Source: Candidatus Iainarchaeum sp. (GTDB taxonomy: Archaea; Iainarchaeota; Iainarchaeia; Iainarchaeales; UBA10219). From it: DNA of 64,000 nt. The notes below the pieces were generated by a model that was not told where the DNA came from, did no database searches, and saw nothing but the letters and a program-made list of their open reading frames with translations. Of this stretch, positions 1-64,000 are shown in pieces. Within the stretch, counting starts at the first letter, position 1; the number at the start of each line of letters is the position of its first letter. The stretch lies in NCBI GenBank assembly GCA_018304425.1, contig JAGVWE010000002.1, positions 64,001 through 128,000 of the forward strand. The letters run 5' to 3'. Both the position numbers and the translations under genes were made by a program.

Positions 1-735
1 GCACTTGTTGATTTCCTCCGGCGAAAACGCGCCCTCGCCTCCCTTCTGGAAAGCCGAGATGAAGTCGTCCTCGGTGGTGGTCACGGAAAACCGCGCGTCC
101 AACGCCTTTTCCTCGGCCAGGCTGGGGTCCACGACCACGCTGTTCCCCACCTTGACGAATGTGCACATGACCGGCTTGCGCGCCAGCTTGAGCTTGCCCG
201 CGAACTCTCCCTTCACCGGCTTGTCCTTGTCGTCCAGCTTCGGGATTTTCGTGTCCTGCAAGGCAATCAACGCGGCCAAGGCACAGGCGTCGAAGAGGTT
301 GCCGTCGAAGTTCAAGACATAGATGTCGATGAACACGACCCAAACCAGCTCGCCCTCGCGGATGCAGAGGCTCTTGAAATCCAGGCAATTGGACTCGCGG
401 ATGCCGCGGTCCACGACCCTGGAAAGCTCGATGGAGCCCTCCCGGGGCGGCCCGGCCTCGAAAGTCGGGTCAGCCAACGCCAAGAGCTCCGCACCCACGC
501 TGATGGTGCCCGCGTCCGGCGTGTCCGGGAACGGTTCCCCGGGAATCATCTTGATGCCGGCGACGACATCCGTCTGGCCGAGCTTGATGCGGCAAATCCC
601 GTCCGCGTTCTCGCTCACGTTCTTGATGACCTGCACAGGCCGGTATTCATCGAACTTCCGGCCATCGCTTCGCTTGCCCTCCCGGAGGGTGGCAAGCACC
701 TTGTCCGCACTCAAATTCCACAAAATCTGGCTCAT
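1..735 (-). CDS. rrp42: Exosome complex component Rrp42 (partial, runs off window start)
   Basis: Manual translation from ATG at 735 (ATGA overlap with rrp41 stop): MSQILWNL...GKRSDGRKFDEYR...PFPDTPDAG...FEAGPP...ELSRVVDRGIRES...VFIDIYVLNFDGNLFDA; RNase PH fold, position after rrp41. Confidence 0.95.
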   Translation of the reverse strand, partial: MSQILWNLSADKVLATLREGKRSDGRKFDEYRPVQVIKNVSENADGICRIKLGQTDVVAGIKMIPGEPFPDTPDAGTISVGAELLALADPTFEAGPPREGSIELSRVVDRGIRESNCLDFKSLCIREGELVWVVFIDIYVLNFDGNLFDACALAALIALQDTKIPKLDDKDKPVKGEFAGKLKLARKPVMCTFVKVGNSVVVDPSLAEEKALDARFSVTTTEDDFISAFQKGGEGAFSPEEINKC

Positions 736-1526
736 TCCACAACACCTTCTTCCGCCGCCCGGGCACCGGCTTCCATGTCGCCGCTATTGCCTTCCACGGC
801 ATACTTTTTCTTCAACGCTTCCTTCTGCAACTCGTACACTTTTTTCACGTGCTGGAACGCGAGTTTCTGGGATTCCTCCCACTCCTTCTGCGTCATCAAG
901 CCATCCAACTGCAGCAAGACCACCTCGCCGAGGTTGGGCAGGATGGCCATGGGGATGTCCACCGCGTCCGGGGCGTCCTCTTCGGCCTTGTTGAGGTCCA
1001 CCAGCAGATGGCCTCCCGCCTTGCCGACGCCGATGCCCGCGACCAAGTCCCTCATCGGGATGCCCGCGTCCGCCAGCGCCACGGATGCAGCCGTCAAGGC
1101 CGCGACCCGCGTGCCCGCGTTGCTGTCCAGGATTTCCACGTCCACGTCGATGGCCGTGTTCGGAAACCGCTCCAGGAAAATCGCACGCGCCAAAGCCTCT
1201 CCCGAGACCTTCGAAATCTCGATCTCGCGGCGGCCCGGCTTCGGGTTCTTCCGGTCAGGCACCGAAAAGGCAGCCATCCTGTAGGTGTAGCGCACGATGG
1301 CCTTATAGGGGTTAGCCAGGTGCTTGGGCAGGCACTCCCTTGGCCCGTAAACGCTGGCCAAGACCTTGTTCTGCCCCCACTCCACGTACGCGGAACCGTC
1401 CGCACGCGGGATGACTCCCACTTCGACCTTTATCTTCCGCAACTCGTCCGCCTTGCGGCCGTCAAGCCGCTTGCCTGACTTGTCCACATAGGTCACTGTT
1501 TCTTCGCTTCCAGTTTTTTTCGCCAT
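732..1526 (-). CDS. rrp41: Exosome complex exonuclease Rrp41
   Basis: RLDGRKADELR, ADGSAYVEWG, VYGPRE, RREIEISKV, AGTRVA motifs; superoperon context. Confidence 0.97.
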   Translation of the reverse strand: MAKKTGSEETVTYVDKSGKRLDGRKADELRKIKVEVGVIPRADGSAYVEWGQNKVLASVYGPRECLPKHLANPYKAIVRYTYRMAAFSVPDRKNPKPGRREIEISKVSGEALARAIFLERFPNTAIDVDVEILDSNAGTRVAALTAASVALADAGIPMRDLVAGIGVGKAGGHLLVDLNKAEEDAPDAVDIPMAILPNLGEVVLLQLDGLMTQKEWEESQKLAFQHVKKVYELQKEALKKKYAVEGNSGDMEAGARAAEEGVVE

Positions 1527-1551
1527 AAACCATTCACATCCTTTTCAAGCA

Positions 1552-2217
1552 TCACGCGTACTTCGCGGCCTCGGCCTTCCTGCCCTCTTCGCGCAGGAAA
1601 GAAGTCACGCGGTCCGTCAGGTTATCCAAATGGGCTTCGCGTTCAATGATTTCAACGGCCTTGATGGCCAGGCCCACGTTCGAGCCCTTCAACCAGATCC
1701 GGCCGTTCCTGCCCACGAGCATCGAGCAACCCGTGCCCCGCTTCAACACTTCCAGCATCGAGCCGTTCCGGCCGATGACGCGCGGGATCTTCACCGGGCT
1801 CACCGAAATGAGGTCGCCCCCGTAAAACACGCGGGACTGCTCGAGTTCGAGCTCGTTCATTTCGTTGACGTGCGCCACCTTCGCCGAGACGATGGTGCCC
1901 GGTTTCAGGTTCTCCGGCAGCTCCTTCTTGGAGACGAAGGCCGGGTAAAAGTGGTTGACGTCCGTGGTATAGCCCGCGAACTTCTCCGAAATCAACACCC
2001 CGACAACCAGGTCCCCCGCCTGCGCGACGTACTTGCCTTCCAGGGGAACCACGCTTGCCGAGTCGCCGTCGATGCGGGCCATGCCCAGGCAATCCGAGTA
2101 AATCCTTCCCTGGTGGAGGTATACGTGCTGTCCGAGCTTCTTCCTCTCCTCGGTCACGACTTCCCCGGGGACCACGACTATTTTCGCATTGTTTTCATTC
2201 AATCCAATCACTTCCAC
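1552..2217 (-). CDS. rrp4: Exosome RNA-binding protein Rrp4 (S1+KH)
   Basis: VVVPGE, VVPLEGKY...GDLVVG, KH motif PRVIGRNGSM, GRNGRIW. Confidence 0.93.
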   Translation of the reverse strand: MEVIGLNENNAKIVVVPGEVVTEERKKLGQHVYLHQGRIYSDCLGMARIDGDSASVVPLEGKYVAQAGDLVVGVLISEKFAGYTTDVNHFYPAFVSKKELPENLKPGTIVSAKVAHVNEMNELELEQSRVFYGGDLISVSPVKIPRVIGRNGSMLEVLKRGTGCSMLVGRNGRIWLKGSNVGLAIKAVEIIEREAHLDNLTDRVTSFLREEGRKAEAAKYA

Positions 2218-2915
2218 TACTTGGTTTCAACCAGTTTCGATTCGACGCTTCCATGCGTCAAATGATTCAATTCATTGAAGAGGTCCTGCTTCAATCCAGC
2301 GGGAACCTCCACCAATGCAATCAAAGAACCGTCATTCTGCCATTCCTCTTTCTTCAAATCATACTTGTGGAGCACGGCCGTGGCCTTCCCCGCGTACAGG
2401 GCGGGAACCCTGACCGCGACCCGCAACTGTTCCATGGAAATCGGGATGAGCCTCCGGATTTCCTTGAGGATGCCCGGAACCTGTTCCTGGGAGGACTTGT
2501 TCAAGTCCACCTGGATCCTGGCCTCCTCCATGGCCAACGCGATGCGCTGCGGGGGATGCGGGGCCTGCGTCTGCGGGTTCACCGCGTTCCGGGCGATGAA
2601 CTGGATGACTTCCGCCTTCCGCTTTTCCAGCATTTCCCTGCGTTGCTGCGTCGTTAACTGTACTTCTCCCTCCCGGACAATGCGCTCCACGACCGTTTTG
2701 AGGTCGCTGGTGCCGAAGACCGCCTTGATGCGTTCCTCGCTTTTCACGTCCCCCTTGTGGGCGTCCTTGAACACCGAGTCGATGACAAGCAAGTCCTCGA
2801 TGGCGACTTTCCCGCCATGCTTCAATTCCATGGCCAGGTTCGGGTCCACTAACAACTCGAACCGCTCGCCCGCGTGCTCATACCTTGCGATTACCGCGTC
2901 TTCCAATTTAACCAT
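2217..2915 (-). CDS. Ribosome assembly factor SBDS/Sdo1
   Basis: GERFELLVDP, GEVQLTTQQRR, NPQTQAPHPPQRI motifs; canonical position between psmA and rrp4. Confidence 0.96.
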   Translation of the reverse strand: MVKLEDAVIARYEHAGERFELLVDPNLAMELKHGGKVAIEDLLVIDSVFKDAHKGDVKSEERIKAVFGTSDLKTVVERIVREGEVQLTTQQRREMLEKRKAEVIQFIARNAVNPQTQAPHPPQRIALAMEEARIQVDLNKSSQEQVPGILKEIRRLIPISMEQLRVAVRVPALYAGKATAVLHKYDLKKEEWQNDGSLIALVEVPAGLKQDLFNELNHLTHGSVESKLVETK

Positions 2916-2945
2916 GCAAATGCCTTGGGCTCGAACCCAATCAAT

Positions 2946-3674
2946 TCACTTTGCCGAAGTCCCCAAATAAGACTTGAGCTTGTCATTGGGTATCCGCGTG
3001 AACACCCGCTTCGAGTCAATGAAAGCGAACTCGACGCGTTTCAGGTCGAGCTTCTCCTTCTCGCCGAGGCTGCCCTCGATGGCCTTCAACAACAACTTCA
3101 TGCCGTCCTCCAAGGAAATGTCTTCCTTGTACTCCTTTTCCAGGATTTCCATGGCCTTGGCCTTGCCCTTCCCGATGGCAATGGCCTGGTACTCGGCCAG
3201 GGCACCGGATGGCTCGGTCTCGAACAACCGCTTGCCCGAATTGTCCACGCCCCCCACGATGAACGAGATGCCAAAGGGCCGCATGCCCCCGTACTGGGTG
3301 AACAACTGCATGATGTTGGAAATGTCTTTCACCAGGGTCTCGAGCTGAATGGATTCCTCGTAGTACATCTGGTTTTCCTGGGCCTTTCCCCGGGCAATGC
3401 CCACCAGCCTCCGCGCGTCCCCCACGAGGCCCGCGGAAACCACGGCAATGTGCTTGTCCACGACGAACATCTTCTCAATGCTGTCCGGGAGGAGCAGCCT
3501 GCTGGGCACCTTCTTCTCGGCCCCGAACAAGACGCCGTCCTTGTACTTCAAGGCCACGCCAATGGTGCCCTGGCTCACGATCTTGGACGCGTACTCCACC
3601 TGGTAGAGCCTACCGTCCGGACTGAACATCGTGGCCACGCGGTCATACTGACTGGACTGTGAAACCGGATACAA
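2946..3674 (-). CDS. psmA: Proteasome subunit alpha
   Basis: YDRVATMFSPDGRLYQVEYA, GLVGDAR, TQYGGMRPFG; TTG start at 3674 preceded by GAGGTG SD. Confidence 0.97.
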   Translation of the reverse strand: MYPVSQSSQYDRVATMFSPDGRLYQVEYASKIVSQGTIGVALKYKDGVLFGAEKKVPSRLLLPDSIEKMFVVDKHIAVVSAGLVGDARRLVGIARGKAQENQMYYEESIQLETLVKDISNIMQLFTQYGGMRPFGISFIVGGVDNSGKRLFETEPSGALAEYQAIAIGKGKAKAMEILEKEYKEDISLEDGMKLLLKAIEGSLGEKEKLDLKRVEFAFIDSKRVFTRIPNDKLKSYLGTSAK

Positions 3675-3798
3675 GCAAAAACACCTCTCAAAAAGGCTCC
3701 CAATTACCCTTAAACTATCTATTATAACTGTGATAGGTTTTAAATGGTTTCCATGGCCTGCGCCAAGAGAATGGCGCAATCAAGGCAATGGACGGCTT

Positions 3799-4209
3799 TT
3801 AACACGCGTTGACGCTGGGCTCGCAGTAGGCGTCCTGGCAGGCAAACAACTGGCACGATGTGTTGAGGCTCGCGCAGTCCCTGTCCGCGGAACAGGACTT
3901 CCGGTAACCGGTTGCCAGGCCAGCGGCCGGCAAGCCAAAGCCCTCCCCCAAGGGGTTGTCCGACAAGATGTAGGGGCTGTTCTCGTTCATGGGCCCCAGG
4001 GGAACCCGTTGCTGCACGTCACCCGATGGAACCGGGCTTGGCCCTGGCCCCTGCACCTGCTGGGGCGCCTGCGGCGGCTGGGCTTGGGGGGACGCCGGCA
4101 CCGGCTTGCCCCCCACAGGGGGCTTGGGGGCATCCTGTTGGAGTTGCACGCAACCTGCCAAGGACGCCAAGACCAGCAACGAAACCACGAGGAAACCAGT
4201 CACGCGCAT
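3799..4209 (-). CDS. Putative lipoprotein with Pro/Gln linker and six-Cys C-terminal module
   Basis: MRVTGFLVVSLLVLASLAGC lipobox-like signal; CSADRDC-x6-C-x4-C-x4-C-x6-C. Confidence 0.7.
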   Translation of the reverse strand: MRVTGFLVVSLLVLASLAGCVQLQQDAPKPPVGGKPVPASPQAQPPQAPQQVQGPGPSPVPSGDVQQRVPLGPMNENSPYILSDNPLGEGFGLPAAGLATGYRKSCSADRDCASLNTSCQLFACQDAYCEPSVNAC

Positions 4210-4294
4210 GCATAGAATAGGGGCCGAGGAGTTATTTAAGGGTTTGGGAATGGCACGGAAAAGGTTAATTAAGGTGGGCGGCAACAATTCTGGT

Positions 4295-5005
4295 ATGGCC
4301 TACACGCACCTCGACCGCGCCGTCAAGCGCGTGCGACGGGGAAAGAACCCGGCCACGCCGCGGCTGGCGCGAAGAGCCGTGTTTGCCTTGGGCAAGCGGG
4401 GCCGCCAGGCCGAAGCCAAGTGGCACCGGCGCGTGGCCTGGTACGCGGACCAATCCATTCAAAGACTGCAGAGCGCCCGAGCGGACATTATCGCTGGCAG
4501 GTATTTACCGAGACTGTTGTCGACCGTCTTGTCTCCCCGCCACCACCGCAAGCCGCATGCCAAGCAGTTCGTGGCGCGCATGGCCGGCACGGTGGCAGCC
4601 TCAACCGGCAGCGTGGCAGGCGGCTATGCCACGGGCTCGGTCTGGGGTTTGCTGGCGGGAATTGGGGTCGGCTTCGCCTTGGGAGCGACCGGCATCCGGC
4701 GTGCAACCAACCGCAGGCTGCCCCGGGACGCTCGACTGGTGCAGGCAGTCGATGAATTCCTGCTGGAAGGAGGCTTCTGGTGCCATGGCAGGGGAGACAC
4801 GTGGGTCAACGCCAGCAAAAACGGGGAATACTCCGTGGAATCAACGGGCAAACGATTTGTAAGCGAAGTCAAGGCAAGCAACCGACAGCGGGTGGAGGAA
4901 TTGCTGGCCCTGCTCAGAAAAGTCCGAAAAGCCCATTACGACGCGATGCTCGGCGCCGAAGCAAGGCTGGCCGAAAAAAACCCGGAAGTCCCTGACGGCA
5001 CGTAG
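4295..5005 (+). CDS. Orphan basic protein with Gly/Ala-rich transmembrane hairpin (paralog A)
   Basis: ATG 4295 about 25 nt after a TTAATTAA box; Arg-rich N-terminus; GSVAGG...GLLAGIGVGFALG hairpin. Confidence 0.7.
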   Translation: MAYTHLDRAVKRVRRGKNPATPRLARRAVFALGKRGRQAEAKWHRRVAWYADQSIQRLQSARADIIAGRYLPRLLSTVLSPRHHRKPHAKQFVARMAGTVAASTGSVAGGYATGSVWGLLAGIGVGFALGATGIRRATNRRLPRDARLVQAVDEFLLEGGFWCHGRGDTWVNASKNGEYSVESTGKRFVSEVKASNRQRVEELLALLRKVRKAHYDAMLGAEARLAEKNPEVPDGT

Positions 5006-5072
5006 TCAGGGCTTGACTTCCTGGTTCTCCAAAACCCAATAATTAAATACAACAAATGCACAAGGCATATTC

Positions 5073-5723
5073 ATGGGAGCCCTCAGACGCGCAATCGAAA
5101 GGGTGGAGAAAAAGAAGCCCATCCAAGGGCGGCCCAAATTCGACAAGGCCACGCGGTTCCGCATCTGGCGGACGGGAAAGTGGCTCCGCAAGCGGAGGAA
5201 ACTCGCCGAGGACTGCCGCATCGCCTTGCAACTCTTGAAGGAAAACGACGGGAACCTGGCCAGGGGCCAGCGCAGGCGGAAGGAAGGCAAACCCACGCTC
5301 AAGAAAAGGGTTCTATCCGAACGCCTCGGGTGGGCCGCCCTCGGCACAGTGGTCGGCGGTTTTGTCGGCGTGCTAACCAGCACGGTAGCAATGGGCAATG
5401 CGGTTATTCCCTATAACTCTGCGCCTTCCTGGGGCATTGCAGGCGGGATGGCGGCCGCGGGCGCGGCGGCCTCCCCATTGTTCAGGCCCCGAGAAACCAA
5501 GGTGATGGTCGACCTGCACAATCTCTTGAGGAGCAAACGCTTGAATGTTACGACGTACGGAGAACGGCTGCCGGCGGACCAGGTAGAAGCTAACAGGCGG
5601 GTAATCAGTGAAGTAAGAAGGAAAATCGAGGCCCTGCAGCAACTGAATGCCCACGAAATCGAGACCCTGGACAACTACCTGAGCACGGCACGCACAACCG
5701 GGCGGATTGGAGTCAAGGCTTGA
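5073..5723 (+). CDS. Orphan basic protein with Gly/Ala-rich transmembrane hairpin (paralog B)
   Basis: Lys/Arg-rich N-terminus; LGTVVGGFVG...GIAGGMAAAGAAA; same architecture as upstream gene. Confidence 0.72.
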   Translation: MGALRRAIERVEKKKPIQGRPKFDKATRFRIWRTGKWLRKRRKLAEDCRIALQLLKENDGNLARGQRRRKEGKPTLKKRVLSERLGWAALGTVVGGFVGVLTSTVAMGNAVIPYNSAPSWGIAGGMAAAGAAASPLFRPRETKVMVDLHNLLRSKRLNVTTYGERLPADQVEANRRVISEVRRKIEALQQLNAHEIETLDNYLSTARTTGRIGVKA

Positions 5724-6057
5724 CCTTTCCGATGCTGCCGCTCACGCCCAAGAGCTTGGGGATGACGGGTTTGCCGTCCACTTGCTTGACGAACAACAAC
5801 CCGGCCTTGACTTCGTCGAGGTGTTCGAGCGCACAGCGCACCACGCCCACGCTTTTCTTCGAGTCAAAGCCCATGAGCCACAGCTTTTGGCGCGCGGTGC
5901 CGACCTCGCCATAGAGGTGGAGGAAGGTCTCCCACACCGCGTGGCCGACGTCGGGCTCGGAAAGCCGTTCCTTGGCCGAGAGGCTGAAGGAAACATAGCG
6001 CTTCTTTCCCCGGTAGGAAGCCGGAATCGGGTTCATGGACTGCTTGGCGTTCTTCAT
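5713..6057 (-). CDS. rnp2: RNase P protein component 2 (Pop5/Rpp14)
   Basis: PASYRGKKRYVSF, LYGEVG, GVVRC, LGVSGSI motifs; start may be 6036. Confidence 0.92.
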   Translation of the reverse strand: MKNAKQSMNPIPASYRGKKRYVSFSLSAKERLSEPDVGHAVWETFLHLYGEVGTARQKLWLMGFDSKKSVGVVRCALEHLDEVKAGLLFVKQVDGKPVIPKLLGVSGSIGKVKP

Positions 6058-6155
6058 TGCACCAAGCTAGCGCCAATAGGGCTAAAAACCGTGTGATTGC
6101 CAGTGAAGGCATGGAAGCCCGGCGTGTTATGGTTGACAGGGCATTCCCGCAGGGC

Positions 6156-6711
6156 CTAGTGGAGTTTGCCATAGACCGGGTTCCCGAAGCGGCCGTCCTC
6201 GACTTGTCGCTTGAGGAATTGCAAAAAAAGCCCGTGGAAAAATTCGTAGTGGGCTCTTTCGGGCTTGTTTAGGCAGCCCTTTCGCACAAATTCCAAAAAA
6301 TAGGGCGCGATTGCGTCCCGCTTTTCCCCGCTGGCAGCGACGGCTTGTCCGAAGGTGAATTGCCTGGAGTCAATTTTCGCGGCCAACTTCAGCAATACGG
6401 ACTTGGCCTTGGGTGAAAGGGGGTGGAACATGGGATAGAAGAAATCCTTGTCCAACTCCTTTGCAATTTTGAATGTTGTTCTCGTAATTCGACATCCTGA
6501 AAACTAGGCAACCATGATTTTTCGCAATCTGCTCCATTTTTACCAGCAAGGATGTTTTCCCCATTCCACGATTGCCCGTGATGCTCATGTTCATTGGCGA
6601 GCCATTCGTCGTCTGAAGCAGCCAACGCTCGAATTGATCCAGTTCCGCTTCTCTTCCGACAAAGAATTGGGGTCGAGCAGGGATTTGCGGATTAAAGGGA
6701 TTGATGCGCAT
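6156..6711 (-). pseudogene. Internally deleted and frameshifted AAA+ ATPase / winged-helix protein
   Basis: Frame 1: NPFNP...FVGREAEL...Walker A GNRGMGKTS, ends before any Walker B; frame 2 resumes ELDKDFF...LSPKAK...C-terminal wHTH-like region; junction near 6465-6475. Confidence 0.75.
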
Positions 6712-6765
6712 ATATGTTTATAATTTTAGTAATGTTTATATTTTTTACTAACTTCATAAACTTCC

Positions 6766-7326
6766 TTACTTCTCGGCCTCCAGTGCCTTCAATTCCGGGG
6801 ATTCCCCAATCAAGTCAAAGATTTCGCGCTCGAGGGCCTTGACGAGGGGCAGGCAGGCCCGGATTTTGGCGGCCTCATGCGGGTTTCCGGCGCCATAGCG
6901 GGCGGCAAGGTCTTCGAGGCGTTCCTCGACCGAGACCAGTTGGTCGTGCTGGACGCGCTTGTCCGCGTAGAAGACGAGCTTCTCCTCCCAGCCGCGGTCT
7001 GGAAAGGGCTCCAAGATGGAATACAGGCCGTGGCGCGCACAGATGCGGCCGAGGACGGGAAACCCGCACTCGGAGAGCACGCGCTCGACCTGCGCGTACT
7101 CGTCGCCCCCGGCCTGGATGGCGTGCACCTTCATGAGGTCGTGGAGCAACGCGGCACAGCGCACGACCTGGGGCTGGACCTGAATGCCCTTAGCACGCAG
7201 TTTTTCGGCGAGGAACCCCGCCACCCTCGAAACCAACCTGCAGTGGGCGCGCACGTTCGCCGGCAACGCGTACTCGTCCCAGAGCTTCACGCACTCGGCC
7301 TCGGATAAGCGCTTGATGCCGGTCAT
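6766..7326 (-). CDS. HD-domain (HDIG-like) metal-dependent phosphohydrolase
   Basis: H...AALLHDLMK...ARHG...VFYADKR motif set; ATGA overlap with alaX. Confidence 0.88.
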   Translation of the reverse strand: MTGIKRLSEAECVKLWDEYALPANVRAHCRLVSRVAGFLAEKLRAKGIQVQPQVVRCAALLHDLMKVHAIQAGGDEYAQVERVLSECGFPVLGRICARHGLYSILEPFPDRGWEEKLVFYADKRVQHDQLVSVEERLEDLAARYGAGNPHEAAKIRACLPLVKALEREIFDLIGESPELKALEAEK

Positions 7327-7964
7327 GCCTCCAACAACACCTCGATGCGCTCCTTTTCCTTTCCCTTGCTCTCGCGCTTGAGGTAGATGCCCCCAACCTC
7401 GGAGGCGTTGCGGACGTGCGTGCCACAGCATTCCATGGTCTTGAGGCCCTGGCACTCCCACACGAAGCGCGTGGGGTTAGCGGGGTCGCGGTAGACGCGG
7501 ATGGGCCGCGCCGCCTTGACGACCTGGTTTGCCTTGGCCTCGAACTCGGCGAGGTACGGGCGCACGTTTTCCGGCCAAAGGATGTCGAGCCGCGCCTTGT
7601 CCACGGAGACGTTGGAGCCAAAGTATTCGGGGTTGTTGAGCTTTTCTTCCATGATGACGCCGACGATGTGGCCAGCCGAATGCATGCGCATGATGCGGTA
7701 ACGCTTGGCCCAGTCGAGGACGCACTGGACTTCCTGGCCGGGCTGCAAGCCATGGTTGCCTTCGAGCGTGTGGGCAATGTCCGGGCCGTCGACGGCGACG
7801 TCGATGACGGCCTTCCCATTGATGGTGCCGCTGTCGGATTGCTGGCCGCCGGCAAAGCCGAAGAACACGGTGCGGTCCAGCCACACGCGGGGGCCCTCTA
7901 CCTTGACGACTTTCGCCGTGCACTCCTTCAGATAGGCGTCCTGCTCGAACAACTTCTCGGTCAT
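7323..7964 (-). CDS. alaX: AlaX alanyl-tRNA editing protein
   Basis: LDRTVFF..GGQQSDSG, MRMHSAGH (HxxxH), CCGTHV (CxxxH). Confidence 0.93.
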   Translation of the reverse strand: MTEKLFEQDAYLKECTAKVVKVEGPRVWLDRTVFFGFAGGQQSDSGTINGKAVIDVAVDGPDIAHTLEGNHGLQPGQEVQCVLDWAKRYRIMRMHSAGHIVGVIMEEKLNNPEYFGSNVSVDKARLDILWPENVRPYLAEFEAKANQVVKAARPIRVYRDPANPTRFVWECQGLKTMECCGTHVRNASEVGGIYLKRESKGKEKERIEVLLEA

Positions 7965-7985
7965 GGTTTCACTCCCCAAAAAAAC

Positions 7986-8594
7986 TCATTCCCCTAAAAA
8001 GAACGGCTGGAACCGCTCCACCAACCGCTTGCCCTGCGCCCGGGAGAAGCCGAGCAGGACGGCGAAGGCGGCCAGGTCCTTGACGGCGCGGAGTTCCTCG
8101 GGCTTCGAGGCCCCGCTGAAGAACAAGGCGTTGGCCTGGAACTTCTTCAACAGCTTGACGACCATGAAATAGTTTTTGAGGAGAAGGCTCCGCTTCCGCC
8201 CGTTGCAGCGCAGGAAGTCCGCGAAGGAAACCGCGACCGGCACGTTGTTCTCGGCCGAGAGGCGCGCGATGGCCGTGTCAAAGCTGAGCTTGCCGCTGTC
8301 ACAGGGCATGAACAGGAAGTCCACGCCCTTCGTCGAGACCGCGAACTTGTTGGCTTCAACAGAGCCGCCGCGCACCGCCAGGAAGTCGACCTTGCCCCGG
8401 AAGCGTTGCACGACGCGCTGGTCAGGCTGGTCGAGTACGAGGCAGAGCCTGGCCCTTGGATGGGCCTTGCGGAGGGCCTGGAAGCCGGCGTCGTCCTTGC
8501 AGGACGCGGCCAAGAGCACGCGGTCGTTGCCGAGCTCGCCAGCCAGGGAATCGAATTCCTTGCCAGCGGCGAAGACGAGGTCCACGAAGGGCAT
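7986..8594 (-). CDS. rnp3: RNase P protein component 3 (Rpp30)
   Basis: AVRGGSVEANKFA, VDFL, ARLSAENNVPV, FSGA...ELR; adjacent to rpl15e. Confidence 0.85.
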   Translation of the reverse strand: MPFVDLVFAAGKEFDSLAGELGNDRVLLAASCKDDAGFQALRKAHPRARLCLVLDQPDQRVVQRFRGKVDFLAVRGGSVEANKFAVSTKGVDFLFMPCDSGKLSFDTAIARLSAENNVPVAVSFADFLRCNGRKRSLLLKNYFMVVKLLKKFQANALFFSGASKPEELRAVKDLAAFAVLLGFSRAQGKRLVERFQPFFLGE

Positions 8595-8644
8595 GACAAG
8601 AGTAGGTAATCAACGAATTAAATAAGGTATGCCGGGTTCGGCCG

Positions 8645-9253
8645 TTAGTTGCCTTGCCGGTGGTGGGCTCTCAGGCTGGGCCGGTTCTTTTCGTAGCCAA
8701 TGCCTTTGCCGTGCAAGCCCCTGCTCCGCTTCTGGGCCGAGGTCAGGCCGCGTTCGGCGCGGTCCTTGTGTTGCTTGGCGCACACCCAGTTAAGTTCCTT
8801 GTCGGCTTTCACGGTGGGCGCAAAGGGGTCCACCAGGATGGCCTCGAAGTAAAAGTGCTGGCCGTCCTCGCCAATGTAGTAAGAGTTCAGGACTTCGCAG
8901 TTGGGGAACCGCTTGCCGGCCCGCTGCTCGGCAATGCCTTGAATGCTTTGCTTGCGCGTCAGCTTCTCGATGCCCATGCGCTTGGGCTTCCTACCCCGCT
9001 TGGGCCTGAAGTGGAGGCCGCCGCCCTTGCGGATGCGCACGCGGGCCGCGAAAACGCCTTGCTTGGCCTTGTAGCCGAGTTCGCGGGCGCGGGGGATGTT
9101 CGTAGGCTTGTCCAGGCGGACAATGGCTTCCACTGGCCTGCGAAACGAAATCAAGCGCTCGCGGTTCAGCTTCTTGTAATCGTAGGACTCATCCAGCTGT
9201 ACGCCCTTGAACTCCTTTTGGAAGGTCTCCTTCACGTGCTGCGCCAACGACAT
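8645..9253 (-). CDS. rpl15e: 50S ribosomal protein L15e
   Basis: KPTNIPRARELGYKAKQG, EVLNSYYIGEDG, RGLTSA. Confidence 0.97.
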   Translation of the reverse strand: MSLAQHVKETFQKEFKGVQLDESYDYKKLNRERLISFRRPVEAIVRLDKPTNIPRARELGYKAKQGVFAARVRIRKGGGLHFRPKRGRKPKRMGIEKLTRKQSIQGIAEQRAGKRFPNCEVLNSYYIGEDGQHFYFEAILVDPFAPTVKADKELNWVCAKQHKDRAERGLTSAQKRSRGLHGKGIGYEKNRPSLRAHHRQGN

Positions 9254-9359
9254 AAACAATCCACTAACAAAATCCGGCCAAAAGCAGGACTGGAATACAC
9301 CTAAACTGCTGGAGAAGGCTTTAAAAGGTTTGGGTGGCCGCCTCCGGCGGGCCAGGGGG

Positions 9360-10100
9360 CTAGCCTTTCAGCTTCCCCTCGGCTTCCGCTTCCTCGATGC
9401 CTTCCGCCACGGCTTCGCCGGTGTAGAGGCCGACCAGGCGACCGATGAGGATGGTGATGTAAAGGATGCCGCAGATGACCTCCACGATGGCCAGGGAGCG
9501 GCCGAAGTAGGTCACCGGCAGGACGTCGGCGAAGCCCACCGAGGTCAGGGCCGTGAAGCTGAAGTACACCAGGTCCGCCCAATGGGCCGGCTGGCCGGTG
9601 CCCGGACCCACCAGGATCTCGAAAGAGCCCGGGATGAAGAACTCCAGCAGGGAGAACACCCAGCCCCAGGCGATAGCGATGAGGAGATACACGGCGACCG
9701 CGCCGTAGAGCACCTCGTTCGTCACCTTCTTGACGTGCAGGATGACGTACAGCAGGGACTTGATGATGAAGGCGTAGAAGAGGATCGCGAAGACGTGGTT
9801 CAAGAAGATTATTTCCGGCAGCGGCCAGGCGAAGCGCAGCCAGTTAGACACGAAAGCGGGGACCCCGAGGGCGAGGCCCAACAGGAAGTCTTTCCTGCGG
9901 TGGCTCACCGTGTAGATCCCGGTGATGAGCACCACGGAGAAGACGAGGGCCAGGGCCAGGTAACCGAGCGCGTCGCCTTCCACGAAGGGATAGATCAGGA
10001 TGGAGGCGACGAGGGCAACCAGCAGGAACCGCATGCGCTTGTGCGGGAAGTGGACGATCCCTTCCTTACGGTGGGTGTGGTGGGGCGCGTGCTCGGCCAT
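9360..10100 (-). CDS. Potassium-channel family membrane protein (non-canonical filter)
   Basis: Multiple TM helices; YFSFTALTSVGFADVLP pore-helix/filter segment. Confidence 0.85.
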   Translation of the reverse strand: MAEHAPHHTHRKEGIVHFPHKRMRFLLVALVASILIYPFVEGDALGYLALALVFSVVLITGIYTVSHRRKDFLLGLALGVPAFVSNWLRFAWPLPEIIFLNHVFAILFYAFIIKSLLYVILHVKKVTNEVLYGAVAVYLLIAIAWGWVFSLLEFFIPGSFEILVGPGTGQPAHWADLVYFSFTALTSVGFADVLPVTYFGRSLAIVEVICGILYITILIGRLVGLYTGEAVAEGIEEAEAEGKLKG

Positions 10101-10151
10101 GGCAATAATGGGGCGGAAGGGTTCTTATACGTTTCAGGGCGCAAGGTAAAT

Positions 10152-11180
10152 ATGCCCAAATGCAACCGGAGGTGTGCGGCAGAGGCCAAGATAACGCTTG
10201 CCTACGGGCCGCACCACTATTGCGCCGAGCATTTCACGGACTTCTTCGAGCACCGTGTCACCAAGACCGTGCGGAAGTTCAAGCTGCTGAAACGCGGGGA
10301 GAAGGTCGGGATCGGGGTGAGCGGGGGCAAGGATTCGCTGGCCCTCGCCTACCTGTTGGGGAAATACTACGCGAAGTCCAACGAGCTGCTGGCGCTGATG
10401 ATTGACGAGGGCATCGAAGGCTACCGGGATGTGGCCCTGCGGGTGGCGAAGAAATACTGCGACGAGTGGAAGATCCCCTACCAGGTCGTGAAACTCAAGG
10501 ACCGCTTCGGCTACTCGACCACCGAAGTCGTGCACAAGATAAACGCCCAGCCAAGCCTGGGCACGAGCTGCGCGTTCTGCGGGAGCTTCCGCCGCACCGT
10601 CATGAACGAGTGGGCGCGCGAGCAGGGCTGCGACAAGTTTGCCACCGGCCACAACCTGGACGACGAAGCGCAAAGCGTGTTGATGAACGTTTTCTCGAAC
10701 AACCTGCCCAAGATGGCGTGGCTCGGGCCCATGACGGGCGCGGAGGGCTTTGACGGCAACGGCTTGTTCGTCAAGCGCGTCAAGCCCCTCTACGAGTGCC
10801 CCGAAAAAGAGATCATCGCCTTCGACGCGTTCAAGGGAATCGAGCACTACTCGGAGGAATGCTGTCCCTTCAGTTGGATGGCGAAGAGAAACCACGTCCG
10901 CGAGATGCTGAACCACTTCGAGGACCAGTTCCCGGGCACCAAGTTCACGGTCGTCAAGTGGTTGCAGGACCTCAAACCCCACTTAGAGGACGTCAAGCCA
11001 GCGGGCCGGCTCCAGGCATGCACGGCGTGCGGGAGCCCCTCGAACAGCCCCCTGTGCCGGCCCTGCAGCATGGTGAAGCTGCTGGACGCCGTCAAGGCCG
11101 CGCCCCGGAAAGCCGTTGCGGCCAAGGGGGGCCCCACCTGCGCCGAAACCAAGGGCCTCCACGACAGGGAATTCGTTTAA
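10152..11180 (+). CDS. ttuA: tRNA 2-thiouridine synthesis protein TtuA/NcsA
   Basis: N-terminal CxxC/CxxH Zn finger, PP-loop SGGKDS, CAFC, TGHNLDD, C-terminal CxxC..CxxC. Confidence 0.92.
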   Translation: MPKCNRRCAAEAKITLAYGPHHYCAEHFTDFFEHRVTKTVRKFKLLKRGEKVGIGVSGGKDSLALAYLLGKYYAKSNELLALMIDEGIEGYRDVALRVAKKYCDEWKIPYQVVKLKDRFGYSTTEVVHKINAQPSLGTSCAFCGSFRRTVMNEWAREQGCDKFATGHNLDDEAQSVLMNVFSNNLPKMAWLGPMTGAEGFDGNGLFVKRVKPLYECPEKEIIAFDAFKGIEHYSEECCPFSWMAKRNHVREMLNHFEDQFPGTKFTVVKWLQDLKPHLEDVKPAGRLQACTACGSPSNSPLCRPCSMVKLLDAVKAAPRKAVAAKGGPTCAETKGLHDREFV

Positions 11181-11281
11181 AAGCGTTAGCAAATAGATTG
11201 AATAGCGTGCGAGCCCGAAAGGGCGAGCCAGTCCCATGCCGCGCATGGGACGTTTTCGCAAACCTTTTGTAAAAAGGTTTT

Positions 11282-11353
11282 GGGCCTGTAGTCTATCGGC
11301 TAGGACGGCTGCTTGACGTGCAGTAGAGCCTGGTTCAACTCCGGGCAGGCCCA
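11282..11353 (+). tRNA. tRNA-Val(GAC)
   Basis: GGGCCTG/CAGGCCC acceptor, GCTGC-TTGACGT-GCAGT anticodon arm, TTCAACT T-loop. Confidence 0.95.
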
Positions 11354-11458
11354 CTTAAACCGATTTAATTGGCGTATACGAGGGTTTTAGGCGATTCCGA
11401 CGGGTTTATAAATTTTTAGAATGCATACTCGTTGTAGGATTTTCAGGAGGTCACTGGA

Positions 11459-11587
11459 ATGGCATTCGAGGAAGAAATCCTGTTCGACGACGAAGACGAC
11501 GGCGGGGACGACGACGACTTCGACGGCGATGACGACGATGACGGCGGCGACGGTGACGACGATTTCGATTACCCTGAAAACAACTAA
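11459..11587 (+). CDS. 42-aa Asp/Glu-rich microprotein
   Basis: MAFEEEILFDDEDDGGDDDDFDGDDDDDGGDGDDDFDYPENN; GGAGGT SD and TTTATAAA box upstream. Confidence 0.75.
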   Translation: MAFEEEILFDDEDDGGDDDDFDGDDDDDGGDGDDDFDYPENN

Positions 11588-11608
11588 ACGATTGTTTTCT
11601 CTTTCAAC

Positions 11609-12847
11609 CTATTTTTGAGCCTTCTTGAGTTCGGCCAGTGAGGCGTCCACTTCGTCGAGTTTTTCCTTGACCTGCTTGTTGTACTGGTTTATTCTTGCCT
11701 TGTAAATGGAGTCGAAGTCGCGTTCCACGTCCTTCCGGAGGCTCTCCCGGAAGTCCGCCAGGTCCTTGAGCTTTTTTTCGACGGCATCGAGGGCGGCAAC
11801 GGCCTGGGACTGGTCGAGTTCCCGCATTTTCTTCTTGAGCAACTGGTCGAGTTCGGCTGACTTGCCTGACACCATGTCGTCCACCCTCAGTTTTACGTCG
11901 TTCATGAAGCCCTCCGAGATGTGGCCCTCCACTTCCAGGGTCTTGCTGATGCGCGCCTCCAACTGGTTCAGCCGTTGTTCCGCGGTTTTCAGGAACTCGT
12001 TGAACCGGAGTTCCGCGCGCTGCAACTCGTTGTTGGTTTCCGCGAACCACTTGGCCTTGGATTCCTCCAGCAACCGGATGTTGGCGGCCAGGTCCTTGGA
12101 CAACTGCTCGCTCAACTGCCTCTGCGCCTGGATGCGGGAAACGTTTTCCTGCGTCAACTCGTTGGTTTTCCGGATTTCGAGGAGCTTCTGGTCCAGGATT
12201 TCCTGCAACTGCCTGCGGTTGGACTCGAACTCGGCCTGGACCTTGGAGAGCATGAGGGTGCGCTGGCTCTCCAAGAGCACGGAGACCTTGGTGGACTCCC
12301 TTTTGAGGGCTTCCGCGATTTTCGCGTCAAGGACCGCGTCGAGCTCCTGCTTCAAGCGCTTCATTTCGTCGAGGCGCGCGTCCACGGCCGTGAGAATGCC
12401 GGAATCCCACAAATGCTCCCGGTCAGGCTTGCGCTCCGGTTGCCCGGAGGCTGCAACGGGTTGCTGGGGAGAGGGCTCGACCCTCGCCTTCTTGCCGAAA
12501 AACCCGAACGCCTTCTGCATGGACACGGGCTCCCTGACTGGCGGCGCTTCAACGGGCTTGGCCTTGGGTTCGGGCGCTTCCTCTTTCTCGTCCTCCCAAC
12601 CCCCGGCCACCTCGCCGAACACGCCCTCGGACTCGGTGACATCCTCTTCCAGGGGCTCGGCGACCGGCCTTGCAGCAAGCGGTTCCCTGGCAACGGGTTT
12701 TCCTCCCCTCGCCTCGGCCAGCAACGCACGGGCATCCTGTTCCGAGACATTGACCTGGCGGAGGTTGGCCACGATTTCCTGGTCGGAAATGCCCAACCCC
12801 ACCAGCTTCTTGACCGAGTCCAGGAGAATCGCGTGCTTGGAGTCCAT
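11609..12847 (-). CDS. Long coiled-coil protein with small helical N-terminal domain
   Basis: Host-like codon usage; N-terminal helical domain, Pro/Glu linker, about 250 aa of heptad-rich sequence. Confidence 0.85.
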   Translation of the reverse strand: MDSKHAILLDSVKKLVGLGISDQEIVANLRQVNVSEQDARALLAEARGGKPVAREPLAARPVAEPLEEDVTESEGVFGEVAGGWEDEKEEAPEPKAKPVEAPPVREPVSMQKAFGFFGKKARVEPSPQQPVAASGQPERKPDREHLWDSGILTAVDARLDEMKRLKQELDAVLDAKIAEALKRESTKVSVLLESQRTLMLSKVQAEFESNRRQLQEILDQKLLEIRKTNELTQENVSRIQAQRQLSEQLSKDLAANIRLLEESKAKWFAETNNELQRAELRFNEFLKTAEQRLNQLEARISKTLEVEGHISEGFMNDVKLRVDDMVSGKSAELDQLLKKKMRELDQSQAVAALDAVEKKLKDLADFRESLRKDVERDFDSIYKARINQYNKQVKEKLDEVDASLAELKKAQK

Positions 12848-12932
12848 GCCACTCAATAGGAATTACCTGAATTTAAGGATAACGAACTGCCTGCGCGCAG
12901 GGCTTTTATTCAGGAAAGCCCTATTGCCTGGC

Positions 12933-13856
12933 ATGCCAGATGCAAGCAGCGCCTTTGAAGCCAATTCCGGGACCCTGGAAATCATTGGGTTCATGGCTCT
13001 TACCATCGTGGTCCTGCTGGTCCTTGGTTTCATCGTGTGGTACCTCCTCCGAATCACGAAAATCTTTCCCCTCAAAGCCTCCAACCCCTTTTCCAGCCAA
13101 GCCCCCGAACTCCCGGCGGAATACCTTCACTCGCCGGAGACCCGCAAAAAGGTCATCCACGCACTGGGCTGGGACCCCACCCCCTTCGCGCCCCGAGAAC
13201 TCCTCCACCTTGTCTTGGCCGACCCCAGCAGTTGGACCCTCATTGCCTCCAACCTGGTGGCCCTGGGCTTGGCCTGGCAGGAGAACGCGGGCCTCGCCAC
13301 GCTCTTGGCCGTGTACTGGTTTCAAAGCGTCATCATCGGTTTCTTCAACGCCTTCAAGATGCTGCTGGCCGAGGGAAGCGAGTTCAAGGCCGTCCTGGGA
13401 GACAGCGTGCTGGGAAAAGGCATCCAGTGGATTGGCCGCCTCTTCTTCACCGGGTTCTTCGCCTTCCACTATGGCTTGTTCCACTTCGTCTACGCCGCGT
13501 TCCTCGGCCTCGAAGGCCTCCTCGCACCCGCGGGCAACTCGGAGTGGCTTGGTTTTCCGGGCTTGTTCGGGCCGCCAAACCTGGAGGTCGTGCTGCCGGC
13601 CGCCGCCCTGTTCTTCTCCAACCACGGGTACTCGTTCATCCACAACCGCGGCACCGACAAACTCAAGTCCCCAGCCCAGCTCATGGCCGCGCCCTACGCG
13701 AGAATCATCCCCATGCACTTGACCCTCATCTTCGGGGCGCTCCTCTACGTCCTGGGCGGCCCGCTGCTGGCGCTCGGGTTGTTCGGCTTGCTCAAGACCG
13801 CGGCCGACGTCACCATGCACGTCCAAGAACACGCCCAGGCAACGGCCACGCAGTGA
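12933..13856 (+). CDS. Membrane protein, DUF6498-like
   Basis: LAVYWFQSVIIG, FFAFHYGLF, APYARIIPMH motifs; multiple TMs. Confidence 0.75.
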   Translation: MPDASSAFEANSGTLEIIGFMALTIVVLLVLGFIVWYLLRITKIFPLKASNPFSSQAPELPAEYLHSPETRKKVIHALGWDPTPFAPRELLHLVLADPSSWTLIASNLVALGLAWQENAGLATLLAVYWFQSVIIGFFNAFKMLLAEGSEFKAVLGDSVLGKGIQWIGRLFFTGFFAFHYGLFHFVYAAFLGLEGLLAPAGNSEWLGFPGLFGPPNLEVVLPAAALFFSNHGYSFIHNRGTDKLKSPAQLMAAPYARIIPMHLTLIFGALLYVLGGPLLALGLFGLLKTAADVTMHVQEHAQATATQ

Positions 13857-13891
13857 AAAAAGGCGGAAAGCAGAAAATGGGTTGCGGGCAG

Positions 13892-13963
13892 TGGACTGGC
13901 CGGGAATCGAACCCGGAGTCTCCACAATGCCAATGTGGCGTCTTACCACTCGACTACCAGCCC
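13892..13963 (-). tRNA. tRNA-Ala(GGC)
   Basis: Reverse complement GGGCTGG...CCACA-TTGGCAT-TGTGG...TTCGATT...CCAGTCCA; G3:U70 identity pair. Confidence 0.96.
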
Positions 13964-14022
13964 AACTAAACAATATTGGCCAGAAGAAGGTAATTAAAGC
14001 TATGGGGTGGGCCGTCGGTTCG

Positions 14023-14736
14023 TTAATTGTAGGCCATGGCCCGTATCGTCCCCTTGCAGACCACGTCAAACGACTTGGGCTTAATCATGCCGTCTTCTTT
14101 CATGGTGTAATGGATGGTGATGACCCCGTTCGATAGCTTGGTTCCGGCCGGTGGCGTTGGAAAGCTCTCCACGACACCCCATTCCCCTCCCAGGGAATCG
14201 GCCCAGGTCTTCACTTCGGCCGTGCCAGCGAAGTCCCCGGAAAGGTCCGCATAGAAATCGGCAGCAGAATGAGGAATATCGAATTGCCCGGTAATCCGGT
14301 TCTCCCAGACTTCGAGGGTGAGTGCCACGCCATCCTGCCCGATGTGGATGTATTCGTCGCCTCCCCTGCAGGACGCGGTCGTTCTCTCCTGCACCTTCGC
14401 ATCTATCCTGGAGAACATGTCCTCGGGAGCGCAGGCATAGTTGCATTCGATTACCTTTACCGGGTAAAGGGACATGCTGTTCCCTGCGAGGTAGTCGATG
14501 GAGCGGAGACCCCGTGCATGGCAGTAGGCTTCTGAATCCAGGCAGTCGTCAAAGGTCTGGCAATCCTTGCAGACATAGCCAAACTTTGGAATCGATTCGC
14601 CGTCGGCGAAGAAGAAACCCGTTTGCCCAGGCGCCGTCTGCACCGCCGGTTTTTGTCCTGGAAAAGACAGGCAACCCACAAGAAGCAGGAAAACGAAGAG
14701 TGCGAGGCCCGGCAGCAATCCTTTGGTGGCCTTCAT
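14023..14736 (-). CDS. Cys-rich putative lipoprotein
   Basis: MKATK...LLLVGC signal/lipobox; multiple Cys. Confidence 0.7.
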   Translation of the reverse strand: MKATKGLLPGLALFVFLLLVGCLSFPGQKPAVQTAPGQTGFFFADGESIPKFGYVCKDCQTFDDCLDSEAYCHARGLRSIDYLAGNSMSLYPVKVIECNYACAPEDMFSRIDAKVQERTTASCRGGDEYIHIGQDGVALTLEVWENRITGQFDIPHSAADFYADLSGDFAGTAEVKTWADSLGGEWGVVESFPTPPAGTKLSNGVITIHYTMKEDGMIKPKSFDVVCKGTIRAMAYN

Positions 14737-14746
14737 GGTCTCAGGC

Positions 14747-14995
14747 TTAGGGCGCGATGAGGATGACGTTGTCGCCGCGCAAAATGATTTGCTTGAACTT
14801 GGTCTTGGGTTCGCCGTTGACGAGTTGCTCGGCGTGCTCGAGGACGATGTTCATGTGCACGTCAAAGGCCTTCAGGGTGCCCCTGATCTGGGTGTCGCCT
14901 TTCAGCGAGACCAGGACTTCCTTTCCAATCGCTTCATTCAAGAGGTCAAAGGGTCTATTCGTCAAAAAAAACAACTCCTCAACGGGGTTTACCAA
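14747..14995 (-). CDS. Sm/Lsm RNA-binding protein (SmAP)
   Basis: RPFDLL, GTLKAFDVHMNIVL, ILRGDNV. Confidence 0.95.
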   Translation of the reverse strand: MVNPVEELFFLTNRPFDLLNEAIGKEVLVSLKGDTQIRGTLKAFDVHMNIVLEHAEQLVNGEPKTKFKQIILRGDNVILIAP

Positions 14996-15776
14996 ATAAG
15001 GACCTAAAGCTATTTAAAAGGCTTTGGATGAGCCCGGCTTTTTCCTGGGCCACGGACTCCACTGGCTTGCCGGCCACCCGCAGCGCGGCCTTGGCGAAGG
15101 CCAGCGAAGCCGGTGCATTGGGTTTTCGGACGACGACCGGAGAAACCTTTTCCTGCATGAAGCTCCGCCGCACTTCGTCGTCAAAGGGGATGATGCCCAG
15201 GACCGGCAGTTCCAGCATCTTCGAGACCTCGTCCTCGGAGACCTCGCCCTTCTCGCGTAACACGAAGTTGAGCACGACGCCAATGGGCTTGGCGCCCAGC
15301 CGCTGCGTGGTGATCTTAATCTTCAAGACGTCCGCAATGGAAGCACTGGTTGGCTGCGTGACGAGAAGCACCTCTTCGGCGGCCGCCAGCGAGGACAACA
15401 CGTTTTTCTCGATGCCGGCCGGGGCATCCAACAACACGTAGTCGAACATGGGGGCAATGGATTGCACGACCGAGCCCAGCCGCTCCGTGTCCACGCGGCG
15501 GTAGTTTTCGAGGCTCAGCCCCGAGGGAATGAATTTCACGCCCTCCGGGCCCTCGTAGAGCGCGTCCTGCACCGAGGCCTCGCCGAGGAGGACATCGTGC
15601 AAGGTGATGGGAGAGGAATGCATGCCCAGCAACAGGGATAGGTTGGCCATCGCGACATCCGCGTCCACCAGGCAGACATGGTAGCCCAGTCTCGTCAAGG
15701 CGATGCCGAGGTTGGCGGTAACCGTGGTCTTGCCCACGCCGCCCTTCCCGGACGCGATGGTGATGACGCGCGGCAT
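14979..15776 (-). CDS. minD: MinD-family ATPase
   Basis: SGKGGVGKTT, VDADVAMANL, LLDAPAG; C-terminal amphipathic helix LIQSLLNSFRSLFG. Confidence 0.93.
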   Translation of the reverse strand: MPRVITIASGKGGVGKTTVTANLGIALTRLGYHVCLVDADVAMANLSLLLGMHSSPITLHDVLLGEASVQDALYEGPEGVKFIPSGLSLENYRRVDTERLGSVVQSIAPMFDYVLLDAPAGIEKNVLSSLAAAEEVLLVTQPTSASIADVLKIKITTQRLGAKPIGVVLNFVLREKGEVSEDEVSKMLELPVLGIIPFDDEVRRSFMQEKVSPVVVRKPNAPASLAFAKAALRVAGKPVESVAQEKAGLIQSLLNSFRSLFGKPR

Positions 15777-15777
15777 T

Positions 15778-16281
15778 TCAGGCTTCCTCCCGTGGAATGG
15801 GTTCGCTCAACGGCGGGGCAAGGAGCTTGGCCTTCATGAAGGCCTCGACTTCCCTGGCAATCGCGTGCATTTCGATGGTGGAGAGGCTGCTGCCCGCGCG
15901 CAGGATGTAGACTTTTTCGTTGAAGGGGAACAACATGTACCAGTTGCCCGCACGCACCAGGATGGCGTCGGAGTCCGGGATTTCGGCGCGCACGTAATTG
16001 AACAACGCCGTGCCCGTCAGGGCCTCGGTGTCCAGGTCTCCCTCGCTGGAAACCACCATGGAGCCATGCCGGTTGGCCACGATGATGGCGTCCACCGCGT
16101 GCTTTTTCTTCAAGACCGAGACGAGTTCCTGCAAGTGGGCCGGGTTTTCCTCGAACCGGTGCCGTTGGCTGAAGTCGTGGAGGGCCCGCAATTGCTCGAC
16201 GGGGAGGCAGGTGTCGTCCAGGTCGAGGAGCAGGCCGGAAGCCCGACGGAACACGAAACCAAGAAAGGAAGCCAGCGACAT
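15778..16281 (-). CDS. Hypothetical protein with roadblock/LC7-like C-terminal domain
   Basis: VDAIIVANRHGSMVVSS...helix...short beta strands pattern; coupled to minD. Confidence 0.6.
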   Translation of the reverse strand: MSLASFLGFVFRRASGLLLDLDDTCLPVEQLRALHDFSQRHRFEENPAHLQELVSVLKKKHAVDAIIVANRHGSMVVSSEGDLDTEALTGTALFNYVRAEIPDSDAILVRAGNWYMLFPFNEKVYILRAGSSLSTIEMHAIAREVEAFMKAKLLAPPLSEPIPREEA

Positions 16282-16282
16282 G

Positions 16283-16786
16283 TCAGTTACCCAACTTATG
16301 TAAACCGAGTTTCTTTAAAAGGTGGTACTTGGACTCGGAAAAGCGTTTCTGCAACAGGATGGAGGCGAGGAAGCGCTCGGCGAAGGCCGTGGAGAACTCC
16401 TTGGCGAAGAGGCGTTGCACGCCGTTCTTTTCCAGGGCCGCTTTCAAGCGATAGCCCTCGTTGAGGGCAAGCACCAGGTCGACCTGCTGGTTGGACAGCT
16501 TCACCAGGTCGTAGACCGCATAATCGGAGGCCAAGGCATTGAAGCAGCACCGCGCGGCCTCCTCGGAGGAAACGCTTACGCCGTGCTTCAAGTACTCGTA
16601 AACCGAGGCCACGATTTTTCCGTCGCGGTAGAACAACGCGCCCTCCTCGATGCCTTCAACGCCTTCCACGGTGGCGACGAGGTAACCCGAAAAGCCCTCG
16701 TTCGCTTGCAGGAAGACCTCGCGCTTGTAGTCGGCTTGCTTGGCGTTCACGGCCTGGCGAAGCAGGCTCCCGGATGGCAGGTTCAC
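16283..16786 (-). CDS. DUF2226-like protein
   Basis: MNLPSG...GFSGYL...EEGALFYRDGKIVAS motif; minD neighbourhood. Confidence 0.7.
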   Translation of the reverse strand: MNLPSGSLLRQAVNAKQADYKREVFLQANEGFSGYLVATVEGVEGIEEGALFYRDGKIVASVYEYLKHGVSVSSEEAARCCFNALASDYAVYDLVKLSNQQVDLVLALNEGYRLKAALEKNGVQRLFAKEFSTAFAERFLASILLQKRFSESKYHLLKKLGLHKLGN

Positions 16787-16787
16787 T

Positions 16788-17276
16788 TCATCCCTTCCTG
16801 GTCGCGCCCAACGAAATCACGTGGTCCGCGTTGTTCTTCAAGGCAGCCGCACTCTGGGGGTCGGCCAGGACGACAATGGTTTCCTTGCCATAGCGCTTGG
16901 CTTTCACGATGGCCGGCGTGAAGTCCGAGTCCCGGGTCACGAACGCAATCGCCTGGATGTGGGAGTTGAAAATGCATTCCACGGCTTCCGCGGCCATGCT
17001 CACGTCCACGTCCCCAACGGTAATGACGGTCTCGAAGCCCTGGTTGACGACGGCCTCCAAGAGCTTGTTGCTCGCGTACTGGTTGAGGAACACCTTGCCG
17101 ATTTTTATGCGGCCGAACTGCTCGATGGCCTTCTTGACGTCCTTCAAGTCGATGCCGAGCTCCTTGCGGAGGATGTTGGGGCCGTCCACGTAGACCGCGA
17201 TGTTGATTTTCTTGAGTTCCTTGCCGAACTTCGACAAACGCTCCCGGACTGCCTTGAAATCGACTTTCACGCCCAC
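16788..17276 (-). CDS. NYN-domain protein (TIGR00288-like)
   Basis: VYVDGPNILRKE, GDVDV, TRDSDFTP, GKETIV, ADHVI. Confidence 0.9.
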   Translation of the reverse strand: MGVKVDFKAVRERLSKFGKELKKINIAVYVDGPNILRKELGIDLKDVKKAIEQFGRIKIGKVFLNQYASNKLLEAVVNQGFETVITVGDVDVSMAAEAVECIFNSHIQAIAFVTRDSDFTPAIVKAKRYGKETIVVLADPQSAAALKNNADHVISLGATRKG

Positions 17277-17422
17277 CCACCTCTATAAGTCGGACAACCC
17301 CAGGGGCGCCGACACAAACGCTATAAGGGCAGTAAAGTAATATATTAAGTGAATTTAAAGGAGGGGGCCGCGGAACCGGGCAACCTTTTTAAACCAAACC
17401 CCCCTATTAGCGTAGGATTTCC

Positions 17423-17827
17423 ATGGCCGAACCAGAACAGGGAGAAATCAAGTTCCACCAGGTGGGACAGCTCAAGACCGGCAGCTACGTCCTCATCGAC
17501 GGCGAAGCCTGCCAAATCAAGGACTTCGAGAAGTCCAAGCCCGGCAAGCACGGGGCCGCGAAAGCCCGCATTACGGGGATTGGCATCTTTTCCGGCCAGA
17601 AGCGGACCCTCATGAAGCCCACGAACGCGGACACGGAAGTTCCGCTCATCAAGCGTGGCAACGCCCAGGTCGTGGCCATCATGGGCGACACCGTGCAAAT
17701 CATGGACCAAAACGATTACACGACTTTCGACGTCGACAAGCCCAAGGACCTCCAAGGCCTGGCCTCGGGAGTCGAATGCGAGTACATCAAGTACGGCGCC
17801 CAAGTCAAGATTGTGCGAAAGAAATAG
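17423..17827 (+). CDS. eif5a: Translation factor aIF5A
   Basis: Hypusine site SKPGKHGAAKAR. Confidence 0.97.
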   Translation: MAEPEQGEIKFHQVGQLKTGSYVLIDGEACQIKDFEKSKPGKHGAAKARITGIGIFSGQKRTLMKPTNADTEVPLIKRGNAQVVAIMGDTVQIMDQNDYTTFDVDKPKDLQGLASGVECEYIKYGAQVKIVRKK

Positions 17828-17839
17828 GCCGCCTAATTT

Positions 17840-18763
17840 TCACGCCACCAGACGACGTAATTGCTTGTCCTTTCTCAGCGTGGACAGCGCGGCGTTCAAC
17901 AGTTCCCTGGCATCCAGCCGGTCGAGGCGCAACCGCGCGGCCACCCGGGGGAGCGGGTCCCCGCTGTAGAAGAACTCCCGCACCAGGTTTCGTTGCCTTT
18001 CGGGCAGCCGATTGATGGCGCCGCGGACGAGGGCCAGCTCCTCCCGCTTGGATGCACTCTCAAGAACGCTCGATACCATGCCCCGCGACGGCCGCTTTGT
18101 TCCCGCAGTGGCAGGGGTGACATGGACCAGGTCCCGCTGGGCGAAGACGGCGAGCAAGCCGACTTTCACCTTGTACCAGTATTCGACCATGGAATCGGAA
18201 ATCCTCTCCCGGTGTTCGGCCGGCATCGTCCGCCCCCTCAACTGACTCGGCTGCCCGCGGCGGGCAGCGGCAATCCTTTTTCGGGTGCGGCGAGGCATGG
18301 GTTTCCCACGGACGGCATCCGCTCGCTGGGCGAACACTTCCAACGTCCGCGCGGACGCTGGACGGCCTTGCAGGGCGGCGGAAATCCGGGCCCGTGTCTC
18401 CGGCGACCGGGGCTTGCCCTGCTTCGCGGCCGCGATGCGGTTGCGGTGAACGGCGGAAAAGCGTTTCCCCTTATGAGCCTCGGACCAACGCCGCCTGAAC
18501 GCCGCGCTGCGGTCCAACCACTCGCGGGCGGCCACCCGCATCTCGTTTGACGTGCGTCCCTCCAAGAGTTTCGCGAAATTCGGGCTGGGCCCGCGACGGG
18601 GGCGATAAAGGCAGGCCTCCATAGCCTCGGGTGTGTAAATGCCCCAAGCAGCGCCAAATTCACGGAGGTAGTGGTTGACCACGTTGGCGCGGGAAGCACC
18701 CCGAGAATGCAGGCTGATAGCCGGCTCAAACGTGGACATGGTCCACCTGCGCTGGCGCGACAT
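17840..18763 (-). CDS. Orphan protein: NUMOD3-like repeats plus sigma70 region 4-like HTH
   Basis: HKGKRFS..HRNRIAAAKQGKPRSPETRARISAA repeats; C-terminal AINRLPERQRNLV...VAARL...ALSTLR. Confidence 0.75.
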   Translation of the reverse strand: MSRQRRWTMSTFEPAISLHSRGASRANVVNHYLREFGAAWGIYTPEAMEACLYRPRRGPSPNFAKLLEGRTSNEMRVAAREWLDRSAAFRRRWSEAHKGKRFSAVHRNRIAAAKQGKPRSPETRARISAALQGRPASARTLEVFAQRADAVRGKPMPRRTRKRIAAARRGQPSQLRGRTMPAEHRERISDSMVEYWYKVKVGLLAVFAQRDLVHVTPATAGTKRPSRGMVSSVLESASKREELALVRGAINRLPERQRNLVREFFYSGDPLPRVAARLRLDRLDARELLNAALSTLRKDKQLRRLVA

Positions 18764-18847
18764 AAAGTAAAAGGTGATTAAGACCTATAAAAGGCTATTG
18801 GATAAAAACCGGCCAAAGCCAGAATCGTGCGAAAAAAAAGGACTGAT

Positions 18848-19579
18848 TCAGTTCATCCGTGCCCGCGAGCGCAGGTGATGCATCAATGGATTGGGGCTCC
18901 GCATCAGACTGAATTTGCGCATGAGTTGCCGGGCGAGTGCATGGGTTGCCTGGCTGCTGGTGTGGAGCTCGGCCCATCGCACGAGCAAGTCAATGAAGTC
19001 GAAGAGCGGGGCAAGCCTTTTGCGGTCACGCGCCTGCATACCCGGGTCAGCGCAGCCCCGGCCTCGGCTTTGTTTCGGCGCAGACCCTCAAGTAACTCTT
19101 GGCTGGCCCTGGTGTCCTTCATGGTCCGGAAAGCGATTTCCTTGTCTCGGATGAAACGTTCAAGGGTTTCCCTTACCACTGAAACGGACTGGTTGCGCTG
19201 CCCAAGCCAGGTGTCCTGAAGCAAGCCGAAGAGTCCCCGGCTGCTGCCAAACAATTCGCCGGCGTCCACCAGGCTGGCGGAGCCGTGCCTGCAACGCTGC
19301 ACCAAGGCCCGGTCGCGGACCAGGGACTTCACGGCATCCTGACTTCACGGCATCCTGTTTAACCGGGCCGGGGACGAGGACGGTCCAGATAAGTCGCCGG
19401 GCTTTTTCAAAAGCCAGCGCGGGTTCCACTCCTGGCCTGGCGGCCGCCAGGCCCAGGTCGACCACGGCTTGCCGGACCACGCCCAGGCGCCTGGAGCTCA
19501 TCCCCGCTTCGCGTGCCCGTTGTTCGGTGGACACCGGGCCTGTTACGGCCTTCGGGCTTCTGCGACGTTTGGACGCCAT
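18848..19579 (-). pseudogene. Frameshifted orphan gene with Arg-rich N-terminus
   Basis: MASKRRRSPK... frame broken by exact 16-bp tandem duplication 19325-19356; removing one copy joins ORF 18904..19332; probable second shift near 19040. Confidence 0.6.
19325..19356. repeat. 16-bp perfect tandem duplication (GACTTCACGGCATCCT x2)
   Basis: Directly visible at 19325-19340 and 19341-19356. Confidence 0.95.
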
Positions 19580-19807
19580 GAGAGAACAAGCGCTGAACCG
19601 GGATTTAAGCGTTTCGGCCGCGCACTTTCTTGGACGGCACATAATGGCTTGCCGTTCGGGTTTCGAACTCCACCCGCTTAACCGTTTTTCGCGGGTAATA
19701 TTGTGAGTTTGAATTAGACTCCCAGTACTGTTTCTAAGGCGGCGTGGCACCGGAAATGAGGGGTGTTCGCGCGGCTTTAAATAGGTGCGTAGACCAGTCT
19801 CTAAGGG

Positions 19808-22800
19808 ATGGCCATGTCCGAGGAAACAGCCACCGTGGAAGTCGAGGGCGGCGGGGAGAACCCGTTCATCTCCAAGTGGGAGAGCTTTTACAAGCACGCG
19901 TGCCTCAAGCAGATCGAGAAGCTCGTGGGCGAGTACCCTGAAAAGCGGAGCCTCTTGATTGACTTCGTGTCCATCGAGCACTTCGACCCCGAGCTTGCGG
20001 ACGAGCTCCTGGCCAACCCCGATTACGTGCTCGAAGCCGCGAAGATGGCGATAACCAACATCGACGTCCCAGCCCTCGAACTCGAGCAGTTCCTGCCCAA
20101 CATCCGCGTCTACAACCTTCCAAAGGACCGGCAGAGCCTCCTCCGAAACATCGAGGCCGAGCACTTGAACAAACTGATTGCCGTGGAAGGCATCGTGCTC
20201 TCCATGACCGAAGTGCGGCCCAAGCTCAAAATCGCGACCTGGGAGTGCCGGAGGTGCGGGAACACGTACAAGCTCATCCAGACCGGGCAAGCGGCCAGGC
20301 AGCCGGCCGTGTGCGAGTGCAAGCACCGGGACTTCAACCTCGTGGCCGAGAAAAGCGAGTTCATCAACCACCAGAAAATCCAGGTCCAGGAACCACTGGA
20401 ACTGCTAAAAGGAAGCGAACAAGCCACCATTTTGGACGTCATCATCCTCGACGACATGGTCAACAAGGTCGCGCCCGGCATCAAGACCTGCATTACCGGG
20501 GTGCTGCGGCTCATCCAGCCCAAGGAGAAGAGCATCGTCTACGGCAAGCAATTGGAGGCCATCCACTTGGAGGAAACCGCCAAGGAATTCGCGGAAGTCG
20601 ACGTCTCCAAGGAAGAGGAAGCCGAGATTCGGAAGCTGGCCAAGGACGAGAAAATCTACGACAAACTGGTGGGCTCCATCGCGCCCGCCATTTACGGCCA
20701 CGAAGTGGTCAAGGAAGCCATTGTCTTGCAGTTGTTTGGCGGCGTGAAAAAAATGCTGCCCGGGAACCCCAGCACGCGCGGCAACATCCACGTCCTGCTC
20801 GTCGGAGACCCGGGTGTCGCCAAATCCCAGTTGATGCAGGCCGTGAACAACATCGCGCCGAAAAGCATTTACGTGGCCGGAAAGACGACCACGGGCGTGG
20901 GGCTGTGCGTGGCGCCTGATTCCCTGGTGCTGAACGAAAGCGGATTCAGGGACATCCGGGGGTTTGTCGAGGAACGGTTCGAGGATGCAACCGCGCGGGA
21001 GGAAATCCCGGGCGCGCACTCGAATCCATGCCAGGGCAAGACCATGCCCTGCTTGGGCGAAGACCTCAAGCTCAGCGAGCAACCCGTGTCGAAAATCTGG
21101 CGAATAAAAGCCCCAGAAAAGATGTACAAGATTGTCACGCAGTCCGGCCGGGAACTTTCCCTTACTCCTGCGACTTCGCTGACCCGGCTGAAAACATCAC
21201 AGGTCGCGTGGACGATGGCTGAAGAACTTGCTGAGGGCGATTACGTGGCCGTTCCCCGGCGCCTGCCGGAGGGCCAGCGGGCTAAGATCCCCTCCATTGC
21301 CTGTTTGTGGCAAAACAAGAACATCCGGGTGGTGGACGACCTGTCCAACCCATTCAAGCTAATCACGGATGCGCTGGCCAGGACACATGGCTCGCTCCAA
21401 AACGTTGCACGCGTCCATGGCCTTGACAGGGAAAGCGTGTACCGGTGGCGCATGCGAGAGTTCCATCACAGCATGCCCTTACACGTTTTTGTAAACCTTG
21501 GGTTGGAAGCCGGGCAAACCATGGAATGGCTCGCTGGCCACGTCACGGAGTGCTTCCTCGCCTACGGAAAGACCTGCAAAGTGCCGCGCTACCTGGACGA
21601 TGAGCGACTCGCGTACGTTGCCGGGCTGCTCTTCGGGGATGGCAGCATTTACCTACGCGACAACTCCGTGCACCTCCGCTTCTACAACAACAGTCAGGAG
21701 ACCCTGGACCGGTTCGACGCGGCTGTGCGGGAACTCTTTGGCCTGGAAACCGAGAAGCTCTTGGAACCGGGAAAGGTGCCGGGGCGTAGGTTTAATTCGG
21801 CCATTGCCTGGAAGCTGTTCCAGGCTTTCGGGCTCAGTAACAGGAAACTCGAGAACCGGCTCAGCCACCTGGCCACGGAGATGCCCAACAACGTGCTGGG
21901 CGCCCTGTTGAGCGGGTTGTTCGAAACAGATGGCTTCGTGTCGGACACGGTGAAGGCGTCCCCTTCCGTGGGCATCAGCACCATCAGCAAGCCCCTGGCA
22001 GACACCCTCCAACTAGCCCTACTGAAATTCGGAGTGCTCGCCAAGAAGCGGGAACGGAACGTTGCGGGACACGTTGCCCAAGGCAAAGAGATATGCGTGC
22101 GCTCGAACAACAATCAATTCTACGTGGAAGTGCGGGGCAAGGAAAACCTGCAAGCGTTCAAAAAAGGCGTTGGATTCAGGCTGGAACGCAAGCGCACGGC
22201 CCTCGAACGGGTTATCGCGCGCACCGGGAAAAGCAACCCCAACCATGACCTGGTTCCGGAACTGAAAGAAGCCATGGAAGAGGCGGGAGCGCTTTGGGAA
22301 TACCGGCATAGGCTAAGCCCCTCCCGGTCGACGCTTTCCCAGATTGCAGGGGAAAAGAAAAACGGCTTTTTCAGGGCCCTCGCGGAGTCAGACGTGTTGT
22401 GGGACCGGATTGCGCGCAAGGAAGCGTTTAGCCCTGCATTCGAGCACGTGTACGACGTCACGGTCGAAGGCACGCACAATTTCGTGGCCAACGGCTTCTA
22501 CGTCCACAACACCGCGACGGCAGTGAAGGACGAGTTCGGCGAGGGCGGTTGGACGCTGAAGGCGGGGGCCTTGGTCCTGGCCTCGGGCGGGATGGCCATG
22601 ATTGATGAGTTCGACAAAATGGATCCTGAGGACCGGAGCGCGATGCACGAGGCCATGGAGCAGGGCATGATTTCGGTCGCGAAAGCCGGCATCGTGACCC
22701 GGTTCAAGACCGAGACCTCCATCCTCGCGGCGGCCAACCCCAAGTACGGAAGGTTCGACCCATACCAGAACTTCATGCAGCAAGTGGACCTGCCGCCCAC

Positions 22801-23533
22801 CCTGATTTCGCGGTTCGACTTGTTCTTCATGATAAAGGACGTGCTGGACCGCGAAAAGGACAGCCGGATTTCCGCGCACATCCTGAAAACCCACCAGGCC
22901 GCGGAACTCCTCTTACAGGAAAAACGCGGCACCCTCAAGAAGGGCCAGCGCAAGGAAATCGAGGAGATTCAAAAGATCGTCACGCCCGCCATTGACGGTC
23001 AACTCCTGCGGAAGTACATTTCGTTTGCCCGGCAAAACGTTTTCCCCGCGCTGAGCCGGGAAGCCATTGACGCGATTTCGGTTTTCTACCTGGACCTGCG
23101 TGAACAGGGAAAGAAGGAGGGAACCTATGCCGCGACCCACCGGCAACTGGAAGCCATGGTGCGGCTGGCGGAGGGCTCGGCCCGGGTGCGGTTGTCCGAC
23201 ACCATCGAGCTAGTGGACGCGGAACGCGCAATCCGGTTGTTCAAGACCTCGCTGCAGGAACTCGTCATGGACAAGGAAACCGGCAGAATCGACATCGACT
23301 TGATCAACATCGGGCAGAGCCAGAAACAACTCGAGAACATGAAGAAGGTGCTGAACCTCGTGAAAAGCATGAGCGCGGAACTCGACATGGTGCCCATCGA
23401 GGACATCATCAGCGAAGCCAAGACCGAGGGCATCGACGCCGACAAGGTCAACGAGATACTCAACAACCTCACGAAAGCCGGCGATATTTACCGGCCCAGG
23501 CACGGGTTCGTCAAGTCAACGGAGAAGAAGTAG
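19808..23533 (+). CDS. mcm: Replicative helicase MCM (intein-containing)
   Basis: Zn finger CRRC..CEC, Walker A GDPGVAKS, Walker B IDEFDKM, AAANP, SRFDL, C-terminal wHTH. Confidence 0.97.
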   Translation: MAMSEETATVEVEGGGENPFISKWESFYKHACLKQIEKLVGEYPEKRSLLIDFVSIEHFDPELADELLANPDYVLEAAKMAITNIDVPALELEQFLPNIRVYNLPKDRQSLLRNIEAEHLNKLIAVEGIVLSMTEVRPKLKIATWECRRCGNTYKLIQTGQAARQPAVCECKHRDFNLVAEKSEFINHQKIQVQEPLELLKGSEQATILDVIILDDMVNKVAPGIKTCITGVLRLIQPKEKSIVYGKQLEAIHLEETAKEFAEVDVSKEEEAEIRKLAKDEKIYDKLVGSIAPAIYGHEVVKEAIVLQLFGGVKKMLPGNPSTRGNIHVLLVGDPGVAKSQLMQAVNNIAPKSIYVAGKTTTGVGLCVAPDSLVLNESGFRDIRGFVEERFEDATAREEIPGAHSNPCQGKTMPCLGEDLKLSEQPVSKIWRIKAPEKMYKIVTQSGRELSLTPATSLTRLKTSQVAWTMAEELAEGDYVAVPRRLPEGQRAKIPSIACLWQNKNIRVVDDLSNPFKLITDALARTHGSLQNVARVHGLDRESVYRWRMREFHHSMPLHVFVNLGLEAGQTMEWLAGHVTECFLAYGKTCKVPRYLDDERLAYVAGLLFGDGSIYLRDNSVHLRFYNNSQETLDRFDAAVRELFGLETEKLLEPGKVPGRRFNSAIAWKLFQAFGLSNRKLENRLSHLATEMPNNVLGALLSGLFETDGFVSDTVKASPSVGISTISKPLADTLQLALLKFGVLAKKRERNVAGHVAQGKEICVRSNNNQFYVEVRGKENLQAFKKGVGFRLERKRTALERVIARTGKSNPNHDLVPELKEAMEEAGALWEYRHRLSPSRSTLSQIAGEKKNGFFRALAESDVLWDRIARKEAFSPAFEHVYDVTVEGTHNFVANGFYVHNTATAVKDEFGEGGWTLKAGALVLASGGMAMIDEFDKMDPEDRSAMHEAMEQGMISVAKAGIVTRFKTETSILAAANPKYGRFDPYQNFMQQVDLPPTLISRFDLFFMIKDVLDREKDSRISAHILKTHQAAELLLQEKRGTLKKGQRKEIEEIQKIVTPAIDGQLLRKYISFARQNVFPALSREAIDAISVFYLDLREQGKKEGTYAATHRQLEAMVRLAEGSARVRLSDTIELVDAERAIRLFKTSLQELVMDKETGRIDIDLINIGQSQKQLENMKKVLNLVKSMSAELDMVPIEDIISEAKTEGIDADKVNEILNNLTKAGDIYRPRHGFVKSTEKK
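20906..22510 (+). mobile_element. Intein with LAGLIDADG homing endonuclease in MCM (535 aa)
   Basis: Begins CVAPDS after GVGL, ends FYVHN before T; blocks LAYVAGLLFGDG, LLSGLFETDG, VYDVTVEGTHNFVANG. Confidence 0.95.
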
Positions 23534-23587
23534 TCGGCCTATTTATAAGCGATAACGCTTTTATTCTGCGAGGGGTAAAAGGTTCCT

Positions 23588-23995
23588 ATGACGCGGTCTT
23601 CGACTTCTGGACCCGGCCGCCGCCCCCGAAAGGGGTCGGAGAAGAGGAGACAAGTGCAGCCGGCCTTCGAATCCAGGTGGCTCCCCGAATTGCCGCGGCG
23701 CCTGGGCCGGTTTTACGCGGAATGGTGCCGGACCAAGGAGCTGCCCAGTTCCTCTGCCGAGCGCGTGGAAGCCGCCCTGCGCGACCCTTTGGTTGGACGA
23801 GTCCTGCTGCAAGGCATCCAAGACCTAATCCGGGATATTCGAGCCCGCCGGGGCCTGTTGAAGTCGGGGGCCGGCCCGGAGAACGCGGACGAATTCACTC
23901 GGCAGTTGAAGAAACTGAATGCCGCGGTACGGGAACACGTTGGATTCATCAATTACTGGGTGGAAGTGCATGAAAACCCTCCAAAAAAACCTTGA
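23588..23995 (+). CDS. Orphan protein with Arg/Pro-rich N-terminus
   Basis: MTRSSTSGPGRRPRKGSEKRR...; upstream AT-rich promoter-like sequence; fills the mcm-yggS gap. Confidence 0.6.
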   Translation: MTRSSTSGPGRRPRKGSEKRRQVQPAFESRWLPELPRRLGRFYAEWCRTKELPSSSAERVEAALRDPLVGRVLLQGIQDLIRDIRARRGLLKSGAGPENADEFTRQLKKLNAAVREHVGFINYWVEVHENPPKKP

Positions 23996-24620
23996 CCTCG
24001 TCCGTGAACGCATTCGCACCGCGTGCCAGCGGCGAAACCGCGACCCCGCCGGGGTGCGGTTGGTGGCCGTGACCAAGGAGCGGAGCGTCGAAGAAGCACA
24101 GGCACTGGCCGCGTTGGGCGTCAAGGACTTCGGCGAGAACCGCTTGGAGGGCCTCGAAGAGAAAAAGGGAAAGGTGCCCGGCGCGGTGTGGCACTTCATC
24201 GGCAACCTGCAAAGCAACAAGGCCAAGCGCGTGGCCGAGTTGGCTGACTACGCACATTCCATTGAGTCGTTGAAGGTCGCGGAAAGGGTTTCAGGGCGGT
24301 GCATGGAGCTGGGGAAAAAGTTGCCGGTCTTCCTGGAAGTCAACGTCGCCGGCGAGGCCAGCAAGCACGGCGTGCCCAAAGAGGAGTTGCCGGTCCTGCT
24401 GAACGGGGCGCGGATGCTGCCCGGCATCAAAGTCATTGGCTTGATGACGATGGCGCCGCTCGTGGAGCCCGAGAAGACCAGGAGCCCATTCCACATGCTG
24501 GCCGAGTTCGCGCGCCACAACGGGTTGCCGGAGCTGTCCATGGGCATGAGCAACGACTTCGAGGTCGCGGTCGAAGAAGGAGCGACGTTCGTACGGATTG
24601 GGTCGGCGCTGTTCGAGTAA
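23970..24620 (+). CDS. yggS: PLP homeostasis protein YggS/PLPBP
   Basis: LVAVTK, FGEN, WHFIGNLQSNK, GLMTM, LSMGMSNDF, VRIGSALF. Confidence 0.96.
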   Translation: MKTLQKNLDLVRERIRTACQRRNRDPAGVRLVAVTKERSVEEAQALAALGVKDFGENRLEGLEEKKGKVPGAVWHFIGNLQSNKAKRVAELADYAHSIESLKVAERVSGRCMELGKKLPVFLEVNVAGEASKHGVPKEELPVLLNGARMLPGIKVIGLMTMAPLVEPEKTRSPFHMLAEFARHNGLPELSMGMSNDFEVAVEEGATFVRIGSALFE

Positions 24621-24667
24621 TCCGAAAGGTTTAAATCAACATTATAATATATTATAATGGTGGTCTG

Positions 24668-24889
24668 ATGAGCCAAATGTTCAAAGCCAAGATAAGGCGG
24701 GTGGGCACCTCACTGGGGCTATTAATTCCAAAGGATGTTGTGGTCGAAGAAGACATCCAAGAGGGCGAACAGGTAGATGTAGGTCTCCTCAAGGCCAAAC
24801 GGCTCGAATCCATCAACAAATTGTTTGGCATCGCCAAAGGCGCCAGGTCGTTCAAGCGGGATAAATCCAATCGTGTGGACCGGTACTGA
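24668..24889 (+). CDS. AbrB/MazE-type antitoxin (VapB)
   Basis: KIRRVGTSLGLLIPK swapped-hairpin motif; overlaps PIN gene. Confidence 0.88.
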   Translation: MSQMFKAKIRRVGTSLGLLIPKDVVVEEDIQEGEQVDVGLLKAKRLESINKLFGIAKGARSFKRDKSNRVDRY

Positions 24890-25263
24890 TGTATTTGCTG
24901 GACACCTCGGCCTGGATCGAACTCTTTCAGGGAACCAAAAAGGGGGAAAGGGTCAAGAACTTGATGAAGGAAGAAAGGCCCTGCATGAGCATGGTCTCGA
25001 TAGCCGAAATAGCCGCTTGGGTCAAACGAGAGAACGTTGAACGCGAAACTCTATGGACCCACATTCTGAACACCTGCACGGTGTTGGACCTCAGCCCAGT
25101 AGTCTCATTCCTTGCAGGCGAAATAAGCATTGAACGCCGAAAGTCGGTCGGGAAATGGGGCCTGATGGACTCCTTCATCCTGGCGACAGCCCGCGCTTTT
25201 AGCCTCGTCATCATGACGGCAGACAACGATTTCAGGGGCCTTGATTACGTGGAACTCGTTTAG
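24889..25263 (+). CDS. vapC: PIN-domain toxin VapC
   Basis: LLDTSAWIE, SIAEI, GLMDSFILATA, TADNDF. Confidence 0.92.
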   Translation: MYLLDTSAWIELFQGTKKGERVKNLMKEERPCMSMVSIAEIAAWVKRENVERETLWTHILNTCTVLDLSPVVSFLAGEISIERRKSVGKWGLMDSFILATARAFSLVIMTADNDFRGLDYVELV

Positions 25264-25331
25264 CGTTTTTCCTATTTAAACGAGTTTTGCCGCCCGCCAG
25301 GCTTTTAATGGCTTTGGTGGGGTATGAGGGT

Positions 25332-26039
25332 ATGGCCGCTGGCAAGCCCGTGCTCGTCGAACTCGACGTCTTCCACGAGAACTGCTTTGCCATCCCCGTG
25401 ACCGAACGCATGGACGGCGTGAGCATGGTGTCCGTGCCCGCCAACAAGCGCACCCCGGACCGCATCACCTTCTACGCGCGCATCAGCGGACCGGGAGCGC
25501 CTCAGGCCGTGGAGCGCATGCGGAAGCAGGCCGGGATCCGGCGCATCGACCTGCTCTGCAGGGGAAAGGAGCACGTGTTCGTCTACGCCGAAGCAGACCC
25601 CGTCTGCTCCTCCCTTTACTCTTGCCTCGAAGCCGGCGCGTTGTTGAACGAGCCCGCCCTCACGATAGGCACTCATGATACCCTGTCCCTCATCTTCCCT
25701 GACCAGGACGCGCTCAAGCGGTTCGACAGCGAGCGCCCGGGCTTCGACTTCCGCCTCCGCTCCAAGAAACCCTTCGACGAGGAGAGCCTCTCCGGGCTCG
25801 CGACCTTCTCCAAGCAGGGGTTCACCCAGTTGAAAACCGTTTCCTCCTCGCTCTCGCCCGCGCAACGGGAGGCCTTCGACCTCGCCGTGCAACGCGGTTA
25901 CTACCACGAGCCCCAGAAGATAACGGTCACCGAACTCGCCTTCGAGACGGGGGTTTCGGCCAGCACCTGCGCCGAGCACCTGCGAAAAGCAGAGGCCAAG
26001 CTCATGCCCGTGCTCGGGCAACTCATGAAATACCTGTGA
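25332..26039 (+). CDS. Bat/HTH_10-family transcriptional regulator (1)
   Basis: LSPAQREAFDLAVQRGYYHEP...ELA...STCAEHLRKAE. Confidence 0.9.
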   Translation: MAAGKPVLVELDVFHENCFAIPVTERMDGVSMVSVPANKRTPDRITFYARISGPGAPQAVERMRKQAGIRRIDLLCRGKEHVFVYAEADPVCSSLYSCLEAGALLNEPALTIGTHDTLSLIFPDQDALKRFDSERPGFDFRLRSKKPFDEESLSGLATFSKQGFTQLKTVSSSLSPAQREAFDLAVQRGYYHEPQKITVTELAFETGVSASTCAEHLRKAEAKLMPVLGQLMKYL

Positions 26040-26114
26040 ACCGGTAATCACCGGGCCAAGACTTATATAGCCGAGCGGGAACGATTATTGCAGGGTAAAT
26101 GGAGGGGTCCTTGG

Positions 26115-27260
26115 ATGAAGTCGAGTTACTGGATTGTGTTAGTCGTTTTGGCGGTTGTTTTGGCGGGTTGCACCCTGCCGGGTGCAGGCACGCAGGCAGG
26201 CACCGGCCCACGGGACGGCGCAACCGCGCCACAGGAGTCCATCAAAATCGGTTCCCTCCAGCCCATGACCGGAGAAGCGGCGAGCTGGGGCCAGAACGGG
26301 GTCGCAGGAGCCCGTATGGCGGTCGAAGAAATCAATGCCGCGGGCGGCGTCCTCGGACGCAGGCTTGAATTGGTTGCGGAAGACGACAAGTGCAGTTCGG
26401 AAGGGGTTACGGCGATAACCAAGTTAATCAACGTGGACCAAGTCGATGCCATCATTGGCCCGGACTGCTCGGCGTCGGGGGCGGCGGCTTTGCCGGTGGC
26501 GCAGAAAGCCGGGGTTCCAGTCGTCATCATCTCGGCCTCCAATCCCACGCTCACCAGGTTGGGGGACTACATTTTCCGGATTTATCCCTCCAGCGCGGTG
26601 GAAGGGGCTACCGGTGCGGAGTTCACGGTGAACAAGCTGGGAAAACGAAAGGCCGCCGTCATCTTCGTGGAAGACGTTTGGAGCAAAGGAGTCAAGGACG
26701 CGTTCATCGCGCGCTTCAAGGAACTCGGCGGGCAAATCGCGTACGAAGACAGTGTTACGCCGGAAGCGCGGGACCTGAAAACCCAGTTGACGAAGGCCAA
26801 GAACTCGGGGGCCGACGTGCTGTATTCTCCTTTGCGGCCGGCCGGCGGCGTGGCCTTGTTCCAGCAGGCGCAGGAAATAGGCCTGGGCATGCCCATCGTG
26901 GGCGGCGACTTCTACGACAGTGAGGAAGTCGTCAAGCATCCCGCCTCGGAGGGAGTCTATTACACGGTGCCCCACGTGACGACGCCGGACGCGTTCGCGG
27001 CCAAGGTGAAAGCCATGCCTGGCAACGAGAACCTGGCCGTGTTCCTCACCGCGCCCATCGGCTATGACGCAGTGAAAATCCTCGTCGACGCCATGCATCG
27101 GGCGGGAAGCACGGACAAGCTGGCCGTCATGCAGGCGCTCAAGCTGACGAAGTATTCGGGGGTTTCCAACCCCGACATCGACTTCGACGAGGCCGGCGAC
27201 CTCAAGAACGCCCTGATGGACGTCAAGGTCGTCCGCGGCGGGAAAGGCGTGCTGCCCTAA
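26115..27260 (+). CDS. LivK-like ABC substrate-binding lipoprotein (1)
   Basis: LAGC lipobox; IKIG..PMTG, EEINAAGGVLGR, IIGPDCS, YIFRIYPS. Confidence 0.93.
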   Translation: MKSSYWIVLVVLAVVLAGCTLPGAGTQAGTGPRDGATAPQESIKIGSLQPMTGEAASWGQNGVAGARMAVEEINAAGGVLGRRLELVAEDDKCSSEGVTAITKLINVDQVDAIIGPDCSASGAAALPVAQKAGVPVVIISASNPTLTRLGDYIFRIYPSSAVEGATGAEFTVNKLGKRKAAVIFVEDVWSKGVKDAFIARFKELGGQIAYEDSVTPEARDLKTQLTKAKNSGADVLYSPLRPAGGVALFQQAQEIGLGMPIVGGDFYDSEEVVKHPASEGVYYTVPHVTTPDAFAAKVKAMPGNENLAVFLTAPIGYDAVKILVDAMHRAGSTDKLAVMQALKLTKYSGVSNPDIDFDEAGDLKNALMDVKVVRGGKGVLP

Positions 27261-27317
27261 CGCCGAATTTAAAGCCCGCCGGTAACGCTTTTAAGGCCTG
27301 CCAGGCGTAAATAAGGT

Positions 27318-28022
27318 ATGCAGAAGCCCTTGCTGGTGGAACTCGAGGCCTTTCACGACGACTGCTATGCCATCAACGCCCAGGAACGGTTCAAGGACGT
27401 GCGCATGCTGACCATGCCCGGCATGGCGGTGAACGCCCGGACCATGACGTTCTACTCGAAGGTCAGCGGCCCGGAGACCCTGAAAGCCATCGAGTTCATC
27501 CGCCGCGAGCCACATGTCAAGCACCTGCAGGTCATTTACAAGGACCGGGACCGCGCGTTCCTCGAATTGCAGTTCGACAAAAAGCATTCCTCGATTTACT
27601 CGTGCATGGAGGCCGGCGCGCTGTTGGACAAGCCAGCGCTCACCCAGGGCCGGCTCGACTTCCTGCCCCTTATCTTCAGGAACGGCAAGGACTTCAAGGA
27701 GTTCGCTGGCAAGGTCAGGGACAAGTTCGACTTCAAGTTGAAGTCCAAAATCGTGGTGGACGCCAAGGCGGTGGACGGCTTGGGCAGCCTCTCAGCCTGC
27801 GGGGCCGCGGAACTCAAGACGGTGTCGGCCTCGCTGTCGGACGCGCAACGGACGGCCTTCGACTTGGCCGTGCAGCGCGGCTACTACGACCACCCCCAGC
27901 GAACGACCGTGGCCGAGTTGTCGGCGCGGGCCGGGCTCGCGCCCAGCACCTACGGCGAACACCTCCGCAAGGCCGAGTCCAAGTTGTTGCCCGTGGTCGG
28001 GCAGCTAATCAAATACCTTTAA
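27318..28022 (+). CDS. Bat/HTH_10-family transcriptional regulator (2)
   Basis: Paralog of 25332; AFDLAVQRGYYDHP...STYGEHLRKAE. Confidence 0.9.
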   Translation: MQKPLLVELEAFHDDCYAINAQERFKDVRMLTMPGMAVNARTMTFYSKVSGPETLKAIEFIRREPHVKHLQVIYKDRDRAFLELQFDKKHSSIYSCMEAGALLDKPALTQGRLDFLPLIFRNGKDFKEFAGKVRDKFDFKLKSKIVVDAKAVDGLGSLSACGAAELKTVSASLSDAQRTAFDLAVQRGYYDHPQRTTVAELSARAGLAPSTYGEHLRKAESKLLPVVGQLIKYL

Positions 28023-28071
28023 CTTCAGCCGGTGACAAGGCTTTTAATGAGTTCAGGGCGGAGTAATCCCT

Positions 28072-28395
28072 GTGGCAAACTACAAAGTCTTTTTGACGGC
28101 GGCGTTCGAGAAAAAACTGGCAAAAATGGATGGCACGTTCAAAGGCTGGTTCGAAAAAATGCTTGACCAATTGGCGGAAAATCCGTTCACAGGAAAACCG
28201 TTGGGCGTTGACTGGTTCAGGGAAAAGAAGCATGGCAAGCACCGGGTGTACTATCTTGTTTACGAGAACGTGAAAAGCATGTACGTTGTCAACTTGAGCG
28301 AAAAGAAGGACCAGGAAGTAATCATTAATTCCATCAAGCTGCTGTTTGACATGTACAAAAAGGAATTAGACGAATTGCTTGGCGGAACAAATTAG
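28072..28395 (+). CDS. RelE/ParE-like toxin
   Basis: YKVFLT..FEKKL, LAENPFTGKPL, REKK..HRVYY. Confidence 0.8.
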   Translation: MANYKVFLTAAFEKKLAKMDGTFKGWFEKMLDQLAENPFTGKPLGVDWFREKKHGKHRVYYLVYENVKSMYVVNLSEKKDQEVIINSIKLLFDMYKKELDELLGGTN

Positions 28396-28532
28396 CGCAC
28401 TTGCCGCACTCGTCCGGCCTTGATGTCGGCGAGGCTCGACACAAGGTCCTTGACGAATTCCAGGTCAATTTTTGCCTGCTTCTTCAACGCGAGATATTCG
28501 TCTCTTGGAATCGTAACCATTTGCTGTGTCAT
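28392..28532 (-). CDS. 46-aa RelB-like antitoxin (convergent with toxin)
   Basis: Manual translation MTQQMVTIPRDEYLALKKQAKIDLEFVKDLVSSLADIKAGRVRQVR; own TTTATAT box about 25 nt upstream. Confidence 0.75.
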   Translation of the reverse strand: MTQQMVTIPRDEYLALKKQAKIDLEFVKDLVSSLADIKAGRVRQVR

Positions 28533-28695
28533 GCATATAATGCGAGCAAAGCTCAATATAAACGTTTAGTTTTCAGCCCTGAAACGGTATTGCTCAAATA
28601 CCTTTAACTTCAGCCGCTGGACAGCGGGAAAACCGTTAAATAGGGGTTTGCCTTCATATAATGCGGGTTTTAACCTGTTTAGGGGAGGTACGGAG

Positions 28696-29844
28696 ATGAA
28701 CGGAAAGTACGTGATTGCGTTACTCGTGTTGGGCGTGCTGTTGGCTGGTTGCACGAACCAGCCGCCGGCGGCGGGGCCTGCACCCGGTCCGGTACCGGTT
28801 GAACCGCCCGCGACCAAGGAGCCCATCAAGCTCGGGTTCATTGGACCGCTTTCCGGGGACGTTGCCGCCATCGGAATCGGCAGCAAGGAAGGCGTCGAGA
28901 TGGCGGTCGAAGAAATCAACCAGGCCGGTGGCATCAACGACCGAAAAGTCGAGGTAATCTACGAGGACGGAAAGTGCTCGGGCGCGGCCGCGGCCTCGGC
29001 GGGAAACAAGCTCATCAACCTTGACAAGGTTTCGGCCATCATCGGCGGGCTCTGCTCGGGCGAGACCCTGGCCGTGGCGCCGGTCGCGGAAAAAGCAGGC
29101 GTCCTGATGTTATCGAGCTGTTCTTCTTCGCCGAAGGTAACGGAGGCCGGCGACTACATCTTCCGGGACTATCCCAGCGACGAGTTCCAGGGCGCGTTCG
29201 GGGCCGAGTATGCCTTCAACGAGTTGAAGGCGCGAAAAGTGGCCATCATTTATTCCCTGAGCGACTGGGGCGTTCCCATCAAGGACCGGTTCAAGGCCCG
29301 GTTCACGGAATTGGGTGGAACCATTGTCGCGGAGGAAGGCGTTGACGACAAAATCCAGGACACGCGGACCCAGTTGATGAAGCTCAAGTCCGCGAACCCG
29401 GACGCCGTGTACATGCCGCAGTACTCGGGCGCGACCGCCATCATCCTCAAGCAGGCAAAGGAACTCGGTTTAACCGTGCCCTTGCTGGGAGGCGACGCGG
29501 GCAACGACCCCAAGGTCATCGAAGTGGGTGGCAGCGCGGCGGAGGGCTTCCTCTCCACGGTGCCGTTCTCCGAGCCCCCCAAAGAATGGGAGGCTGCCTA
29601 CACCCAGCGGACCGGCCACGAAGTCAGGCTCTGCGGGGTGCACGCCTATGACGCGGCGAAGATAATGGCGAAGGCCTTGGCAGTGGTGGGGGACGACGCC
29701 TCCAAACTCAGGGACTACCTCTACGCCATGCCGCCCTATAAGGGCATGTCGGGAGAGGTCAGCTTTGACCGGAATGGCGACCTCAAGGGAGCCAGGTACT
29801 CGGTGCTGCAGGTCAAGAACGCCAAGTTCGAGAAAGTGTATTAA
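28696..29844 (+). CDS. LivK-like ABC substrate-binding lipoprotein (2)
   Basis: LAGC; IKLGFIGPLSG, GGLCS, YIFRDYPSD; GGAGGT SD. Confidence 0.93.
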   Translation: MNGKYVIALLVLGVLLAGCTNQPPAAGPAPGPVPVEPPATKEPIKLGFIGPLSGDVAAIGIGSKEGVEMAVEEINQAGGINDRKVEVIYEDGKCSGAAAASAGNKLINLDKVSAIIGGLCSGETLAVAPVAEKAGVLMLSSCSSSPKVTEAGDYIFRDYPSDEFQGAFGAEYAFNELKARKVAIIYSLSDWGVPIKDRFKARFTELGGTIVAEEGVDDKIQDTRTQLMKLKSANPDAVYMPQYSGATAIILKQAKELGLTVPLLGGDAGNDPKVIEVGGSAAEGFLSTVPFSEPPKEWEAAYTQRTGHEVRLCGVHAYDAAKIMAKALAVVGDDASKLRDYLYAMPPYKGMSGEVSFDRNGDLKGARYSVLQVKNAKFEKVY

Positions 29845-29865
29845 GAGCGGCCGGCGGCTGAAAGG

Positions 29866-29941
29866 CCCCGGTTCTTTTTTCTTTTATTTTTTCGGGCTAG
29901 CCGGCCGGCTGGAGTGGGTGAAAAAAGAAAAAAAGCCGGGG
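29866..29941. terminator. Back-to-back oligo-T terminators between convergent genes
   Basis: CCCCGG followed by a T-rich tract on + (29866-29892) and a similar motif on - (29941-29921). Confidence 0.6.
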
Positions 29942-29945
29942 TGGC

Positions 29946-30275
29946 TTAGTCTTTTGCCATGCCCCAGAGTGCTTTGACTGCCACGACCAAGGCTGCTGGT
30001 GCTGCCATGGTGGCTATGCCGCCGAGAATGCCCGCCAAGTACATTCCAATCATGGGAATGGCCTGGGTTCCAGCCGTGTTGGCTGCCAGCAAGGCAACCG
30101 TGGCCAGTAAGAAGTTGTGGGTCTCGTGGGCCGTGACGTTCAGGAATCCAACGACTAACCCGATTACGACCAGGATTAGCCCGACTTGGGGGATTGCGTT
30201 GGGCATGAACCCGTTCACCAAGGCGACTAATATGCCCAAGAGGAACAGGTACTGGCCCATCTTGCTCATTTCCAT
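29946..30275 (-). CDS. Small four-TM membrane protein
   Basis: GGAGGT SD; LVVIGLVVGFLNVT..E...FLLA..AL, APAALVVAVK. Confidence 0.85.
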   Translation of the reverse strand: MEMSKMGQYLFLLGILVALVNGFMPNAIPQVGLILVVIGLVVGFLNVTAHETHNFLLATVALLAANTAGTQAIPMIGMYLAGILGGIATMAAPAALVVAVKALWGMAKD

Positions 30276-30384
30276 CTTGTTTCGACCTCCAAACAAAGTT
30301 AAAAGTAGGAATTGATGGGCTTAAGAGGTATTTAAGGATAAGGTTTTCAACGAATGGAATTACGGCGGAAGACGAAGTAAACGG

Positions 30385-31377
30385 TTATTCGGGGTAGTAT
30401 TTGATGTCGTAGAGCTTGTAGTAAATGAAGTGGCTGTAGTCGGCCAGGGTGTCGCCTGCAACCGTCAACACCTCGCGTTGGATGGCCTTGAACTCGTCAT
30501 AGCTTTGGACCAGCATCTCGACTTCGAAGTCATAGTAGCCGATGGCGTCGTTCCAGAAGACGATGTGGGGGCAGATGCGCGCGTATTCGAGGAGGCTCGC
30601 GTACTTGGAGCGGTTTTTGAGGCGAAGGTGCAGCTTGTACATTAAGTAACCCAGCTTGGAGGAATTGAGTTGGGCGCGGTAGGCGAGGATGATGCCCGAG
30701 GCCTCCATCTTCTTCAAGGAGTAGCGCACGACGACGGGAGAGAGGGAAATCCGTTGCGCGATGGAAACGATGGGTTCCCGGGCATTGCTTGAAACAAAGG
30801 CGAGCACCTTTTTGTCCGAATTGGAGAGCTCCACGTTCGAAAAGGCCTGGCCCATGGCCTGGAAGGGCCGGTCGCGCACTTCATGGGGCAGGATGCAGGC
30901 GCAGGCAAAGGTGGTCAAGCCATTGTACACGCAGACCACCGTGTTCTGGATGTGTTCCTGGAACATGGAGAGGAACTTTATCCAGAAGTCCCTGAACTCG
31001 TAGGTGTTCTTCACCCAGACCAGGAAGCCGAAGTCGAATTCGCCGTCGATGTTGCCGCTCCACCAGACATGCTTGTGGCCGGAAATGAAGTCGAAGACCT
31101 CCTGCCGCTTGGCCTCGTCGAGGATGCTGAACTTCAAGTACACCCGGAAGGTCTGGAAGCCCAGCTTCGGCGAGTCCACGACCGCGTAAAACCGGTCGAT
31201 GAAACCGTTCTCCAAGAGCTTGCCGATGCGGTAGTTGACCACGTTTTTGTTCACGCGCAGCTTCTTCCCGATGGCCGCATTCGACTGCCTGCAATTGCAG
31301 TCCAGCTCGTACAGGATTTTGCAGTCGAGCTCGTCCAAGCCCTTGGCGGCAAATGCAGACTTATCCCAAAAATGCAT
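30385..31377 (-). CDS. Tandem (double) Lrp/AsnC transcriptional regulator
   Basis: Two HTH+RAM units: LDELDCKILYEL..NCRQS and LSNSDKKVL...NAREP; divergent from third livK. Confidence 0.9.
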   Translation of the reverse strand: MHFWDKSAFAAKGLDELDCKILYELDCNCRQSNAAIGKKLRVNKNVVNYRIGKLLENGFIDRFYAVVDSPKLGFQTFRVYLKFSILDEAKRQEVFDFISGHKHVWWSGNIDGEFDFGFLVWVKNTYEFRDFWIKFLSMFQEHIQNTVVCVYNGLTTFACACILPHEVRDRPFQAMGQAFSNVELSNSDKKVLAFVSSNAREPIVSIAQRISLSPVVVRYSLKKMEASGIILAYRAQLNSSKLGYLMYKLHLRLKNRSKYASLLEYARICPHIVFWNDAIGYYDFEVEMLVQSYDEFKAIQREVLTVAGDTLADYSHFIYYKLYDIKYYPE

Positions 31378-31502
31378 TTTAGGTCAAAATAAGTATTTAA
31401 AGCAACAATTTATATATTTGACTAAAAAATGGCCACATATTCTTATTAAGTGGGTAGACCGAAGGTATGTTAGGTCCCCCACGGGGACCGGGAAGGGGTT
31501 GG

Positions 31503-32663
31503 ATGAAGGTTTCCATTGTTCTATGGGTCGCCGTACTGCTCGCATTGGCTGGGTGCGTCCAAGGGACGCAAGGCACGCAGGGCACCCAAGGCGGCTCCCA
31601 GGCCCAGCCGGGTGGGGCGGCAGACGCGAGCGGTGAAATCGTCCTCGGGTTTGCGGACGCCCTGACTGGCGACGCGGCCACCTACGGCGCGGTCTCCAGG
31701 AACGCCATCGAGATGGCCGTGGACGAAATCAACACCGAAGGCGGCATCAACGGGAAAAGGTTGCGCGTCATCTATGAAGACAACAAGTGCAATGGCAAGG
31801 ACGCTGCAACCGTTGCGCAAAAACTGGTTAACGTCGACAAGGTCAAGGTCATCGTGGGATGGAGCTGCAGCGGCGCGGTGCTGGGCGCGGCGCCCGTGAC
31901 CGAGAAAGCTAGGGTCATCATCCTGGACGGCTACGCCAGCAACCCCGACATCACCTATGCCGGCGACTACGTTTTCCGCACGAGCTACTCGGACACCCTC
32001 AGCGGCGAGGTGCTCGCGAAAGCCATGCAAGGGTTCTCGCGCGTGGCCGCGCTGGCCGAAGCGACGCCGTATGCGGAAGGCGTGGTGAAAGCCTTCAAGG
32101 CGAAGTTCGGCAAACCCCTGACCGCCGAGGAGACCTATTTGCAGGAGTCCCGGGACATGCGCACGCAAATCACGAAGCTCGCGGCCACGAACCCCGAGGC
32201 CATCGTGGTGAGCCCGCAGTCGGCCATAACCGGCGGGATTGCCGTAAAGCAGTTGCGGGAGCTGGGCTTCAAGGGAGCCATCTACTCGAGCATCGTCATC
32301 GGCGGCCCGGAGTTCCTCGCGCAGGCCGGCGCGGCTGCCGAAGGCGTGCTGTTCCAGGCCGACCCCGAGGCAGTTGAGTCCACTGAAAAAACACGGGTAT
32401 TTTCCGATTACCGGAAAAGACATGGAGACGAACCCGGCTACCCCTATGCCCTTGCCAGCAACTGGGACGCGATGATGATTCTCGCGGAAGGGTTGCGGAA
32501 GGTCGGCTACGACGCTGACAGGCTGCGTGATTACCTGTATTCGGTCAAGGCCTACGACGGCATCCTGGGCCGCATCGGGTTCGATGAGAACGGGGATGTA
32601 ACCGGCTTGAACAGCCAGGTGAAGGTCTGGCAGAACGGGAAGACCGTGCCGGCCGAGGAATAG
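31503..32663 (+). CDS. LivK-like ABC substrate-binding lipoprotein (3)
   Basis: LAGC; ALTGDAA, EINTEGGING, GWSCSG, YVFRTSYSD. Confidence 0.93.
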   Translation: MKVSIVLWVAVLLALAGCVQGTQGTQGTQGGSQAQPGGAADASGEIVLGFADALTGDAATYGAVSRNAIEMAVDEINTEGGINGKRLRVIYEDNKCNGKDAATVAQKLVNVDKVKVIVGWSCSGAVLGAAPVTEKARVIILDGYASNPDITYAGDYVFRTSYSDTLSGEVLAKAMQGFSRVAALAEATPYAEGVVKAFKAKFGKPLTAEETYLQESRDMRTQITKLAATNPEAIVVSPQSAITGGIAVKQLRELGFKGAIYSSIVIGGPEFLAQAGAAAEGVLFQADPEAVESTEKTRVFSDYRKRHGDEPGYPYALASNWDAMMILAEGLRKVGYDADRLRDYLYSVKAYDGILGRIGFDENGDVTGLNSQVKVWQNGKTVPAEE

Positions 32664-32742
32664 ACCGGTGAAGGGCGGGGTAAGGTTAATTAACCCCGTC
32701 TCCCCTCTTTATTTCGAATTCCTGGTTAGGGGGTAACGGGTT

Positions 32743-33639
32743 TTGTGGAGTGAGTTTTTCGCGGTGCTGCCGCAGTTGCTGATGAACGGCTTGATAGCCG
32801 GCGGCATCTACTCGCTCATCGCCATCGGCTACACCATGATTTACGGCATATTGCGGTTCATCAACTTCGCGTACGGCGAAATCGCGATGGTCGGAGCCTA
32901 CGCGGCTTACACGGCCATCGTGTGGCTGCACTGGCCGCTGTGGGCCGGGGTCCTGGCCGCCCTCGCGGTGTGCTCGTTGCTTGGCGTGGCCATCGACTTC
33001 GTGGCCTACAAGCCCCTGCGAAAGGCCAACCGGTTGTCCTCGCTCATCACGGCCATCGCGGTCAGCCTCCTCCTCCAAAACCTCGTCGCCTTGTTCTATG
33101 GCAACGAAATCAAGACCTTTCGGGAGGGGCCGGTCGAGCAGGGCATGAACTTCTTCGGCGCGTTCATCACACCCACCCAGGTAACCATCATCGCCACCGC
33201 GTTCCTCCTCATGGCCGGACTCTACTGGTTCGTCGCGAAAACAAAACTCGGCAAGGCCATCCGGGCAACTGCCGACGACATGGAACTCGCGAAAGTCGTC
33301 GGCATCGACTCCGAAAAAGTGATTCGCACCACGTTTGCCCTGGGCTCGGGCCTCGCAGCCGCGGCCGGGGTGTTGATTGCCTTGGAGCAAAACATCGAGC
33401 CCACCATGGGCGTGATGCCGGGAATCAAGGCCTTCACCGCGGCAGTCGTTGGAGGGATTGGCAGCATCCAGGGAGCCATGCTGGGCGGCATGCTGATCGG
33501 CTTGGTGGAAAACATCGGCATCTGGTTCCTGCCCAGCGGCTACAAGGACGCGATTGCCTTCGTGGTGCTGATTTTCTTCCTGATGTTCAAGCCCAAGGGC
33601 CTGCTCGGCGGAAAACTGGAGGAGGACGTCCGCAAATGA
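32743..33639 (+). CDS. livH: Branched-chain amino acid ABC permease LivH
   Basis: NGLIAGGIYSLIAIGYTMIYG, INFAYGE, GKAIRA, AFTAAVVGGIG. Confidence 0.95.
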   Translation: MWSEFFAVLPQLLMNGLIAGGIYSLIAIGYTMIYGILRFINFAYGEIAMVGAYAAYTAIVWLHWPLWAGVLAALAVCSLLGVAIDFVAYKPLRKANRLSSLITAIAVSLLLQNLVALFYGNEIKTFREGPVEQGMNFFGAFITPTQVTIIATAFLLMAGLYWFVAKTKLGKAIRATADDMELAKVVGIDSEKVIRTTFALGSGLAAAAGVLIALEQNIEPTMGVMPGIKAFTAAVVGGIGSIQGAMLGGMLIGLVENIGIWFLPSGYKDAIAFVVLIFFLMFKPKGLLGGKLEEDVRK

Positions 33640-34544
33640 TCGACCTGCTCGGCATGTGGCCTTACTTCCTGCACCTCCTCATCTACATCGGCATCTACGC
33701 CATCCTCGGCATGAGCCTCAACCTCATCACGGGCTACACGGGGCTGCTGAACCTTGGCCACGCGGCCTTCTGGGGCATTGGAGCCTATACCAGCGTCCTC
33801 CTGGTCTTGGCGGGAATTCCCTGGCTCCTGGCCCTGGTGGCCTCGGCCGTACTGGCCGGCCTAGCCGGGCTGTTGATTGGCTTTCCCTCGCTGAACCTCC
33901 GCGGCGACTACTTCGCGGTCGCAACCCTTGGCTTCGGCGAAATCATTCGAAGCATCCTCATCAACTGGAGCGAGGTCACGAGGGGCCCGCTCGGCATCCC
34001 CGGCATTCCGAGGCCGGAAGTGATGGGGTTCGTGTTTGAATCCAACGAGGCCTTCCTCGCCCTGGTCCTGGCGCTCGCGTTCCTGACCTATGTCTTCCTG
34101 CGGCGGCTCACGCGCTCGAGCTTTGGAAGGGTGCTGCGCGCCATCCGCGAAGACGAAATCGCGGCACAGGCGCTGGGCAAGGACGTGAACAAGTACAAGC
34201 TCACGGCCATGGGCATCGGCGCGGGTTTCGCGGGAATCGCGGGCGGCTTGTTCGCGCACTACATCACCTTCATCGACCCGACCTCCTTTGTCTTGAACGA
34301 GTCCGTGCTGATGCTGTTGATCGTCGTGTTGGGCGGCATGGGCAGCCTCGAGGGCTCGCTGGTGGGGGCTGTTGCCCTCGTGTTGTTGCCTGAACCGCTC
34401 CGGCTCATCGGCGCGAACTCGGACATCACGTGGCTGAAGACGGGTTTCGCGCAGGTGCGGATGGCGGTCTATGCCCTGGTGCTGTTGCTGGTCATCATCC
34501 GGTTGCCGCAGGGCCTGCTGGGCGAGGGGAGGAACCGCAAATGA
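33636..34544 (+). CDS. livM: Branched-chain amino acid ABC permease LivM
   Basis: SLNLITGYTGLLNLGHAAF, LRGDYFAVATLGFGE, AIREDE. Confidence 0.95.
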   Translation: MIDLLGMWPYFLHLLIYIGIYAILGMSLNLITGYTGLLNLGHAAFWGIGAYTSVLLVLAGIPWLLALVASAVLAGLAGLLIGFPSLNLRGDYFAVATLGFGEIIRSILINWSEVTRGPLGIPGIPRPEVMGFVFESNEAFLALVLALAFLTYVFLRRLTRSSFGRVLRAIREDEIAAQALGKDVNKYKLTAMGIGAGFAGIAGGLFAHYITFIDPTSFVLNESVLMLLIVVLGGMGSLEGSLVGAVALVLLPEPLRLIGANSDITWLKTGFAQVRMAVYALVLLLVIIRLPQGLLGEGRNRK

Positions 34545-35311
34545 AGGAGGCCATGCTGAATGTCAGGGGTATCTCCAAGGACTTCGGCGGCTTGAAGGCC
34601 TTGAACAACGTGTCCTTCGAGGTCGGCGAACGGGAAGTCGTGGGCTTGATTGGCCCGAACGGCTCGGGAAAGACCACCCTCTTCGAAATCATCAACGGGT
34701 TTTACCTGCCGAGCCACGGCAGCGTGGAGTGCTGCGGGCAACGCATCACGGGCTTGTTGCCGCATGAGATTGCCCGGAGAGGCATTGGCCGGACCTTCCA
34801 GATTGTCCGGTTGTTCCCCAAGCTCACCGTCCTCGAAAACCTGCTGGTCGCGGAACAGCACTTGAAGGGCGAGTTGCTGCTGCATGCCCTCCTCAAATTG
34901 AGGCATGTCGAGGCCGAAGACCGCGCCAACAAGGAGAAGGCATTGAAGCTACTGGAGCTCGTGGAACTCGGGCACAAGAAAAACGAGTTGGCGGAAAACC
35001 TGTCCTATGGCCAGCAGAAGCTGCTGGAGATTGCGCGGGCGCTGGCCTTGGAGCCGCGGATTTTGTTGTTGGACGAGCCGGATGCGGGCTTGAACCCGAC
35101 TATTGCCAGGAAGGTGTTCAACGTCGTCAAGGAACTGAAGAAGGAAGGCAAAAGCGTTCTGATGATCGAGCACGACATGGAGACCGTGATGGGCTTGTGC
35201 GACCGCGTGGTGGTGCTGGACTTCGGCGAGAAAATCGCGGAAGGAACCCCCAAGGAAATCCAGGCCAACGAGAAGGTCTTGGAAGCCTACCTGGGGAAGG
35301 TGAAAAAATGA
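34541..35311 (+). CDS. livG: ABC ATP-binding protein LivG
   Basis: GPNGSGKTT, RTFQ, LSYGQQK, LLDEP, IEHDM. Confidence 0.95.
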   Translation: MKEAMLNVRGISKDFGGLKALNNVSFEVGEREVVGLIGPNGSGKTTLFEIINGFYLPSHGSVECCGQRITGLLPHEIARRGIGRTFQIVRLFPKLTVLENLLVAEQHLKGELLLHALLKLRHVEAEDRANKEKALKLLELVELGHKKNELAENLSYGQQKLLEIARALALEPRILLLDEPDAGLNPTIARKVFNVVKELKKEGKSVLMIEHDMETVMGLCDRVVVLDFGEKIAEGTPKEIQANEKVLEAYLGKVKK

Positions 35312-36021
35312 GCGCCGCCCTGAAAATCGAGAACCTGCACGCGGGGTACGGCAAGCTGCCCATCCTCAACGGCGTGAACCTCTCCGTGGAAGCCGAGAGC
35401 ATTACGGCCCTGATTGGCCCCAATGGAGCCGGCAAGAGCACGGTGTTGAAGGCCGTGTTTGGCTTGACGGGCTGGCGCAAGGGCCGCATCAGCTTCGAAG
35501 GCGAGGAGCTCTCGCGGCTGCCCACCCATGAAATCATCCGGCACGGCGTGTGCTTCGTCCACCAGGGGCGGAACATCTTTCCCACCCTGTCCGTGCAGGA
35601 AAACCTCGAACTCGGGGCCTACATCCGGGCAAACGAGGCCTCCCTGGTCTCCGACCTGGAGCGGGTGTACGAGTTGTTCCCGGCACTCAAGAAAAAGAGG
35701 CTGGACACCGCGAAAAGCCTGTCAGGCGGGCAGCAACAGATGCTGGGCCTGGGCCGGGCGCTGATGCTGCACCCCAAGATGCTGTTGTTGGACGAGCCCT
35801 CGCTGGGCCTGGCGCCCAAGATTTTGCGGGAAATCTTCGAAAAAATCGGCTACATCAACGAGTTGGGCACCACCATTCTCCTCGTCGAGCAAAACGTGCA
35901 AGAGGCCCTGGAGTACAGCGACAAGGTGTTCATCCTCCGTGAGGGAAGAGTCGAGTTCGAAGGCACGCCCAAGGAAGTGCTGGCCAGCGACGTACTGAAG
36001 AAGGCGTACCTGGGTCGCTGA
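35308..36021 (+). CDS. livF: ABC ATP-binding protein LivF
   Basis: GPNGAGKST, LSGGQQQM, LLDEPSLGLAP, LVEQN. Confidence 0.95.
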   Translation: MSAALKIENLHAGYGKLPILNGVNLSVEAESITALIGPNGAGKSTVLKAVFGLTGWRKGRISFEGEELSRLPTHEIIRHGVCFVHQGRNIFPTLSVQENLELGAYIRANEASLVSDLERVYELFPALKKKRLDTAKSLSGGQQQMLGLGRALMLHPKMLLLDEPSLGLAPKILREIFEKIGYINELGTTILLVEQNVQEALEYSDKVFILREGRVEFEGTPKEVLASDVLKKAYLGR

Positions 36022-36022
36022 A

Positions 36023-36856
36023 CTACTTCTTGTCCTTCTTCTTGTCAGCGAACAACTGGAGGGCTTCCAGGACCTCCACCGGCACGGCCAGGATGACGGT
36101 GTTGGAGGCGGTTGGCCCCAGGCCGTCAATGGTTTGAAGCGTTCTCAACTGCATGGCGCCCTTGCTCGTGGCCATGATTTCCGCGGCCTGCGCGAGGTTG
36201 ACGGCGGCCAGCTTGTCTCCCTCTGCCTTGATGATGGTGGCGCGCTTCTCCCGCTCGGAGCTGGCCTGCCGGGACATGAGCCGCTTTAGGTCTTCCGGCA
36301 TGTCGATGTCCTGCAGCTTGATGGACGTTACTTCAATTCCCCAGTTCAGCGTCTCCCGTTCCACGATTTTCTCTATTTCTTCCCCGATTTTCGTGCGCTC
36401 CGCCAGAATCTCGTCCAAGGTCATGCCGCCGATGACGTCCCGCAACGCGGTCTGCGCGTACTGGGAGACGGCATAGGCATAGTCCTGGACTTTTAGGATG
36501 GCCTTGGAAGCATCGGCTACCTTGAAGTAGACCACGCCGTTGATGGAGACCGGCACGTTGTCCTTGGTGATGGCCTGCTGCTTGGGGATGTCAATGGTTA
36601 TCACGCGCATGTCCACCACTTTCACCCACTCAATGAGGGGGATGACGAGGTTGAGGCCCGGGTTTAGGGTGCCCGCAAAGCGGCCCAAGCGGAACTTGAT
36701 GCCGGTCTCGTACTGCTGGATGACCTTGATGGCCATGAAGAACAAGACCAGGAACAGGCCAGTGACCGGGATGAAGCCGCCCACGAAGTACAAGCCGCTG
36801 AACAACAGCAACAACAGGAGGGCCAACACGAGGACGGCCAGGTACTCTAACAACAT
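36023..36856 (-). CDS. SPFH/stomatin-family protein
   Basis: FRLGRF, ITKDNV, AQTALRDVIG, EREKRA, LRTLQT. Confidence 0.95.
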   Translation of the reverse strand: MLLEYLAVLVLALLLLLLFSGLYFVGGFIPVTGLFLVLFFMAIKVIQQYETGIKFRLGRFAGTLNPGLNLVIPLIEWVKVVDMRVITIDIPKQQAITKDNVPVSINGVVYFKVADASKAILKVQDYAYAVSQYAQTALRDVIGGMTLDEILAERTKIGEEIEKIVERETLNWGIEVTSIKLQDIDMPEDLKRLMSRQASSEREKRATIIKAEGDKLAAVNLAQAAEIMATSKGAMQLRTLQTIDGLGPTASNTVILAVPVEVLEALQLFADKKKDKK

Positions 36857-36918
36857 GGAAATCCATTGAATGGGGGTTCAATAAGAATAAAAGGCTATTC
36901 GCGGGTTGTGTGGTTTGA

Positions 36919-37746
36919 ATGAACCGAGGACTCGTGGCCCAGCTGGTCTTGCTGTTCCTGGCCACGCAGGCCCTCGGCTTGTTCACGGCGGACTACCTCG
37001 TCCGCGAAGGCGTGCGCGCGACCCTCGTCACGGACAACCCCGAGGACGTGGAAAACAGCCTCGGCTTGTTCGCCTACATCCTGGGCTTCACCGCGGTCCT
37101 GCTCGTGCTCATCAAGTTCCTCAAAGACCAGTGGCTGTACTGGGTCTTCAAGTGCCTGGAAACCGCGGCCGTCTTCTTCGCCTCCCTCCTGGTCTTCAAC
37201 GCGTTCACGGACAGCCTGCTCATCCTCCTGGCCGCGGCCGCCCTCGTGGTCGCACGGCTCTTCTTCACGGCCAACCTCTGGCTGCGCAACCTGGCCACGG
37301 TGTTGTCCACGGCTGGCGCTGGCGCGCTCATCGGGGTATCGCTTGGCGTGTGGCCGGTCGCGGTATTGCTGGGCCTGTTATGCGTCTACGACTACGTGGC
37401 GGTGTTCAAGACCAAGCACATGGTGACCCTTGCGAAATCGGTTGCCTCGAAAAACCTTTCCTTCACCTACGCCTTGCCCACCAAGGAACACGTCTTCGAG
37501 TTGGGGGCAGGAGACATGGTGATGCCGTTGACGTTTGCGGCCAGCGCGTTGGCGGCCGCGAAGACCGCGCACGCCTTCCCCCTCTACTGGGTGCCATCGG
37601 CCGCCGTCCTGGTGGCTTCCCTGGCCGGGTTGCTGGCCACGCTCCTCTACGCCTCGAAGCGCGCCGGAAAACCCCTGCCCGCGCTGCCCCTCCAAGGCGC
37701 GCTCATGCTCGCGGCATGGGGCGCGACGAAGCTGGCGGGATTCTAA
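36919..37746 (+). CDS. Presenilin/SPP-like GxGD intramembrane aspartyl protease
   Basis: YD (VYDYVAV), GxGD (LGAGD) and PALP motifs. Confidence 0.92.
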   Translation: MNRGLVAQLVLLFLATQALGLFTADYLVREGVRATLVTDNPEDVENSLGLFAYILGFTAVLLVLIKFLKDQWLYWVFKCLETAAVFFASLLVFNAFTDSLLILLAAAALVVARLFFTANLWLRNLATVLSTAGAGALIGVSLGVWPVAVLLGLLCVYDYVAVFKTKHMVTLAKSVASKNLSFTYALPTKEHVFELGAGDMVMPLTFAASALAAAKTAHAFPLYWVPSAAVLVASLAGLLATLLYASKRAGKPLPALPLQGALMLAAWGATKLAGF

Positions 37747-38348
37747 GACCGCTTGCGCACGTCGAAGGCGTCGGCGAGCGCCAGGGGGATGATTACCATA
37801 TAGTCGGGGGCCGCGGGCCGGCGGCCGGGCCGCCCCCTCATGATCCAGCGCCAAACGGCTTCCAGGTAGGCTTCTTGGGCTTGGGCCACGGCCTGCTCCA
37901 GGTGGACGGGCACTGTGGTTTTTCGCTCTACCCATTCCGGTTTCCACCGGATGCCCGGCGGCAAAAGAGGGGCTTCAGCCAAGGCCCTGCCCATGATGGC
38001 GGCCTGCCGGCGGATTTCCACGGAGTCGGTGAGGCCGGAGAACAACTGTTTTTTCGAGAAGGGGCCGGCGCGCACCAGGCCGGGCAATCGCCCTCCCAAT
38101 ATTTTTCGGGCCATGGCTTCGTTGGCGCTGGTGGCAAACGACCGGATGCCCTGGAAGAGCCGGTAGAGTTCGGCCTCGATTTCCCGCGGCTCTTCCCTCC
38201 CAGGCAGGCTGAAGAGGGCGCGGAAGGCGACCGCGGTGGGCGGCCAGACCCTCGACGGCCGCTTTTCCTCCGGCGGCGGAGGGGAGCGCGGCAGGTTTTG
38301 GAAGACTTGTCGGCGGGCTTTTCCTCTTCGAGCGCGGCGTCCCGGCAT
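37743..38348 (-). CDS. Orphan protein with Arg/Pro-rich N-terminus
   Basis: MPGRRARRGKARRQ...PPPP; fills the gap between convergent/tandem genes. Confidence 0.6.
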   Translation of the reverse strand: MPGRRARRGKARRQVFQNLPRSPPPPEEKRPSRVWPPTAVAFRALFSLPGREEPREIEAELYRLFQGIRSFATSANEAMARKILGGRLPGLVRAGPFSKKQLFSGLTDSVEIRRQAAIMGRALAEAPLLPPGIRWKPEWVERKTTVPVHLEQAVAQAQEAYLEAVWRWIMRGRPGRRPAAPDYMVIIPLALADAFDVRKRS

Positions 38349-38360
38349 GTGCATTTCACC

Positions 38361-38975
38361 TCAGTGGAACCCCAACAATCCCTTGGCTGCTTCGAAGGCG
38401 GCGAAGCCGAACAACGAGTAGAGGACGTAGCGGATGGTCTTGCCGCCCCAGGCCGCGGCGAAGAACTTGACGGGGTTGAACTTGATTAAACCGGCTGCCA
38501 TGCCGATGACGTCGAAGGGGAAGGGGATTATCGCGATGAGGAAGATGAAGGGCATGCCGCGTTGCTCGATTTTTTTCGCGACCGCGTCGACTTTCCGGAT
38601 GTCAATTTCCTTGACGGCTTCCACGGCCTTGCGGCCCATGGCGCCGGCGAGGTAAGCCGTCATCTCGCCGATGGCGGCGCCGGTGCCGGAGACGAAGCCG
38701 ACGATGACGCGGTCGAGGAGGCTCTGGCTGGCCAGGCCGACCAGGGAGGGGTTTGCGCCGACCGCCACGACGATGACTTCCACGCCCAAGGGGAAGAGGA
38801 TGGTGGCGTTGGCGGCAATCGAGATGACGAACAAGCCCAGCAAGCCATAGGTGCGGATGAATGTTGAGGGGTTGAATTCGGCTTCCTGCAAGGCGAAGAA
38901 CAGCATGACCAAGAAGGCCAGCCCCAGCACGCCCAAGTAGAGCCACTGCGTTCGGGAAAGCTTCTTGCGCCGCAT
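38361..38975 (-). CDS. DedA/VTT (SNARE-associated) membrane protein
   Basis: GAAIGEMTAYLAG, IPFPFDVIGMAAG, GKTIRY. Confidence 0.9.
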   Translation of the reverse strand: MRRKKLSRTQWLYLGVLGLAFLVMLFFALQEAEFNPSTFIRTYGLLGLFVISIAANATILFPLGVEVIVVAVGANPSLVGLASQSLLDRVIVGFVSGTGAAIGEMTAYLAGAMGRKAVEAVKEIDIRKVDAVAKKIEQRGMPFIFLIAIIPFPFDVIGMAAGLIKFNPVKFFAAAWGGKTIRYVLYSLFGFAAFEAAKGLLGFH

Positions 38976-39040
38976 AAAAGCCCTTGGCCAACCGATTTAA
39001 GGCGTTCTGATTTATTAACCTATTTGTGGGCAAATAAGGT

Positions 39041-39445
39041 ATGGAGTATAGCAGGATGCTGGAACGCGCGTACATGTCCTTGCCCAAGGAGAGCCTGACC
39101 AAGGAACGGTTCCAGATGCCGGCCGTGGACAGCATGATCCAGGGCAGCAAGACCCTGGTCCGCAACTTCGACCAGTTGTTGAAGGCCATGGAGCGGACCG
39201 AGGAACACGTGTGCAAGTTCCTGACCAAGGAATTCGGCACCGCGGTCTCGCCGGACAAGGGCAAGCTCGTGCTCAACGGAAAATTCGGCTTGATCCAGGT
39301 CACCCACGCCTTCGAGAGCTACTTGAAGCAGTACGTGTTGTGCCACGAGTGCGGCAAACCCGACACGCACATCATGGGCGAGCACGGCGTGAAAATGCTG
39401 AAGTGCCAGGCCTGCGGCGCCATGAGCCCGGTGCGGAAATTGTGA
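39041..39445 (+). CDS. eif2b: Translation initiation factor aIF2 beta
   Basis: ERFQMP, KTLVRNF, YVLCHECGKPDT, CQACG. Confidence 0.95.
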   Translation: MEYSRMLERAYMSLPKESLTKERFQMPAVDSMIQGSKTLVRNFDQLLKAMERTEEHVCKFLTKEFGTAVSPDKGKLVLNGKFGLIQVTHAFESYLKQYVLCHECGKPDTHIMGEHGVKMLKCQACGAMSPVRKL

Positions 39446-39753
39446 AACGAGGCGAATGGGTGTACGCCAAACTCCATCGGACCCCGAACTCGGTCGTGCT
39501 CGCATGCTGTGGCAAGGAGTGGGTGGGAAAGGTCTTGGAAGACGAGCGGCATTTTTTCGAGGTGAAGGCCTCCTTTTACCAGGGCCAGTTGGTGGACGAG
39601 GCGGGCCTGGAAAAGCTCTTGCTCGAGGCAGACAACATAAACTTGTTCGGCGATAAACCCGTGCGCGTGGCCCTCGCGAAAGGGTTTATTAAGGAAAGCG
39701 ATGTAATTAGGGTGAAAGGGGTTCCCCACACGAATATCTTCAAGTTCAGGTGA
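39442..39753 (+). CDS. DUF424-family protein
   Basis: VVLACC, FYQG, NLFG, GVPH; canonical position next to aIF2 beta; start uncertain (39442 or 39460). Confidence 0.82.
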   Translation: MKRGEWVYAKLHRTPNSVVLACCGKEWVGKVLEDERHFFEVKASFYQGQLVDEAGLEKLLLEADNINLFGDKPVRVALAKGFIKESDVIRVKGVPHTNIFKFR

Positions 39754-39757
39754 CTGT

Positions 39758-40090
39758 TTGAGCAAGAAAGAAGAAGTGGCGATGGAGCAGAAGCGGCAGG
39801 AAGAAATCCGGAAAATCCGGTTGCCAAAGAGGGATACCCTCGAACAATTCGGTTTGATCACGCAACTGGTGGGCGGCTTCCACATCAAAGCGCTCTGCGA
39901 GGACGGGCAGGAAAGGATTTGCCGCATCCCCGGCAAGATGAAGAAACGAATCTGGATGCGGTTGAACGACATCGTTATTTTGAAGCTATGGGACTTCCAA
40001 CCCATCAAGGCCGACATCGTGTGGCGGTTCACGGAAGTCCAGGCCCACCACCTCAAGAACAAGGGCTACCTCCAGAAACTGCCCTACTGA
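39758..40090 (+). CDS. eif1a: Translation initiation factor aIF1A
   Basis: RLPK, CEDGQERICRIPGKMKKRIW, KADIVWRF. Confidence 0.95.
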   Translation: MSKKEEVAMEQKRQEEIRKIRLPKRDTLEQFGLITQLVGGFHIKALCEDGQERICRIPGKMKKRIWMRLNDIVILKLWDFQPIKADIVWRFTEVQAHHLKNKGYLQKLPY

Positions 40091-40099
40091 GGCGGCCGC

Positions 40100-40984
40100 A
40101 TGTGGTGGGCGATTTTATCGGTTGCGGCATCTTTTTGCTGGGCGCTGGCCAACGTCAACGACAAGTTTATCTTATCGCATTGGGTGAAGAAGCCCATCGT
40201 CAACGTGCTGGCCGTGGGCTTGACGAGCCTCCTGGCCAGCGTGGTCGTGTACTTCACGCAACCCCTTGGCGCGCTCACCTGGTTCCAGTTGGCGGTGGCG
40301 ATAGTGGCGGGAACCGCGTACATTGCCACCAACCTCTTATACTTTGAAGCCGTCAAGCGCGAGGAAATCTCGCGCGTCGTGCCCGTGCTCTACCTATACC
40401 CTCTGTTCGTCGCGGGCCTGGCCGCCTTCTTTCTCGGCGAGGTTTTCCTGCCAGCCAAGTACGTCGGCGTTTTCCTCCTGGTGGCGGGTGCCATCCTGGT
40501 GGCCAAGAAAAAGAGGTTCCGCTTGAAGTCGAAGAAGGCAATCGCCTTCGCGGTGCTGGCCGCAATGGCTTCCGCCGTGGACGTGGTGTCCGTCAAGTAC
40601 CTGCTGGGCTACGCCGACTACTGGACGGTGTTCTTCTACGCCAGCCTCGGGGGGCTGCCCCTCTTGTTGCCCTTGCTGGTATGGCACGGCCACAAGCTCG
40701 CACGCACGGTTAGGACGCGGGGCGCGAAAATCGTGGTGGGCCTGGGGGCCAGCAACGCCCTCAACACCCTGGCCACCCTCCTGTTCATTGCGGCCACCAG
40801 TTCAGGCTATGCCACGCTCACCAGCGCGCTGGGCTCGGTGCAGCCCCTCTTCACGCTGTTGCTGGGGGTGGGCCTGGCCAGGCTGTGGCCCGGCGCGATA
40901 CGGGAAAACCTGGACCACAGCATCCTCCGCCAAAAGTTTTTGGCGGTGTGCCTCGTGATCGCGGGCGTGGTGCTGATTACGTAA
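40100..40984 (+). CDS. EamA/DMT-family transporter
   Basis: About 10 TM helices in two repeats; EISRVVP, FLGE. Confidence 0.88.
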   Translation: MWWAILSVAASFCWALANVNDKFILSHWVKKPIVNVLAVGLTSLLASVVVYFTQPLGALTWFQLAVAIVAGTAYIATNLLYFEAVKREEISRVVPVLYLYPLFVAGLAAFFLGEVFLPAKYVGVFLLVAGAILVAKKKRFRLKSKKAIAFAVLAAMASAVDVVSVKYLLGYADYWTVFFYASLGGLPLLLPLLVWHGHKLARTVRTRGAKIVVGLGASNALNTLATLLFIAATSSGYATLTSALGSVQPLFTLLLGVGLARLWPGAIRENLDHSILRQKFLAVCLVIAGVVLIT

Positions 40985-41019
40985 AAGGGGTTAAATAGGG
41001 GTTTGGAGTAATTCTAGGT

Positions 41020-41826
41020 ATGGCCGACGAGAAAATCAACGTCTACCGGTTTATCAAGGACGAGGACCTGCGGAAGACGTTCGCCAAGGTGTTCGACCAG
41101 AACACCATCATGGCGTGCCACAAGCTGTCCACGAAGGGCTTGTTTGACGTCGTCGAATACCTCATCAACGTGGGCAAGGAAGCCCACGTGTTCCGCGCCC
41201 GCGACTCGTCCGGGAACTTCCGCGCCGTGAAAATCTACAAGACGGAGACCAGCGACTTCAAGCACATGGACAAGTACCTGGTCGGGGACGAGCGGTTCAG
41301 GGACGTGCGCCGCGACAAGCGCGACATCGTGTTCGCGTGGACGCGCAAGGAACACAACAACCTGGACCTGATGGCAAAGGCCGGGGTCCGCGTGCCGCTG
41401 CCCTATGGCTTCCACGAAAACCTCCTGGTCATGGAGTTCATCGGCCGCGAGGGAGTTGCCGCGAAGACGCTGTTCGCGGGCGGGTGCAGGGATTACGAGA
41501 AGGCGTATGAAACCGTGGTGGACTGGATGGCGCGACTCTACTTCAAGGCCAACCTCATCCACGCGGACTTGAGCGAGTACAACGTCCTCGTCAACGTGGA
41601 CGCGAGGGACCGGGAAGAACTGGTGCTCATCGACTGCGGCCAATCGGTTTTGGCCTCGCATCCCATGGCCCAGGAATTCTTCGAACGCGACGTCAGGAAC
41701 GTGGCCAAGTACTTCCAGAAGCAGGGCGTGGACACTGACTATGCGAGGGCCTATGCGGCGGTCAAGGCGTTGAAGGCCAAGTATGCCGCTGCCGCGCCGG
41801 CGCGGGGCGGCAAGGGCAAAAAATAG
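41020..41826 (+). CDS. rio1: RIO1 serine kinase
   Basis: GKEAHVF, AVKIY, LIHADLSEYNVL, IDCGQSV. Confidence 0.95.
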   Translation: MADEKINVYRFIKDEDLRKTFAKVFDQNTIMACHKLSTKGLFDVVEYLINVGKEAHVFRARDSSGNFRAVKIYKTETSDFKHMDKYLVGDERFRDVRRDKRDIVFAWTRKEHNNLDLMAKAGVRVPLPYGFHENLLVMEFIGREGVAAKTLFAGGCRDYEKAYETVVDWMARLYFKANLIHADLSEYNVLVNVDARDREELVLIDCGQSVLASHPMAQEFFERDVRNVAKYFQKQGVDTDYARAYAAVKALKAKYAAAAPARGGKGKK

Positions 41827-41934
41827 GCTGTTTCTGCCAATGGCGGGCGTAAAAGGCCTGCATTGGCTGGGCGGGCGAACGTTCCCTTTATATATATTAC
41901 ACACTTTAACTTTAGCTGAAGAGAGGGGCATGGA

Positions 41935-42465
41935 ATGCAAGTCGAGTATTTGAAGGTGCCCCAGGACCGCATCGCTGTTTTGATTGGTCCCAAGGGCCAC
42001 ACCAAGAAGGAAATCGAGCGTAAGTGCAAGGTCAAGCTCTCGGTGGACAGCGAGTCGGGGGAAGCCGAGATTTCGGCCAAGGAAGACGGCTTCGGGGCCC
42101 ACAAGGCCGCGAGCGTCGTGAAGGCCTTGGCGCGGGGTTTCAGTCCCGGGCACGCGTTCCGCCTCTTCAGCGACGAGTATTACTTGGAGGTCATCGAGTT
42201 GCCGGATCTCCTCGGGAAGTCCTCAAAGGCCCAGCAGCAGAAAAAGGGAAGAGTGATTGGAGCGTCGGGGAGGGCCCGCGAGGAAATCGAGAAGCGCACG
42301 GGGGCCTCTGTCTCCGTGTACGGGAAGACCATTTGCATCATCGGCCGACAGGAAGAAGTCGAGCGCGCGCGCAACGCCGTCGAAATGCTGTTGGAGGGCG
42401 CAAACCACGAAACCGTGTTCGACCGCCTGAAGAAGGAAATGAGGGTCAGCAAATTCGAGTTATGA
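41935..42465 (+). CDS. KH-domain rRNA processing protein (Dim2/Pno1)
   Basis: IAVLIGPKG, ARGFSP, GRVIGASG, SVYGKT. Confidence 0.93.
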   Translation: MQVEYLKVPQDRIAVLIGPKGHTKKEIERKCKVKLSVDSESGEAEISAKEDGFGAHKAASVVKALARGFSPGHAFRLFSDEYYLEVIELPDLLGKSSKAQQQKKGRVIGASGRAREEIEKRTGASVSVYGKTICIIGRQEEVERARNAVEMLLEGANHETVFDRLKKEMRVSKFEL

Positions 42466-42484
42466 TTGCAACGGGGAAACTGGA

Positions 42485-44314
42485 ATGGCCAAAGAAGAAA
42501 AAAAGGGGAAAGCGGCGGACGAAGCCATCACCGAAGAGGAAGCAGTTGTCCCGCAGGCGGCGGCCAAGGCGGGGGCGGCACCCGACGCCAAGGCGGGCCT
42601 GACCGCGGAGGACCTGGCCAAGGAGTTCAAGGAGCACTCGGTGGCGGAGTTCTTCAAGAAAAACAAGCAGATGATCGGCTTCGTGGGAAAAATCAGGACG
42701 CTGACCACGATCGTCCACGAGTACGTGACCAATTCCCTGGATGCCTGCGAGGAAGCGCGGATTCTGCCGGACATCGAGGTGCAGTTGACGGAGTTGGGCA
42801 ACGAGTTCTATGAGGTAACGGTGAAGGACAACGGCCCGGGGTTGACCAATGAGACCGTTGGAAAGGCCTTGGGCCAGCTCCTGGCGGGAACCAAGTTCCA
42901 CCGGATGGTGCAGATGCGGGGCCAGCAGGGGATTGGAGCCAGCGGCTGCACGATGCTCTCGCAGACCACCACGGGCAAGGCCACGAAAGTCATCACCGGC
43001 ACGGGCAATGGCAAGCCCCTGCAAGCCGAAATCATGATTGACCCCAAGAAAAACGAGCCCAAGGTCATGAACTTGAAGGAACTCGGCCGGGAGTTCAAGG
43101 GCACGGTCATCAAGGCCCAGTTCAAGGACGTCAAGTACATCAACTCCGAGCAGAGCCCCATGGAGTATCTTAGGAGGACGGCCATCTCGAACCCGCACGC
43201 GCGCATCAAGTTCATCGAGCCCTCGGGGCAGGTGACGATTTTCGAGCGCAGCCTGAAGTACATCCCGGAGCGGCCCGTGGAAGTCAAGCCCCACCCCAAG
43301 GGGGTCACGGTGGACGAACTGCTCACGCTCGCCAAGTACACGGAGGCAAGGAAGGTCGGGAGCTTTTTGAAGAACGAGTTCGACCGGATGGGCGACAAGT
43401 CGGTCGAGGAAATCGCGAAAAAGATTTCGTTTGACGTCAACAAGGACCCGCGGAAGCTGACGTGGGAGGAGTCCGAGGAAATCATCAAGCGCTTCAAGGA
43501 AATGGATTTCATTGCCCCGCGCACGGACGGCCTGCGCGCCATCGGCGAGGAACGCATCCGGAAGAGCCTGGAAAGCATTGTCCAGCCCGAGTTCATTTCG
43601 ACGGTGACGCGGAAGCCCCAGGTGTATTCGGGGGGCTACGCGTTCCAGGTCGAGGTCGCGGTGGCGTATGGCGGGAACGCGGGCCGGATGGCCGTGCAGG
43701 AGGACGGGGCGGAGGTCCGGAAGATGGAAGTCATGCGGTTCGCGAACCGTGCGCCCTTGCTGTTTGACGGGGGCTCGTGTGCGACGACCAAGGCCATCGA
43801 GTCCCTGGACTGGAAGCGGTACGGCATCAAGGACATGGAGAACACGCCTTTGACGGTGTTCGTCAACCTGTTGTCGGTGCACATCCCCTATACTTCGGCG
43901 GGCAAGCAGGCCATTGCCGAGGAACCCGAGGTCGTGGAGGAAATCCGGCTGGCCCTCATGGAGTCGCTGCGGAAGACGGGCAGGTACATCATCACCAAGC
44001 GCAAGGAAGCCGAGAAGCAGTTGAAGCGCGAGATGTTCTTGAAGTACATCCCCGAGGTCGCGACCGCGTTGAGCCAGATAACCAGGGAAGACAAGAAGAA
44101 CCTGGAAAAGAACCTGGAAAAACTGGTATTGGACAAGTTGAAGTTGGAGGAAGCCATCGAGGCCGAGAAGCTCAAGAAAGACCATGAAGCCATCGAAGCC
44201 GAAATCGAGGGGAGAACCGAGGTGGCGGAAGAAGAGCGCATCGAGGGCGGTGGCGGAATCAAGACCCGGAAGGCCCGGAAACCCGTGGCGGCCAGGAAGG
44301 CGGGGGAAAAGTAG
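42485..44314 (+). CDS. top6B: DNA topoisomerase VI subunit B
   Basis: SVAEFF, EYVTNSLDA, DNGPG, RGQQGIG, RFANRAPL. Confidence 0.97.
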   Translation: MAKEEKKGKAADEAITEEEAVVPQAAAKAGAAPDAKAGLTAEDLAKEFKEHSVAEFFKKNKQMIGFVGKIRTLTTIVHEYVTNSLDACEEARILPDIEVQLTELGNEFYEVTVKDNGPGLTNETVGKALGQLLAGTKFHRMVQMRGQQGIGASGCTMLSQTTTGKATKVITGTGNGKPLQAEIMIDPKKNEPKVMNLKELGREFKGTVIKAQFKDVKYINSEQSPMEYLRRTAISNPHARIKFIEPSGQVTIFERSLKYIPERPVEVKPHPKGVTVDELLTLAKYTEARKVGSFLKNEFDRMGDKSVEEIAKKISFDVNKDPRKLTWEESEEIIKRFKEMDFIAPRTDGLRAIGEERIRKSLESIVQPEFISTVTRKPQVYSGGYAFQVEVAVAYGGNAGRMAVQEDGAEVRKMEVMRFANRAPLLFDGGSCATTKAIESLDWKRYGIKDMENTPLTVFVNLLSVHIPYTSAGKQAIAEEPEVVEEIRLALMESLRKTGRYIITKRKEAEKQLKREMFLKYIPEVATALSQITREDKKNLEKNLEKLVLDKLKLEEAIEAEKLKKDHEAIEAEIEGRTEVAEEERIEGGGGIKTRKARKPVAARKAGEK

Positions 44315-44324
44315 GTGAACGCTT

Positions 44325-45467
44325 ATGGCAGACAAGAATAAAGTGAAAGTCAGGGTCTCGGAAAGGGAAAAGGAGAAGCCCAAAGACATAGCCAAGAAAA
44401 TCAAGGGCCTCGCGGAAGGCGTGGTCCAGGAGATAAAGAAGCACAAGGACCCCACCTTCATCACCATGCAGCGGGGCAAGGGCAACGTCGAATTCGATGA
44501 AGCACAGGGCTTCATCGTGTTGGGCGAGAAGAGCACGACCCGGAACTTCCTCAACATCGGGCACGCCCGGAAGTTCATGCAGACCATGATGGTGATGGCG
44601 AAGAGCCACAACTACTTGAACGAGAACAAGACGGCCTCCATCCGTGAGATTTACTACGAATTGAAGCACACCCTGGGAACGACCAAGGAAAACACCTTCG
44701 AAGAGCAAAGCGAGTCGGATGCCTGCATCGTTGACCTCGAACACGCGATTGACTCTATCCGGGAAAAGCTGAACCTGCACGCGAACCCCAAGGGCACGCT
44801 TTACGGGGACATCACGCTGAAGGACCGGATGCACAACAACGACACCTTCAACGCGGCCAAGCTGGGAAGGGGTGGCTGGAGCATCATGTCGCGCCTGGAA
44901 CCCGACGAAATCGAGATTGTTTCCTGCAAGGCCGACTACGTGCTGGTCATCGAGACCGAGGCCATGTTCGAGCGGCTCATCGAGGAAGGCTTTGCCAAGA
45001 AGCACAAGGCCATCCTCATTGGAACAGGAGGACAGGCGGCGAGGGGGACGCGGAGGCTGGTGCACCGGCTGCACACCGAGGAAAAGCTGCCCGTGTATGT
45101 TTTCACCGATGGTGACCCTTACGGCTGGTACATTTACTCGGTCATCAAGCAGGGTTCCATGGCTTTGGCCGCGCACTCCGAGTTCCTGGCGTGCCCGAAC
45201 GCGAAGTACATCGGCATGACGTTGGAGGACGTTGACGACTACAAGTTGCAGGACGTCACGGAAAAGATGAAGGACGGCGACATCAAGCGGGCCAAGGAAA
45301 TGCTTGACTATCCCTGGTTCCAGAACAAGCCCTGGCAGAACGAGTTGAAGATGGCGCTGGACCGGAAGATCAGGATCGAACAGCAAGCCCTGGCGCATAG
45401 GTCGCTTGACTTCGTGGCCAAGGAATACCTGCCGAAAAAGATAAAGAACGAAGTGTTCCTCCCGTGA
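44325..45467 (+). CDS. top6A: DNA topoisomerase VI subunit A
   Basis: REIYY catalytic Tyr, TOPRIM IE and FTDGDPYG, EQQAL. Confidence 0.97.
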   Translation: MADKNKVKVRVSEREKEKPKDIAKKIKGLAEGVVQEIKKHKDPTFITMQRGKGNVEFDEAQGFIVLGEKSTTRNFLNIGHARKFMQTMMVMAKSHNYLNENKTASIREIYYELKHTLGTTKENTFEEQSESDACIVDLEHAIDSIREKLNLHANPKGTLYGDITLKDRMHNNDTFNAAKLGRGGWSIMSRLEPDEIEIVSCKADYVLVIETEAMFERLIEEGFAKKHKAILIGTGGQAARGTRRLVHRLHTEEKLPVYVFTDGDPYGWYIYSVIKQGSMALAAHSEFLACPNAKYIGMTLEDVDDYKLQDVTEKMKDGDIKRAKEMLDYPWFQNKPWQNELKMALDRKIRIEQQALAHRSLDFVAKEYLPKKIKNEVFLP

Positions 45468-45476
45468 TGCGGGGAA

Positions 45477-46721
45477 TCACTTTTCCTTTTTCGCCGTCAA
45501 CAGGGCCAGGGCCTCGTCGAGCTTGTCTTCGGCCAGCAACTCGAAGACCCTTCTCGCGTCGAAGGCCTTGTTGAAGTCCGTTTCTTCGAGGTTCTTCTCC
45601 AGCATGTCGAGGCCCATCTGGGCCAGGGACTTGCGGCTCTGCTGGAGTTCCCGCAGTTCGGCAATCTTTTTCTTGAAGTCCACGGAAACGAAGTCCTTGT
45701 CGAGCGAGAAAATGGCCTTGCCCTCGTACTTCTTCTCGAGCTCGGAGAGTGGGATGTCGGCCTGTGAATGGCCCTTGGCCAGGGAGCCGACGAGCTTGAG
45801 TCGGATCATCGGAGGCATGCCGTTTCCGTTGGTGGCCAGGTCGGCTTGGATGAGCTGCTCGGCCTTCTCCGCCACCTGCTGGGGCAGGACCGCGTTAAAC
45901 CGCTCCTTATGGTAGAATAAACGCCTTTGGCGGGGGAGTTCCACGAATTCCAGTTTCTTTGTCCGGGTGTCATAGAAGTGAATGCCCTTCCGCTGCTGGG
46001 CCTCCAGGTTCTTCATCTGGGTGTGAATGGTCGAGCCCGTCAAGAGGAACGTGCAGTGGTCGCCCAAGGGGGTGATGCTGTGCCAGTGCAGGTGCCCGTT
46101 GACGATCAAGTCGAAGTCGCGGGGCAGGTTTTCCAGTGAAATCGTGGAAACCATGGGGTCGTCCGCGGGGAGGAACTCGTTGATGGACTGGTGCAAGACC
46201 AGGAGGTTGGTCGCTCCCGGCACCGGCCTGGGGTTCCATCGCTTGAGCGCGTCCAAGGCATACTTTTCCGGCACCCCGCTCAAGCCGTGCACTGCGACTT
46301 TCTCGTCGCCCTTTTCGAGTAGGGCGATGGACGCGTGGAGGTAGACGAGGTAGCCCGCGTTTTCATAGACTTCCAGGATGTTGGTGTGGTCCTTGCTCCG
46401 GTACTCGTGGGTGCCGTGGATGGAAATAATTGGGACGCCGTGGAAGTCGGTGGGCTTCGAGGAGCCGTCGCGCTCGCGCACCGAGATTTTGATGCCGGAC
46501 TTCGGCGCCTGATAGGCTTTGCCGAAGACGCGGAAGCCCTCCGCCAGGACCCTTGCATCCGGCGTGTTCTCGTCGAACAAGTCCCCGGCCAAGACGATGG
46601 CGTCCGCACCCCCCTGCAGGGCCAAGTCAAAGGCTTGCACGCAGTTCTCATAGCTTTCCTCGGCGCGTTGGCCGCGAAAGGAGTAACCCAGGTGGGTGTC
46701 CGAGAAGAGGGCTAGTTTCAT
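45477..46721 (-). CDS. mre11: DNA repair nuclease Mre11
   Basis: SDTHLG, AGDLFD, IHGTHE, LHQS, GHLH phosphoesterase motifs. Confidence 0.9.
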   Translation of the reverse strand: MKLALFSDTHLGYSFRGQRAEESYENCVQAFDLALQGGADAIVLAGDLFDENTPDARVLAEGFRVFGKAYQAPKSGIKISVRERDGSSKPTDFHGVPIISIHGTHEYRSKDHTNILEVYENAGYLVYLHASIALLEKGDEKVAVHGLSGVPEKYALDALKRWNPRPVPGATNLLVLHQSINEFLPADDPMVSTISLENLPRDFDLIVNGHLHWHSITPLGDHCTFLLTGSTIHTQMKNLEAQQRKGIHFYDTRTKKLEFVELPRQRRLFYHKERFNAVLPQQVAEKAEQLIQADLATNGNGMPPMIRLKLVGSLAKGHSQADIPLSELEKKYEGKAIFSLDKDFVSVDFKKKIAELRELQQSRKSLAQMGLDMLEKNLEETDFNKAFDARRVFELLAEDKLDEALALLTAKKEK

Positions 46722-47620
46722 GGCAGGGCCTCAATCAGTTGGCGCTGGGCCTTGGCCAGCCCCTCGGGGTAGAGCAGCAAAGGCCTTAAAACAGGCAGGG
46801 GAACGGTTTTGTCGAAGGCCTGCATGGCCTGGACGTCCGGAGCGTCATCGGCTTTCACGAATGCCGTCAAGCCCTCGGCTTCAATGGCTTGCGCGAGCCG
46901 GCTGGCCGGGTAGGCCTTGAACTGCATGCCGGAATTCCAGGGCACGAGCCTGGCAAGCAAGGCAGCCACTTTCGTTTCGTCGCCCGCGACAATCGGGTAA
47001 ACAGTGCAGCCCCGCTTCATCACCAGCCAGGCCGCAAAAACCTCCAAAGGATTTCCCTCGAAGAAAACGCCGACGTTTCCCTGCACGCCGACGGGGTAAC
47101 CGCCTGGCCCCGGCCGTTCTTCGACGCACAAGTAAAACGTTTCGTCGCGGACTTCGACTTCGATGACCGCGTCCGGGTGGTCGAGGTTGACTTTGGCGTT
47201 GGGTTGCGCGTCCAAAACCATGCGGCCGAGTTTGACTTCAATGTCCTTGGAGGAAAACGCGTGCTTTCCCACCCGGTGCGCGCGGACCGCGAACTGGGTG
47301 CCGGCGTTCACGCGGGCCAAGGCAAACGGCAACGCCTTCTCGCAGACGCGGTCCAGGGTGGGGTCCGCGAAGCGCTTGGCGTGGATGACGGAGTTCACGC
47401 CGAAGACCCGTTGCAGGATGGGCACTGCCTCCCGTGGGTTCACGCCGTCCACGTGCAGGACCAGGCCAGTGGACTTCACGGTTTCGAAGGCACACCTGTT
47501 CTTCTTGAGCGCCATGCGCAGGTTGTCCTTGAGGCGTTGCACGATTTTCCTGCGGACGGGGAGGCTCTTGATGCCGATTTCCGCTCCCGCCTTGACCAGC
47601 AGGCAATCGATTCCATTCAT
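46718..47620 (-). CDS. ThiI-like THUMP protein with degenerate PP-loop
   Basis: EIGIKS..VRR, RVFGV, THUMP (VNLDHPD), GPGGYPVG, AWLVMKRG, RPL; SGGxDS replaced by FEGNPLE. Confidence 0.85.
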   Translation of the reverse strand: MNGIDCLLVKAGAEIGIKSLPVRRKIVQRLKDNLRMALKKNRCAFETVKSTGLVLHVDGVNPREAVPILQRVFGVNSVIHAKRFADPTLDRVCEKALPFALARVNAGTQFAVRAHRVGKHAFSSKDIEVKLGRMVLDAQPNAKVNLDHPDAVIEVEVRDETFYLCVEERPGPGGYPVGVQGNVGVFFEGNPLEVFAAWLVMKRGCTVYPIVAGDETKVAALLARLVPWNSGMQFKAYPASRLAQAIEAEGLTAFVKADDAPDVQAMQAFDKTVPLPVLRPLLLYPEGLAKAQRQLIEALP

Positions 47621-47718
47621 GCACGTAATTGGCCTGCAAAAGGCATAAATTGCCTGCCCCCGACGAGCCTTGGACCGGAGAAGCAACCCTTATATTGGTG
47701 GACGCGCAAAATATGTTT

Positions 47719-48801
47719 ATGCCCCGCTTTTTCCGCCAGCCGCCGAGAAGGCCTCTACAGCCCAGGCGGCGCCGGCGCTGGATGGTGCCGTTATTGGGGG
47801 GCGTGACCGCGGCTGCCCTGGGGACCATGGGTTGGATGACGCATCAGGTGCTGCGGATGCCTTCGCCCGAAGCCCCGGCAAGGCCCGGCATGGTGCGCGT
47901 GGACGCACCTCACACTGGAACCCGTGGCATGGTGCCACAAATGGGGACAAGGGTTCCACGGCGAAGGGCCAACATGACGGAGCCTGCCCCCGCAATCCGC
48001 GCACCTCAGCCCCCGACAGAACCATTCGCCTGGCTGGAGGGAAGAACGGGCCTCTTGTGGGAGAAGGTACGCGAAATGAAGCGGACGGGCGCGCTGGACG
48101 CTTGGCAGAAGGAAATCGAAGCCAGGCGAAACGCGATGTCTGAAACCGAAAAAGCTGGCATAGAGGCTTACTTGCGGGGCCTCACCGAGGCCAAGGCCGC
48201 GGCGCTCCTGCTGCCCGAACTCGAACCCCACAACGCCGTTTACAGCACCCAACTGCTGGGCAAGTACATTGAACAGGTGTTCCGGTTCGGCCCGGAAAAA
48301 GCCGCTGAGATGCGGAAAAACGAGTTGCGGGGACTGCTCACCCAGCTCGCGGAAAAACCCGAACTCCTCAAAGACCTTCGGTACAGCCAAGCCCTTCGGG
48401 TCGCCAGCCTGGACTACCTTAAAGACGACTTCAAACTGGACCGCGCCTGGCGGCCCGTGGTGCACGACATGTACGTGGCCTTGAACGATTGCTTCGAGCA
48501 AGCCGCACGGTATTACCCGGAAGGCGACCCGCGACGGGAAGTGCTCCTGCGTGAAGTCGACCCGTTGCGGAGTCTGTTGCGGTTCTCCAGGGGATACCCC
48601 ATTGAAAGCAACACCCAACGCCGTGCCAACGAAATCCTGGAGGCCTTCGCCGCCACGCGGGAGGTCGACGTGAACATCGACGCGGCCGTGGCCAACGCCC
48701 TCAAGAAGAGCCTGACCCCCGAGGAAATAGAGGCTATGGTGAACAGCACGGATCGCCTCATCGAATGGATCTTGAAGCAGAGGGCCGGACTAAAGTGGTG
48801 A
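47719..48801 (+). CDS. Orphan single-pass membrane protein with Arg-rich N-terminus (paralog of 57656)
   Basis: MPRFFRQPPRRPLQPRRRRRW-TM-Pro linker-helical domain. Confidence 0.75.
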   Translation: MPRFFRQPPRRPLQPRRRRRWMVPLLGGVTAAALGTMGWMTHQVLRMPSPEAPARPGMVRVDAPHTGTRGMVPQMGTRVPRRRANMTEPAPAIRAPQPPTEPFAWLEGRTGLLWEKVREMKRTGALDAWQKEIEARRNAMSETEKAGIEAYLRGLTEAKAAALLLPELEPHNAVYSTQLLGKYIEQVFRFGPEKAAEMRKNELRGLLTQLAEKPELLKDLRYSQALRVASLDYLKDDFKLDRAWRPVVHDMYVALNDCFEQAARYYPEGDPRREVLLREVDPLRSLLRFSRGYPIESNTQRRANEILEAFAATREVDVNIDAAVANALKKSLTPEEIEAMVNSTDRLIEWILKQRAGLKW

Positions 48802-48860
48802 AATCCCCGCCGGCAAACGCCCTGGGGCGAAGCCTTTAAAGCCATTCGGACGGTCAATTA

Positions 48861-48952
48861 GTAGCCGTTGGGTTGGCGGGAACCGGAAGGCCTACCGCCC
48901 CCTTGAGCGCAAGCGAAAGGGGGCAAGTCCACAGGTGCCGGCTGACTGGCAG
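48861..48952 (+). ncRNA. Candidate structured RNA / leader upstream of tRNA-Cys
   Basis: TTTAAA box 48835-48840; long hairpin with core GCCCCCTT-GA-GC-GCAA-GC-GA-AAGGGGGC. Confidence 0.4.
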
Positions 48953-48954
48953 CC

Positions 48955-49026
48955 GCGGAGGTGGCAGAACGGCTATGCATCGGGCTGCAGACCCGAAGAT
49001 AGAGGGTTCGACTCCCTCCCTCCGCT
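48955..49026 (+). tRNA. tRNA-Cys(GCA)
   Basis: GCGGAGG/CCTCCGC acceptor, TCGGG-CTGCAGA-CCCGA anticodon arm, TTCGACT, U discriminator. Confidence 0.95.
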
Positions 49027-49458
49027 TTAAACGCACCGGAAATGTACCATCAATAGTTCTAAAAGTCCCAAAAGGGAATCCACTATAACAAGGATTGAAA
49101 CTATTTGGGGGCATTCGGCACCAAGATTGCTTTAAGCGCCATAATAACGTTTTTCATTATTTTAGGTCGTTAGCGGTTTTTGCGGTGGGCGGCGGATTTA
49201 CGGCTATTGTAATAGCCGTAGAATAAGGGTTTGGCGCCTATTGTAGTAGGTGCAATGGATAGCAAAGTGCTCATTGGCGGGCAAACAGTATCTCTATGGG
49301 CATAGAGATATCTATGGTTGTAGACAGGGTGAATCGGCAGAGGTTCGTTGTATTGAGCAATACCGTGTCAATTATTGCCCAAAATAATGGGCAACACAGT
49401 ATATACATGGATATGTATATATACCTTCCCATGTATAGGTTGCTGTGGATGAGTGCAT

Positions 49459-50073
49459 ATGGTTAACCTGGCTGCGCCCAAGACCTTCCAGTTCATCGAG
49501 TACGTGTTGGACCAGAAAACGTTTACCCAGTACCGGGCGGCAAAGGAACTGCACCTCACCATGCCCTTAATCAATCAGGCCACCAATTACTTGCTGAAAA
49601 GGGGCTTCATTGCCCACGACGGAAAACAATACAACTTGAGGGACGCGGCCGGACTCATCGCCTCGATTCACTTGTTCCGCGACATGAAAGACCTGCAACT
49701 CCTTGAAATACACACGTCCCTGGAAAAAGAAAAAGCCATGGCGTCCCTCCAAGCAACGACGGCCGCCCCCATCTACTGCCTGGACACGGCGCTGAACAAT
49801 TATTCCAACTGGTGGCGGTCCAACCTCGTGTGCGCCTACGTTGAACCCCAAGCCCTGGACGAAATCCACATGACCTTCCTCTACCATCCAGGCAATGCCA
49901 CTGTGCTTAGGGTCTTCAAAGAAAAACCAAAAGTGGAAAAATTCTTCGAAGCCCGCGGCCAAAGATTCACCGCCAAAACCAGGACCGTTATCGACATGGT
50001 CTGCGACAAACAACTAAACGCAGTAGAACCCTTATTCAGGCAACTATGGGGGCGGGACGTTGCCAACCCTTGA
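49459..50073 (+). CDS. wHTH protein, putative AbiEi-like antitoxin
   Basis: N-terminal HTH (FTQYRAAKELHLT..INQATNYL..RGFI); overlaps nucleotidyltransferase gene. Confidence 0.65.
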   Translation: MVNLAAPKTFQFIEYVLDQKTFTQYRAAKELHLTMPLINQATNYLLKRGFIAHDGKQYNLRDAAGLIASIHLFRDMKDLQLLEIHTSLEKEKAMASLQATTAAPIYCLDTALNNYSNWWRSNLVCAYVEPQALDEIHMTFLYHPGNATVLRVFKEKPKVEKFFEARGQRFTAKTRTVIDMVCDKQLNAVEPLFRQLWGRDVANP

Positions 50074-50797
50074 AGAACGCTATCCAAAAGAAATTACTGA
50101 TTTATCCCTTGTTGAACTCAAGAAGTTCCTGGCCTGGTGTAAGTCAAGGATACGAAAAACCGTGCCAGTCATCGGCGGCTGGGCCGTTTATGCCTATGCA
50201 CCGAAAACGGGCTCCATTGACATTGACATCGCAATCGACAAAGTGGATGAACCACCCATAAAAGGCTTCTTCAAAGAAAACGGGTTCAAGCGGAAAGAAG
50301 ACGAACCCAACGTTTACTTCAAAGAAATCACGACCGCCGCTGGCCGGACGGAAACCATCCACTATGACGTCTTCTATTCAGACCATGTCTTCAAAATCAG
50401 GGAAGCCAGCATTTCCTTCAATCTGCTGGACCGCTACTCGCAGGAAATTTCTCTGGAGGCCCAACCCATGCGCGTGCCAACCAAAGAACTCCTCCTCATC
50501 CTCAAGGTCGCCGCCTACCGGGACAGGGAAGACAATGCACGAATGGGACACTTCCGCCGGCCCCCCGGTGAACGCGAACGACTCGAAAGCAAAATAGAAA
50601 AAGACAAAGCAGACATCCGAAACCTCTTCGAAACGGCTCCAGACCAAAAAAGAATAAACGACTTACTCGAAAAAACGGGTTTCAAACAAGCCTACACCCA
50701 AAGCCTGAAGGAACTCGGAATAATCAAGACCCAAAGCAAAACCATTACCGGGAATGCCTCCATAGCAAAAGCCGAGGAACCCAAAGATCCGCGTTAA
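50060..50797 (+). CDS. Nucleotidyltransferase, putative AbiEii/type IV TA toxin
   Basis: VIGGWAV...SIDIDI Pol-beta motif; LLILK..A; KDKADI. Confidence 0.8.
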   Translation: MPTLEERYPKEITDLSLVELKKFLAWCKSRIRKTVPVIGGWAVYAYAPKTGSIDIDIAIDKVDEPPIKGFFKENGFKRKEDEPNVYFKEITTAAGRTETIHYDVFYSDHVFKIREASISFNLLDRYSQEISLEAQPMRVPTKELLLILKVAAYRDREDNARMGHFRRPPGERERLESKIEKDKADIRNLFETAPDQKRINDLLEKTGFKQAYTQSLKELGIIKTQSKTITGNASIAKAEEPKDPR

Positions 50798-50936
50798 CCT
50801 TATAAGTTTGAAAAGCGTATAAGCTTACGAGAAACGAAAACACCGCGTTTGCGTCAGGAGAACCCTGGCTTCGGAGCGCTCCCTCCGCTCTCCCGTTCCG
50901 TCTGCTTTAAAACGATTTTGGTTGGAGGTTACTTGT

Positions 50937-51008
50937 ATGACCATCAGAAGGGATTTAGAAAAGCTGCGGTCAAACTGATTTTGGCAGCCATCGGATTGGC
51001 GGTTTTTT
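50937..51008 (+). promoter_or_regulatory. Putative leader peptide with alternative hairpins and U-tract upstream of lysC
   Basis: ORF 50937-50978 MTIRRDLEKLRSN; GCCA-N6-TGGC + T6 overlapping GCTGC/GCAGC stem. Confidence 0.35.
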
Positions 51009-51026
51009 CTGTGGGGATGAAACTTC

Positions 51027-52403
51027 ATGAGAACGGTCATGAAGTTCGGGGGCAGCGTGCTGTCGACTGCAGAAGATTTTCAAAGGCTTGTTGAAATTGT
51101 TGGGCCAAGGCACCGAAAAGGCGAGGAAATACTCCTTGTTAACAGTGCCTTGCATGGGGTAACCGACGAATTGATTCAGGCAGCCGAGCAAGCAGTAACA
51201 CATACAAAACACGTTTCTGGGTTCGTGAACAGGCTGCGGCGGCGACACGAAAATGCTTTACGGCTTGTTTCAAGTCCTAGAATAGCCGGGAGATGCCGCG
51301 CCGTCCTTGCAGGCAGACTGGACCGGCTTGAAAAAGCCTTGAATGCCATTAATTCCCTGCAAAACCTTGCTCCCAGAACCCAGGACTTGGTGTATACTTT
51401 CGGGGAAAGACTTTCAGCACCCATCATGGAAGCCTATCTCCTGGATGCAGGCGTCCAAGCAAAAGCCTTGGATGCAGACGAAGCAGGGCTTGTAACCGAC
51501 AGCTCTTACGGCAAAGCAAACCCCAGAATGGATTTAATTAAAAGAAATTTCAAAAAAATTGGCACGGCATTGAAGGACACCATTGCAATCATTACAGGCT
51601 ACTTTGGAGTGGACGAAAACTCGAATGTCGTGTGCTTTGGCCGCGGCGGCAGCGATTTCTCTGCAGGAATCATGGCAAACGCTGTTGGCGCGAATGCACT
51701 TGAGCTATGGAAAGACATTGGATGCTTTTATTCGGCTGATTCCAGAACAGTCAAAGGAGCCCAAAGGCTTGAAAGGCTTAGCTATGACGAAGCCGAAGAA
51801 CTGGGTTATTTTGGAGCCAAAATCATTCACCCCAAAACCATTCCACCCTTGAAGGAAAAAAACATCAAGGCCCTGGTGAAAAACGTGTTCAAACCAAGGG
51901 AATGCGGTACATTGATTACGGCGCGGCCCAGAAAAACCGGGAAAACCGTGAAAGCCATTGCGTCAAAGAAAAACATTGGATTGATTACGGTGAGAAGTGC
52001 AAGCATGGTGGACGTGCCTGGCTACCTTGGCCGGCTCTTTGGTTTGCTGAGCGAGCACGGCATAGCCGTGGACATGGTGAGCACCAGTGAAGCCAGTGTC
52101 TCATTCACGATTGACCGCAAGGACCTGTTGCTGGCAAGGAAAGCCCTGGCAGGCCTTGAACGGGAAAGCGAGCGCATGCGGTTTGAAAGCGACGTGGCAT
52201 TGATTGGCGTAATCGGCGAAGCCCTTCGTTCAACCCCTGGCATTGTGGGCAAAGCGGCCAATTGCCTGGGAAAAGCAGGCATCAACCTTGAAGCCATAAG
52301 CCTTGGCGCCAGCGAAATCGACGTGTTGTTGGTCGTCAAGGAAAGGCACCGCGTGCAAGCCGTTCAAGTCTTGCACCGGGCCCTAGTGGAGGGAAAAACA
52401 TGA
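51027..52403 (+). CDS. lysC: Aspartate kinase
   Basis: VMKFGGS, GERLSA, GRGGSDFSA, LSYDEAEEL..FGAKIIHP, two ACT domains. Confidence 0.96.
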   Translation: MRTVMKFGGSVLSTAEDFQRLVEIVGPRHRKGEEILLVNSALHGVTDELIQAAEQAVTHTKHVSGFVNRLRRRHENALRLVSSPRIAGRCRAVLAGRLDRLEKALNAINSLQNLAPRTQDLVYTFGERLSAPIMEAYLLDAGVQAKALDADEAGLVTDSSYGKANPRMDLIKRNFKKIGTALKDTIAIITGYFGVDENSNVVCFGRGGSDFSAGIMANAVGANALELWKDIGCFYSADSRTVKGAQRLERLSYDEAEELGYFGAKIIHPKTIPPLKEKNIKALVKNVFKPRECGTLITARPRKTGKTVKAIASKKNIGLITVRSASMVDVPGYLGRLFGLLSEHGIAVDMVSTSEASVSFTIDRKDLLLARKALAGLERESERMRFESDVALIGVIGEALRSTPGIVGKAANCLGKAGINLEAISLGASEIDVLLVVKERHRVQAVQVLHRALVEGKT

Positions 52404-53452
52404 CGGCAAAAATTCCGTGCGCCGTGTTGGGTGCAACTGGAGCGGTCGGGCAGCGGTTCATCCAGTTGCTTGAGGGGCACCCGTGGTTCGAAGTGGTAGC
52501 GGTCTGCGCCAGCGAACGCAGTGCCGGGCAAAGTTATTCAGGGGCAGTAGATGGAAGGTGGAAGCTGCCTACACGAATCCCTGAAAACGTTGGAGGGCTG
52601 ACGGTAAAAGAGTGCAAGCCAGCAGACTTGAATGCACGGATTGCTTTCAGCGGCTTGGACGCGGGCGTTGCAGGGTCCATTGAAGAAGAATTCGCGCGCG
52701 CGGGCTATGCCGTGGTCAGCAACAGCCGCAACCACCGCATGGATGCCGACGTGCCGTTGTTGGTTCCTGAAGCCAATGAAAGCCACTTGAAAGCCATTGA
52801 ATTGCAGAGAAAACGGTTTGGCCGGGGCTTGATTGTAACCGACCCCAATTGTTCAACCATCGGCATGGCACTGGCGTTGGCGCCCCTGCACCAAAAATGG
52901 GGCGTCGAAAAAGTGGGTGTCGTGACCATGCAGGCCATCAGCGGTGCGGGTTATCCGGGGGTCGCCAGCCTAGACGTTGTGGACAACGTGGTTCCCTACA
53001 TCGCGGGCGAAGAAGAGAAGATGGAAACCGAGGCCAAGAAAATCCTGGGAAAATGGAGTGGAACGGCATTCGAGTTCGCCCCGGTGACGGTGAGCGCAAG
53101 CTGCAACCGCGTTCCAACCGTTGACGGCCACCTGGAAAGCGTTTCCTTTTCACTGAGGGCACAAGTTGAAAGAGAAGAAATAATGGAGGCATGGCGGACT
53201 TGGAAGCCGTTGAAGGCGTTGAAGTTGCCAAGCGCGCCGGAACAGCCGGTGGTGTACCGGGAGGAAGCCGACCGGCCGCAGCCAAGGCTGGATAGAATGG
53301 AAGGCCATGGCATGAGCGTCGTGGTGGGAAGGCTGCGGGAGTGCCCATTGCTGGGCTGGAAAATGAGCGTGTTGAGTCATAACACAATCAGGGGAGCGGC
53401 TGGTGCCGCCATCCTGAACGCGGAATTGTTGAAGGCGCGGGGGTATCTTTAA
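52400..53452 (+). CDS. asd: Aspartate-semialdehyde dehydrogenase
   Basis: LGATGAVGQ, PNCST, QAISGAG, HNTIRGAAG. Confidence 0.97.
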   Translation: MTAKIPCAVLGATGAVGQRFIQLLEGHPWFEVVAVCASERSAGQSYSGAVDGRWKLPTRIPENVGGLTVKECKPADLNARIAFSGLDAGVAGSIEEEFARAGYAVVSNSRNHRMDADVPLLVPEANESHLKAIELQRKRFGRGLIVTDPNCSTIGMALALAPLHQKWGVEKVGVVTMQAISGAGYPGVASLDVVDNVVPYIAGEEEKMETEAKKILGKWSGTAFEFAPVTVSASCNRVPTVDGHLESVSFSLRAQVEREEIMEAWRTWKPLKALKLPSAPEQPVVYREEADRPQPRLDRMEGHGMSVVVGRLRECPLLGWKMSVLSHNTIRGAAGAAILNAELLKARGYL

Positions 53453-53477
53453 AAGGAATTGTCGGGAGGTATAAGGT

Positions 53478-54236
53478 ATGAGGCTGGGATTGATTGGGTT
53501 TGGGGCCATGGGCAAAGAAGTGGCCCGAATCGCCAAAGAAAGAGGGCACGAAATCGTTGCCATTGTGGACCCAAAAGCAGCCGAGGCCACGGCTAAAGTC
53601 ATAGACGCAAAAGCCTTGGAAAAGGCGGAGGCCTGCATTGATTTTTCTTCGCTGAATGGAGTCATGGAAAACATCGAGAAAACCGCTGCCTTGAAGAAAA
53701 ACATGGTAGTGGGAACCACTGGCTGGTACGAGCACGTAGGCGAAGCCAGGAAAATAGTTGGAAAACGGGGCATTGGCTTTGTGTATGCCTCGAATTTTTC
53801 CGTGGGCGTGAACGCGTTTTACAGGATTGTGGCCGAAGCAGCAAAGGCAATGAATGGGTTAAAGGAATACGATGTGTTTGGCTATGAATTGCATCATAAC
53901 CGGAAACAGGACAGCCCCTCTGGAACAGCCAAGAGTCTGGCGAAAATAATTGTGAACAATTTTTCACGAAAAAAGAAAGTGATATACGAAAAACTGGACA
54001 GAAAAATCGAAGCAGATGAACTACATTTTGCAAGCATTCGAGGCGGCAGCGTGCCTGGAACGCACGTCATTGGATTTGATTCGGCTGCAGACTCCATTGA
54101 ATTGAAGCATGAGGCCAGGAGCAGGGCGGGGTTTGCCTTGGGCGCCGTGCTGGCAGCCGAATGGATTAAAGGCAAAAAGGGCTTTTTTGAAGTCAATGAT
54201 TTCATGAATGACTTGCTGGAGGGAAAACATGTTTGA
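53478..54236 (+). CDS. dapB: 4-hydroxy-tetrahydrodipicolinate reductase
   Basis: GFGAMG, VGTTG, ELHHNRKQDSPSGTA, FALGA. Confidence 0.96.
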   Translation: MRLGLIGFGAMGKEVARIAKERGHEIVAIVDPKAAEATAKVIDAKALEKAEACIDFSSLNGVMENIEKTAALKKNMVVGTTGWYEHVGEARKIVGKRGIGFVYASNFSVGVNAFYRIVAEAAKAMNGLKEYDVFGYELHHNRKQDSPSGTAKSLAKIIVNNFSRKKKVIYEKLDRKIEADELHFASIRGGSVPGTHVIGFDSAADSIELKHEARSRAGFALGAVLAAEWIKGKKGFFEVNDFMNDLLEGKHV

Positions 54237-55119
54237 GGGAACAACAACGGCATTGGTTACGCCATTCAAGCAGAACGGGGAACTGGACTTGGAGGGCCTG
54301 AAGAAGAACGTGCGTTTCCAGGTGGCCGGGGGCATCAACGGCTTGCTGGCGCTGGGCACCACCGGGGAATCGCCGACGCTCAGCGAACAAGAAAAAGAAC
54401 AGGTCGTGAAGGCAACGGTGGCGGAAGCCAGGGGAAAGGCTCCGGTCATGGTCGGCAGCGGAACCAATGACACCCGCAAGACCGTGAAGGCCTCGCAGCT
54501 GGCCTGCGACTGGGGCGCGGACGCGTTGTTGGTCGTTACTCCCTACTACAACAAGCCCACTCCAAAAGGCATCTATGAGCACTTCAAGGCCGTGAACGAT
54601 GCCGTTGACCGGCCCATCGTGGTCTACAACATCGCGGGCAGGACCGGGAAAAACATTGAAACCCAGGTCATGAAGCGGCTCGCGGAACTCGAACACATCA
54701 TCGGCGTCAAGGAAGCCTCTGGCAACATCGACCAGATAGGCGATGTCTGCCGGGAAATCCAGGCGACCCGCAAGGGCTTCACGGTGTGGAGCGGAGACGA
54801 TGGTTTGACGTTCCCGGCCATGGCCTTGGGCGCCAAGGGAGTCATCAGCGTGGCCAGCAACCTCGTGCCGGCCAGGGTAGTGGCCATGACCACGGCTGCC
54901 CTCCAAGGAAAGTGGGAAGAAGCCCGACGGCTGCACTTTGAGTTGCTGCCGCTCTTCAAGGGCATCTTCATCGAAACCAACCCCATTCCCATCAAGGCGG
55001 CCATGAACTGGGCTGGCCTGGCGGCAGGCGCGTATAGGCTACCCATGACCGAAATGGAGCCCCAGAACGCGGAGAAGCTCAGGGCACTGCTTAAAAGCCT
55101 TGGTCTGTTAAAAGGGTAG
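54229..55119 (+). CDS. dapA: 4-hydroxy-tetrahydrodipicolinate synthase
   Basis: ALVTPF, GTTGES, PYYNKP, YNIAGRTG, GVKEASG, ETNPIPIK. Confidence 0.97.
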   Translation: MFEGTTTALVTPFKQNGELDLEGLKKNVRFQVAGGINGLLALGTTGESPTLSEQEKEQVVKATVAEARGKAPVMVGSGTNDTRKTVKASQLACDWGADALLVVTPYYNKPTPKGIYEHFKAVNDAVDRPIVVYNIAGRTGKNIETQVMKRLAELEHIIGVKEASGNIDQIGDVCREIQATRKGFTVWSGDDGLTFPAMALGAKGVISVASNLVPARVVAMTTAALQGKWEEARRLHFELLPLFKGIFIETNPIPIKAAMNWAGLAAGAYRLPMTEMEPQNAEKLRALLKSLGLLKG

Positions 55120-55131
55120 GGGAGGCATGCG

Positions 55132-56436
55132 GTGTTCGAAGTCAAGGACTACCTGGAGAACCGCAAGGGGCGGCTGTACATCGGAGGCGTTTCCGCTGAA
55201 GGACTTGCCGACGAGTTCGGGACGCCGACCTATGTGTACAGCGAGGAACGCATCCGCGCCAACTATGACCGGCTGCTCAACGCCTTCAAGCGGCACTACA
55301 AGGACTCCGAGCTATACTATCCCATCAAGTGCAACAACAACCTGGCCGTGTTGAACCTCGTTCGGGGCCTTGGGGCGGGAGCCGACTGTTCAAGCCCCGC
55401 CGAGGTGTACCTGGCCAAGAAGGCGGGCTTCAAAAGGAGCCGCATCCTGTACTCGGGCAACTACCTCCGCGATGACGAAATGCAATTCGCCCTCAAGGAA
55501 GGGCTGCACATCAACCTGGATGACCTCAGCCAGATTGACCGGCTCATGAAGCACGCGGGCAAGAAGAAGCCGGGCTTCCTGTGCCTCCGCATCAATCCAG
55601 GCATGGGCGCCGGCAAATTCAAGAACCTGGTGTTCGCGGGGCCGGACGCGAAGTTCGGCGTCATCGACAAGCACGTGGAAGCCGCGTACCGGAAAGCCAA
55701 GGAGCATGGCGTGAAACGGTTCGGCATCCACATGATGACCGGCAGTTGCATCACGGAAGACGATTACTTCGTGGGCATCACGGAGCGGCTGATGGACCTG
55801 GCAGGCCCCATTGCCCGGAAACTAGGGATTTCCTTCGAGTTCGTGGACATCGGGGGCGGTTTTGGCATCGCTTACCAACCAGGAGAAAAAGAACTCGACG
55901 TTAACTACATTGGGAAACGCGTGGTGGAAGTGTTCACGAAAAAATGCGACCAGTACGGGCTTGGCAGGCCCACGCTTAAAATCGAGCCGGGAAGGTATGT
56001 GGTGGGGGACGCGGGCGTGCTGCTGACACGGGTTACTTCCCTCAAGCAGGCCTACAAGAAGTTCGTGGGCGTGGACGCGGGCATGAACACCCTGCTGCGG
56101 CCCGCCCTGTATGGCGCCTACCACCAGATGTTCGTGGCCAACAAACTGAACGAGGCGCGGACCGAAAAAGTCAACGTGGTTGGACCGATTTGCGAGAACT
56201 CCGACCAGCTGGCAAAGGACCGGGAACTGCCGCCCGCCGAGGTGGGAGACGTCATCGCCATCCTCAATGGCGGCGCGTACGGGTTCGGCATGGGCTCCCA
56301 GTACAACACGCGGCCAAGGTCGGCGGAAGTGCTCGTGCATGCCGGCAAGGCCGAGCTCATCCGGGAACGCGAAACCTTTGCCGACATCGACCGGCACGTG
56401 AGGGTGCCCAAGCGGTTGCGGGCGGGAAAGCCATGA
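55132..56436 (+). CDS. lysA: Diaminopimelate decarboxylase
   Basis: FGTPTYVY, KFG, DIGGGFG, EPGRY, RPALY, GPICENSD, GAYG. Confidence 0.96.
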   Translation: MFEVKDYLENRKGRLYIGGVSAEGLADEFGTPTYVYSEERIRANYDRLLNAFKRHYKDSELYYPIKCNNNLAVLNLVRGLGAGADCSSPAEVYLAKKAGFKRSRILYSGNYLRDDEMQFALKEGLHINLDDLSQIDRLMKHAGKKKPGFLCLRINPGMGAGKFKNLVFAGPDAKFGVIDKHVEAAYRKAKEHGVKRFGIHMMTGSCITEDDYFVGITERLMDLAGPIARKLGISFEFVDIGGGFGIAYQPGEKELDVNYIGKRVVEVFTKKCDQYGLGRPTLKIEPGRYVVGDAGVLLTRVTSLKQAYKKFVGVDAGMNTLLRPALYGAYHQMFVANKLNEARTEKVNVVGPICENSDQLAKDRELPPAEVGDVIAILNGGAYGFGMGSQYNTRPRSAEVLVHAGKAELIRERETFADIDRHVRVPKRLRAGKP

Positions 56437-57620
56437 AGGACTGGGCTTCGGACCGCGTGAAAGGCATGGGAGGCTATGCGTTCGACGAAGTGGACCAGCG
56501 CGTGGCCGCGCTGAAAAAGGAGGGCGTCAAACCCATTGACTTTGGGGTGGGGGACCCGACGGACGACACCCCGGCCGTGGTCCGCGCGGCCTGCAAGAAA
56601 GCAGTCGACAAACGCAAGAACAGCGGCTACCCCAGCTACGTGGGCTGCGAGGAATACCGGCAGACGATTGCGCAATGGACCAAGAAGCGGTTTGGCGTCA
56701 GCTTGGACGCGGGCAAGGAAATCTCGTCCACCGTGGGGGCAAAGGAAGGGGTGTTCAACCTCCACGAGGGGTTCGTGAACCCCGGCGATTACGTTATATC
56801 CCCGAACCCAGGCTATCCACCGTATGAACGCGGAACCCGGTTCGCGGAAGGCAAAAGCTGGTTCTATCCCCTGCTGCAGGAAAACGATTACCTTCCCAGG
56901 CTCTCGGAGATTCCTTCCGAGGTCGTGAAGAAAGCCAAAATCCTGTGGATCAATTACCCGAACAACCCGACGGGCGCGGTCGCGACACGGGAATTCTTCA
57001 AGGAAGCCGTAGACTTCGGGAAAGACAACCAGGTCATCGTGGCCTCGGACGAGTGCTACACGGAGATTTACTTCGGCGAAAAGCCGTTGAGCATCCTGCA
57101 GTTCGCCCGCGAAGGAGTCATCTCGGTGCAGAGCCTGTCCAAGCGCAGTAACATGACTTGTTACCGCGTGGGCTGGATGGCCGGAGACGAAAGCATCGTC
57201 AGCGTGTTCAAGAAGGTCAAGACCAACGTCGATTCCGGAACGGCCACGTTCATCCAAGACGCGGCCACGGCCGCGTTGAAGGACGAGCAGCACGTGGCGA
57301 AGATGCGCGCGCTCTACCACAAGAAGCGCGATGTCCTGGTTTCCGCGCTGAAGAAGGCCGGGATGCCGGACTGCACCCCGCCCGCGACGCTTTACCTCTG
57401 GCAGCGCGCGCCGCAGGGCATGACGGGATTGGACTTCGCGCTGCGGCTGCTCCAGAAGGACTTGGGGCTGGTGACCACGCCCGGGGCATGGATTGCCAGG
57501 GAATCCAATGGCTTGAACCCCGGCAAGGACTTCGTCCGGTTTGCCTTGGTGCCAAGCCTGGCCGAATGCAGGCAGGCAGCCGAGAAAATCCGGGACGCGC
57601 TGGCAAAGCCAAAGCGATAG
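56433..57620 (+). CDS. dapL: LL-diaminopimelate aminotransferase-like class I aminotransferase
   Basis: GVGDP, NYPNNPTG, DECY, SLSK..MTCYRVG; operon context. Confidence 0.82.
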   Translation: MKDWASDRVKGMGGYAFDEVDQRVAALKKEGVKPIDFGVGDPTDDTPAVVRAACKKAVDKRKNSGYPSYVGCEEYRQTIAQWTKKRFGVSLDAGKEISSTVGAKEGVFNLHEGFVNPGDYVISPNPGYPPYERGTRFAEGKSWFYPLLQENDYLPRLSEIPSEVVKKAKILWINYPNNPTGAVATREFFKEAVDFGKDNQVIVASDECYTEIYFGEKPLSILQFAREGVISVQSLSKRSNMTCYRVGWMAGDESIVSVFKKVKTNVDSGTATFIQDAATAALKDEQHVAKMRALYHKKRDVLVSALKKAGMPDCTPPATLYLWQRAPQGMTGLDFALRLLQKDLGLVTTPGAWIARESNGLNPGKDFVRFALVPSLAECRQAAEKIRDALAKPKR

Positions 57621-57655
57621 AAAGCTATTTATTCGTGGAACGCGTTAGGTCTTAC

Positions 57656-59020
57656 ATGCGGGTTCCTTTCATGGGGCGTTTGAGGCGAAGGCCGGACGCA
57701 AGGCAAAGGCCGGCAGGCGGGCAAGCACGTGGGCCTGGTTTTTTCCGTAGACGCCGTCAACTGGGACAGGCGGCCGTTTCAGGTGGTGGAGGCCGCAGGC
57801 AACCCCACCGACAACCGCTAAGCAGGGGCATCCCGCCTTCGCCGTCCGGCAGGCCGAGGAGATGGAATCGGTGGGCCTTGGGAGCAGGGGCCGTGGCCGC
57901 CTTGGGCGCGGGCTGGCTGGGCTGGCACTTGTGGGGCCGAGCTCCCACGCCGCCGGGCCCGGGAAGGCAGCCAGCGGTTGGAACGGTTCAACCACCGAAA
58001 CCGACGAGGCCAGAGACAAGGCAGCCCCGGACCCGTGCACCCCAACCCGGGGAAGCCAAGCCCGAAGAAGAGCGGCGACCGAAACCAAAACCGGAAGCCG
58101 AACCCCTGAACGCGAAAAAAGCCTTGGAGACCCTGGGCGGCAGGCTCGGCGAAATTAACCGGCAATGGAGGAACAAGGAAATCAGCTTGCAACAGCGGCT
58201 GGACTCGATGCGGCAACTAAGACGCGAAACCATAATCCCCTTGGTCGAGCACCTGAGAAGCACGGGCGAATTGGAGGCCTGGAAAAGCGAGTTGTCCACC
58301 AGTGTCGGGCGATTCCAATTGGATGAAGCCACTGGCAACAAGGCCAGGGAACTGGAAGCTTACCGGCGATATTTTTCGAGCCCTGACGTGTGGGCACTCC
58401 ACTTGACGGATGAAAGCATCGCCAACAAGGTTTACGTGGACCACTACCGGGAACTCGAAGCCCTCCGAGTCCTGGAAAAGGGGTGGCGGGAAGCGGCCAC
58501 GGAGCGAACCCGCTGGCTGTTGACTGAACTGGATTACATTAAAAACAACCCCTCCGTGTTACTGGACCCCTTGAAAGGCCCAAAATACACAGGCCTCCTC
58601 AGCTATGTCACTGGCGCTGTAGGCGAACAACGGGTGGACGACGCTGAAAAACTCCGGAAGCCCCTGGTAAACGAAGTCCATCTCGGCATGCGCGAAGTAA
58701 TAATGGAGCTGGGCAACGACCCGGCGGTGAAGGAACGAATGGTTCGCGACGAAGTGTTCGGCAGCAATTTCGGGAAAACCCTTGGCAGGTTAAAGGACTT
58801 GTCCGGGCAGGGAGGCGACACCACCAATTGGTTGGTTGAGATGACGGCTTTCCTTGAAGAACTCGAAAAAACCAGGCCCGGCGCGAGAACGGCCATCAAC
58901 GACAGAGTATCCGAAATCGTGGTAGCCGAAGTCGAGCGGTACAAGCTGCTATTAGCCAACAGTGTGGAAAACACAGTAACCGGATATTTCTACCAACAAT
59001 TGCCATCGCACGGCCGATGA
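57656..59020 (+). CDS. Orphan single-pass membrane protein with long Arg-rich N-terminus (paralog of 47719)
   Basis: MRVPFMGRLRRRPDAR...RRW-TM-Pro linker-helical domain; start could be 57671. Confidence 0.75.
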   Translation: MRVPFMGRLRRRPDARQRPAGGQARGPGFFRRRRQLGQAAVSGGGGRRQPHRQPLSRGIPPSPSGRPRRWNRWALGAGAVAALGAGWLGWHLWGRAPTPPGPGRQPAVGTVQPPKPTRPETRQPRTRAPQPGEAKPEEERRPKPKPEAEPLNAKKALETLGGRLGEINRQWRNKEISLQQRLDSMRQLRRETIIPLVEHLRSTGELEAWKSELSTSVGRFQLDEATGNKARELEAYRRYFSSPDVWALHLTDESIANKVYVDHYRELEALRVLEKGWREAATERTRWLLTELDYIKNNPSVLLDPLKGPKYTGLLSYVTGAVGEQRVDDAEKLRKPLVNEVHLGMREVIMELGNDPAVKERMVRDEVFGSNFGKTLGRLKDLSGQGGDTTNWLVEMTAFLEELEKTRPGARTAINDRVSEIVVAEVERYKLLLANSVENTVTGYFYQQLPSHGR

Positions 59021-59069
59021 ACGGAAAGCCGGGCAAAGCCTTTAAAGGGCTTGCAGGGTAATTGGTTTC

Positions 59070-59813
59070 ATGGAACCACAAGTCTACATCTTCGTCTCCG
59101 TAGCCGTGGTCAGCGCCATCTCCCTGGTCGGCGTGCTCGCGCTGGCGCTCAACAAGCACCTCCTCCACCGGGCCATGGTCGTGCTGGTCAGCTTTGCCGC
59201 GGGCTCGTTGCTGGCCGCAGCCTTCCTCGACCTCATCCCGGAAGCGGCGGAACTCGTGGACCTGGATGTGCTCATGCCCGCGGCCTTGGCCGGAATCGTC
59301 ACCTTTTTCATCATCGAGCGCATCCTCCACTGGCACCACTTCCACGCCGAGGAAAACGACATCCACCCCTTCACCTACCTCAACCTCATAGGAGACGGCC
59401 TGCACAACTTCATGGACGGCATCGCCATTGCAGCCAGTTACCTGGTGAGCGTGCCGGTGGGAATCGCGACCACGATTGCCGTCATCGCCCACGAAATCCC
59501 GCAGGAAATCAGCGACTTCAGCGTCCTCGTCTACGGCGGCCTTGGCAGGAAAAAAGCCTTGTTGTTCAACTTTGGCTCGGCGTTGACCGCCTTCTTCGGC
59601 GCCGCAATCGTGCTGGTGTTCCAGAACATGGAGAACAGCGCCGTGCTGGGCCAGTTAGCGGGCTTCGCCGCGGGCGGGCTGATTTACATTGCGACGGCCG
59701 ACCTGGTGCCGGAAATCCACAAAGAACACCGCCTCAAAAAGGTGCTGGCGCAAATGGTGGCGTTCGGCCTGGGCATTGCCCTGATTTGGTTTATAATCGG
59801 AACGTTCGAATAG
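59070..59813 (+). CDS. ZIP-family metal transporter
   Basis: HWHHFH, GDGLHNFMDG, AHEIPQEISDF. Confidence 0.95.
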   Translation: MEPQVYIFVSVAVVSAISLVGVLALALNKHLLHRAMVVLVSFAAGSLLAAAFLDLIPEAAELVDLDVLMPAALAGIVTFFIIERILHWHHFHAEENDIHPFTYLNLIGDGLHNFMDGIAIAASYLVSVPVGIATTIAVIAHEIPQEISDFSVLVYGGLGRKKALLFNFGSALTAFFGAAIVLVFQNMENSAVLGQLAGFAAGGLIYIATADLVPEIHKEHRLKKVLAQMVAFGLGIALIWFIIGTFE

Positions 59814-59822
59814 GGTAATAGC

Positions 59823-60989
59823 ATGAAGGTGCTGATTGTTTCCGACAGCCCCAACACTCCTTCCGGATACGGGCGGGTGGCGGGAAAAATCGCGGCCTAC
59901 TTGAACAACCAAGCCGACGGCGAAGTGCATTTCCTGGGCCTGCAGGGCTTTGGGTTCCCAGCCTATTACTCGGGCACCCACGAAGAGCGGCTGGGCAAGC
60001 CCTTCCTAGTGCATCCAAGGGGAAAAGACCCATCGGGTGCCGACCTCCTTGCCTACTACTTGAAGAAACTCAACCCGCAGGCGCTGGTCAGCCTCGGAGA
60101 CCTCCAACAGCAAAACGCCCTAATGGCACCCATCACGGAAAGCGGCTGGAAGGGCCGCTGGTTCCCGTACACCCCCTATGACACGGAGATGTTCGTGCCC
60201 ACCTGGGCGTGCGCCAAGCGCGCGGAAAAAATCATCGTGCCGGCGCAGTTCGCTGAAAAGCTGCTGAAAGGCCACCTGGGCGCTGACAAGGTCGCGCGCA
60301 TCGAGCACGGAGTGGACTGCAAGGCCTTCAAGCCCCTGCGCAAGCCGGACGTGCGCAAGGCGCGCGGCCTCGACGGAAAGTTCGTGGTGGGCGCGTTCGG
60401 GAGAAACCAGTTGCGCAAGATGTGGGTGCAAACGGTCAAGGGCTTCGCAGCCTTCGCCAAGGACAAGAAGGACGCGCGCCTCGTGTTGCACACCGAGGAA
60501 CTGCCCTTCCGAGACGACTCCGGGCAGGGCTGGGCGTTCCCCAGCCTCCTCGCCAAGTACGGGATCAGGGACAAGGTCGTGTTCACAGGCGACCTCACCG
60601 AGTACCTGAATAGGTTTTACATCGACAATGGCATGCTCAACGAATTGTATAATTGCCTGGACGTCTACGGGTTTCTGACGGGAGGCGAGGGGTTTGGCCT
60701 GCCGGCCCTCGAGGCACAGGCCGCGGGCGTGGTGCCGGTGCTCACCGATTACACGACGGGAAAAGAGTTGTGCGGAAGCCACGGCCTGCTCGTGAAGCCG
60801 CTCGCGCTCTGGGAGAACCCGACTGGAATCGAGTGGGCGGTGGCGGACGAGAAGGAATTCGCGAAGCACCTGCAGTTCCTGTACGACCACCCGGACGAGC
60901 GCGCCAAACGCGGGAACCAAGCGCGGGAGTTCGCGCAGGGCTATGACTGGGAAAACGTGCTCCCCAAGTGGAAGAAGTTACTCTACTGA
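59823..60989 (+). CDS. Glycosyltransferase family 4
   Basis: SGYG, HGVD, RNQLRK, EGFGLPALEAQAAG. Confidence 0.93.
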   Translation: MKVLIVSDSPNTPSGYGRVAGKIAAYLNNQADGEVHFLGLQGFGFPAYYSGTHEERLGKPFLVHPRGKDPSGADLLAYYLKKLNPQALVSLGDLQQQNALMAPITESGWKGRWFPYTPYDTEMFVPTWACAKRAEKIIVPAQFAEKLLKGHLGADKVARIEHGVDCKAFKPLRKPDVRKARGLDGKFVVGAFGRNQLRKMWVQTVKGFAAFAKDKKDARLVLHTEELPFRDDSGQGWAFPSLLAKYGIRDKVVFTGDLTEYLNRFYIDNGMLNELYNCLDVYGFLTGGEGFGLPALEAQAAGVVPVLTDYTTGKELCGSHGLLVKPLALWENPTGIEWAVADEKEFAKHLQFLYDHPDERAKRGNQAREFAQGYDWENVLPKWKKLLY

Positions 60990-61106
60990 TTTTCGGCAAT
61001 CGACGAATAATTTATATCTTGTTCGGTGCCAAGGCCATAAGCCATGCCCAGCCCGAAACCCGACATGTATTTATACAGGTTTGCACGTAGTATACCTGGT
61101 GATTGC

Positions 61107-61349
61107 ATGGGCTCCATGACTTTGGCCGTGCCAGAGGACCTTAGGAAAAAGATGAACAAGTTCTCGGAAATGAATTGGAGTGCCGTGGCACGGAACGCGT
61201 TCGAAGAGAAGGTGAAGGACCTCGAGTTCATTCGGGAGTTCAAGGCCCATAGCCGGATGACCGAGGAACGCGCCATCGAACTCGGACGCGAAGTGAGGAG
61301 TGGGCTGGCAAAAAAAATCCGGGATGCCGCCCATGAAAATCGTCGTTGA
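61107..61349 (+). CDS. RHH-like antitoxin
   Basis: MTLAVPEDL...EMNWSAVAR; overlaps PIN gene. Confidence 0.82.
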   Translation: MGSMTLAVPEDLRKKMNKFSEMNWSAVARNAFEEKVKDLEFIREFKAHSRMTEERAIELGREVRSGLAKKIRDAAHENRR

Positions 61350-61743
61350 CGCAAGCGTCCTCTTCGCTGTCATGATAAAAGCCGGCTTCAACGAACACCT
61401 TCTCTTTTTGAACGAATTGGAGCCTTTTGCGCCGGAACAATTGTTCGCGGAATTCAGGAAACACAAAAAGCAAGTGTTCGAGGAAACCGGCAGAACCCCC
61501 GCAAATTTCTTCCAGCTGACGAACATACTCAAAAAACGCATCAAAGTTATTCCGCTGGCCGAATTTGCCCAGTGCGTAAAAGAAGCAGAGGCCCTACTCA
61601 CCGACAAAGACGATGCCGCCTACCTCGCGGCCTGCCTCGCCACGAACATGCCCTTATGGAGCAACGACAAGGGGTTCAAGCGGCAACGAAGGGTAACGGT
61701 TTACACCACCCAAGAACTGGCAAGCTGCCTGGGGCTTGAATAG
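61333..61743 (+). CDS. PIN-domain toxin
   Basis: IVVDASVLF, DKDDAAYLA, WSNDKGF. Confidence 0.9.
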   Translation: MKIVVDASVLFAVMIKAGFNEHLLFLNELEPFAPEQLFAEFRKHKKQVFEETGRTPANFFQLTNILKKRIKVIPLAEFAQCVKEAEALLTDKDDAAYLAACLATNMPLWSNDKGFKRQRRVTVYTTQELASCLGLE

Positions 61744-61751
61744 GCTGCATG

Positions 61752-62972
61752 TCAGCGCTTGGCCAGGCTCTTGTATACTTCCTCGAGTGCCCGGGCGTGG
61801 GCTTCGAGGGTCAACGGCGGGGCCATGCCCCGGGAGAGCTGTTCGGTGAGGTGGGGTTCTTCCGCGAACTCCAGCATTTTTTCGGCCAGGCTCTCCACGT
61901 CATTGAATTCGAAGACCAGGCCCGCGTTGTGCTTTTTGACGAGTTCTGGAAGGCAGCCGGCGTTCGAGGCAATGACCGGGACATTGCAGGCAATGGCTTC
62001 CAGGAGGAGCAGGGAAGCGGTTTCCTGTTTGAGTGTGGGAATGACCAAGACGTCAATGCGTTCAAAGACGCGGTCGATGTAGGTCCGGTCAAAGGAGCCC
62101 AGGAAGTTGATGGGGCTGCGCTTGCCGGCCAGGGAAACCAGGTGCTCTTCATAGGCTTGCTCGCCGTTGCCGTAGACGTCGAGTTCCGCGTCGACGCCCT
62201 TCAACGACTGGAAGGCCTTGAGCAGCAACTCGATGCCCTTTTCTTCCACCAGTTCCCCGATGAAGCCAAAGCGCAGCACGCCTCCAACGGACTTGAAGCG
62301 CAGGCGCGGGTTGAGCGTCCGGCCGAACGGTGCGGGAACCAGTTTTTCCGTGGGTACCCTGAATTCCGCCAGCTTCCGGGCCGCGAACTCCGAGGGGCAT
62401 AGGATGACGTCAAACTTTTGCAGGGCCTCCAGGCCCTCCCGCTGGTAGGACAGGTAAGCGCTCAAGTGGGAGAGGCGCTTGGCTTTTTCAAGGCCTAAAA
62501 GCCCCTGGTGGCCGGTGTGGCATTGAAAGCATTCGAAGCCCTTCACGTGCCCCGAACATAAAACGCCTTGGGGCTTGACGAGGGAAACCGAGGGGCACAA
62601 AATGCTGAAGTCATGCACCGTGAAAACGCTGGGGATGCCGCGCTCGTTGGCCGCGTCCAAGAGGCTGTACGGCAGCTCCATGAAGGAATGGAAGTGCACG
62701 ATGTCCGGCTTGTCCCGGTCCAGCACCCGCTCGAACAAGGCCCTGCCCGCCTCGCCAAAGGCCTTGGAAGGGCTCTTCGAAAAATTCAGGCAGTGCACGA
62801 AGTACCCGTTTTCCTCGAAGGAGCGGAGGTCGCGGTCACTGGACTCGCGGCGGCGGAAGGCCACGGAGGCCTTGTGCTCCTTGGATTGCTCGCGCAACAA
62901 GTCGCGTAAATAGAACTCGGTGCCCCCCAAACGGCGGGGCGAAAAATAGTTGGTTACGTGAGTGAGGCGCAT
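61752..62972 (-). CDS. Glycosyltransferase family 4
   Basis: GGTE, PDIVHFH, TVHDFSILCP, KGIELL, ETASLLLLEA. Confidence 0.92.
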   Translation of the reverse strand: MRLTHVTNYFSPRRLGGTEFYLRDLLREQSKEHKASVAFRRRESSDRDLRSFEENGYFVHCLNFSKSPSKAFGEAGRALFERVLDRDKPDIVHFHSFMELPYSLLDAANERGIPSVFTVHDFSILCPSVSLVKPQGVLCSGHVKGFECFQCHTGHQGLLGLEKAKRLSHLSAYLSYQREGLEALQKFDVILCPSEFAARKLAEFRVPTEKLVPAPFGRTLNPRLRFKSVGGVLRFGFIGELVEEKGIELLLKAFQSLKGVDAELDVYGNGEQAYEEHLVSLAGKRSPINFLGSFDRTYIDRVFERIDVLVIPTLKQETASLLLLEAIACNVPVIASNAGCLPELVKKHNAGLVFEFNDVESLAEKMLEFAEEPHLTEQLSRGMAPPLTLEAHARALEEVYKSLAKR

Positions 62973-62974
62973 GC

Positions 62975-63127
62975 TCAGACCATGACCTTGCCCGGACCCA
63001 TCCTCGGCGCGCCAAAGTAACCGCAGTTGGCGCATTGGATGACCTGGCGAGTGCCGTCAAAAAAGGGGGTGACGAGTTCGGACTTGCATTTCGGGCAGGA
63101 CGGCACCTCTTTCAGCAATGGCTTCAC
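62975..63127 (-). CDS. 50-aa zinc-ribbon microprotein
   Basis: CPKC...CANCG; GTG start overlapping the upstream TGA. Confidence 0.65.
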   Translation of the reverse strand: MKPLLKEVPSCPKCKSELVTPFFDGTRQVIQCANCGYFGAPRMGPGKVMV

Positions 63128-63255
63128 CCCTTCCTCTTCCGCTGCGGCAGGGGAACGCATTCCTGGGAGTGCACGAACTCCGAGGAGAGCCTGGACTTCG
63201 GTTCGTCGATGCACCAGGTTTTTTCTTCTCTTTTCGGCCTGCGTTTCGCCTTCAT
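63124..63255 (-). CDS. 43-aa basic microprotein
   Basis: MKAKRRPKREEKTWC...; tightly packed between neighbours (GTGA overlap). Confidence 0.45.
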   Translation of the reverse strand: MKAKRRPKREEKTWCIDEPKSRLSSEFVHSQECVPLPQRKRKG

Positions 63256-63259
63256 GCCA

Positions 63260-63625
63260 TCAGCGGACCATGTTGTCCTGGGGGTTGAGGGGCAGGGCGA
63301 GGTCAAACGGCTGCGAGGGCGCCTGGGTGTGCCTTTTCTTCATCTGGTCCAGGTAGGAGGACATCTTCTTCCATCCTTCTTCGGCGGCCTTGCCCCGCAA
63401 GACCTTGACAATGGTTTGCCGGGGCTGCCTATTCCCCCCCATGAAATCGTATTCGACCAAGACAATGTCATGGGACCTGACTTTATCGTTGAGCATGGGG
63501 TGCACCATGAAGGTGAACACGTTTTCGTCCCACGTCTCCACCATGGCCTGGACCGTGTTATCCGCCCCCAAAACCTCTTTCTCGTCCGCCTTAAACACCC
63601 GTAAAACCCGTGCCAAATGGTACAT
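63260..63625 (-). CDS. Hypothetical protein (beta-rich)
   Basis: MYHLARVLRVF...QAMVETWDEN...DIVLVEY; host-like codon usage. Confidence 0.75.
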   Translation of the reverse strand: MYHLARVLRVFKADEKEVLGADNTVQAMVETWDENVFTFMVHPMLNDKVRSHDIVLVEYDFMGGNRQPRQTIVKVLRGKAAEEGWKKMSSYLDQMKKRHTQAPSQPFDLALPLNPQDNMVR

Positions 63626-63779
63626 TAGCCAAGACCTCCGACCCTTCCCGACCCTGCCAGGATAAAGCAATCACCGGGAAAAACCTTTTAAAGGCTTTCC
63701 TAAGAAAGAATGGGTATTAATCCTGATTTTCACGGATTAACCCCCTTATCCCCTGACGGGAAAACATTGGCGTGATTGC

Positions 63780-64000
63780 ATGGGCCTCAGACCAGGACAC
63801 TGTTATAGGAACACCGGCCACAAACAGGACCGGGCCTACACGCGAGTGGCCATCACGGTGCCCAGAAAAAACTTCATCGGCGCCACGCCGGGGTTGAGGA
63901 CAAGGCAATTCAACATGGGCAACCCCACCAAGAAATACTCGCACCTGGTTGATTTGGTGCTGGAAGAAACCTGCCAGGTCCGGGACAACGCGATTGAAAG
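63780..64000 (+). CDS. rpl10e: 50S ribosomal protein L10e/uL16 (partial)
   Basis: Manual translation MGLRPGHCYR...RAYTR...FNMGNP...QVRDNAIE. Confidence 0.93.
   Translation, partial: MGLRPGHCYRNTGHKQDRAYTRVAITVPRKNFIGATPGLRTRQFNMGNPTKKYSHLVDLVLEETCQVRDNAIE

Follow-up and report, generated by a model that had tools for sequence, protein, structure and literature searches.

NUMOD3-type repeats, a sigma-70 region-4-like domain and a conserved N-terminal domain combined in one archaeal protein family

Introduction

In the homing endonucleases I-HmuI, I-TevI and I-BmoI, the NUMOD3 helix is reported to bind the minor groove and to act together with a helix-turn-helix, or HTH (PMC3664794). The DNA-binding arms of these GIY-YIG/HNH enzymes carry one to three NUMOD3 repeats followed by the HTH, in an arrangement that is extended, modular and probably monomeric. 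I-TevI also represses its own promoter. Archaeal initiation is attributed to TBP, TFB and TFE in the account given in PMC7289017, and sigma-70 genes of DPANN archaea were published in 2021 as fam00359 of Castelle et al., where their role is described as unclear (PMC8204110). Among the papers listed in literature searches for this architecture, none was seen to describe a NUMOD3/sigma-4 fusion.

Here we analyse an open reading frame (ORF) in a window of 64,000 nucleotides (the whole stretch of DNA presented) from Candidatus Iainarchaeum sp. As in the arms of I-TevI, I-BmoI and I-HmuI, an HTH comes after the NUMOD3 repeats in what is probably an extended, modular and monomeric arm. The protein differs from these enzymes in lacking a nuclease domain, in carrying at least five repeats where they have one to three, in having an HTH of the sigma-4 type together with an extra conserved N-terminal domain (N-domain), and in being encoded by an archaeal host in a gene that lies in no intron or intein.

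Results

Gene, coding frame and host

The features annotated for the target gene are as follows, all on the reverse strand.

17840..18763: whole ORF, 307 aa, ATG start, TGA stop (P0001)
17840-17842: stop codon, 12 nt past that of the convergent aIF5A gene
18786..18792: TTTTATA, candidate archaeal TATA box, 23-29 nt 5' of the ATG, read from the sequence
18479..18763: N-domain, aa 1-95, five helices (A2 profile, AF2 model)
18188..18472: five NUMOD3-type repeats of 17-19 residues, aa 98-192 (Pfam, PHROG, pattern scan, model)
18431-18469: repeat unit 1, aa 99-111, canonical, GKRFSAVHRNRIA (pattern scan)
18380-18418: repeat unit 2, aa 116-128, canonical, GKPRSPETRARIS (pattern scan)
18329-18367: repeat unit 3, aa 133-145, degenerate (pattern scan)
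18269-18307: repeat unit 4, aa 153-165, degenerate (pattern scan)
18197-18235: repeat unit 5, aa 177-189, degenerate (pattern scan)
18068..18187: conserved helix with the motif YW..I/V....L...F, aa ~193-209, then a linker, aa 210-232 (alignment A1)
17843..18067: sigma-70 region-4-like four-helix domain, aa 233-307 (profiles, fold)
17870-18019: Pfam Sigma70_r4 match, aa 249-298, profile positions 1-50 of 50

The strings quoted in the original prediction (AINRLPERQRNLVREFFY, LPRVAARLRL, ALSTLR and DARELL) were all found in the ORF. The family alignment A1 supports the first ATG as the start, since the R-W/F motif of residues 6-7 lines up there with the relatives. We infer that a leaderless mRNA would result from the candidate TATA box. 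The protein has a pI of 11.7, an arginine content of 17.3% and a net charge of +39, with positive charge in every segment. The "basic leader" of the original prediction turned out to be part of a conserved N-terminal domain in a protein that is basic throughout. The GC3 of the gene is 0.77, compared with 0.80-0.86 in its neighbours, and the reading frame is intact both here and in a 97%-identical variant. The host-like GC3, the intact frame, the TATA-like box and the spread of positive charge together indicate that the gene is native and maintained.

The host is archaeal, and the flanking genes encode aIF5A, an intein-bearing MCM and an archaeal DUF2226 protein. For relatives from the same order, the source organism is given as Candidatus Diapherotrites archaeon. 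An orphan ORF upstream of the target gave no family match and has no homologue in the 195 other genomes of the order.

The NUMOD3-type repeat array

The Pfam NUMOD3 profile matches the target with 23.3 bits (cut-off 20.4; E 6.2e-5), and the PHROG homing-endonuclease families 314 (E 7.9e-5) and 655 (E 1.7e-4) match aa 89-200 only. In the AlphaFold model, one helix is predicted for each repeat unit (residues 104-114, 121-132, 138-151, 158-168 and 182-209), and the linker that follows is of low confidence, with pLDDT below 50 at aa 218-231. NUMOD3 matches were obtained in ten of the sixteen aligned family members, the best at E 4e-34 (Pfam). A nuclease domain had been said to be absent, and this held: no nuclease family matched the target in Pfam or NCBIfam at E values up to 10, nor did any of the 16 aligned members show one at E <=0.01.

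Members differ in repeat number, with about 2 in some and 12 or more in others, and the units are of either the NUMOD3 or a "DPEF" type, which share a period of 17 residues and line up in register. Comparison of the two unit types by hhalign gave 8%, which does not show homology between them. Outside the family, most NUMOD3 matches are endonucleases with GIY-YIG (PF01541) or Vsr-type (PF04480) domains. A NUMOD3 scan across genomes gave no match anywhere and missed even the target, so that it is uninformative.

The C-terminal domain

The original prediction of NUMOD3 repeats fused to a sigma-70 region-4-type domain in an archaeal protein was borne out, with five repeat units, NUMOD3 above its cut-off and sigma-4 homology at the level of the family. 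The match of Sigma70_r4 to the target alone reached only 19.0 bits (cut-off 24.1; E 9.7e-4). The target by itself thus stays below the threshold, and relatives have to be included before the homology is clear. Sigma70_r4 and Sigma70_r4_2 match ten of the 16 members at E <=0.01 (best 1.8e-7 and 5.7e-8). A profile of 16 relatives searched against the PDB found the sigma-4 domain of FliA at E 1.1e-11, and its first 27 matches are sigma factors without exception; NarL and GerE follow at E 1.5e-3 and 2.3e-3.

The fold comparison gave the same order. Ranks 1-26 of the VIA search are all sigma region 4 chains (Z 10.6-8.0, rmsd ~2 A, 57-80 residues), and the best superposition of the model is on SigL, with a Z of 10.6 and an rmsd of 2.2 A over 75 residues. 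Scores were lower for LuxR-type domains (Z <=7.7, with El222 at 7.7), the archaeal factor 8hno (6.8) and UPF0122 (1xsv, 6.5). Although Tfx, UPF0122 (YlxM) and LuxR/GerE proteins share the general three- to four-helix HTH fold, the target is nearer to sigma-4 by profile and by fold, and Pfam UPF0122, TFX_C and GerE gave no match in it at E values up to 10. The original prediction had named a better match to Tfx/UPF0122-type HTHs as a result that would refute it, and the comparison came out the other way.

Both the profiles and the modelled fold identify the C-terminal domain as a homologue of sigma-70 region 4, nearest to the ECF and FliA sigmas. The homology to region 4 of these sigmas extends over ~70-80 residues and includes the helix before the HTH. 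When aligned with ECF-like proteins from this order, the domain reached an hhalign probability of 97% (E 5e-11, 70 columns). The target differs from the ECF and FliA sigmas in having no detected region 2, in having lost the recognition-helix signature and in being fused to NUMOD3 repeats. The scaffold positions L253, F265 and L296 are conserved in alignment A1, whereas the recognition-helix columns vary among members; the "GTV..R" signature of this helix is kept by the same-order ECF-like proteins but missing from the family consensus. Sigma70_r2 gave no match in the target at E values up to 10 and matched 0 of 16 members at E <=0.01, and the TIGR02937 match in the target spans only profile positions 96-163 of 165. 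As no sigma region 2 was detected, the protein does not appear to be a sigma factor.

The N-terminal domain

The N-domain of about 95 aa, which the original prediction had overlooked, is all-helical and conserved across the family. Its AF2 model has a pLDDT of 90.6 and a pTM of 0.76. The N-domain profile matches the target with 113.6 bits, although the target is itself among the 14 rows from which the profile was built. Invariant or near-invariant positions in the A2 profile hold R, G, Y, F and L and include no His/Asp/Glu set.

No Pfam family matched the domain except DUF6697 (E 0.11, aa 77-130), and an NCBIfam YebC/PmpR match (aa 91-132) merely touches its end. The best PDB match to its profile is a designed protein (E 0.0018). 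In the VIA fold search of 48,161 chains the best Z was 4.6, with none of at least 5, and sigma region 2 chains were absent among the best 50 fold matches listed. Foldseek against the PDB and a fold search against BFVD gave best E values of 3.2 and 2.3 respectively, hhalign against the ECF-like profile gave a probability of 4.2%, and word-index searches for further N-domain proteins added no members. The N-domain is therefore a candidate new fold family, having no relatives detectable by sequence or by comparison of its model, and it is the most novel part of the protein.

Weak fold matches of the N-domain include transposase HTH domains (SETMAR, Z 4.0; Mos1, Z 3.6) and PadR. An Atlas search with aa 1-96 gave leads below the bar, for example N-terminal parts of IS6, IS256 and IS630 transposases, which are not counted as findings.

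Distribution of the family

Judged from the aligned sequences, the family has a common build in which the N-domain of ~95 aa is followed by 17-residue repeats, a "YW" helix and sigma-4, in that order. All three parts (N-domain, repeats and sigma-4) occur in thirteen full-length relatives and in one further relative from a genome locus, and additional members were found in loci of 10 other genomes. BLASTP of the target against its relatives, which is independent of the N-domain profile, reached E values down to 4e-26. The family is present in 15 of the 196 genomes of one archaeal order (11 at E <=1e-18), with up to four copies per genome (4 matches in genome G188 and 3 in G182). Sigma-4 is missing from some members, such as P0067 and a protein of 205 aa (L030:6496-7113), and small proteins of 111-143 aa carry the sigma-4 part alone.

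The neighbours of the family genes are not conserved between genomes. The genes sit between housekeeping genes such as those for DNA ligase, ProRS, RIO kinase and aIF5A/MCM; one adjoins a phage-type integrase and another a PD-(D/E)XK nuclease. Partial synteny exists around the copies in two genomes of different families. An NYN-aIF5A pair is conserved in 21 of the 29 loci of relatives, with the target 3' of aIF5A in none of the 29, and the contig of a related strain departs from the target locus directly past the aIF5A stop. Being patchy, multi-copy and without conserved neighbours, the gene looks more like a mobile or dispensable one than a core regulator.

With the target protein as the query, no relative was found in the genome contigs, while a search with patterns of alignment A3 found one locus in the genome contigs and one in the metagenome contigs. 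The same patterns found 0 loci in viral contigs, a weak test limited to the patterns tried.

Sigma-like genes in the same archaea

Sigma-4-type HTHs in archaea are already known and not new. Of the four archaeal control genomes, all have Pfam Sigma70_r4 matches and 3 to 4 have r4_2 matches, and PF08281 is above its cut-off in 38 of the 196 genomes of the order. ECF-like genes with sigma2 and sigma4 occur in the target's own genome (TIGR02937 51.5 bits, cut-off 42.9) and in the order. Together with the published DPANN genes (PMC8204110), these observations remove the anomaly that the original prediction had seen in a sigma-4 domain in an archaeon. The ECF-like proteins considered here (L037:1360-2079 and alignment A4) are ~190-240 aa long. 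They share the archaeal order and the sigma-4 module with the target family, but five of seven have Sigma70_r2 where the target family has the N-domain and the repeat array instead.

Discussion

With moderate confidence, we favour the reading that this is a lineage-restricted archaeal family (of the Diapherotrites/Iainarchaeales type of DPANN) of nuclease-free, modular DNA-binding proteins, most likely gene-specific transcription regulators. For the target, a regulator that binds DNA is much the likelier reading than a sigma factor, in agreement with the "repurposed HTH regulator" offered as one option in the original prediction. The NUMOD3 helices would lie along the minor groove as in the arms of I-TevI, I-HmuI and I-BmoI, the sigma-4 HTH would read a major-groove site at one end, and the N-domain would read a second site or contact a partner at the other. 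One monomer would in this way recognise a long asymmetric site, whose two ends would be spaced according to the repeat number, while specificity would come from the variable recognition helix. Such a protein would act as a repressor or activator on archaeal TBP/TFB-type promoters and not as a specificity subunit of RNA polymerase. The members that have no sigma-4 and the proteins that consist of sigma-4 alone imply that the parts can work apart, so that recognition of one long site is not forced.

We consider it unlikely that the protein is left over from a selfish homing system or still works in one, that is, an arm that lost its nuclease or is served by one in trans and that persists free-standing between housekeeping genes. 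Such an origin would suit the endonucleases (mostly GIY-YIG or Vsr-type) that dominate the NUMOD3 matches outside the family, the homing-endonuclease identity of the PHROG matches, the patchy and multi-copy distribution (15 of 196 genomes; four copies in G188, three in G182) and the differing gene positions, one beside an integrase and one beside a PD-(D/E)XK nuclease. The target also sits at a synteny break, as none of the 29 loci of relatives has it downstream of aIF5A and the related-strain contig diverges just past the aIF5A stop. However, all 16 aligned members are without a nuclease family at E <=0.01, the conserved N-domain positions hold no His/Asp/Glu set, GC3 is host-like, the partial synteny in two genomes of different families is what vertical descent would give, and the viral contigs held no relative with the patterns tried, although this is a weak test. 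A nearby PD-(D/E)XK nuclease as the trans partner was rejected for the target genome, where the homologue lies ~66 kb away. The pI of 11.7 would also suit unspecific coating of DNA or RNA, and an architectural or nucleoid-associated protein, or an RNA chaperone, that covers nucleic acid with its basic helices is a reading we judge quite improbable. The arginine content of 17.3%, the net positive charge of each segment, the freely variable repeat number (~2 to 12 or more) and the ability of a second 17-residue repeat type to stand in for NUMOD3 are all in keeping with it, but coating does not call for two conserved globular domains at the ends, of which one is an HTH that reads sequence, and a core chromatin protein would not be confined to 15 of 196 genomes.

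A sigma-like initiation or anti-initiation factor, whose sigma-4 would dock on a bacterial RNA polymerase or on the archaeal enzyme together with the ECF-like proteins, seems to us extremely improbable. The sigma-4 homology is real and nearest to ECF and FliA, ECF-like sigma2+sigma4 genes exist in the target genome and its order, and the role of DPANN sigmas is called unclear in PMC8204110; against this, region 2 was detected neither in the target nor in any of the 16 members, the N-domain has little likeness to ECF-like proteins (hhalign 4%), the "GTV..R" signature is missing from the family consensus, and archaeal initiation is described as proceeding by TBP, TFB and TFE (PMC7289017). No signal peptide or secretion context was seen by eye, and the suggestion of a factor aimed at a bacterial-type transcription machinery found no support, region 2 being undetected. 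Only a slim chance is given to a broader proposal, in which the DPANN sigma-4 modules, both the ECF-like proteins and the N-domain/NUMOD3/sigma-4 family, would form a working lineage-specific promoter-selection layer on the archaeal machinery, the N-domain replacing sigma-2 in docking on RNA polymerase or TFB while the repeats and sigma-4 pick the promoter.

The DNA-binding regulator that we favour is at present an uncharacterised regulator-like protein of an uncultured organism. Its domain architecture is nevertheless new, as is the N-domain, and three DNA-binding blocks, from homing endonucleases, from bacterial sigma factors and from a lineage-specific domain, have been recombined in a stable archaeal family. 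To the sigma-like genes known from DPANN archaea, which lack an explanation, it adds a second, differently built class. If target sites are found, the variable repeat number would offer a natural test of how NUMOD3 arrays measure distance along DNA, which is relevant to engineered DNA-targeting arms.

Five other proteins (P0004, P0005, P0007, P0010 and P0020) likewise have no nuclease and carry an HTH at the C-terminus, after a NUMOD3 array. Their HTH, unlike that of the target, is of the transposase type (HTH_23, HTH_29 or HTH_28) and they do not share the N-domain, so that the resemblance lies in the repeats only, with 22-46% of the query covered. Within the family, one member carries the automatic JGI name "RNA polymerase sigma factor (sigma-70 family)".

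Module architecture of the target family

17840-18763, minus strand: target ORF (307 codons, opening with ATG)
Target residues 99-111, 116-128, 133-145, 153-165 and 177-189: repeat units 1 to 5 (pattern scan)

An uninterrupted 307-codon ORF was found at exactly the coordinates of the original prediction, which had described four to five NUMOD3-like repeats with no nuclease, followed by a domain resembling sigma-70 region 4 (sigma-4). Both the repeats and the missing nuclease were borne out in the encoded protein (P0001, the target). NUMOD3 scores 23.3 bits against a Pfam cut-off of 20.4, the pattern scan located five units, two canonical and three degenerate, each of which forms one helix in the AlphaFold model, and no nuclease family was found up to E 10. 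Matches to PHROG homing-endonuclease families are confined to residues 89-200.

An exhaustive phmmer search with the target against 1.84 billion representatives gave 1345 matches at E ≤1e-3, 26 at ≤1e-10 and one at ≤1e-30, the majority of them NUMOD3-only. Nineteen of the 150 listed matches were inspected along with P0008, and 13 of these proteins have all parts of the target. The N-domain and repeats without sigma-4 are seen in P0067 and P0120 (the P0120 sequence may be truncated), P0041 contains repeats and sigma-4 without the N-domain, P0024 is a fragment of a variant with 98% identity, and, judged by eye, P0084, P0124 and P0161 resemble typical GIY-YIG endonucleases.

The alignment of 16 family members contains four parts in order, namely an N-domain, a repeat array, a conserved helix between array and sigma-4 (consensus YW..I...LL.EF..RGL) and the sigma-4-like domain. 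Pfam detected NUMOD3 in ten of the 16, Sigma70_r4_2 in ten (best 5.7e-8) and Sigma70_r4 also in ten (best 1.8e-7); nuclease families and Sigma70_r2 were found in none. The arrays are very variable in length and of two kinds, both with a 17-residue period: NUMOD3 (.GK..S.ETR.KIS...) and a 'DPEF' unit (RKL..DPEFR.......), which hhalign relates at 8%, a value at which homology is not established.

In one genome (G009; L008:1573-1908 and contigs C31 and C35), three short ORFs (about 111-143 aa) consist of linker and sigma-4 only and closely resemble the C-terminal end of complete members, P0029 for example. Since members with N-domain and repeats only also occur (P0067 and L030:6496-7113), the family is found in split forms.

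The C-terminal domain

All 50 positions of the Pfam Sigma70_r4 profile align to residues 249-298 of the target, where the score for this sequence alone, 19.0 bits (E 9.7e-4), falls short of the 24.1-bit cut-off, and the generic NCBIfam ECF model touches the target with its region-4 end only (profile positions 96-163 of 165). When the family profile was searched against all PDB sequences, 27 sigma factors ranked before any other chain. FliA (1rp3) among them matched profile positions 229-301 at E 1.1e-11, and NarL (1.5e-3) and GerE (2.3e-3) were the best-scoring chains of other kinds. The full-family profile also matches sigma-4 of the ECF-like proteins of the order Iainarchaeales at 97% in hhalign (E 5e-11).

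The AlphaFold model of the target has a mean pLDDT of 82.1, with the C-terminal domain above 90. Against 48,161 representative chains, ranks 1 to 26 are all sigma region 4, led by SigL (6dv9_F; Z 10.6, rmsd 2.2 Å, 75 residues), 3hug (Z 10.2) and the SigE-DNA complex 2h27 (Z 10.1). Non-sigma folds scored lower, among them the LuxR-type El222 (Z 7.7), the archaeal factor 8hno (6.8) and UPF0122 (1xsv, 6.5). The top Foldseek matches are sigma factors and RNAP-sigma complexes only, at weak E-values (best 0.055). A better match to Tfx or UPF0122 proteins, which would have spoken against the predicted sigma-4-like C-terminus, was looked for and not found, as the profile, fold-alignment and Foldseek results all favour sigma factors.

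Recognition-helix columns differ among family members; conservation is seen at scaffold residues L253, F265 and L296. The ECF-like proteins of the order still show a 'GTV..R' signature in their consensus. This signature is missing from the target family, in agreement with the earlier remark that DARELL replaces the usual -35 recognition residues (RVRQI).

The N-domain

A third part, overlooked in the original prediction, is an N-domain of about 95 aa that is conserved across the family (consensus ..RF...SVGRAAVL..RGA.R..V..H.F.RYG.KWGI.S..EM...LF....G..PN...LFEGKTP.EI..AF..WL.K). Modelled alone it gave a confident structure of five helices (pLDDT 90.6, pTM 0.76), with no detectable relatives in PDB or BFVD, and an hhalign probability of 4% against the ECF-like profile of the order. 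Positions that are invariant or nearly so are L18 and G22, and R14, Y36, F53, G58 and F67. Nothing points to catalysis by this domain, because no His/Asp/Glu set is found among them.

Distribution and genomic context

The host is a DPANN-type archaeon with a genome of 1.48 Mb in 7 contigs, 92.6% complete; 'Candidatus Diapherotrites archaeon' is the NCBI source name on proteins of two genomes of its order. A total of 215 genomes of the phylum were compared, 196 of them from the order. The N-domain profile matches 15 of these 196 (11 at E ≤1e-18 and four weakly, 4e-7 to 3e-4) and none of the 19 outside the order. Multiple matches were observed in G188 (four), G182 (three) and G181 (two); a single copy of the target was counted in its own genome.

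No neighbour is common to all of nine copies, in eight loci and the window. Genomes G037 and G188 have four nearby genes in common, and two other pairs have one or two. Adjoining genes are mostly housekeeping (DNA ligase, ProRS, a radical-SAM enzyme, RIO kinase), with a phage-type integrase, a HEPN/nucleotidyltransferase pair and a PD-(D/E)XK nuclease found beside one copy each; the target genome's homologue of this last neighbour lies about 66 kb off.

Sigma-like genes in archaea

L037:1360-2079 (contig C5), minus strand: second, stronger sigma-like gene of the target genome, 239 aa

Sigma-4 in an archaeon had been regarded as an anomaly, which did not hold: the Pfam models also match archaeal control genomes, Sigma70_r4 in four of four and Sigma70_r4_2 in four of four at E ≤0.01 (three at ≤1e-5). 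Within the order, 38 of 196 genomes have a PF08281 match above the cut-off. The second gene of the target genome scores 45 bits with r4_2, 36 bits with r4 and 51.5 bits with TIGR02937 (sigma70-ECF; cut-off 42.9). Its neighbours are a gene for a PIN-domain protein and one for a YdjM-like membrane protein. Five of the seven aligned ECF-like proteins (about 190-240 aa) also contain Sigma70_r2 (best 2.4e-12).

Sigma-like genes of DPANN are already published. Passages of Castelle et al. 2021 (PMC8204110) report sigma-70 genes (fam00359) in these archaea, with mis-binning ruled out, anti-sigma factors not found and the mechanism called unclear, and a section of another article states that archaeal Tfx/LuxR-like proteins bear InterPro sigma-70 region-4 signatures (PMC5413776).

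Possible function

The analysis directly shows which modules are present, in what order and how far they are conserved, and it detected neither a nuclease nor sigma-70 region 2. NUMOD3 is described as a helix that binds the minor groove; I-HmuI, I-TevI and I-BmoI have it in their DNA-binding arms, where it acts together with an HTH (PMC3664794). The sigma-4 HTH of sigma factors reads the -35 element, as in the solved complex 2h27. On balance we lean towards a reading in which the target would stretch along DNA as an extended monomer, with sigma-4 in the major groove at one end of the site, the NUMOD3 helices within the minor groove and the N-domain at the opposite end, reading DNA or holding a partner; the protein would then serve as a gene-specific regulator at archaeal promoters.

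It is rather doubtful that the target instead belongs to a homing system, as a remnant without its nuclease or as an arm acting in trans. An unspecific architectural protein seems a little less probable still. A sigma-like role is very improbable; region 2 is found neither in the target nor in the 16 members, and the target is most probably not a sigma factor.

The individual modules are already known, and so are nuclease-free NUMOD3-plus-HTH proteins (P0004 and others), which resemble the target but differ in HTH type. Three features are new: the N-domain, the 'DPEF' type of array as an alternative to NUMOD3, and a conserved archaeal family in which NUMOD3 is combined with sigma-4. Names in public records are automatic only ('NUMOD3 domain-containing DNA-binding protein', 'RNA polymerase sigma factor (sigma-70 family)' or hypothetical), and no description of the NUMOD3/sigma-4 architecture was found in the literature listings and cited passages that the search covered.

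The gene and its neighbourhood

17423-17827, plus strand: aIF5A, convergent with the target gene
19808-23533, plus strand: MCM with an intein-like insert, about 1 kb from the target gene

The stop codons of the target gene and aIF5A are 12 nt apart, and further upstream, beyond aIF5A, are genes for an NYN-domain protein, a protein of the DUF2226 family ('conserved in archaea') and a MinD/ParA ATPase. The DUF2226/NYN/aIF5A (divergent) block at 16283-17827 is conserved across the order. NYN adjoins aIF5A in 21 of 29 relatives' loci, and synteny stops directly after aIF5A: in the 1.5 kb downstream the target occurs in none of the 29 and any window-gene homologue in only two. A related-strain contig from one metagenome run, with 20 differences in 159 nt of aIF5A, diverges right after the aIF5A stop.

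The GC content of the target gene (0.657) is higher than that of the window (0.587) owing to codon positions 1 and 2 (Arg, Ala, Gly, Pro), its GC3 (0.77) being near that of neighbouring genes (0.80-0.86). TTTTATA occurs 23-29 nt 5' of the ATG, a placement that may reflect a leaderless archaeal mRNA.

As read from its translation, the MCM product (1241 aa) appears to carry an intein-like insert with a homing-endonuclease-like middle part that splits the AAA+ domain in two. An exact 16-nt tandem duplication (GACTTCACGGCATCCT twice) at 19325-19356 lies, on the minus strand, at the junction of the overlapping orphan-ORF frames 19343-19579 and 18907-19332, which would read through if the unit were single-copy; contigs of three runs (X2, possibly the source, X5 and X8) span it gap-free. 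Because the orphan ORF matches no Pfam family and lacks homologues in the 195 other genomes of the order, it is possibly not a real gene. Elsewhere in the window, an Rfam CRISPR-DR7 repeat match (49065-49101; 43.6 bits, gathering score 37) adjoins tRNA-Cys at 48955-49026.
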